From assembly GCA_016234305.1 (NCBI GenBank), contig JACRFM010000021.1, forward strand, positions 1-28,575: a stretch of 28,575 nucleotides of DNA, in the 5' to 3' direction. The notes below the pieces were generated by a model. That model had not been told where the DNA came from. It searched no databases and saw only the letters and a program-made list of their open reading frames with translations. Both the position numbers and the translations under genes were made by a program. Below are positions 1 to 28,575 of this stretch, piece after piece (the stretch's first letter is position 1; each line of letters begins with the position of its first letter). Source of the stretch: Candidatus Kerfeldbacteria bacterium (lineage in GTDB: Bacteria > Patescibacteriota > Patescibacteriia > Veblenbacterales > UBA10138).

Positions 1-85
1 ATTAGACTTTTGCTAAAACTTTTAACTTACTGTAACTTGACCATTTATCATTTAGGGATTAAGTATTATATACTTACATAGTCTT

Positions 86-1411
86 ATGAAGAGCAAGGCT
101 TTTATCAGAAAATTGTTACCAGCTTGGCTGCTTGGTATTTATCATTGGGTTGCCTCTTTTGGGGCGGTCATAATTTATGGTTGGCCGGCGCGTTCTCTCT
201 TGGTTGTTGGTGTTACCGGTACCAAAGGTAAAACTACGACGGCTAATATGATTTGGCATATTTTACAGTCGGCTGGCCTTAACACCGGACTCATTTCCAC
301 CGCCCAGGTGGCTATTGGCCAAGAGGTGAAGTTAAATGATTTAAAAATGACCATGCCGAGCCGTTTTAAACTGCAGCGTTTGTTTAGACAAATGGTGCGG
401 GCAAATTGCCGTTACGTGGTGGTGGAGACTTCTTCCGAAGGTTTGGCGCAATGGCGGCATTTGGGCATACCTTATCGCCTAGCGGTTTTTACCAATTTGT
501 CCCCGGAACATATTGAATCTCACGGTTCATACGTTAACTATCGCGCCGCTAAGGGCAAGTTGTTTGCCCGACTGGCCAGCTTAAGTAGAATCAAAAAAGA
601 TTTAACTTTTCCCGTTACGGCAATTATAAATTTAGATGACGCGGCGGCTGATTATTTTTTACATTTTAAAGTTAAGCGGCGCTGGGGTTACAGTTTGCGT
701 TCATCTAGTGACGCACGGGTTAGTTCGGTTATCAGAGCTCAGGTTGATAATTTTGATTTAGTTTCGGCTAGAATCAGACTGCCCGGTCAGGCTTTAACTT
801 TGGCAGTGGGTGGTGAGTTTAACATTTATAACGCCTTGGCGGCAGTTAGTGTTGGTTTGGCACTCGGTCTGCCACTCCCAGTTATAATTCAAGCGTTGGA
901 GAAATACCGGGGCACTCCGGGGAGAATGGAATTTGTCGAACAGGGGCAGCCCTTCCGAGTGGTGGTTGATTATGCTCATACGGCTAATTCTTTGGAGCAG
1001 GTTTATAAAACTCTGAAACCTTATGGCCGCCTGCTGGCTGTTTTGGGAGCTTGCGGTGGCGGGCGAGATAAGGCCAAACGCCCGGTGTTAGGCCAGCTGG
1101 CGGCTGAGCAGGCGGCCAAAGTTTGGATAACCAACGAAGACCCTTATGATGAGAACCCGGAACAAATTATGGCTGCCGTGGCGGCGGGAGCAGAAGCTTT
1201 TGGTAAGGTTAATGGCCAAGATTTGTTTATAGTTAGTGACCGGCGGCGGGCTATTAGTGAGGCTTTGAAAGCAGCTGGGAGCGGTGATATTGTGGTTATA
1301 ACCGGTAAAGGCAGTGAGCAGTGGCTATGTGTAGCTGATAATCAAAAAATACCTTGGGATGACAGGTTAGTGGTTAAAGAGGAATTGGCTAGGATTGGTT
1401 TTAGTGTGTGA
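86..1411 (+). CDS. murE: Mur ligase, MurE-like (UDP-MurNAc-tripeptide synthetase), N-terminally shortened CPR form
   Basis: P-loop GVTGTKGKTTT, VVETSSEG, FTNLSPEH, VDYAHT, GACGGGRD and GKGSE motifs of MurE. Confidence 0.82.
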   Translation: MKSKAFIRKLLPAWLLGIYHWVASFGAVIIYGWPARSLLVVGVTGTKGKTTTANMIWHILQSAGLNTGLISTAQVAIGQEVKLNDLKMTMPSRFKLQRLFRQMVRANCRYVVVETSSEGLAQWRHLGIPYRLAVFTNLSPEHIESHGSYVNYRAAKGKLFARLASLSRIKKDLTFPVTAIINLDDAAADYFLHFKVKRRWGYSLRSSSDARVSSVIRAQVDNFDLVSARIRLPGQALTLAVGGEFNIYNALAAVSVGLALGLPLPVIIQALEKYRGTPGRMEFVEQGQPFRVVVDYAHTANSLEQVYKTLKPYGRLLAVLGACGGGRDKAKRPVLGQLAAEQAAKVWITNEDPYDENPEQIMAAVAAGAEAFGKVNGQDLFIVSDRRRAISEALKAAGSGDIVVITGKGSEQWLCVADNQKIPWDDRLVVKEELARIGFSV

Positions 1412-1427
1412 TTAGGCAAAATAATCC

Positions 1428-1436
1428 TGTGGATAA
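1428..1436 (-). promoter_or_regulatory. DnaA box (TTATCCACA on minus strand)
   Basis: Plus strand reads TGTGGATAA, the exact reverse complement of the consensus TTATCCACA. Confidence 0.45.
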
Positions 1437-1497
1437 CAAAATTGACTAAAAGATGAACTTGTCAATGTTTTTTTATTATTTAATCGTTTTTTATTTA

Positions 1498-1521
1498 TTT
1501 TTGGCTAATACTAGCCAAAAA
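1498..1521. repeat. 10-bp perfect inverted repeat, possible terminator or operator between murE and rpoB
   Basis: TTTTTGGCTA-ATAC-TAGCCAAAAA. Confidence 0.5.
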
Positions 1522-1537
1522 TTAAGAGATATTCAAT

Positions 1538-1546
1538 TTATACACA
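1538..1546 (+). promoter_or_regulatory. DnaA box (TTATACACA)
   Basis: Matches TTWTNCACA; 17 bp upstream of the rpoB -35. Confidence 0.4.
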
Positions 1547-1563
1547 AAAAAGCTCTTGACAAC

Positions 1564-1592
1564 TTGACAGCGAATAGTTTTGGTGATAGAGT
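1564..1592 (+). promoter_or_regulatory. sigma70 promoter of rpoBC
   Basis: TTGACA (1564-69), N17, TG-A-TAGAGT extended -10 (1587-92); a second TTGACA at 1556-61. Confidence 0.7.
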
Positions 1593-1726
1593 TTAACTAC
1601 TTTTATTGACGAGCCATACTTTTGTGGTTTAACACAAAGTTAATGCGTCTTAAGCCAATTGACTAGTTTAAAGCTTAATTAATCTCATTCCAAAAATCAC
1701 ACGATTAGTGGGACGAGATATTTTTT

Positions 1727-5125
<3,399 letters not shown>

Positions 5126-5136
5126 TTTCGAATTAT

Positions 5137-8100
5137 TTGTCCATTATGTTTACTGACCGCGATTATCTTACCGCTAACGATTTCAACTCCATCCGTTTAA
5201 AATTGGCTTCGCCTGAGGAAATTTTAGCTTGGTCATATGGTGAAGTAATCAAACCGGAGACCATTAATTATCGTACTCAGAAGCCGGAAAAAGACGGTTT
5301 GTTTGATGAAAGGATTTTTGGTCCGACTAAAGATTGGGAATGCTATTGCGGTAAGTATAAACGTATTCGTTATCGCGGTATTGTTTGTGATAAATGCGGG
5401 GTGGAAGTTACCCGGTCGGTGGTCAGGCGCGAGCGATTCGGTCATATTAGTCTGGCCACGCCCGTGTCACATATTTGGTTTTTGCGCGGCGTGCCTTCTA
5501 AAATCGGTTTGGTGCTGGGATTATCAGTGCAGGATTTGGAGAAAGTTATTTATTTTGCCTCTTTTATTGTTACCGGGGTGGATAATCAAAAAAAACAGGC
5601 TTTATTAGAGCAGGTAACTAACGAGTTCAAAACTAAGCGCAAAACTATTGAGAATGAAGCTCTGCGGCAGCAAGCTGAGGCGGCCAAGCGGTTCACAGGC
5701 GCAGACTTAGACCGCGAACGCCAGGCCCTGGAAACATTGAAGCAGGAGAAAGTGCAGAAATTGGAAGAAGCTTTTGAAATTGCCCGCCGCGAGCTTAAGG
5801 AGCTTAGACCCTTGCAGATTTTATCCGAGAGCCAATATCAGGATTTGTCTTTGAAATACGGGCAGGTTTTTGAAGCGGCTATTGGGGCCGAGGCCGTTAG
5901 GTTATTATTGACGGAAATAAATATTAGTGAGGAGATTAAACGATTAACCGGCGAGGCCGATGAGGCTCTGCCAGCCAAGCAGAAGAAGTATGTTCGTCGT
6001 TTGAAATTATTAAAGAGTTTGCAGGCGGTGGGGCTTAGACCGGAGTGGATGATTTTAACCGAATTGCCGGTTATTCCGCCGGATTTGCGTCCCATGGTTC
6101 AGCTGGACGGCGGACGTTTTGCCACTTCGGATTTGAACGATTTGTACCGCCGGGTAATTAACCGCAATAACCGCCTTAAACGTTTGCTGGAATTAAATGC
6201 GCCGGAAGTAATTTGCCGCAATGAGAAACGCATGCTGCAGGAAGCGGTGGATGCTTTGTTGGATAATGGCGCCCGCCATGGTAAAACCGTGACCGCTTCT
6301 ACCGGCCAGCGGCGCATGTTAAAGTCCATTGCTGATATTCTGAAAGGCAAGCAGGGACGTTTTAGGCAGAATTTGCTGGGTAAAAGAATTGATTATTCCG
6401 GCCGCAGCGTGATTGTAGTTGGTCCGCACTTGGAGCTAAACCAATGCGGTTTACCCAAGCGCATGGCACTCGAATTATTTAAGCCGTTTGTTATTTCTAA
6501 GCTTATTCAGCGCGAATTGGTGCATAATGTGCGCAGCGCCAATCGTTATATTGAGGCGGCCAAAAGTGAAGTCTGGGATATTTTGGAAGAAATTGTTAAG
6601 GGTTCATATGTGTTGTTAAATCGGGCGCCGACGCTGCACCGCCTCGGGATTCAGGCGTTCCAGCCGGTTTTAATTGAAGGTAAGGCTATCCAAATTCACC
6701 CCTTGGTTTGTCCGGCTTTTAATGCCGATTTTGACGGCGACCAAATGGCGGTTCACGTACCTTTGACCGAAGAAGCCAAATGGGAGGCCGCTACTTTAAT
6801 GATCTCGTCTCATAACTTGTTGAAGCCAGCTACGGGTGAACCGGTGGTTACGCCAAGTAAAGATATTGTTTTGGGTTGTTATTACATGACTAATATTAAG
6901 GTTCCGTCCGTTGGACAAAAATCAAAAGTTTATAGCGATCTCAGTGAAGCAATCTTGGCTTATCAGAGCGGTTTGGTGAAACTGCAGGACCAAATAATCG
7001 TTAGACGCGAGGGCCATCGTTTGGAAACCTGCGTCGGTCGCATTCTATTCAATGAAATTTTGCCGCTGGATTTACGTTTTTGCAATAAAACGGTGGATAA
7101 GAAAATTTTGAATGGTTTAGTGGCGGAATGTTTAACCAAACACGGTTCGGTTAAAACTGCCAGATTATTGGATGATATTAAGGAAATGGGTTTTTCTTAT
7201 TTAACCCAGTCCGGTCTGTCTTGGGGTATGTCGGATTTGCCGGACGTGCCGGAACGCGGTCGGGTTTATCAGGAAGCTGATCTTATGGTTCAGGAGATTT
7301 ATAATCAATATGAACAGGGTTTGTTGACTGACGAAGAGCGTCATACTAAAATTATTGAGATTTGGGCTCAAGTTAAAGATAAAGTCACGGAATTGTCTCG
7401 TCGCGTTTTACCTAAAGAAGGTTCGGTTTTTTCCATGATTGAATCGGGTGCGCGCGGTTCTTGGGGACAGATTACTCAAATGATGGGTATGAAAGGCTTG
7501 GTGACCAACCCGGCCGGTGAAACCATTGAATTGCCGGTGAAGGGTAATTTTAAAGAAGGTTTTGAAGTGTTGGAGTACTTTATATCCACCCACGGCGCGC
7601 GTAAAGGTTTGACTGACACGGCTTTGCGTACGGCTAACGCCGGTTATTTGACGCGTCGTTTGGTTGACGTCTCGCATGATATTGTTATCACGGAAAAAGA
7701 TTGCGGTGATAAACAAGGTTTTGTGGTGAACGCCGTTGATAGCGAGGATATCGGTGATTCTTTGGGTGCCCGGGTCAGCGGTCGCTATGTGATTAGCGAG
7801 GTTAAAGAGCCGGCTTCAGGTGAAGTTATAGTTAAGAAAAACGAGATAGTAACGCTGGCGCAAAACAAAACCATAGATAAGGCTGGAGTGGCAGAAGTGA
7901 GGATTCGTTCCTTGTTGACTTGTAAAACCAGGCGGGGCGTTTGCCAAAAATGTTACGGCAATGATCTGGCTTTTAATGCTTTGGTGGAAACCGGTACGGC
8001 TGTCGGCATTATTGCCGCGCAGTCAATCGGTGAACCGGGTACGCAATTAACCATGCGCACCTTCCATACCGGCGGCGTGGCTTCAGCTGAAGATATAACC

Positions 8101-9102
8101 CAAGGTTTGCCGCGGGTGGAAGAAGTCTTTGAAGCTCGTCCGGTTAAACGCCCTGGGTTATTATCGCCCGCCGATGGCAAAGTAGCGGTGGAGAGTCGTG
8201 GGCGGCAAAAAACCATTAAACTTACTTATAGTGATAAAATTATTGATACCTTTGAGTTAGATAAGTATAAGAATCCGAAAGTTTTGGTTAAAAAAGGCGA
8301 GAAATTAAAGGTTGGCAGCGTACTTTTAAAAGCTGAAGCCGAGCAGGTTAAGTTGCCTTATGAAGCCACGGTTATGGAAATAAACAATAAAGCCGTGATT
8401 TTGAGCCGTACCAGCGAAGCGACAGTTGAATTTGTCGTTCCACTCGGGGTTAGTGCTTGGGTTAAAGATGGCGATACAGTTACCAAAGGCCAGCAATTAA
8501 CTGAAGGCAGCTTGGATGTGCATGAACTTTACCGCTTAAACGGTAAGGAAGCCGTGCAGAGCTATATTTTGAAAGAAATTCAGTATATTTACTCTTCCCA
8601 AGGACAGAAATTAAACGACAAACATATTGAACTGATAGTCCGCCAAATGTTTTCCCGCATGCTGGTGATTGACCCGGGCGATAGTGATTTATTATCCGGC
8701 GAAATTATCACCACGGCCCAATTTGAAGAAGCGAACGATATAGTTAAGGAAGGCGGCCGGCGGGCTACGGCCGAGTATTTACTGCTTGGTATTACCAAAG
8801 CTTCACTCTCGACTGACAGTTTTCTCTCCGCCGCTTCCTTCCAGGAAACCGCCCGAGTTTTAATTGACGCAGCCGTGACCGGCAAGGTTGATTATTTGCG
8901 CGGCTTAAAAGAAAATGTAATTATTGGCCGCTTGATTCCGGCTGGTACGGGTAATGGTCCTTTGGCTGAGATGCTGGCGAAAAAAATGGACGAGGTTAGG
9001 GCCGAACGTGAAGTCGCGGCGCGCGTCCGGCAGGCGGAAATAGAAGCGGCTTTGGTGGCCCAGGCCCAGGCGGCTTTACAAACGGAGGCTGTACCGCAGT
9101 AA
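5137..9102 (+). CDS. rpoC: DNA-directed RNA polymerase subunit beta' (start may be ATG 5146 rather than TTG 5137)
   Basis: Zn finger CYCGKYK...CDKC, catalytic NADFDGD, GEPGTQLTMRTFH, LSAASFQET. Confidence 0.99.
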   Translation: MSIMFTDRDYLTANDFNSIRLKLASPEEILAWSYGEVIKPETINYRTQKPEKDGLFDERIFGPTKDWECYCGKYKRIRYRGIVCDKCGVEVTRSVVRRERFGHISLATPVSHIWFLRGVPSKIGLVLGLSVQDLEKVIYFASFIVTGVDNQKKQALLEQVTNEFKTKRKTIENEALRQQAEAAKRFTGADLDRERQALETLKQEKVQKLEEAFEIARRELKELRPLQILSESQYQDLSLKYGQVFEAAIGAEAVRLLLTEINISEEIKRLTGEADEALPAKQKKYVRRLKLLKSLQAVGLRPEWMILTELPVIPPDLRPMVQLDGGRFATSDLNDLYRRVINRNNRLKRLLELNAPEVICRNEKRMLQEAVDALLDNGARHGKTVTASTGQRRMLKSIADILKGKQGRFRQNLLGKRIDYSGRSVIVVGPHLELNQCGLPKRMALELFKPFVISKLIQRELVHNVRSANRYIEAAKSEVWDILEEIVKGSYVLLNRAPTLHRLGIQAFQPVLIEGKAIQIHPLVCPAFNADFDGDQMAVHVPLTEEAKWEAATLMISSHNLLKPATGEPVVTPSKDIVLGCYYMTNIKVPSVGQKSKVYSDLSEAILAYQSGLVKLQDQIIVRREGHRLETCVGRILFNEILPLDLRFCNKTVDKKILNGLVAECLTKHGSVKTARLLDDIKEMGFSYLTQSGLSWGMSDLPDVPERGRVYQEADLMVQEIYNQYEQGLLTDEERHTKIIEIWAQVKDKVTELSRRVLPKEGSVFSMIESGARGSWGQITQMMGMKGLVTNPAGETIELPVKGNFKEGFEVLEYFISTHGARKGLTDTALRTANAGYLTRRLVDVSHDIVITEKDCGDKQGFVVNAVDSEDIGDSLGARVSGRYVISEVKEPASGEVIVKKNEIVTLAQNKTIDKAGVAEVRIRSLLTCKTRRGVCQKCYGNDLAFNALVETGTAVGIIAAQSIGEPGTQLTMRTFHTGGVASAEDITQGLPRVEEVFEARPVKRPGLLSPADGKVAVESRGRQKTIKLTYSDKIIDTFELDKYKNPKVLVKKGEKLKVGSVLLKAEAEQVKLPYEATVMEINNKAVILSRTSEATVEFVVPLGVSAWVKDGDTVTKGQQLTEGSLDVHELYRLNGKEAVQSYILKEIQYIYSSQGQKLNDKHIELIVRQMFSRMLVIDPGDSDLLSGEIITTAQFEEANDIVKEGGRRATAEYLLLGITKASLSTDSFLSAASFQETARVLIDAAVTGKVDYLRGLKENVIIGRLIPAGTGNGPLAEMLAKKMDEVRAEREVAARVRQAEIEAALVAQAQAALQTEAVPQ

Positions 9103-9129
9103 GCTTTAATTAACGGTTTAATATAGCTA

Positions 9130-9168
9130 TATACAAAAAGGTCTTTAAATTAAAGACCTTTTTGTATA
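9130..9168. terminator. Bidirectional intrinsic terminator after rpoC
   Basis: Perfect 19-bp arms TATACAAAAAGGTCTTTAA-A-TTAAAGACCTTTTTGTATA with A and T tracts. Confidence 0.75.
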
Positions 9169-9270
9169 AGTAGAGGTTAGATAGCAAATTAGCCTTATTT
9201 TGGCTATAATATATAGGTCGCAGCTAATATAGTTCATAGCTCTTAGTCCATAGTTTTTAGTCATAAAATC

Positions 9271-11448
9271 ATGTCAGGCAGTTCGCCCAGTACTAAAGAT
9301 AAAAAAGATTCTAAAGCCAGTTACCCCTTGCCCGCGGAAACCAAACACGGTTTACAGGTGTTGTTTTTGTTTGTAACGGCTTTGATATTGGTGTTGTCAT
9401 TTTTGGATTTGGCCGGCGTGGTCGGGCAAGCTATCAGTTATGCTTTGCGGTTTTTGGTCGGCCAAGTGGCTTGGTTAGTACCGCCGGTTTTGCTCATCAT
9501 CAGTTATTATTTGTTAACCTCGGCTAAGCCCTGGCCGATTTGGAAAACCTTAGGTTTGATTTTTATGGGCTTAAGTTTAACCAGTTTGATTCATCTGTTT
9601 TTGCCTTTTAAAGATTGGAGTTTGGCGGCTGGTGATTTGCGCGGCGGCGGTTATATTGGTTATGGCTGGTTATGGCTGATTTTTAAGATTTTTGGTTTAT
9701 GGGGAGCGGTGGTCGTATTGCTGGCTTTGTGCCTGGGCGGTTGTTTGATTTTTTTTGAAACTTCGCCGGCCCGGATATTTAGCTGGCTGCGCGGTCTTTA
9801 TCAGCGCCTGCCAAAGCGCCCGGCCAAACCGGTGATTAACGGCAATGTTAGTTCCGCCTCTAAGCCGTTTAGCCGGATTGAGGAATTGACTATTCCGCCG
9901 TTAAATAAATTATTTAAGAATCGTAATGTGGCCGGAGAAGCGGCGGCCAAAAATACCCCGAGCGGCGAAGCCAAGCTGCCCTTGCCCGCTCGCCGTACTG
10001 AATTATCCTTGGATTTGCTGGATGACCGTTCGAGTAACCCAACTTCCGGCGATATTGGAGCTAATCAGGAAAAAATCCAAAAGACTCTGGCTAATTTTGG
10101 TATAGATGTGGAAATGGGGCCAGTAAACGTTGGGCCGACTGTTACCCAATACACCCTGGCGCCCGCCCAAGGCGTTAAATTATCGCAAATTACCGCGCTA
10201 TCCAATGATTTGGCTTTGGCTTTGGCAGCGCATCCGATTCGTATTGAAGCGCCTATTCCCGGGCAATCGCTGGTTGGTATAGAAGTGCCTAATCAGACCG
10301 TCGCGATTGTGGGTTTGAAAGAAATTATGTCGACGCCGGAATTTAAACGCCGTTCTTCGCAACTCACTGCCGCTCTGGGTAAAGACGTGGCAGGTAAACC
10401 TTGGGTAATAGATATAGACCGTATGCCTCATTTGTTGGTGGCTGGCGCTACCGGTTCAGGTAAATCAGTTTGTATTAATGATATTTTAATATCTTTACTG
10501 TTTACTAATTCACCTGACGAGTTGAAGTTTATCATTATTGACCCGAAACGGGTAGAACTATCTTCTTATAACAACCTGCCCCATTTGTTAACTCCAGTGA
10601 TAACTGAAATAGATAAAACCATCAATGCCTTAAAGTGGGTAGTGAATGAAATGGACCACCGTTATAAGATTTTAAATCAAGTAGGCAAACGTAATCTGGC
10701 TTCATATAATCAAACCGCTGACGTCAAAATGCCCTATATTATAGTGGTGATTGATGAGTTGGCTGATTTAATGGCCGTGGCGGCACAAGAAGTGGAAACC
10801 GCCATTATTCGTTTGGCGCAAATGGCTCGGGCCGTGGGTATTCATTTGATTGTGGCCACGCAGCGCCCTTCAGTGGATGTTATTACTGGACTCATTAAAG
10901 CCAATATTACTTCGCGGATTGCTTTTGCCGTGGCTTCAGGTACGGATTCGCGCACCATTTTGGATGTTAGCGGAGCGGAAAAGTTGCTCGGCCGCGGTGA
11001 TTGTTTGTATGTGTCAGCCGAATTGTCCAAGCCGAAACGTTTGCAAGCGGCTTATGTTAGCGACGGGGAAATTGAGCGGGTTACTAGTCAGCTTAAAAAA
11101 GATATTGCGTCTGATTATAATCCGGAAATTGTTAGTAAACCGCTTGGTAAAGTTAATAGTTTGGGTGAGGCTGGGGGCGATGATGATGAATTGCTGGACG
11201 AAGCGGAAGGTATGGTTATTAGCACCGGTAAAGCCTCGGCTACTTATTTGCAAAGGCGTCTGAGGGTCGGTTACGCGCGCGCCGCCAGGCTCCTAGATTT
11301 ATTGGAACAACGGGGCGTGGTTGGCCCGGGTCAAGGCGCTAAGCCTCGCGAAGTCCTGATGCGCCAGGACGCTACAGAAGGCTTTGACGTTCAGGCGGAA
11401 GCTAGCGGGGCTGATGAATTTGAAGAAAAAGACTATAATGATAATTAG
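9271..11448 (+). CDS. ftsK: DNA translocase FtsK/SpoIIIE
   Basis: N-terminal TM segments, alpha domain GPTVTQY, Walker A AGATGSGKS, IDELADLM, ATQRPSVDV, gamma domain LQRRLRVGYARAARLLD. Confidence 0.97.
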   Translation: MSGSSPSTKDKKDSKASYPLPAETKHGLQVLFLFVTALILVLSFLDLAGVVGQAISYALRFLVGQVAWLVPPVLLIISYYLLTSAKPWPIWKTLGLIFMGLSLTSLIHLFLPFKDWSLAAGDLRGGGYIGYGWLWLIFKIFGLWGAVVVLLALCLGGCLIFFETSPARIFSWLRGLYQRLPKRPAKPVINGNVSSASKPFSRIEELTIPPLNKLFKNRNVAGEAAAKNTPSGEAKLPLPARRTELSLDLLDDRSSNPTSGDIGANQEKIQKTLANFGIDVEMGPVNVGPTVTQYTLAPAQGVKLSQITALSNDLALALAAHPIRIEAPIPGQSLVGIEVPNQTVAIVGLKEIMSTPEFKRRSSQLTAALGKDVAGKPWVIDIDRMPHLLVAGATGSGKSVCINDILISLLFTNSPDELKFIIIDPKRVELSSYNNLPHLLTPVITEIDKTINALKWVVNEMDHRYKILNQVGKRNLASYNQTADVKMPYIIVVIDELADLMAVAAQEVETAIIRLAQMARAVGIHLIVATQRPSVDVITGLIKANITSRIAFAVASGTDSRTILDVSGAEKLLGRGDCLYVSAELSKPKRLQAAYVSDGEIERVTSQLKKDIASDYNPEIVSKPLGKVNSLGEAGGDDDELLDEAEGMVISTGKASATYLQRRLRVGYARAARLLDLLEQRGVVGPGQGAKPREVLMRQDATEGFDVQAEASGADEFEEKDYNDN

Positions 11449-11453
11449 AGTTT

Positions 11454-12128
11454 ATGCCACGTTTTTTTACTCATAATTTATCCGGCCAGGGCTATGGAGT
11501 CGAAAGTTTGACGGCCGAACGGCAGCGCTTAGGCCTGAGTTTAGAGCAAGTTAGCCGTCAGCTTCATATTCCGGTTAAATATTTGCAAGCTTTGGAAAAA
11601 GGCGAGTTGGAGACTTTGCCGGGTGATAATTATCGTCGTTATTTTACGCGGTCTTATGCCAACTTTTTGCATTTGCCGATAGATAAAATTTTATCGGCTG
11701 ATAAAGATACTGCCACTTCAGCCGCCAAATCAGCTGTGCGGAAACCAATTAAAATAGCCAGTACGACGGTGCACCCTTATCGTTTGTTTATGACGGTGGC
11801 GGCTTCCAGCGCGGTGGTAATCTATTTAGTGAGCGCTGCTTGGTCGGCTTTGGTGCCGCCGCGTTTGCAATTGTTTGAGCCGGGCAATGACCAAACCAGT
11901 TTGAGTGCTACTATCAAAGTCCGCGGACAAACTCAAGTGGGTACGCCCATCGCCATTAACGGCCAGGCCGTGGAGGTTAGTGAGGGCGGCCTGTTTACCC
12001 AAGAAGTTCCGCTTAAACCCGGACTTAATATTATTATCGTGACAGCGCAAAAAACTTATAGCCAGCCGACAGTGGTAACGCGGCGGGTAATATTTTCGCC
12101 GCCTAATCCGGTTAGTTTAATTAAGTAA
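11454..12128 (+). CDS. RodZ-like protein: N-terminal XRE-type HTH, one TM helix, C-terminal Ig-like domain
   Basis: RQRLGLSLEQVSRQLHIPVKYLQALEKG...YANFL (RodZ-type HTH); TM LFMTVAASSAVVIYLVSAAW; VRGQT...INGQ...F...VPLKPGLNIIIVTA Ig-like fold; lies between ftsK and recA. Confidence 0.7.
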   Translation: MPRFFTHNLSGQGYGVESLTAERQRLGLSLEQVSRQLHIPVKYLQALEKGELETLPGDNYRRYFTRSYANFLHLPIDKILSADKDTATSAAKSAVRKPIKIASTTVHPYRLFMTVAASSAVVIYLVSAAWSALVPPRLQLFEPGNDQTSLSATIKVRGQTQVGTPIAINGQAVEVSEGGLFTQEVPLKPGLNIIIVTAQKTYSQPTVVTRRVIFSPPNPVSLIK

Positions 12129-12148
12129 TTTATTTTTAGGTTGTTTTT

Positions 12149-13192
12149 ATGAAAACCGATAACAAAAAAACGAGCCCTAAGTCAGGCGCTGTGGATGAGC
12201 GCGGTAAGGCCGCTCAACTGGCGATTGACCAAATTAAAGAACGCTTTGGCGAAGGCGCGATTATGAGATTCGGCGAAGCCCAGGCTATGGCCGTGGAGGC
12301 TATACCCACCGGTTGTTTGTCACTGGATATTGCTTTGGGCGTGGGCGGGTTGCCGCGCGGACGGGTAATTGAGGTTTTTGGTCCGGAAGCTTCCGGTAAA
12401 ACTACCTTAACTTTGCATGTGATTGCCGAAGTGCAGAAACTGGGCGGTTTGGCCGCTTTTGTGGATGCCGAACACGCGCTTGACCCGGTCTATGCCAAAA
12501 AAATCGGTGTTAATATAGATGATTTGTTAATTTCCCAGCCTGATACGGGCGAACAAGCTTTGGAAATAGTGGATACGCTGGTGCGTTCCAACGGGGTAGA
12601 TGTGATTGTGATTGATTCGGTGGCGGCTTTAACGCCGAAAGCGGAAATTGAAGGCGATATGGGCGACCAGCATATGGGTTTGCAAGCCAGGCTCATGAGC
12701 CAGGCTCTGCGCAAATTAACCGCCGTGATTTCCAAATCCAAAACCGTGGTGATTTTTTTGAATCAGACGCGCATGAAAATCGGCGTGTTCTTTGGCAATC
12801 CGGAAACTACCACCGGCGGTATGGCTTTGAAGTTTTATTCTTCCGTGCGCATAGAAATCAGGCGCAGTGCGCAAATTAAACAGAATGAGAGATCAATCGG
12901 CAATCGGGTGCATGTTAAAATCGTCAAGAATAAAGTGGCGCCGCCCTTCCAAGCCGCTGAGTTTGACATTATGTATAATGAGGGTATTTCACTCTCTGGC
13001 GATTTGGTTGATTTGGGTGTAATTCAGGAAATTGTGACCAAATCAGGCAACACCTTTTCCTTTGGCGAAGTTAAGCTGGGGGTAGGGCGCGAACAAGCCA
13101 AACAATTTTTGCGGGAAAATCCCAAAATCGGCGAGGAAATCCGCCAAGCTATCTGGAGCAAGATTAAAGAGCAGCGGGCTATGGAGAAATAA
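12149..13192 (+). CDS. recA: Recombinase RecA
   Basis: [46 protein letters not shown]; normal length, no intein. Confidence 0.99.
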
Positions 13193-13210
13193 TTCTTAAC
13201 AGTCAAATAT

Positions 13211-13729
13211 ATGAAACAGTTGCATCACAGTTCAGTTTGGTTGTTTTTTGTGCACTACCTTAGGTTGTCGCTGGTCTTAATTTTGTTGGTGGCTTTTTTT
13301 CTAACTTCAATGGCAATCAGGTCAACTGATTTAGAATTTAGTCTTAATTTTTGGTTAATAGTTTCTGGTGTTTTATTGTGGTTGAGCTGGTCTTTGCTGT
13401 GGGCTTATTTGTCTTATCATTATTATCGTTACGAATTGACAGACAAAGGTTTTCAAAGCGAATCAGGGGTTATTTTTAAAAAATACGTGACCATACCTTA
13501 CAATCGTATTCAGAATGTGGATATTTACCGGGGTTTATGGGCTAGAATTTTGGGTTTGTCTGACCTTAATATTCAAACCGCTGGTATGAGCGGGGTGGGC
13601 CGCTATGGCCGCATTTCGCCGTTTGCTGAAGGTCGTTTGCCTGGTTTAAGTATTAGAGAGGCGGAAACAGTTAGAGATGAATTAATCAATCAAGCCAGTC
13701 ATAAATCGGATTTAAATCAGCCCTTATAA
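13211..13729 (+). CDS. Membrane protein with bacterial PH (bPH_2/YdbS-like) domain
   Basis: Two N-terminal TM helices, then YRYELTDKG...SGVIFKKYVTIPYNRIQNVDIYRGLWARILGLSDLNIQTAG. Confidence 0.82.
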   Translation: MKQLHHSSVWLFFVHYLRLSLVLILLVAFFLTSMAIRSTDLEFSLNFWLIVSGVLLWLSWSLLWAYLSYHYYRYELTDKGFQSESGVIFKKYVTIPYNRIQNVDIYRGLWARILGLSDLNIQTAGMSGVGRYGRISPFAEGRLPGLSIREAETVRDELINQASHKSDLNQPL

Positions 13730-13757
13730 AGTTTTCCAGTAGTTTAGTAAATAAATT

Positions 13758-13784
13758 AACCCTCTTCCATTACAGAAGAGGGTT
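13758..13784. terminator. Bidirectional terminator between convergent genes
   Basis: AACCCTCTTC-CATTACA-GAAGAGGGTT, a perfect 10-bp stem followed by TT. Confidence 0.75.
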
Positions 13785-13812
13785 TTCAATTGTAGTTAAA
13801 TAAAATTGGATT

Positions 13813-13992
13813 TTAATCCTCGTCATCCTCAATTTCGTCTGTTAGAGGTTCTTTAGGTTCTATTCCGCTGCCCTTACAATACGGGCAGGTTGATTTTTTA
13901 CTACCATGAGGGTTAGGAGTTTTACCTTCTCCGCCACAGACGGAACACGTTTGGGTAAAGGGGTCGCCGAGTTCATGTTTATTTTTATCCAT
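13813..13992 (-). CDS. Small DnaJ-type zinc-finger protein with acidic tail (59 aa; start reassigned to ATG 13992)
   Basis: CSVCGGEG and CPYCKGSG (CxxCxGxG); a GGAG motif lies 7 nt before ATG 13992, which overlaps the upstream ORF stop (ATGGATAA). Confidence 0.65.
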   Translation of the reverse strand: MDKNKHELGDPFTQTCSVCGGEGKTPNPHGSKKSTCPYCKGSGIEPKEPLTDEIEDDED

Positions 13993-14191
13993 GGCTGGCT
14001 CCGGTATTTGGTTCTCCGAGACTTTCACCGCGCTGGAGCTGATTAGGTTGGCCGCTTTCGCCGCGGTGGTTCGCTAAAATTACTTGTCCACTGCCGCCGC
14101 AAGTCGGGCAGTCTTTACCCGAGCCTTTGTAGGTTGGGCAGGTAGTTGAGGTTTTAAGATCTTTGAAAGATCCGTTGACGCATCCGCACAT
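13985..14191 (-). CDS. Small DnaJ-type zinc-finger protein, one CxxC degenerate
   Basis: MCGC...CPTYKGSG...CPTCGGSG; GAGG upstream of ATG; coupled to the next ORF. Confidence 0.55.
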   Translation of the reverse strand: MCGCVNGSFKDLKTSTTCPTYKGSGKDCPTCGGSGQVILANHRGESGQPNQLQRGESLGEPNTGASHG

Positions 14192-14213
14192 AATTGCCTC
14201 TATTAAGTTGATT

Positions 14214-15116
14214 TTAGTTCATGTTTTGTTGGGGTAATTCAAATTGGACTGTAACCTTATTAATTTTGAAATGCCAGCCATAGACTTCAGTCTCTTGGTC
14301 AATGAACGTATCATAAACCTTTTGCACAAAAGTTTTTTCATTATCTTTACTAGTATGTGTGAGTAAGTTGTTTATGCAGTTATTTTCTAATTGTTTAATC
14401 GCCTTTTTATAATTACAACTTAAATTCCGGTTTAGTTTGTTAAATAGAATGCTGGCTTGAATTTTTAGAATTACGTCTCTTATTTCCCCTTCTAAGCAGG
14501 TAATGTCGCCTATGGGACGTAGTTCAATTTCTTGTAATTCAGGTAGCAGAATTGGCACATTAATCGATATTACTTGGTTAACTATAAACTTATCACCCTC
14601 AAACAAAACATGATTTCCTTGAATTATCAGTTGATTTTTGTCCACTATAAATCTGTTATTTAACACTTTATAATGTAATACTATACTCATTGAAACAAGT
14701 ACAAAGGCGAACGCCTTAAAGTAATTAGAGAAGTCAGTATTATTGTTACTTAATATCAGGTAGCTTATTGGTAGCATTAATACCGTGGCTATAGGCAGGG
14801 CGATTTTTCTTAAAGTTTTAGTCATGGCCAGGCTTATAATTTTTAACGGCCTAGGGTCAGGCGTAAAAGATGAATCAATTTTTCCAAACATCCAATAGTT
14901 AATAATAAGTCCCCAGATAAAACCAAAGAACAATGTAGAAATAATTAACAGCGGCACGTTTTCATTTTGCGGCGACTGTAATGTATTACAGATAATTTGA
15001 GCAGCTAGCCACATTACCATACCCATTAGGATGCTGACTATTCCGGACAGATTAATTATTCCGGATAGATTATAACGTCCGTAATAGTTTGTTAAGGAAA
15101 TATTTTCGTTATACAT
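14214..15116 (-). CDS. Hypothetical membrane protein (about 4 TM helices plus a soluble C-terminal domain)
   Basis: 300-aa ORF with four hydrophobic segments in the N-terminal half; AAGGAGG SD and its own promoter. Confidence 0.7.
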   Translation of the reverse strand: MYNENISLTNYYGRYNLSGIINLSGIVSILMGMVMWLAAQIICNTLQSPQNENVPLLIISTLFFGFIWGLIINYWMFGKIDSSFTPDPRPLKIISLAMTKTLRKIALPIATVLMLPISYLILSNNNTDFSNYFKAFAFVLVSMSIVLHYKVLNNRFIVDKNQLIIQGNHVLFEGDKFIVNQVISINVPILLPELQEIELRPIGDITCLEGEIRDVILKIQASILFNKLNRNLSCNYKKAIKQLENNCINNLLTHTSKDNEKTFVQKVYDTFIDQETEVYGWHFKINKVTVQFELPQQNMN

Positions 15117-15155
15117 GGATTCCTCCTTGTTGAAAGTTTGTTTTTATTTGCCTAT

Positions 15156-15184
15156 ACCTTAGTTAAAAGTGGACTTTTTGTCAA
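15156..15184 (-). promoter_or_regulatory. sigma70 promoter of the 4-TM/Zn-finger operon
   Basis: TTGACA (15184-79), N17, TAAGGT (15161-56). Confidence 0.65.
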
Positions 15185-15219
15185 ACTATTGATGGTGATT
15201 TTTTTATCTCGTTTCTATT

Positions 15220-15261
15220 TATCAACTGCTTCGCTGCTCGCGAGCAGCGAAGCAGTTGATA
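15220..15261. repeat. Perfect 42-bp palindrome
   Basis: TATCAACTGCTTCGCTGCTCG|CGAGCAGCGAAGCAGTTGATA, 21+21 bp with no spacer, checked base by base. Confidence 0.95.
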
Positions 15262-15290
15262 GTTAAGTGGTGACGTTTTTGTGCAAATTA

Positions 15291-15319
15291 TTGACAACTA
15301 AGCTAAATGGTGGTAAAAA
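15291..15319 (+). promoter_or_regulatory. Probable sigma70 promoter of the DUF218 gene
   Basis: TTGACA (15291-96), N17, TG-G-TAAAAA; the -10 is imperfect. Confidence 0.45.
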
Positions 15320-15384
15320 GAAAGGCAAACAAATACTGAATTATTAACAACAAACAAATGTTAAATAAGCCATAGGAGGACAAA

Positions 15385-16044
15385 TTGGCTGTATTAGATA
15401 AGGACAAATCGTTTGTATTGGTAGTACTAGGGAAGAATTGGGTGGAATATCCACCTAAAGATCCACCGGCTGGTTGGAAGCTAGAACTAAGCCGAGATTC
15501 AAAAGTTACGGCCCTGGCCGCAGGAGTATTGGCAGAAAGTATTTCTGAAATAAAAAAAGTGATTTTTGTCACTGGTCATACGGATGGTCAGGCTTGGCCA
15601 ACTGAAGCCGAGGAAATGCAAAGGTACGCCGCCCAGTATTTTCCGGTATTAAGAGGCGATAAAGTTATTTGCGAGACCGAAAGTATAGATACGGCGCAAG
15701 GGGCGGAAAAAGTTAGAACCATTTTAGCTGGATATGGGTTATTGGATGAGACAGTAATACTCTTAACAGTAGGTTATCATTGCAAAAGAGCTTTAAGGGT
15801 TCATAAAAATTTTGGTTTTAAAAATGTTATTTGTCATAAATCCGAAAAGGTTTTGGCTGAAAGTTTTAACTCTGCGAATGCTAAACGTGTTTGTTGGAGA
15901 GCTTTGAAAGATTACAGGAATTATAGTCTGTTGCGCAAATTCAAAAAGTGGCTGGAGGAAATTATACTAAGAGTAGTCTTGATATTTGATCCTTATGGCC
16001 GCAGATTACGTTGTGTGACGAATCATACTCGTCACCAAAAGTAA
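15385..16044 (+). CDS. YdcF/DUF218 (ElyC/SanA-like) family protein
   Basis: VVLG, VIFVTGHT, TEAEEMQRYA, E-TESIDTAQGA, LLTVGYHCKRA; TTG start with AGGAGG 5 nt upstream. Confidence 0.78.
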   Translation: MAVLDKDKSFVLVVLGKNWVEYPPKDPPAGWKLELSRDSKVTALAAGVLAESISEIKKVIFVTGHTDGQAWPTEAEEMQRYAAQYFPVLRGDKVICETESIDTAQGAEKVRTILAGYGLLDETVILLTVGYHCKRALRVHKNFGFKNVICHKSEKVLAESFNSANAKRVCWRALKDYRNYSLLRKFKKWLEEIILRVVLIFDPYGRRLRCVTNHTRHQK

Positions 16045-16070
16045 AAAAATTATTCTGGTCTTTTATGAGC

Positions 16071-16096
16071 GAGCGGATTCAAATTTGAATCCGCTC
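16071..16096 (+). terminator. Intrinsic terminator separating DUF218 from the RT unit
   Basis: Perfect 26-bp palindrome GAGCGGATTCAAA|TTTGAATCCGCTC followed by TGTTTATTT. Confidence 0.75.
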
Positions 16097-16103
16097 TGTT
16101 TAT

Positions 16104-16132
16104 TTGACGAAAGGTACCTTTTCTATTAAGCT
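16104..16132 (+). promoter_or_regulatory. sigma70 promoter of the ncRNA-RT unit
   Basis: TTGACG (16104-09), N17, TAAGCT (16127-32); predicted TSS near 16139. Confidence 0.65.
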
Positions 16133-16138
16133 ATGGCC

Positions 16139-16360
16139 AGCCGGCAGAGTGAACGGTTCTTAAAAACGTTCTTTTTTCCAAGGGAACGAGGCGGTCAGAA
16201 TCTGGCCGCCGCCCAAAATAGCCTTGTTTAATAGGCATAGTTGACGCGTGCCAGTTGAGTTGAGGCATATTTATCAATACCAGATATTTATAAGTCGACG
16301 GAACACACTTAGGAGTCGCTTTATTAGCGGCTCCAGCCGGTGTTCTTTAAAAATTAGCAA
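16139..16360 (+). ncRNA. Candidate RT-associated structured RNA (msr/msd-like)
   Basis: No ORF of 60 aa or more. Hairpins at 16167-88, 16190-210 and 16301-45 (inner stem 16312-34), plus weaker stems. G-U pairs favour the plus strand. Lies directly upstream of a retron-type RT. Confidence 0.6.
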
Positions 16361-16380
16361 ACAAATTTAGGAGTCCAAAG

Positions 16381-17592
16381 ATGTCGCGAATAAAAATTGA
16401 AGGTGGAGACACCTTGTTGGCCGGCGTCTTAGGAATGCCCTCGGCTGATATAAGAAACGCGATAGTTTGTCGCGATAATTATAAAATTAAACACATAGTT
16501 AAAAAAAGCGGCGGACGACGTCGTTTGAGCATACCCTGTAAGAGTGTAAAGAAATTTCAAAAATTATTCCTTAAGAAGTTTCTTTATTGCTTGATAGAGC
16601 GGGGAGTGCTGGATAAAAATATGACTGGTTTTTTACCTGGTGTTTCGGTAAAAGATAATGCTTTAGTACATTTGAATGAAAATTTGCAGTACGTAGTGCG
16701 GCTTGATTTTAAGAATGCTTTTCCTTCAGTAAGTTTTAGAGTAGTAAAAGAGGTGCTGTTGCATCATGTAAAAAACGAAATTGGAACTTATCGGGCAGTG
16801 GAAATACAAAGATTGCTTGGTAAAAAAATTAATTATCCGGAACCGGTCTTGTTTTCCATGAGGAAGGTTAAATGGTTTCGGGAATTAGTGAGTAGTTTGT
16901 CAGTTGACAATTCGGCGAGTTACTATCTTGATTATATTGTTGATGGTTTTATTGAAATGGCGGCTTACCTTTTAACTTATAAAGGCAAATTACCGCAAGG
17001 TGCGCCAACTTCGCCTTTTATGTTAAATTTGACAGTGAGTTATTTAAAAATTCTTGATAGAATTAGAGAATTTTTAAAGCAAAACAACATTGACAGTCAA
17101 GTCAGTATTTATGCCGACGACATTGTAATTAGCGCCAAGGAAAGAATCAACTTTGGTTTGATTCGTGGCCTTATTGGAGTTGTTGAAGCAAGTAGAGTAT
17201 TTAGAATTAATCGGGCAAAAATACTACGTTTTGATATTAACCAAACCGCGCCGCTAATCACCGGTTTTAGACTTATTCGGATTCGTTCAGTGAATCGTAA
17301 ATTAACTGAAAGCTGGCTAGCTAGATTACCGCGCAAGATTAAAGCAACGGTGGAGGAGAGGCTGTTTTACAATCCGCAATCTCCGTTTATTAATATTACT
17401 TTACCCCAGAAACAAATTAAAAAAATTCGTGGGATTATTCATCGGGCCATATATCAACCCGGGCTGGCATCAAAAGTTAACGGTTACGTGGCTTATTTAA
17501 AAGATATTTATGGTGAACATTTGCCTAGGCAAATTGTGGAGCCCTACAAGAAATATTTATTAGTAAACCAAAAAGACCCGGAAGTAGTTTAG
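16381..17592 (+). CDS. Retron-type reverse transcriptase (RNA-directed DNA polymerase)
   Basis: KKSGGRRRLSIP, GFLPG, region X NALVH (aa 93-97), LDFKNAFPSV, LPQGAPTSP, YADD (aa 244-247, nt 17110-21), region Y ITG; AGGAG SD 7 nt before ATG. Confidence 0.9.
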   Translation: MSRIKIEGGDTLLAGVLGMPSADIRNAIVCRDNYKIKHIVKKSGGRRRLSIPCKSVKKFQKLFLKKFLYCLIERGVLDKNMTGFLPGVSVKDNALVHLNENLQYVVRLDFKNAFPSVSFRVVKEVLLHHVKNEIGTYRAVEIQRLLGKKINYPEPVLFSMRKVKWFRELVSSLSVDNSASYYLDYIVDGFIEMAAYLLTYKGKLPQGAPTSPFMLNLTVSYLKILDRIREFLKQNNIDSQVSIYADDIVISAKERINFGLIRGLIGVVEASRVFRINRAKILRFDINQTAPLITGFRLIRIRSVNRKLTESWLARLPRKIKATVEERLFYNPQSPFINITLPQKQIKKIRGIIHRAIYQPGLASKVNGYVAYLKDIYGEHLPRQIVEPYKKYLLVNQKDPEVV

Positions 17593-17604
17593 CCCGGGTC
17601 TTTA
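17571..17604. terminator. Bidirectional terminator overlapping the RT stop codon
   Basis: AAAAGACCCGG-N12-CCGGGTCTTTT, an 11-bp perfect stem between convergent RT and efp. Confidence 0.75.
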
Positions 17605-17620
17605 TTATTGGTAAAAATTT

Positions 17621-18187
17621 TTACGCCCGTTCCACGTAGTCGCCGGTTTCGGTGTTGACGATTATCATTTCATCGTTCTTTATAAACAGCGGCACATTGA
17701 TGATAAGGCCGGTTTCCAACTTGGCCTGTTTAGCGCCGCCGGTGGCGGTATCGCCTTTAACGCCGGGCGGAGTTTCCACTACCTTCAGTTTTACTTTTTT
17801 AGGCAATTCCACGTTAATCGGCTGGTTGTTGAAATTCAGAATATTCACTTCCACGCCGTCAGTCAAATAGCCCACTTGTCCACCCAAAGCTTCGCGGGGA
17901 AAATCAAACTGTTCAAAAGATTCCTGGTTCATAAAATGGCAGCCAGTATCGTCGGCATACAGGAAATTAGCGCGCAGGCGGGCCATGTCAGCTTCTTCCA
18001 CTTTGTCGCCCGGTTTAAAGGTTTGCTCCAAGACCTTGCCGTTTAGGAGATTACGCAACTTGGTGCGCATAACCGGCTTGCGCTGCGCGGTGCGCATAAA
18101 AGACGATTCCAGCACTAAATAAGGCTCATCATTAACCAAAATGCTTAAACCGTTGCGGATGGAATTGAGTGAGGGTAAAACTGCCAT
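17621..18187 (-). CDS. efp: Elongation factor P
   Basis: VMRTKLRNLLNG, FLYADD, PPGVKGDTATGG-KQAKLETG, VPLFIK...VNTETGDYVERA. Confidence 0.97.
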   Translation of the reverse strand: MAVLPSLNSIRNGLSILVNDEPYLVLESSFMRTAQRKPVMRTKLRNLLNGKVLEQTFKPGDKVEEADMARLRANFLYADDTGCHFMNQESFEQFDFPREALGGQVGYLTDGVEVNILNFNNQPINVELPKKVKLKVVETPPGVKGDTATGGAKQAKLETGLIINVPLFIKNDEMIIVNTETGDYVERA

Positions 18188-18202
18188 AATTTTGATTCTG
18201 AC

Positions 18203-18445
18203 TTATTTAGCCACAAAAGGAATCAGCGCCATAAAGCGTGACCGTTTTATGGCCAAGGCCAATTTGCGCTGATGTTTCATGCAGCTACCCGTGCGGCGGC
18301 GCGGCAGTATTTTACCATAACCAGAAAGGAATTTTTGCAAAATACGCGTATCTTTATAATCACTGTCATTAAGTCCGTTTACGCAAAAATAGCATTCGCG
18401 GTCTTTGGGTGGAGCTTGGGTTCGTTTGTTATTATAGTTGTTCAT
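18203..18445 (-). CDS. rpsR: 30S ribosomal protein S18 (Zn-binding form)
   Basis: CYFC...DYKD...[27 protein letters not shown]. Confidence 0.97.
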
Positions 18446-18643
18446 AATAAATTTCTGGACAATTCACCCTCCGTAAATTGACACGCCCAGTATATCAACT
18501 TGGCTATACCACTTTAAGCGCAAGTGTGGTTAAACAAAGGTAAATGATTAAATGATTTTAAGTAAGATATTAAAGTTAATAAGTGCGGTGTTTAAGGCGA
18601 GCGCCAGCCAAGTTGTATTACTGGGTATAGCTAGTGATAATTA

Positions 18644-19075
18644 TTAAAAAGGAATTTCTTCCACATTGATAGTTTCTTCAGCGGCCGCTTCCGGGCTTAC
18701 TTGACTAGTGGCTTCATCAATTTGATTATCAACTACCGGCGCGCCAGCCTTGTCCAGCATAATCATATTGTCGGCGACAATTTCAGTACGCCAGTGCTTT
18801 TGGCCTTGAGCGTCATCCCAAGAACGGGTTTGAATGCGGCCTTCCACGTAAACTTTGGAGCCCTTCTTCAAGTACTGGGCGCAAATATCAGCCAGTTTAC
18901 GCCAGGCTACCACATTGTGATATTCGGCTTTGTCTTGCCGTTCGCCAGCGGCATTAACCCAGCGCAAGTTAGTGGCTACCGAGAAGGTGGTCACATTGGT
19001 GCCTTGGGGGGTAGTTCGGGTTTCCGGGTCACGAGTTATATTGCCTAGTATCATGGCTCGGTTAAGATTATTCAT
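18644..19075 (-). CDS. ssb: Single-stranded DNA-binding protein
   Basis: NRAMILGNITRDPE, YLKKGSKVYVEGRIQTRSW, acidic tail EEIPF. Confidence 0.97.
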   Translation of the reverse strand: MNNLNRAMILGNITRDPETRTTPQGTNVTTFSVATNLRWVNAAGERQDKAEYHNVVAWRKLADICAQYLKKGSKVYVEGRIQTRSWDDAQGQKHWRTEIVADNMIMLDKAGAPVVDNQIDEATSQVSPEAAAEETINVEEIPF

Positions 19076-19148
19076 AATTTATGTCTCCTGTTAGGCGTTA
19101 ACCCTTTTTAAAGGGCAGCGCCGGTCACGAATAAGGAATAAAAATTAA

Positions 19149-19631
19149 TTACTTAACAATTTCCTTTTCCAAAATCGCGTCCAGTTTTTGGTCCAGTTCG
19201 TCCAGTTTGATGGATGGTTTGGGTGCTGTTGGCATTGTTTCTTTTTTGGCCGTCGGTGCCGTTTCTTCGGCAGTTTCATTTTTGGCTTGGAGGCGACTAA
19301 GTTTTTCCTGGAAAGCCTTAGTGCGGGCAATTTGTTCCGGAGTTTTTTGTTGTTTGGCCACAATTTGATTGCGCAAAACTTCATGGGACAAACGGAACCA
19401 ATTACTAATGCGGGCGAGATTGGCCGGTTCCAAATTGCACTCTATGGTTACATAGGTGCCGTGGCGCAGATGGTCAATCGCGTAGGCCAATTTACGTTTG
19501 CCCAAATTTTCCTCACTAGTAATTTTGGCGCCATTCTCCAGGAGCAGCTGGCGGACTTTGTCTTGAGTGGTAGTATCTTCATCCACCCCGACTTTAACCG
19601 GAATAATGTACATGATTTCGTAGTGCTTCAT
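19149..19631 (-). CDS. rpsF: 30S ribosomal protein S6 with C-terminal extension
   Basis: MKHYEIMYII, LGKRKLAYAI, EVLR; canonical rpsF-ssb-rpsR order. Confidence 0.94.
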   Translation of the reverse strand: MKHYEIMYIIPVKVGVDEDTTTQDKVRQLLLENGAKITSEENLGKRKLAYAIDHLRHGTYVTIECNLEPANLARISNWFRLSHEVLRNQIVAKQQKTPEQIARTKAFQEKLSRLQAKNETAEETAPTAKKETMPTAPKPSIKLDELDQKLDAILEKEIVK

Positions 19632-19659
19632 AAGTTAAATAGTAAGAGTTAAGAGTAAG

Positions 19660-19785
19660 TGTAAGAGAGAAACAAACAAACAAAAAACGCTCATGTTTGT
19701 GCCCTTAAGAGTAAAACCCCTCTAACCCTTAAGGATTCCGAATCTCATCGGAATACGGTGCGCTCACAATGGAAGCGCTTAACGT
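19660..19785 (-). promoter_or_regulatory. Structured 5' leader of rpsF
   Basis: Three consecutive hairpins (19760-78, 19735-54, 19703-34) whose G-U pairs favour the minus strand, then a U-rich tract. Confidence 0.5.
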
Positions 19786-19791
19786 GGACTT

Positions 19792-19820
19792 AGATTAGCA
19801 TAAGGCTTAAAGTTTGGCAA
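19792..19820 (-). promoter_or_regulatory. sigma70 promoter of the rpsF operon
   Basis: TTGCCA (19820-15), N17, TAATCT (19797-92). Confidence 0.65.
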
Positions 19821-19842
19821 GGCTGGATATTCAATTTATAAT
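19814..19842 (+). promoter_or_regulatory. Divergent sigma70 promoter sharing its -35 region with the rpsF promoter
   Basis: TTGGCA (19814-19), N17, TATAAT (19837-42). Confidence 0.6.
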
Positions 19843-19890
19843 CCAACAATAAAATTGTAGCGGTGGAGAGTTAAATTATTAAATTTTTAA

Positions 19891-20016
19891 TATCTAAGTC
19901 CTAATTTCTAACCAATTCCCAATATCCAAATTCCAAAATTATTAGTAGCTGAATTAATTGGGTATTATTTAAGATTTAGAGTTTTGGATTTTATTAGATA
20001 TTAGGACAATTAGAAA
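19891..20016. repeat. Inverted array of degenerate heptamers
   Basis: Left: TATCTAA GTCCTAA TTTCTAA TTCCCAA TATCCAA ATTCCAA. Right: TTGGGTA TTAAGAT TTAGAGT TTAGATA TTAGGAC TTAGAAA. Confidence 0.7.
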
Positions 20017-20031
20017 TTTTATAGTTCCTCT

Positions 20032-20060
20032 TTGAACAATTAATCTTATTATGATAGCTT
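20032..20060 (+). promoter_or_regulatory. Promoter giving a leaderless methyltransferase mRNA
   Basis: TTGAAC, N17, TG-A-TAGCTT; ATG begins 8 nt after the -10. Confidence 0.55.
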
Positions 20061-20067
20061 TATTAGT

Positions 20068-21270
20068 ATGGCAGAACAATATTTATTCATCTTAGGCCGG
20101 CAGCCGCAGTTAAGCGTGGCTGAAATCGCGGCGGTAGCTAGAGCGCGCCAACTTGCCATCACCTGGCAAACTATTACCGCGTCTTACGCTTTAGTCGAGG
20201 GGGATATTACTCCTGATTTTTTTAAACAACTGGCTGGTTCAATAAAACTGGCTCAGGTTTTGGCTGAAGTTGAATATAAGCCGAACATTATCCGGGACTT
20301 TGTGTTTAATTATCTAAGCAGCCTTACTGGCGGGTGTTTATTTGGTTTTAGTTGGTATGGTCATAAAATTCCCTCTTGGTTAAAGCCAATGGGTTTAGAA
20401 TTAAAAAGGGAAATAAAAGACAGCGGCCGGCGCGCGCGGCTAGTTGAATCCCGCCAGGATGTTTTATCTTCAGTAGTAGTACAAAAAAACCATCTCTTGC
20501 CGCCGCGCGGTACGGAGTTTATTTTGCAGCCGTTTAGTGAAACCAGAATAATTATTGCTCGGACCGTGGCCGTGCAGGAATTTGCCGAGTGGTCAGAGCG
20601 GGATTATGGCCGCCCCGAGCGTGATTCACGGGTTGGTATGCTGCCGCCTAAACTGGCACGCCTCATGATTAATTTGACTCAAGGTGAGTTGGCCGAGCCT
20701 TTATTAGACCCATTTTGCGGCTCGGGCACAGTCCTGCAGGAAGCGGTGGCTTTGGGCTATAAATCAATTTGGGGCAGTGATATTGATAAGCAAGGCATTG
20801 AGCGAACCGCCGCTAATTTACAATGGCTTAGGCAAAAACATCCGGAATGGCAATTTGAGGAAAAATTATTAGCGGCTGATGTCCGGCAACTTAAAACGCA
20901 GCTTAAAGATATAAAATTTGGCGCGATGGTAACCGAACCATATTTAGGGCCAACCAGCAGGATTTTTGATATTAAACAGTATCAGGCAGTAGCCAAAGAC
21001 TTAGTCTCTTTGTATCGTTTGGCTTTGAAAAATCTGGCGGTCTTGATATTGCCGGGTCGGCGTCTGGTAATGGTTTGGCCGGTATTTCATCTGGGCGCCA
21101 AGTTATTATATTTGCCTTTAGTAAACGAACTATCGAGTTTGGGCTGGAAAGTGGAAAACATCTTGCCGCCCCAAGCTCCGCCGGCTTGGTGTGACAAACG
21201 CGGTTCGTTGCTTTATGAACGTCCGGGGCAAAGGGTTGGGCGGGAGGTATTCGTGTTGCGCAAGGTTTAG
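20068..21270 (+). CDS. TRM11/Trm14-like SAM-dependent RNA methyltransferase
   Basis: GMLPPKLARLMINL, motif I LLDPFCGSGTVLQEA, GSDID, motif IV VTEPYLG. Confidence 0.72.
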   Translation: MAEQYLFILGRQPQLSVAEIAAVARARQLAITWQTITASYALVEGDITPDFFKQLAGSIKLAQVLAEVEYKPNIIRDFVFNYLSSLTGGCLFGFSWYGHKIPSWLKPMGLELKREIKDSGRRARLVESRQDVLSSVVVQKNHLLPPRGTEFILQPFSETRIIIARTVAVQEFAEWSERDYGRPERDSRVGMLPPKLARLMINLTQGELAEPLLDPFCGSGTVLQEAVALGYKSIWGSDIDKQGIERTAANLQWLRQKHPEWQFEEKLLAADVRQLKTQLKDIKFGAMVTEPYLGPTSRIFDIKQYQAVAKDLVSLYRLALKNLAVLILPGRRLVMVWPVFHLGAKLLYLPLVNELSSLGWKVENILPPQAPPAWCDKRGSLLYERPGQRVGREVFVLRKV

Positions 21271-21330
21271 CTTGGCAAGATTGGGAAGATTTGGTAGAGT
21301 AAGATATAACAATTTTTAATTTACAATTTT

Positions 21331-21380
21331 GGTTGCCTTGTGCAACTATCACGATGGCCATCGGGATAAAAGCGAAGCTT
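21331..21380. repeat. GC-rich palindromic core of a dispersed intergenic repeat (copy 1)
   Basis: GTTGC-N5-GCAAC hairpin, ATCACGATGGCCATCGGGAT (palindrome, 1 mismatch) and GCGAAGC, flanked by AT-rich heptamer runs. Confidence 0.6.
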
Positions 21381-21454
21381 TTATTTTTAATCAATTTTTA
21401 ATTTAATAATTTGATAATTCAATAAAAATTAAAAATTTGAAATTTATAATTTTT

Positions 21455-22465
21455 ATGATTCATTATCGCAATCGTTTGGGTATAGAACTTATAGATTTGC
21501 ATATCCATGTGGGTGGCGCCGTGGCGCCGCACATTATGTGGGAAATTGCGCATAAACAAGGTTTAAAATTGCCGGTGAAAAATTACTGGGATTTTTGGAA
21601 ACTAATTACGGCCACGGATGAAACTGTAAATAGTTTGGAAGAGTATGTGGATATAATGCATCGTTGGACCGAGAAAATTCAATCTAGTCCCGAGGCGGTA
21701 GAGCGGTGTGTTTATTCGATTTTAGCCAAAGAGTACCGTTCGTCTAATGTTAACCAAATTGAAGTCCGTTTTAATCCCATGAAGCGTAATAAAGGCGGGG
21801 AAATGGATCTGGACCATATTATTCAAGCGGCTTTGCATGGTATGGATAAGGCTAGTTTGGATTATGGGGTGAAAGCTGGTTTGTTATTTTGCTTGGCGCG
21901 TGAATTCCCCTTTGAGCTAAATGAGATTATTGTGCGTAAGGCCATTAAGTATATGTCTTGGGGCGTGGTGGGCATAGATATCGCCGGACCGGAAAAGCAC
22001 ACTTTTGAACAAGACCCAGATTTTGTTAGCTATAGAAAGTTATTTGCCGAAGCGCGAGCGGCTGGTTTAGGTTTAACTGTGCATACTGGTGAAACTAACG
22101 CTACTGGGCCGACGAGCATGCGGCAAGTACTTAAAGATATTAAACCGGAGCGAATTGGTCACGGTATTCAGGCGGTTAAAGACGAGGCCTTGCTTAAAGA
22201 GCTGGCCGCGGCTGGCACCGTGCTGGAAATTTGTCCGTCTTCCAATTTGCAAACCAAAGCTGTAAAAGATATAGGGGAATTGAAAGATATTATTTTTAAA
22301 CTAAAAGAGTTTGGCGTTAAATTCACCATTAATACCGATGGCCCTTATTTGCTAAATAGCAATATGAAAAAGGAGATTGAATTGTTGCTGCAGAACGAAA
22401 TTATGACTGAAGAGGAACTAAGGGCTGCTTTTGACCTCGCCCGTCAAGTCAGCTTTATTAAATAA
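21455..22465 (+). CDS. add: Adenosine deaminase family amidohydrolase (start reassigned to ATG 21455)
   Basis: DLHIHVGG (HxH), EVRFNP, VVGIDIAG, HTGE, RIGHG, LEICPSSN, INTDGP. Confidence 0.88.
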   Translation: MIHYRNRLGIELIDLHIHVGGAVAPHIMWEIAHKQGLKLPVKNYWDFWKLITATDETVNSLEEYVDIMHRWTEKIQSSPEAVERCVYSILAKEYRSSNVNQIEVRFNPMKRNKGGEMDLDHIIQAALHGMDKASLDYGVKAGLLFCLAREFPFELNEIIVRKAIKYMSWGVVGIDIAGPEKHTFEQDPDFVSYRKLFAEARAAGLGLTVHTGETNATGPTSMRQVLKDIKPERIGHGIQAVKDEALLKELAAAGTVLEICPSSNLQTKAVKDIGELKDIIFKLKEFGVKFTINTDGPYLLNSNMKKEIELLLQNEIMTEEELRAAFDLARQVSFIK

Positions 22466-22473
22466 TAAATAAT

Positions 22474-23283
22474 ATGTTAGAGGAGGCTGACTATAGAAAT
22501 TTTAAATCTAGTTTTGTTTTCTTGGATGAAACAGGTTTAATTCATAGTAATCGCGATCAATTTTTTGCTTTAGGTATATTAAAGTCAGACTATCCTCAAA
22601 AATTTTATCGGGAAATTAGAAAAATTAGAGATAAGTACAGATATAACGAAGAAATTAAGTGGGCTAAATTAGACCGAAAGATTAGATTTGATGTTGCCAT
22701 TGAAGTTTTTAATGCCTTTCTTGCTGATAATTCAGTTACTTTTAATTGTATAATTCTTGATAAGAAGGAATTAGACTTTAAGGGTTATTTTGATAACGAT
22801 TTATCTAAAGTCTATCGTAGTTTTACTATAGCTTTGTTGAAGCTAGCCATAGGCAAATATCCTGACGAGGTATTGGTAGTTTTAGCTGATGATTACTTTG
22901 TTCCTGAGGGTATAGAATTAGAAGAAACAATAAAAAAATTTATAAATAATCATTATAAAAAATTTGTTATAGCTGGAGTTTGTCAAATTAATTCTAAATC
23001 GTCCGATTTATTGCAAATTACTGATTTAATACTGGGAGCTACTTTGTATGACCTTAAAAGATCTAGGGGCCTAGTTAGTAAGCAGAATACTTTTAAAAGG
23101 AAATTTCTCAATTTTTTATATCAGAAATTAACTATAAAGAATTCTTTTTTTGTTTCTTTTAATGGGCATATGAATAGAAACTTTACTTTTTCTGGGAATA
23201 AAGTAAGAGCTACTATATTTGATTGTAAAAGATCGAGAGTAAACAAATATAACAAAAAACAAGCCATGACCCACAACGGGTGA
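22474..23283 (+). CDS. DUF3800 domain protein (RNase H-like fold, putative nuclease)
   Basis: FVFLDETG, EIKW, NSKSSDLLQITDLILGA; visibly more AT-rich codons than the neighbouring add. Confidence 0.8.
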   Translation: MLEEADYRNFKSSFVFLDETGLIHSNRDQFFALGILKSDYPQKFYREIRKIRDKYRYNEEIKWAKLDRKIRFDVAIEVFNAFLADNSVTFNCIILDKKELDFKGYFDNDLSKVYRSFTIALLKLAIGKYPDEVLVVLADDYFVPEGIELEETIKKFINNHYKKFVIAGVCQINSKSSDLLQITDLILGATLYDLKRSRGLVSKQNTFKRKFLNFLYQKLTIKNSFFVSFNGHMNRNFTFSGNKVRATIFDCKRSRVNKYNKKQAMTHNG

Positions 23284-23320
23284 CGCCTGTTTTTGTTAGA
23301 AACCATGAATAATGGTTTCT
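23251..23320 (-). ncRNA. Candidate ~70-nt antisense RNA overlapping the DUF3800 3' end
   Basis: Downstream of a near-consensus promoter; hairpin 1 starts at the predicted +1 and hairpin 2 ends in UUGUUUUUUGUU. Confidence 0.5.
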
Positions 23321-23326
23321 AAAATA

Positions 23327-23355
23327 AGTATATATATATTTAGAATTTTTGTCAA
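23327..23355 (-). promoter_or_regulatory. Near-consensus sigma70 promoter pointing antisense into DUF3800
   Basis: TTGACA (23355-50), N17, TATACT (23332-27). Confidence 0.7.
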
Positions 23356-24410
23356 TAGCATGTATGCGTCCACCACATATTGGACTTTTGCGGGTTAGAT
23401 TCAAGGAACATTAGGTATTGTACTGGGGATAGCTTGTTTCCGAAAGCGCAATGTGGTCGTTCCGTGTTATACCACAGAAGATACTCCATGAGTTTTTTGT
23501 TAAATACATTCGGTTCAAGAAGGAGATATTCATGGTAATCAGTGAATTCTTCTTGGATAGTACGGTTAAAGCGTTCGGCGTGGGCATTCATCTTGGGTGT
23601 TTGGGGATAGGTATGCCAATGGGTTTTGTACAACTGTCGTAAACGTAGATCAAAGTGCTTCATAAACTCACTGCCGTTGTCAGTCAGGATATATTCCAGC
23701 GGGTAGGGAAACACTGCCTGTACCAGAGCAAAGAACTCTTGCGCGGCTTGGCTGGCGTGGCTGGTGGTACTCCACGCAAAGGTGAATCTGCTGTCTAGAT
23801 CGGTGAAGGTAATGACGTACCGCCTGCAACCATGGATGAACTTTTCAATGGTGTCAAAACCACCACAATGTCCGGGATGAGTAGCTTTAAAATACTTGGG
23901 TTTTCTTAGGACTTTTGTTCTTTTCTTGGATTTAATCTTGCCGAAGTGGCTGACCTTTTGCGGGAAGATGCGTAACCCCCCGGCATCATTAATTAATCTG
24001 CCGATGGTGGAAGTTGATGGGCAGATTGCATTGCTTGTTAAACAGAACTTTTGCAACAAAGTATGTAGCTTATCTTTGCCCAGATTAGGGTGGAGTTCCC
24101 GTAAATTAGCGATCTCTTGGGTGATGGCAGAAGGCCACTGGCGTTGCCGTTTGTTAGGCGGCGCTGGGGATTTCTCATTCAAGGCTTCTAGTTTGCCACC
24201 ACCGTCATTAAGCGCTTGTTTCCATAGAAACAAAGTGGACCGTTTGACTGGAAAAGCATCCAGCGTTGCCTGCAGACCGTGATCTGCCCAGAATTTTAGC
24301 ACTCTGGTTTTGTGCTTGGCTTTGGGGGTAATCATATACCGCCAGCGTAGCCCGTATTGCCAAGCACGCACAAAACCATGTGTACCCTTAAATATGTTCA
24401 ATTGTTGCAT
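23352..24410 (-). CDS. IS481-family DDE transposase (HTH plus integrase core)
   Basis: DDE triad in GFDT, TDNGSEF and NAHAERFNRT; the AGGAG SD sits in hairpin GACTCCT-N6-AGGAGTC (24413-32). Confidence 0.9.
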   Translation of the reverse strand: MQQLNIFKGTHGFVRAWQYGLRWRYMITPKAKHKTRVLKFWADHGLQATLDAFPVKRSTLFLWKQALNDGGGKLEALNEKSPAPPNKRQRQWPSAITQEIANLRELHPNLGKDKLHTLLQKFCLTSNAICPSTSTIGRLINDAGGLRIFPQKVSHFGKIKSKKRTKVLRKPKYFKATHPGHCGGFDTIEKFIHGCRRYVITFTDLDSRFTFAWSTTSHASQAAQEFFALVQAVFPYPLEYILTDNGSEFMKHFDLRLRQLYKTHWHTYPQTPKMNAHAERFNRTIQEEFTDYHEYLLLEPNVFNKKLMEYLLWYNTERPHCAFGNKLSPVQYLMFLESNPQKSNMWWTHTCY

Positions 24411-24455
24411 CTGACTCCTGGGTTAAGGAGTCCAATATGTATGTGAACTTATGCA
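23361..24455 (-). mobile_element. IS481-family insertion sequence, 1095 bp, 5-bp TSD TAGCA (23356-60 and 24456-60)
   Basis: Imperfect ~27-bp terminal IRs (TGTATGCGTCCAC-CACATATTGGACT vs TGCATAAGTTCACATACATATTGGACT) with a 12-bp perfect core; flanking direct repeat TAGCA. Confidence 0.88.
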
Positions 24456-25201
24456 TAGCAAGGTAATGGGCCAATGATGGCGGCGAATCTTTTTTCCGGC
24501 TGGCTAGTTTGTTTAGCGCGGTAGTGGGAAAAGAACTCATTGCTATGTGCCGTGCAGTCAGAGTTGAGATAGAGTTTGTTTTTAACCACGCCGGAATCCA
24601 GTAATTGTTCAGCAGTGAAACCAACCAAATCAATATAAATTAAATTATTTTTGTTGATTAAAAAATTATGCCAAGCCGGGTCACTTGTTTGTTCAATTTC
24701 GTTGTAAGCGTAGCAGCAGCTATGTATGCTCGGTCCAATACCCGCCACTAAATCATTTGGTTTAGTATTATAAAACTTAGCCATGGCTTTAATAGTTTTA
24801 TTGATTATTTGTAAATTGGCATTTTTTCTACCCACATGCACCAAAGCCACTGTTTGATTCATTGGGTCATATAGCATTACTGATAAGCAGTCGGCGACTA
24901 CATGCCACAAATATAAACCCAATTCATTGGTGATTAAGCAGTCACCCTTGAGTTGATAATCATCTTGCAGTACACCTTGGCCAGCGTCGGCAGCGGTAAC
25001 TTTAATAATTTTGTCGCTATGTTCCAGTTCAGCGCTGACTACGCGGCTTGGGTCAATATTTAAGTCAGTTAAAAACTTCTGCCGGTTTTGCCGCACTTCT
25101 TCCTCTATACCCCATTTAAACGACATATTACCGTCGTCTTTAGTGGAAAAGGCGTGAAGAAGTTTATTATATTTTGTAAGTTGAGGAATTTGATAAAACA
25201 C
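24449..25201 (-). CDS. pgeF: PgeF/YfiH family (purine nucleoside phosphorylase, laccase-domain protein)
   Basis: GNMS, LEHS, GDCLIT, VADCLSV, ALVHVG, GIGPSIHSCCY, FFSHYR; GTG start. Confidence 0.88.
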   Translation of the reverse strand: MFYQIPQLTKYNKLLHAFSTKDDGNMSFKWGIEEEVRQNRQKFLTDLNIDPSRVVSAELEHSDKIIKVTAADAGQGVLQDDYQLKGDCLITNELGLYLWHVVADCLSVMLYDPMNQTVALVHVGRKNANLQIINKTIKAMAKFYNTKPNDLVAGIGPSIHSCCYAYNEIEQTSDPAWHNFLINKNNLIYIDLVGFTAEQLLDSGVVKNKLYLNSDCTAHSNEFFSHYRAKQTSQPEKRFAAIIGPLPCYA

Positions 25202-25239
25202 AGAATGATGTAAAACTTAAAATTCAAAATTGCATTCCA

Positions 25240-25370
25240 GCCACCATGCCGTAGGGTAATGAGCAGAGCGGAAGCCATAAGTCGGACAAGCTAGTGCGTG
25301 TTGTGGTCGCTTGGCATAGCACTAGCCCGGCTTATGGCGAGCACTGTCTTACCCGAAGGCTTTAGGTGGC
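25240..25370 (+). ncRNA. Candidate orphan structured RNA or long palindromic element
   Basis: One nested hairpin: GCCACC/GGTGGC, GCC/GGC, GUA/GAA loop, GGGTAA/TTACCC, 12-bp GCCATAAGTCGG/CCGGCTTATGGC, 8-bp GCTAGTGC/GCACTAGC. Wobble pairs work only on the plus strand. Confidence 0.55.
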
Positions 25371-25379
25371 GATTCTTGC

Positions 25380-25424
25380 CCTACTTCTTTTAAAGAAGTA
25401 GGAAAAATAGTTATTAAATAACTA
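25380..25424. repeat. Two adjacent perfect inverted repeats downstream of ychF
   Basis: CCTACTTCTTT-T-AAAGAAGTAGG (25380-402) and TAGTTATT-A-AATAACTA (25408-24). Confidence 0.7.
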
Positions 25425-25433
25425 GGCTTAATT

Positions 25434-26495
25434 TTAAGTACTAAACCTAAAATGACAAACATCGCCGTCTTGAATAACATAGTCCTTGCCTTCCAAACGG
25501 AATTTGCCGGCGGTTTTAGCGCCCGTTTCACCGCCCGTGGCTACAAAATCAGTGTAAGCAATTACTTCAGCACGAATAAAGCCTTGTTCAAAATCAGTAT
25601 GAATCACGCCGGCGGCTTGGGGCGCCTTAGTGCCGCGTTTAATGGTCCAGGCGCGCGATTCCTGCGGTCCGGCGGTAAAAAAAGTAATCAAGTCTAGTAA
25701 TCGGTAGCTGGCTTGAATCAGTTTATTTAAACCGGTTTCAGTAAGTCCCAGTTCTTGGCTTAATTTTTCCGCTTCCGCTGGCGGCAAGTCAGCCAGTTCA
25801 GCTTCTAATTTGGCGGAAATAGTAATGCTGGGTTTAATATTGATGGCGGCATCGATGACGCCTTCGTCAGCGTTAATAACGTAGAGTAATGGTTTAGCGG
25901 TTAATAGACTCAAACTTTTAACGAAAATTTGTTCGGTTTCATTCAAGGAGAGTTCACGAATTGGTTTACCTTGGTTAAGATGCAACTGCAACTTTTCCAA
26001 ACATTCAACCTGCCCCAGTAATATTTTATCAGGTAGGGTTTTTAATTTAGGCTTTAGAGCTGCCAGTCGTTTTTCCACAGTCGTGAAATCAGCCATGGCT
26101 AGTTCAACGTTTACAACTTCAGCGTCGGACAAAGGATTAACTTCACTCGCAACGTGGATGATTTTCGGGTCTGAAAAAGCCCGCACGACTTGGGCAATGG
26201 CGTCAACCTCGCGGATGTTGGCTAAAAACTGGTTACCCAAACCTTCGCCTTGGTGAGCGTTTTTAACCAATCCGGCAATATCCACGAATTCAATCGTGGT
26301 GGGTATGGTTTTGGCCGAGGCGCAAATTTCAGTTAATTTATTGAGCCGCTCGTCCGGAACTTCAACTACGCCAACATTGGGCTCGATGGTGGCAAAAGGA
26401 TAATTCTCAATAGTTACAGACTTACGCGTTAAAGCTTTAAACAAGGTGGATTTGCCCACGTTAGGCAAGCCGACAATACCAATTTGGAAGGACAC
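25434..26495 (-). CDS. ychF: Redox-regulated ribosome-binding ATPase YchF
   Basis: GIVGLPNVGKSTLF, NYPFATIEPN, FVDIAGLV, GLGNQFL, HTDFEQGFIRAE, YVIQDGD. Confidence 0.98.
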   Translation of the reverse strand: MSFQIGIVGLPNVGKSTLFKALTRKSVTIENYPFATIEPNVGVVEVPDERLNKLTEICASAKTIPTTIEFVDIAGLVKNAHQGEGLGNQFLANIREVDAIAQVVRAFSDPKIIHVASEVNPLSDAEVVNVELAMADFTTVEKRLAALKPKLKTLPDKILLGQVECLEKLQLHLNQGKPIRELSLNETEQIFVKSLSLLTAKPLLYVINADEGVIDAAINIKPSITISAKLEAELADLPPAEAEKLSQELGLTETGLNKLIQASYRLLDLITFFTAGPQESRAWTIKRGTKAPQAAGVIHTDFEQGFIRAEVIAYTDFVATGGETGAKTAGKFRLEGKDYVIQDGDVCHFRFST

Positions 26496-26504
26496 GTTAG
26501 TAAA

Positions 26505-26647
26505 GTTAAAAGTAAAAAATCAAAAGTTAAAACTAGTGAAGGTTTTGTTTACATCCCGCTCGGGCGAAATAGTTGCAATGAGCAACTAGCAGTTAAAATT
26601 TTTTAGTTTTGAGTTGTGGTTTTGACTTTTGCGATTTGAGTTTTGAC
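26505..26647. repeat. Dispersed intergenic repeat (copy 2): inverted heptamer arrays around a GC-rich core
   Basis: GTTAAAA GTAAAAA ATCAAAA GTTAAAA ... ATCCCGCTCGGG ... TAGTTGC-N5-GCAACTA ... TTTTTAG TTTTGAG TTTTGAC TTTTGCG ATTTGAG TTTTGAC. Confidence 0.7.
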
Positions 26648-26661
26648 CTGTTCTTTTATTT

Positions 26662-26711
26662 ACTCTACCTTATTGGGGTTATTTGGCAAGTTGGTTGATA
26701 AACACTATAAT
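26662..26711. promoter_or_regulatory. Back-to-back promoters for ychF (minus) and the PIN gene (plus)
   Basis: Plus: TTGGCA (26683-88), N17, TATAAT (26706-11). Minus: TTGCCA (26689-84), N16, TAGAGT (26667-62). Confidence 0.6.
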
Positions 26712-26719
26712 TTTATAAT

Positions 26720-27175
26720 ATGACACGAGTGGTTCTAGACACCAATGTTTTGATTAATGCCGACCGGGGAGAATACAGTTACCCGAAGCGGATTTTAGAT
26801 TTGATATTGAACGGTTCAGTTATGGCCGTTATGACTAAACCGGTGCGGCGCGAGAATCAGTTGTTGGTAGAACGGTTGGTTCGTGATACGCGCCTTAAGG
26901 ATGATATTATGGATTTTTTAATAATGGCTGAATTAGCCCAACCGGCCGTAATTAAAGTTAAGATTGATGATGCCGAGGATATAAAATTATTAGCGGCCGC
27001 CGTGGGCGGCAAGGCGGAGTGGCTTATAACCGAAGATAGGCATTTGCTGGATCTGGAAAAGTATCAGGCTGTAGAAATTGTTACGCCGCAGGCTTGGTGG
27101 CAGTGGTGGCAAGCGCAAGACAATCAAACAGCCAACACTTGGCAATCTTGGACCAAAAATTTATTTAAGACCTAA
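26720..27175 (+). CDS. PIN-domain protein (PIN_3 / putative toxin family)
   Basis: RVVLDTNVLINA, DDAEDIKLLAAAVGGKAEWLITEDRHLLDL, IVTP. Confidence 0.88.
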   Translation: MTRVVLDTNVLINADRGEYSYPKRILDLILNGSVMAVMTKPVRRENQLLVERLVRDTRLKDDIMDFLIMAELAQPAVIKVKIDDAEDIKLLAAAVGGKAEWLITEDRHLLDLEKYQAVEIVTPQAWWQWWQAQDNQTANTWQSWTKNLFKT

Positions 27176-27192
27176 ATATTTAAAATGTTTAA

Positions 27193-27228
27193 TAGGTCAA
27201 AAATGTCCGGCCGGACATTTTGGACCTA
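27193..27228. terminator. Palindromic terminator-like element after the PIN gene
   Basis: AAAATGTCCGG|CCGGACATTTT perfect 22 bp (27200-21), extending to 36 bp with one mismatch. Confidence 0.65.
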
Positions 27229-27273
27229 GAAGATAAATTAGCTGAGTAAGCTAAATAATTTAAGTGAAAATAT

Positions 27274-28071
27274 ATGTCGGAGAGAATTGGCGAATCAGTT
27301 TGGCCCTTAATGGCCAAAGAGACTATTAACCGAACTAAGCTGGCAGATATTTTTGAGCAAGGCGGCTTTAAAGCCGCGGGTGAATATTTTTTGGATATCA
27401 CCAATACCAAAATCAACTATCGGTCTGAAAAATCGGCCGACTTTGCTGAGCAGCGCCAGAAACTGCAAACTGAAGCCGGGTTAATAATTTGTAATCATCC
27501 TGGTTACGTGGAAATACCGGCAATTTTGCAAGCCCTGGACAGGCGTGACGTAAAAATAATGATTAATCGCCATATTTATGAAGAGTTTTGTCAGCAGTTT
27601 GGTGAGCAGTATTTTGTGCCTAATGCCCAAACGCCCAGAGAGTTGGTTGAAATTATGAATCAAGCCATTAGTCATATAAAAAACGGCGGGGCTTTTTTAT
27701 TATTTCCAACTGGTGGAGAAAAATTAGATGTGTATAATGGTAAAGACAAGCCTAAGTTTATGGGAGGATTTAGGAATATATTAAGTCGTTTGTCGGCAGA
27801 TAATATGATATATTCTTTTTATGTTGACCCGGAGCAATCTTACCAAATGCGCCGCAGTAAAGTGCCAACTTTTGCCGGTATAGCTTCGGAAGTTATAAGT
27901 AAGGGTAATTTTAACATTAACCAGTCTCGTGACCAGCAAATAATCAAGGTTGATGAGCGCTATACTCAGGCTGATTTTTGGCAAAGCCTATTAAGACAAA
28001 CTAAGGACAAGCACGAGCAGGATAAGTTGTTAGCCAGCGCTTATTTTAATCAGATTGAAGAAATTGAGTGA
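27274..28071 (+). CDS. PlsC/LPLAT-superfamily acyltransferase-like protein
   Basis: Block I GLIICNHPGYVE (HX4E instead of HX4D) and block III FLLFPTG (FPEG-like). Confidence 0.55.
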   Translation: MSERIGESVWPLMAKETINRTKLADIFEQGGFKAAGEYFLDITNTKINYRSEKSADFAEQRQKLQTEAGLIICNHPGYVEIPAILQALDRRDVKIMINRHIYEEFCQQFGEQYFVPNAQTPRELVEIMNQAISHIKNGGAFLLFPTGGEKLDVYNGKDKPKFMGGFRNILSRLSADNMIYSFYVDPEQSYQMRRSKVPTFAGIASEVISKGNFNINQSRDQQIIKVDERYTQADFWQSLLRQTKDKHEQDKLLASAYFNQIEEIE

Positions 28072-28087
28072 TTTAGAATTTGAGCAG

Positions 28088-28435
28088 TTATACCTTAGGC
28101 TGTTTACGGTAGACAATGTAAGAATAAACTGCGGCGCCGAGAGCTGATAAAATAACCGGCATTAAGATAAAGTAGATTGCCAAATTAGTCCAAATTAATC
28201 CCAGCAGGCCTACAGGAGCTGAAATTTTAAATAATTTAACGCCCAGTTCGTGGGTTTTTTCCAGACCACTTCATTGCTTAAAGTCCAAGGCGTGCGGATG
28301 CCGATACTCCAGTTGGTGTCAGCATGTTCTATTAAAATACCGGCGGCATAAAACAGCACGGTAAAAGCCGGTACTAGCCAAACTACCATGTTAAAACCGC
28401 CGCCCGTGAATTGCCAATTAAGCGTTAATAAATAA
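28088..28435 (-). pseudogene. 3' part of an SdpI-family immunity membrane protein gene, IS-interrupted and frameshifted
   Basis: Manual translation gives YLLTLNW...ILIEHADTNWSIGIRTPWTLSNEVVW, then after a missing A in the A6 run (28255-60) KTHELGVKLFK...VYSYIVYRKQPKV*. GIRTPWTL...W..TH is the SdpI signature. Confidence 0.8.
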
Positions 28436-28575
28436 GGCTCTAGACTAGATGATTTAATGTTTTAAGTAGTTTTTATAGATAATCCACAGGTCTGTTTGTA
28501 GGGTAGCAAGTTTCCGACCGTACCGCCATTCGCACTCTTTAAGATGTAAATCAAAATGTTTCTTAACACCATTGA
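28436..28575 (-). mobile_element. End of an IS1595-family (IS1016-like) element, truncated by the window edge; transposase C-terminus at 28573-28454
   Basis: Partial frame NGVKKHFDLHLKECEWRYG...KH* (HLKECEWR motif); terminus GGCTCTAGACTAGAT at 28436; AT-rich adjacent octamer ATAAATAA (28428-35) is the expected TSD. Confidence 0.75.

What the first reader, a model, noticed from the sequence alone, without database searches (positions are those of the whole stretch)
16104..17604. Self-contained retron-like unit: promoter, ~240-nt structured RNA, RT, terminator, with no effector gene
Seen: upstream terminator, then a sigma70 promoter, a ~240-nt ORF-poor multi-hairpin leader, a 403-aa RT with the retron-diagnostic region X (NAxxH) and region Y (ITG) plus intact YADD, and a terminator over the stop codon. 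Established: characterised retrons are tripartite anti-phage systems (ncRNA, RT, effector) with long a1/a2 inverted repeats. Here the unit is monocistronic, has no fused effector domain I can recognise, and I found only a 6-bp possible end-to-end pairing. Inference: an atypical CPR retron-related RT-ncRNA system acting alone, through its inserted segments, or with an effector in trans. Best candidate in the window for an undescribed system.
Basis: partly seen in the sequence, partly recalled or inferred. Interest (0 to 1): 0.85.

Follow-up and report, generated by a model that had tools for sequence, protein, structure and literature searches.

The report
Effector-less retron-like cassette in CPR bacterium
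A 1.5-kb self-contained unit in an ultra-small (CPR) bacterium carries its own promoter, a conserved folded RNA and a retron-type reverse transcriptase but no toxin partner, and it belongs to a deep-branching lineage that none of the retron type models tested here covers.

Summary
Window 16104-17609 contains a promoter, a roughly 210-nt structured RNA, a 403-aa retron-type reverse transcriptase (NAxxH, YADD and ITG intact) and a terminator over the stop codon.

- **Self-contained unit.** A same-genus genome lacks exactly this block, between the same two terminators.
- **No partner gene.** The RT is the only gene shared by 27 homologous loci.
- **Conserved RNA.** Homologs keep the promoter, a 9-bp hairpin (GGYRGUCAG-NNN-CUGRCYRCY) with compensatory changes, and a GC hairpin. 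They also keep a short terminal pairing that differs in sequence from locus to locus but stays complementary (own versus foreign partner -10.5 versus -6.6 kcal/mol, permutation p 2e-5).
- **Outside the tested types.** The RT scores at most 118 bits on any PADLOC retron-type model. True members score 360-800 bits on their own type and 180-300 on other types. In a tree it falls in a CPR clade separate from types II-A, III-A, I-C, XI, XIII and Ec107.
- **Readings rejected.** A DRT2-like coding template, a DGR, and a link to the nearby DUF3800 gene were tested and not supported.

Stand-alone retron cassettes are already in print for other clades (Mestre 2020). This scan has also noted similar effector-less CPR retron-like units on other DNA. 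cDNA synthesis and function remain untested.

The parts
16071..16105 (+). Intrinsic terminator of the upstream DUF218 gene. It marks the left edge of the inserted block and is not part of the unit.
   Evidence: The scan found an 11-bp stem plus T run. It is homologous to L180 6563-6599 in same-genus genome G006.
16104..16132 (+). Sigma-70-type promoter: -35 TTGACG (16104-09), 17-nt spacer, -10 TAAGCT (16127-32). The predicted transcription start is about 16139.
   Evidence: A TTGACA-17-TAnnnT promoter scoring 9 or more of 12 is found at the same relative place in 15 of 20 homologous loci. In the window it matches 8 of 12 and is not listed.
16139..16349 (+). Retron-like ncRNA as a whole: a closed multi-branch fold followed by a conserved 3' motif.
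   Evidence: MFE -75.8 kcal/mol, z -4.85. The architecture matches 20 homologs. Rfam has no match. The genome holds a single copy.
16140..16145 (+). a1-like 5' arm (GCCGGC), pairing with 16336-16341.
   Evidence: Own versus foreign partner duplex energy is -10.5 versus -6.6 kcal/mol over 20 loci, permutation p 2e-5. The pairing is present in the MFE fold.
16147..16160 (+). 5' strand of a second long-range helix (P1b): GAGUG 16147-51 and GGUUC 16156-60, pairing with 16300-16310. It contains the candidate priming G residues (G16147, G16149).
   Evidence: MFE fold. Homologs show CAGGCUU/AAGCCUG, GCGGGCUU/AAGCUUGC and GAGCAGGCUU/AAGCUUGCUC. The statistical support is weaker than for a1/a2: MWU p 0.008 and permutation p 2e-5, and the window's own 3' partner ranks only 16th of 20 for this helix.
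16167..16188 (+). Stem-loop SL1 (9 bp).
   Evidence: MFE fold. Most homologs have a hairpin at the same position, but its sequence is not conserved.
16190..16210 (+). Stem-loop SL2, the conserved hairpin GGCGGUCAG-AAU-CUGGCCGCC. It is the likely RT recognition element.
   Evidence: A regex finds it in 23 of 33 loci. RNAalifold predicts 9 pairs, 3 with compensatory changes and none broken in 12 sequences. All strong hits of covariance model R1 (E below 0.03) lie on the + strand, upstream of the RT, in about 29 of the 95 sources searched. These include RTs only about 27% identical.
16221..16290 (+). Variable middle domain SL3 (two to three hairpins), probably part of the template (msd-like).
   Evidence: MFE fold. 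Length and sequence are hypervariable among homologs: the putative template region is 89-210 nt. In run X1 an IS element is inserted here, at 16271-16277.
16300..16310 (+). 3' strand of P1b (GGAAC 16300-04, CACUU 16306-10).
16312..16334 (+). Stem-loop SL4, a GC-rich 9-bp hairpin directly 5' of a2. This is the likely start of the template.
   Evidence: An unbiased hairpin search finds an 8-13-bp GC-rich hairpin at this place in 17 of 22 loci, with different stem sequences. MFE fold.
16336..16341 (+). a2-like 3' arm (GCCGGU).
16341..16349 (+). Conserved 3' motif UGUUCUUUA (consensus YGUUCUUUMAC) just after a2. Its role is unknown.
   Evidence: It is conserved in the alignments, with TTT invariant.
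16381..17592 (+). Reverse transcriptase gene, 403 aa (P0001). RBS AGGAG at 16369-16373.
16657..16671 (+). Region X, NALVH (the retron NAxxH motif).
   Evidence: H97 is invariant, and S89 upstream is invariant.
16759..16956 (+). Insert 1 (residues about 127-192), between RT motif A and motif B, relative to the Ec86 RT. It is helical and contains the family signature PLFxxRKVxWFRxL.
   Evidence: In the profile alignment to Ec86, 64 profile positions face 11 Ec86 residues. F166 and R167 are invariant. The model shows helices with pLDDT above 84.
17110..17121 (+). Catalytic YADD.
   Evidence: D246 and D247 are invariant; Y244 and A245 are nearly invariant.
17257..17265 (+). Region Y, ITG (the retron VTG motif).
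   Evidence: T294 and G295 are invariant.
17269..17382 (+). Insert 2 (residues about 297-334), directly after region Y. It is variable and is missing or much shorter in about a third of the family.
17575..17609 (.). Bidirectional terminator shared with the convergent efp gene. The RT stop codon (17590-92) lies in its loop. It marks the right edge of the block.
   Evidence: Fold -19.3 kcal/mol, z -4.97. It is homologous to the efp terminator of G006.

Best explanation
This is a self-contained two-part retron-like element of a deep-branching lineage found mainly in CPR/Patescibacteria.

**Shown:**
- A block of about 1.47 kb (about 16106-17570) carries its own sigma-70 promoter, a roughly 205-nt ncRNA and a catalytically intact retron-type RT.
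- The block is present or absent as a unit between two host terminators.
- No protein-coding partner travels with it.
- The RNA has the retron layout. A short terminal a1/a2 helix closes the fold. A 5' half holds two hairpins, one of them highly conserved (SL2). A 3' half holds a variable domain plus a GC hairpin that abuts a2.

**Inferred:**
- The RT binds SL2.
- The a1/a2 helix brings a G just 3' of a1 (G16147 or G16149) next to the base 5' of a2.
- The RT then copies SL4 and SL3 into an msDNA-like cDNA of about 100-120 nt.

**Speculative:**
- With no toxin encoded, the RT-RNA-cDNA particle or its DNA synthesis is itself the output, as in single-gene RT defences.
- The accessory, patchy and fast-evolving behaviour points to a role in conflict with phages or other mobile DNA.
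For: **RT identity**
- PADLOC's best 25 hits are all retron RT models.
- A profile search of PDB sequences gives Ec86 at 1.8e-26, against group II RTs at 3e-9.
- Foldseek's top hits are Retron-Eco7, Eco2, Ec86, Ec78 and Eco8.
- The NAxxH, QGxxTSP, YADD and xTG motifs are invariant.

**Self-containment**
- G006 (same genus) aligns on both sides and across both terminators but lacks 16106-17621.
- The RT is the only ORF family shared by 27 loci.
- Seven annotated neighbourhoods are all different housekeeping contexts, each with a noncoding gap of about 300-360 nt before the RT.

**RNA**
- The promoter, SL2, SL4 and the 3' motif are conserved.
- SL2 shows covariation.
- Covariance model hits occur only upstream of RTs on the RT strand.
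- The a1/a2 complementarity is specific to each locus.
- The MFE fold of the window RNA reproduces the comparative model.

**Accessory behaviour**
- The family is in 2 of 61 related genomes.
- RTs at one syntenic site are 33-71% identical while flanking proteins are 67-88% identical.
- An IS-disrupted allele occurs in a natural population.
Against: - No cDNA, transcript or phenotype has been observed. The only public run holding the locus is kept as assembled contigs, so neither expression nor cDNA could be read from it.
- The a1/a2 helix is only 6 bp in the window. That is shorter than the 12-nt repeats of Ec86 (from my own knowledge).
- The priming G cannot be assigned. An AG dinucleotide lies within 6 nt of a1 in 17 of 19 loci, judged by eye only.
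- The extra helix P1b and the hairpin between P1b and a2 are not part of the classical msr-msd picture.
- The tree had no outgroup and lacked types I-A, I-B, IV-X. "Sister to classical retrons" is therefore provisional.
- Long residence at housekeeping sites in some lineages would also fit a non-defence role.
Confidence: 0.6

Rival explanations
1. It is an ordinary tripartite retron whose effector is encoded elsewhere in the genome (in trans). One candidate is the DUF3800 gene 4.9 kb downstream, because DUF3800 is the effector family of type VII retrons.
For: - A DUF3800 gene lies at 22474-23283 in the same window.
- One other RT-bearing genome also has a DUF3800 gene.
Against: - DUF3800 is in 2 of 7 RT-bearing genomes and in 11 of 59 RT-less relatives, so there is no enrichment.
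- The window's DUF3800 matches PADLOC candidate PDC-M04A, not a retron effector model, and it sits beside an IS integrase.
- The cassette is gained or lost alone.
- No gene recurs within 5-6 kb in 27 loci.
- Mestre 2020 notes that most genomes with orphan retrons lack homologs of known retron partners (PMC7736814).
Confidence: 0.12
2. It is a DRT2-like system. The RT copies the template RNA repeatedly to assemble a new protein-coding gene (neo-type), so the "effector" is written by the RT.
For: - It has the same two-part layout: a lone RT plus an upstream structured ncRNA.
- DRT2 and DRT9 RT structures appear among weaker fold matches (ranks 25 and 35).
Against: - The putative template has stop codons in all six frames in 6 of 20 loci, including the closest relative L001.
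- Template length and sequence are hypervariable, at 89-210 nt.
- The RT groups with retron RTs, not UG/DRT RTs.
Confidence: 0.03
3. It is a domesticated, non-defence RT-RNA pair, for example one supplying ssDNA for repair, recombination or regulation in genome-reduced CPR cells.
For: - It is always embedded among housekeeping genes.
- One lineage keeps it at the same site through substantial divergence.
- The promoter is a strong consensus in homologs, which suggests constitutive expression.
- Mestre 2020 raises domestication for vertically inherited orphan clades (PMC7736814).
Against: - It was found in only 2 of 61 related genomes, most of them 90% or more complete.
- It is missing from the same-genus genome.
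- It is disrupted by an IS element in part of a natural population.
- The RT diverges much faster than its flanks.
Confidence: 0.2
4. It is a selfish mobile retroelement that spreads the cassette itself.
For: - It is a clean 1.47-kb indel.
- It occupies many different insertion sites.
- Two distant lineages carry it beside the efp terminator.
Against: - The block includes its own promoter upstream of the transcription start, so an RNA copy would not carry it.
- It has no endonuclease or integrase domain.
- No terminal repeats or target duplications are visible at the junctions.
- There is a single copy per genome.
- It is absent from phage collections.
Confidence: 0.05

Closest known systems
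Stand-alone (msr-msd)-RT cassettes, or "orphan retrons": the Retron-Eco5 (Ec107) branch of RT clade 2, and clade 11 (Mestre et al. 2020, PMC7736814)
   Same: Both are a retron-lineage RT with a contiguous upstream ncRNA and no associated protein cluster. Both carry the open question of whether a partner was lost or is not needed.
   Different: - **RT lineage.** The PADLOC RT_Ec107-like model gives only 73 bits. An Ec107-like RT falls in the other half of the tree.
- **Hosts.** These are CPR genomes, where clade 2 is Gammaproteobacteria and clade 11 is Actinobacteria.
- **RT insertions.** This RT carries two insertions of about 53 and 36 aa.
- **ncRNA.** It has its own conserved hairpin and a very short a1/a2.
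Retron-Eco1 (Ec86, type II-A), the best match among solved structures by sequence profile
   Same: Both share the RT fold and the motifs NAxxH, YADD and VTG. In both, the ncRNA lies upstream on the same strand and its ends pair.
   Different: - Ec86 works with an effector protein (7v9x is its complex with the effector). None is present here.
- The a1/a2 helix is 6 bp here against 12 nt in Ec86 (my own knowledge).
- This RT has extra segments after motif A and after VTG.
- Only 96 bits link the family profile to the Ec86 RT.
Type III-A retron RTs (top PADLOC model, PDLC02946)
   Same: This is the highest-scoring retron type model for this RT: 118 bits, E 1e-34.
   Different: - True III-A members score 359-456 bits over the full length, while here the match is split into two partial stretches.
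- No PRTase-type partner recurs with the family.
- III-A RTs form their own clade away from this family.
DRT2 / DRT9 (UG-class RT plus ncRNA defence systems)
   Same: Both have a two-component architecture in which DNA synthesis itself is the output.
   Different: - The RT lineage is different.
- The template is not coding.
- The RNA has retron-like closure by terminal pairing.

Membership tests
Retron (general definition: RT + msr-msd ncRNA) | [quoted passage not shown] | tested here: met
   NALVH is at residues 93-97 and ITG at 293-295, invariant across the family. All top HMM, PDB-sequence and fold matches are retron RTs.
Retron (general definition: RT + msr-msd ncRNA) | Structured ncRNA directly upstream on the RT strand, closed by inverted repeats a1/a2 | tested here: met
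   GCCGGC 16140-45 pairs with GCCGGU 16336-41. The complementarity is locus-specific in 20 homologs, p 2e-5. The MFE fold agrees. The helix is short, at 5-9 bp.
Retron (general definition: RT + msr-msd ncRNA) | Conserved priming (branching) G immediately 3' of a1 | tested here: inconclusive
   A G lies within 1-4 nt of a1 in all loci listed. An AG dinucleotide lies within 6 nt in 17 of 19, by eye. No alignment-based test was possible.
Retron (general definition: RT + msr-msd ncRNA) | Production of msDNA (2'-5' branched RNA-DNA) | not testable with these tools
   The only run holding the locus is stored as contigs.
Tripartite retron types I-XIII (Mestre 2020; PADLOC models) | RT assigned to a type-specific RT model | tested here: not met
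   The best score is 118 bits (RT_III-A), split in two stretches. Members score 360-800 bits on their own type and 180-300 on other types. NCBIfam retron_St85_RT gives 104 bits against a cut-off of 235. The family lies in a separate clade in the tree.
Tripartite retron types I-XIII (Mestre 2020; PADLOC models) | Conserved effector gene or fused effector domain | tested here: not met
   Only the RT is shared by 27 loci. The cassette is an indel on its own. Pfam finds RVT_1 only. DUF3800 is not associated.
Known ncRNA families (Rfam 15) | Match to a curated RNA family model | tested here: not met
   There is no hit at gathering thresholds in the window. At E up to 10, only terminator-like chance hits fall outside the ncRNA, plus one weak antisense chance hit (snoTBR6, E 3.9) over its 3' end.
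DRT2-type (neo) RT-ncRNA systems | Template with a stop-free frame that can be concatenated | tested here: not met
   Six of 20 templates have stops in all six frames.
Diversity-generating retroelement | Template repeat with a diverged copy (VR) in a target gene | tested here: not met
   The own genome holds no second copy of 16106-16380 beyond chance 14-24-nt matches.
Group II intron | Intron RNA domains and a maturase-type RT | tested here: not met
   Rfam finds no intron. TIGR04416 gives 45 bits against a cut-off of 300. Group II RTs rank below retron RTs.

The most novel reading that the evidence does not exclude
CPR bacteria carry a large, deep-branching lineage of two-part retrons that work without any protein effector. 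The RT-ncRNA-cDNA particle, with a family-specific insertion between RT motifs A and B, would be both sensor and output. Alternatively, it serves a function other than abortive-infection defence.
Probability: 0.3. Interest if true: 0.8.

Novelty: new variant of a known kind. Interest (0 to 1): 0.6.

Why it matters
Retrons are now understood as three-part toxin-antitoxin-like defence systems, and the few "orphan" cassettes in print are unexplained. This unit adds three things to that picture:
- It is a clean natural example showing that promoter, ncRNA and RT form a complete transferable unit.
- It belongs to a family of hundreds of sequence clusters in ultra-small bacteria that the current retron type models do not capture.
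- Its RNA has clearly assignable parts.

If it makes cDNA, it would show what a retron does without a toxin. It would also offer a compact new RT-template pair for DNA-writing tools.

Tried and rejected
- **Public reads for msDNA or expression.** One groundwater run holds the locus, but only as contigs, so it gave no read-level information on cDNA or transcripts. It did reveal an IS-interrupted allele.
- **Whole-ncRNA alignment.** MAFFT misaligned a1/a2 and SL4. I tested the long-range helices instead by duplex energies of own versus foreign partners. The first version, with windows fixed relative to SL2, was weak (p 0.002). Anchoring on the promoter gave p 2e-5.
- **Hand-written structure.** I did not pass a structure string to the pair-counting tool, to avoid typing long strings. 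Only SL2 therefore has tool-made covariation counts.
- **DUF3800 as trans effector.** Rejected.
- **pyrE/pyrF adjacency as a PRTase-type partner.** It is seen in a sister clade and in 2 of 27 family loci, so it does not recur.
- **DRT2-like coding template.** Rejected.
- **DGR.** Rejected.
- **Carriage by phages.** No family member turned up in INPHARED or IMG/VR.
- **phmmer of the single protein against PDB.** It found nothing at E 1e-10. Only the family profile reaches Ec86.
- **P0127.** This is a 719-aa double-RT protein that scores high on every retron model. I left it out of the tree as uninformative.
Full report
**What is in the sequence**

The ORF 16381-17592 (+) encodes a 403-aa protein, P0001. 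It matches Pfam RVT_1. In PADLOC its 25 best hits are all retron RT models, the best being RT_III-A at 118 bits in two partial stretches. NCBIfam's best hit is retron_St85_RT at 104 bits, far below its cut-off of 235.

Upstream lies an intrinsic terminator, 16071-16096 plus a T run. Downstream, a hairpin at 17575-17600 encloses the stop codon (-19.3 kcal/mol, z -4.97). The leader is much more structured than shuffled controls (z -3.9; z -4.85 for the predicted transcript). Rfam recognises nothing in it.

The neighbours are housekeeping genes. RecA, a bPH-domain protein, a 300-aa protein with no Pfam family and a DUF218 protein lie upstream. The convergent efp-rpsR-ssb-rpsF genes lie downstream.

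**The unit is self-contained**

The genome is 0.91 Mb and 95% complete, and it holds a single RT. The one same-genus genome searched lacks the RT family.

Its homologous region aligns with the window through the DUF218 gene and the upstream terminator hairpin (window 16070-16105). The alignment resumes at the efp stop (17622). About 60 nt in that genome stand in place of window 16106-17621. The last eight or so RT codons and the stop read into sequence homologous to the efp terminator. The block that is gained or lost is therefore promoter plus RNA plus RT, and nothing else.

Seven annotated homologous loci lie in seven unrelated housekeeping contexts, each with a noncoding gap of about 300-360 nt in front of the RT. 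Clustering all ORFs of 60 aa or more within about 5-6 kb of the RT in 27 family loci gave one family common to all, the RT itself. The next clusters, in at most 6 loci, reflect host synteny.

**The RNA**

Alignment of the upstream regions showed several shared features:
- a TTGACA-17-TAnnnT promoter
- a conserved hairpin, GGYRGUCAG-NNN-CUGRCYRCY
- a GC-rich hairpin near the 3' end
- a YGUUCUUU motif after it

RNAalifold predicts the conserved hairpin (SL2) with 9 pairs, 3 of them with compensatory changes and none broken in 12 sequences.

A covariance model of the 5' domain was searched against 95 sources totalling 0.75 Mb. All of its strong hits (E below 0.03) lie on the RT strand upstream of the RT, in about 29 of those sources. 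They include RTs only about 27% identical. The own genome has only one significant hit.

The first nucleotides of the predicted transcript are complementary to the segment that follows the GC hairpin, and the sequences differ from locus to locus:

| Locus | 5' arm | 3' arm |
|---|---|---|
| window | GCCGGC | GCCGGU |
| L001 | AAGUGGC | GCCACUU |
| L005 | GUCAAGG | CCUUGAC |
| L093 | UACCGUGU | ACACGGUA |
| L099 | ACCUAAG | CUUAGGU |
| L100 | UCCUAAG | CUUAGGA |

Duplex energy of each 5' end with its own 3' segment averages -10.5 kcal/mol. With the 3' segments of other loci it averages -6.6 (20 loci; Mann-Whitney p 2e-7; permutation p 2e-5).

A second long-range helix (P1b) joins the segment just 3' of a1 to the segment just 5' of the GC hairpin. 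Its support is weaker.

The unconstrained MFE fold of window 16139-16349 reproduces this comparative model exactly: a1/a2, P1b, SL1, SL2, a variable middle domain and SL4. This is the retron arrangement, with terminal inverted repeats that enclose 5' recognition hairpins and a 3' template hairpin next to a2. The terminal helix is unusually short.

**The RT**

The AF2 model is confident (pLDDT 92). Its best structural matches are retron RTs: Eco7, Eco2, Ec86, Ec78 and Eco8. Group II and DRT RTs rank lower.

The family profile aligned to the Ec86 RT shows two insertions:
- **Insert 1**, about 53 aa, lies between motif A and motif B (residues about 127-192). It is conserved and carries the signature PLFxxRKVxWFRxL. 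In relatives it expands to about 200 aa, with no Pfam domain.
- **Insert 2**, about 36 aa, lies right after the VTG motif (residues about 297-334). It is missing or much shorter in about a third of the family.

I see no evidence for an effector domain.

**Placement**

An exhaustive profile search found 385 cluster representatives at E up to 1e-30. Among the best 150 listed, about 60 align full-length in a single stretch.

Named records are mostly Patescibacteria: Brennerbacteria, Saccharibacteria and Peribacteria. One record labelled Gammaproteobacteria belongs to the same genome-taxonomy family as the window's genome.

For calibration, true members of retron types score 360-800 bits on their own PADLOC model and 180-300 bits on the models of other types. 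This family reaches only 90-125 bits on any model. It is therefore further from every type model than the types are from each other.

In a maximum-likelihood tree of 63 RTs, all labelled types (II-A, III-A, I-C, XI, XIII, Ec107-like) form one clade (support 99). The family, its longer relatives and most of a set of shorter RTs, two of them traced to Patescibacteria records, form the other (support 95). The tree has no outgroup and lacks several types, so this placement is provisional.

**Behaviour**

- The family occurs in 2 of 61 related genomes.
- In one lineage it sits at the same site while the RTs are 33-71% identical and flanking proteins 67-88% identical.
- In the window and in a distant pair of genomes it lies beside efp.
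- In the one public run that holds the locus, two contigs end at 16271-16277 with a 7-nt overlap. They continue into inverted ends (GGCTCTAGACTAGAT...) of a repeat that also sits at contig ends of this genome. This is an IS insertion in the variable part of the RNA.

These features fit an accessory element in a fast-moving conflict better than a core function.

**Alternatives tested**

- **DRT2-like coding template:** 6 of 20 templates have stops in all frames.
- **DGR:** the genome holds no second copy of the RNA region.
The window's copy matches a different PADLOC candidate system and lies beside an IS integrase.
- **Phage carriage:** none found.

**Literature and earlier notes**

Mestre et al. 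2020 report stand-alone (msr-msd)-RT cassettes in branches of clade 2 (Ec107) and clade 11, and call them orphan retrons (PMC7736814). A 2026 metagenome survey used a conservative RT threshold and does not mention Patescibacteria (PMC13712802). Full-text searches that combined "retron" with CPR names found no description of this lineage.

This scan has noted similar effector-less retron-like RT-ncRNA units in CPR genomes on other DNA. Those are unchecked notes and are not used as support here.

**Verdict**

This is a two-part retron-like cassette of an uncatalogued CPR lineage. That it makes an msDNA-like cDNA from SL4-SL3 is inferred from the anatomy. What the product does is unknown. A defence-type role in which DNA synthesis or the RNP is itself the output is my preferred but weakly supported reading.

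Noticed in passing
window 16271-16277; also 28436-28450: In public run X1, two contigs stop at 16271-16277 (7-nt overlap TTATCAA) and continue into inverted ends GGCTCTAGACTAGAT.... The same 15-mer lies near the end of this contig and near the ends of two other contigs of the genome. This looks like an active IS element with a polymorphic insertion that disrupts the ncRNA.
   Followed up: partly
window 22474-23283 (+) and 23352-24410 (-): An AT-rich DUF3800 gene matches the PADLOC candidate system PDC-M04A and lies beside an rve-type IS integrase. It was tested as a possible trans effector of the RT, and no association was found.
   Followed up: yes
window 20068-22465: A methyltransferase has weak PADLOC hits (mad2, type II MTases), and an adenosine deaminase resembles the deaminase part of a CARF-ADA model. 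Together with DUF3800 and the IS element they may form a small defence islet.
   Followed up: no
window 17621-18187 (-); L010, L012: The RT lies convergent to efp in the window and also in two distant genomes, where efp is only about 40% identical to the window's and the RT about 38%. This could be coincidence or a preferred site at the efp terminator.
   Followed up: partly
L189, L190, L160, L008, L105: RTs of the shorter sister clade and two family members lie next to pyrF and pyrE (OMP decarboxylase and a phosphoribosyltransferase). This recalls the orotate phosphoribosyltransferase beside Retron-Eco5 noted by Mestre 2020. The adjacency does not recur across the family.
   Followed up: partly
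window 16302-16317 and 16360-16375: The 5' arm of SL4 (AACACACTTAGGAGTC) nearly duplicates the ribosome-binding region (AACAAATTTAGGAGTC). The 3' arm of SL4 could therefore pair with the RBS instead. This was not seen in homologs.
   Followed up: partly
window 16041-16070 versus L180 6120-6536: The same-genus genome has an extra 138-aa ORF between the DUF218 gene and its terminator. The window lacks it.
   Followed up: no
P0127: A 719-aa metagenomic protein carries two retron-type RT domains in tandem (about 34-342 and 390-697).
   Followed up: no

Follow-up and report, generated by a model that had tools for sequence, protein, structure and literature searches.

A conserved structured RNA upstream of a stand-alone retron-clade reverse transcriptase in Patescibacteria is a candidate retron-like msr-msd RNA

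Introduction

Retrons are understood as systems made up of a reverse transcriptase (RT) together with a non-coding RNA (ncRNA) plus a toxin. In a Candidatus Kerfeldbacteria bacterium (assembly GCA_016234305.1), an intergenic gap at 16139–16360 of a 28,575-nt stretch of contig JACRFM010000021.1 (the whole of which is hereafter called the window) separates a gene assigned to DUF218 by Pfam, on one side, from a 403-aa RT open reading frame on the other. The question raised by this locus is whether the gap encodes an RNA that serves the RT and, if so, what kind of RNA it is. An initial annotation, made from the sequence alone, had proposed a putative RT template RNA with a non-canonical msr-msd fold, built from twin short hairpins, a long 3′ hairpin and a switchable GAACG/CGTTC pairing. 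Here, this proposal is followed up by analysis of the RT, of the fold of the window RNA, and of homologous loci.

Results

A retron-clade RT with its own predicted promoter

The RT protein matches Pfam RVT_1 and carries the motifs NAxxH (NALVH at residues 93–97, region X), YADD (244–247) and ITG (293–295, region Y, VTG-type), within which H97, D246, D247, T294 and G295 are invariant across 32 homologs. Searches with PADLOC and NCBIfam returned retron RT models only, with types III-A, II-A, XI and XII scoring alike. When an AlphaFold2 model of the protein (pLDDT 93) was compared with the PDB using Foldseek, the best matches were all retron RTs (Eco7, Eco2, Ec86, Ec78, Ec83 and Eco8), while group II intron RTs and those of DRT9 and DRT2 ranked below them (DRT2 39th, TM 0.40). 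By sequence and by structure, the enzyme belongs to the retron clade. Assignment to a retron type via the PADLOC and NCBIfam models was tried and rejected, as no model proved specific: all 32 RTs match types II-A, III-A, X, XIII, XI, XII and others about equally. Judged by these model scores, the RT fits none of retron types I–XIII.

About 100 residues extend the protein beyond a typical 300-aa retron RT (protein positions ~119–198 and 300–340), and these were modelled as confident helices (pLDDT >85). Against retron RTs of ~310 aa, the Foldseek TM-score normalised to the query was ~0.57 at best, indicating that much of the RT model is not superposed. A phage origin was also considered and set aside, IMG/VR holding no close homolog of the RT and its best partial matches being 24–33% identical.

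Sequence signals around the gap suggest a self-contained transcription unit. The upstream DUF218 gene ends in an intrinsic terminator, which isolates the cassette from upstream transcription, and this is followed by a putative sigma-70 promoter from which transcription would start at ~16138–16140 (Table 1). The −10 box of the window is weak, and a generic promoter scan did not call it. Among 28 homologous loci, a regular-expression search recovered a TTGAC-type box and a TAnnnT box, ending 47–110 nt before the hairpin termed hp2 below, in 21; most of the loci without a match show a similar box by eye. In most loci, the helix P1 described below begins 1–4 nt past the predicted start. A terminator scan of the interval between the RNA and the RT gene found none. 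The RNA is predicted to be the 5′ part of the RT mRNA, both being made as one transcript from the RNA's own promoter. The host genome (0.91 Mb, 95% complete) contains a single RT, and the RNA is likewise present once.

The leader folds into a closed, multi-branched structure

An RNAfold-type check, as suggested in the initial annotation, showed that the leader as a whole folds better than shuffled sequences (z = −3.5), with none of 200 shuffles folding as well. The adjacent 9-bp hairpins that had been noted at 16167–88 and 16190–210 were confirmed by their pair probabilities and are here termed hp1 and hp2 (Table 1). The proposed 3′ hairpin stood in part: its inner stem was strongly supported, while the outer GAACAC/GTGTTC extension was present in the minimum free energy (MFE) fold of the window and found no support in the family (see below). 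The inner hairpin sits between two helices, P2 and P1, to form a three-way junction with single-A linkers. Helix P2, with its two parts P2a and P2b, and the conserved tail at 16342–52 are features that the initial annotation did not contain.

Table 1 Features of the RNA–RT locus, in window coordinates.
Feature	Position	Strand	Basis or detail
Intrinsic terminator of upstream DUF218 gene	16071–16096	+	Terminator scan: 11-bp stem, then T-run
Putative sigma-70 promoter	16104–16132	+	TTGACG, 17-nt spacer, TAAGCT
P1 5′ strand (a1-like)	16140–16145	+	Pairs with 16336–41
Linker A	16146		Between P1 and P2a
Candidate branching G	16147	+	First G past P1, after A16146; candidate by position only
P2 5′ strand	16147–16160	+	P2a 16147–51, 4-nt bulge, P2b 16156–60
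hp1, 9-bp hairpin, sequence variable among relatives	16167–16188 (16167–75/16180–88)	+	Pair probability 0.65–0.98
hp2, 9-bp hairpin, 3-nt loop, sequence-conserved core	16190–16210 (16190–98/16202–10)	+	Pair probability 0.95–1.0
Variable middle domain, candidate msd-like template	16211–16299	+	Fold uncertain
P2 3′ strand	16300–16310	+	P2b 16300–04, P2a 16306–10
Linker A	16311		Between P2a and 3′ hairpin
GC-rich 3′ hairpin, 9 bp, 5-nt loop	16312–16334 (16312–20/16326–34)	+	Pair probability at least 0.97
Linker A	16335		Between 3′ hairpin and P1
P1 3′ strand (a2-like)	16336–16341	+	Pairs with 16140–45
Conserved pyrimidine-rich (U-rich) tail	16342–16352	+	Consensus UUCUUUAA; predicted single-stranded in family fold
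Retron-clade RT, 403 aa	16381–17592	+	Pfam RVT_1; retron RT models; AF2 structure

In the window sequence taken alone, the pair probability of P1 and P2 was ~0.07–0.09, and the thermodynamic optimum takes an outer 3′ stem (GGAACAC at 16300–06 with GUGUUCU at 16340–46). The gap between the two folds is just 2.5 kcal/mol (−75.8 for the consensus P1/P2 fold versus −78.3 for the MFE), and P2 formed spontaneously in the window fold when P1 was enforced. The P1 duplex of the window was calculated at −12.3 kcal/mol, versus −6.3 ± 2.1 kcal/mol for non-cognate flanks, none of 25 of which were better.

The same element order recurs upstream of homologous RTs

A protein search recovered about 30 RT homologs at 32–48% identity, with loci drawn from genome and metagenome collections. 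The window together with the 27 homolog loci that had enough upstream DNA made up the family set (n = 28). Homologs with titled genome records were mostly from metagenome-assembled genomes (MAGs) of CPR/Patescibacteria (Brennerbacteria, Saccharibacteria, Peribacteria and Paceibacterota). In all 28 loci, the order of elements was promoter, P1, P2, hp1, hp2, variable middle, 3′ hairpin and tail. On the 5′ side, the loci have a TTGACA-type promoter, a 5′ strand at the predicted start, an A-rich linker and a second strand that ends in a GGCUU-like sequence, followed by (G/A)UAAA. On the 3′ side, the variable middle is followed by a purine-rich strand, the GC-rich hairpin, a short strand, a UUCUUUAA-like tail, the ribosome-binding site and the RT. 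Folded independently, nearly all of the loci have the same three-way junction in their MFE structures: the 5′ end pairs, as P1, with the bases that immediately follow the 3′ hairpin, and the second strand pairs, as P2, with those that immediately precede it.

Individual elements differed in how far they were kept. hp2 was found in 28 of 28 family loci, and an hp1-type hairpin ended 0–7 nt before it in 25 of the 28 MFE folds. The middle domain spans ~35–190 nt (~60–190 nt in the element order of the 28 loci) and is different in length and sequence in every relative, with hairpins that differ by lineage, and the 3′ hairpin of the relatives is just 8–12 bp long. P1 is followed by 1–3 A and then G in most relatives, with L004 and L007 having 'AA' directly before P2. 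The tail keeps a fixed distance to P1 and not to the ribosome-binding site; no conserved pairing partner for it was found across the family.

Variants of hp2 and the P1-closed plan were also seen upstream of RTs with 27–30% identity (L010, L013, L021, L098–L102, L150 and L158). The 3′ hairpin is missing from a distant compact subgroup (L100, L102 and L150), in which P1 and P2 are continuous, and the universal core is thus P1/P2, hp1, hp2, the variable region and the tail. Compact versions of the RNA, associated with RTs of 27–28% identity, were located at L098 603–740, L100 150–300, L102 1990–2150 and L150 2815–2970, and their hp2 variant consists of GGCAG, a 3-nt loop and CUGCC.

Covariation supports the family fold and ties it to the RT

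RNAalifold analysis of eight family members recovered three elements that carry compensatory changes, namely P2, hp2 and the 3′ hairpin. A covariance model (R1) was built from these eight members, which included neither the window nor its close relatives; P1 was left out of the model because, in the MAFFT alignment, its register with respect to the junction is not the same in all subgroups. R1 matched the window at 16145–16352 over its full length (20.2 bits, E about 0.002–0.01). In the R1-made alignment of 21 matches, 95.3% of cells were standard pairs and 18 of 27 pairs showed double changes; these counts were drawn from related sequences and, since the alignment was fitted to the model, lean towards structure. 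None of 500 shuffles of this alignment reached the observed value, and slid partners were 26–50% paired. Broken down by element, 97.8% of cells were paired in hp2 (three pairs with compensatory changes) and 96.6% in the 3′ hairpin (7 of 8 pairs with compensatory changes), and compensatory changes were present at 8 of 10 pairs of P2.

As the register of P1 varies between subgroups, P1 and P2 were tested by an alignment-free duplex permutation, in which the 5′ region of each RNA was paired with its own 3′ flank versus the flanks of unrelated family members. Cognate pairing stood out for both P1 (z = −5.8, or −7.0 using the first 20 nt only) and P2 (z = −6.9); none of 2000 permutations did as well. 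Reversed-strand controls still gave z values of −2.7 and −1.9, indicating that base composition contributes part, but not most, of the signal in this test.

In a subclade alignment of the window, L081 and L164, RNAalifold returned P1, P2b, hp1, hp2 and the 3′ hairpin. Two compensatory changes in P1 distinguish the window from L081, and further ones were seen between L001 and L083. P2b also shows compensatory change: GCUCU/GGAGC in L081 and L164 corresponds to GUUCU/GGAAC in the window (a C-G to U-A change). The GCCGGC (16140–45)/GCCGGT (16336–41) pairing, which the initial annotation had picked out as the only a1/a2-like one, is thus the family-conserved helix P1. Covariation among homologous leaders, on which that annotation had made its proposal depend, was found for P1, P2, hp2 and the 3′ hairpin.

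The distribution of the RT is patchy: two genomes out of 61 from the same family and class had it, that of the window and G003. R1 matched only those two genomes, in both cases directly upstream of the RT, with no other match at E ≤ 0.05. Taken together, these data indicate that the region is a conserved RNA gene, whose structured product is a partner tied to the RT.

Two further loci deserve mention. At L167 4477–4620 (+), a weak full-length R1 match (18 bits) falls inside the RT coding region and is probably spurious. In a Peribacteria MAG (L008), the sequence upstream of position 3001 precedes an RT of 30% identity and contained neither the hp2 motif nor an R1 match; the RNA of this branch may have been replaced, or may be too diverged to detect.

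Pairings specific to the window

The outer 3′ stem competes with P1 and P2, and its conflict with P1 had been recognised in the initial annotation, which had taken the outer stem to be the solid element and P1 the doubtful one, and the comparative data say the reverse. Tested as a conserved alternative, the outer stem was rejected. Its cognate test gave z = +1.2, pairing of the tail with the purine-rich strand was no better than that of shuffled tails (−3.9 versus −3.85 kcal/mol), and the stem is impossible in L081 and L164, where the homologous GGAGC serves P2b. In view of this lack of family support, the outer stem is lineage-specific, and what the family conserves is the a1/a2-like pairing.

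Two other pairings of the initial annotation fared less well. Closure of a mid-domain by GTTGAC/GTCGAC (16240–45/16294–99) had a pair probability of 0.006, and the region is variable in relatives. The switchable GAACG/CGTTC pairing reached a probability of 0.016, and the homologous bases form P2b in L081 and L164. A near-identical direct repeat (GTTCTT, then an A-run) was noted at 16156–16166, from P2b, and at 16342–16353, in the tail, and it is this repeat that makes the outer 3′ stem possible in the window. Its use as a template-jump signal was considered and discarded, as family-wide likeness of the two motifs equalled that of shuffles (z about −0.1). All three features, namely the GAACG/CGTTC switch, the GTTGAC/GTCGAC closure and this repeat, are thus peculiarities of the window.

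These results bear on the possibility that the initially proposed fold is the functional one, with the extended 3′ hairpin (the outer stem together with a 5x5 loop) and the GAACG/CGTTC toggle acting as a conformational switch and GCCGGC/GCCGGT being incidental. Such a switch would agree with the presence of the outer stem in the MFE fold and with the complementarity of CGTTC to both GAACG copies. Given that the outer stem lacks cognate-specific or sequence-level support in 28 relatives and cannot form where GGAGC is used for P2b, that the GAACG/CGTTC hairpin has so low a probability, and that P1 is conserved with compensatory changes, we regard a switch of this kind as highly improbable.

The existence of two near-isoenergetic folds in the window (P1/P2 and the outer 3′ stem), and the location of the structure in the RT gene's 5′ UTR, from which no terminator separates the coding region, are also compatible with a purely cis-regulatory leader, which would affect how stable the RT mRNA is or how it is translated (for example in RT autoregulation) and would never be reverse-transcribed. 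We consider this very unlikely. The alternative fold is not conserved, and the tail holds its distance to P1 instead of to the ribosome-binding site. Moreover, an RT needs a template, the genome has a single RT and a single copy of this RNA, and known relatives in the enzyme clade all template on an adjacent ncRNA (established retron biology; PMC7736814). A regulatory role alone would leave unexplained why this RNA is retained by an RT for which there is no second candidate template.

Gene neighbourhoods

No conserved effector gene was found near the RT, and eight homologous loci have unrelated housekeeping neighbours. In the window, a DUF3800 gene (22474–23283, +), called by PADLOC as candidate system PDC-M04A, lies 4.9 kb from the RT and is adjoined by an rve-type integrase/transposase gene (23352–24410, −). 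Type VII retrons use DUF3800 as their effector domain. As a candidate trans effector, however, the gene was rejected, being present in 11 relatives that have no RT and absent from G003, which has one.

Discussion

Our results indicate that the RNA is an uncatalogued family on an unclassified, effector-less branch of retron RTs. With regard to its function, we favour, with moderate confidence, the explanation that 16138–16352 is the ncRNA partner of a stand-alone retron-clade RT, found mainly in CPR/Patescibacteria, and that it is a retron-like msr-msd candidate. A retron-clade RT, an adjacent RNA, terminal repeats, two hairpins, a hypervariable region before a2 and A-G after a1 together match an msr-msd RNA. 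The initial annotation was largely right in its observations, and in its interpretation to the extent that the RNA is structured, has a retron-like plan and departs from the canonical form; its weighting of the individual pairings is not borne out by the family.

Under this msr-msd reading, the RNA folds into a closed, multi-branched structure, with P1 joining its ends in the manner of retron a1/a2, P2 (16147–60/16300–10) stacking inside P1, hp1 and hp2 at the place of the retron msr stem-loops, and the variable middle and GC-rich 3′ hairpin on the a2 side. By analogy with retrons, the RT would recognise hp2 (with hp1) and prime on the 2′-OH of a G next to P1, for which G16147 is the best candidate by its position. 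Copying would start just 5′ of the a2 strand (~16335, leftwards) and pass through the 3′ hairpin before P2 and the variable domain, to yield an msDNA-like molecule.

Several observations argue against full msr-msd membership. No G past P1 is invariant, a2 has no single long msd stem beside it, the 'msr' and 'msd' sides are paired with each other by P2, a helix that canonical retrons do not have, and the loci have neither an effector nor a type-specific RT model. In addition, a search with retron ncRNA models, which the initial annotation had suggested as a check, was negative: cmscan of 16139–16360 against Rfam 15, retron msr included, gave no match at E ≤ 10. The RNA might instead be the dedicated partner and template of the RT and be used in a non-retron way, with P1 and P2 merely shaping it and no 2′-5′ branch being formed. 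Examples would be unbranched, protein-primed or de novo-primed cDNA synthesis (as in DRT/UG systems), or a scaffold that keeps the RT inactive. The lack of an invariant branch G, the departure of the fold from canonical msr-msd together with the missing Rfam msr match, the predicted single-stranded state of the conserved pyrimidine-rich tail, and the fact that no effector gene is conserved, which is also true of the two-component DRT2 system, are all in keeping with such use. Set against these, the RT is of the retron clade by sequence and structure, with the DRT2 and DRT9 enzymes ranking far below, and the 5′/tail direct repeat of the window is not conserved. We therefore hold non-retron use to be possible but doubtful.

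A DRT2-like mechanism in particular is unlikely. The DRT2 (UG2) defence system resembles the window family in consisting of an RT and an upstream structured ncRNA only, with no effector gene; it differs in that its RT is of another clade, and the window family has neither a stop-free repeat unit nor conserved repeats bracketing a template. Stop-free frames were not enriched versus shuffles across the 28 RNAs (L081 and L164 have 42 and 33 open codons, respectively), so that a never-ending open reading frame of the DRT2 kind is not supported.

A further idea concerns the role of the pair as a whole. It may constitute an autonomous, toxin-free two-component RT–RNA system, in which the cDNA or the RT–RNA complex would itself be the functional product; we think this unlikely. 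If true, it could provide phage defence by a new route or fill a domesticated cellular role in reduced CPR genomes, and a way of priming or templating that is new for the retron RT clade would be defined by the conserved hp2, the U-rich tail and the three-way junction.

Comparison with the canonical msr-msd of Retron-Eco1/Ec86 (type II-A) brings out both sides of the msr-msd reading. As in that system, the RNA of the window family lies directly upstream of a retron-clade RT and, as predicted here, on the same transcript; its ends are closed by inverted repeats (a1/a2, equivalent to P1), next to which come 1–3 msr-type hairpins; and a variable region precedes a2, with the window having A and then G after a1. 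Unlike it, the window family has an extra helix, P2, between the msr and msd sides, a short GC hairpin at a three-way junction in place of one long msd stem, and a conserved pyrimidine-rich tail after a2, and it has no invariant branch G, Rfam msr match or effector gene.

Stand-alone (msr-msd)-RT cassettes have been described in the Retron-Eco5 (Ec107) branch of RT clade 2 and in clade 11 (Mestre et al. 2020, PMC7736814). Whether these orphan cassettes use unknown effectors in trans or have a different function was left open in that work, both being regarded as possible (PMC7736814). The window family shares with them a retron RT and ncRNA with no associated protein cluster. The Ec107 branch and clade 11 are, however, found mainly in Gammaproteobacteria/Bacillota and Actinobacteria and have ncRNA models of their own, whereas the window family is mainly from CPR; its RT has about 100 extra residues, and a dozen other retron types in PADLOC give it scores at least as good as the Ec107-like model does. 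More recently, candidate ncRNAs were predicted de novo for protease-less type XI-like retrons of Bacteroidota/Bacillota (Toro 2026, PMC13712802). These too are conserved RNAs with two or three stem-loops and a1/a2-like flanks upstream of divergent retron RTs; compared by description only, those lineages differ in having WYL or DnaB_C accessory genes (PMC13712802), of which window-family loci have none. Patescibacteria are not mentioned in PMC13712802, and the CPR family is covered by neither PMC7736814 nor PMC13712802.

The RNA–RT pair combines a retron-type enzyme with a closed, covarying RNA, never with an effector, in genomes of ~0.9 Mb, which makes it a clean test case for what the retron core does alone. 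The comparative fold provides mutational targets in P1, G16147 and hp2, a covariance model now exists for an RNA family absent from Rfam, and retron cores that are compact and stand alone attract interest as tools for writing DNA.

A final observation relates to the 3′ side of the RT gene. In the window, the next gene is efp (elongation factor P), in convergent orientation (17621–18187, −), and efp also lies 3′ of the RT in L166 (3163–3741, −) and L167 (5104–5682, −), two loci whose RTs are just 37–38% identical. The upstream neighbours differ among all three loci. The adjacency to efp could reflect either repeated insertion at this site or a position of long standing.
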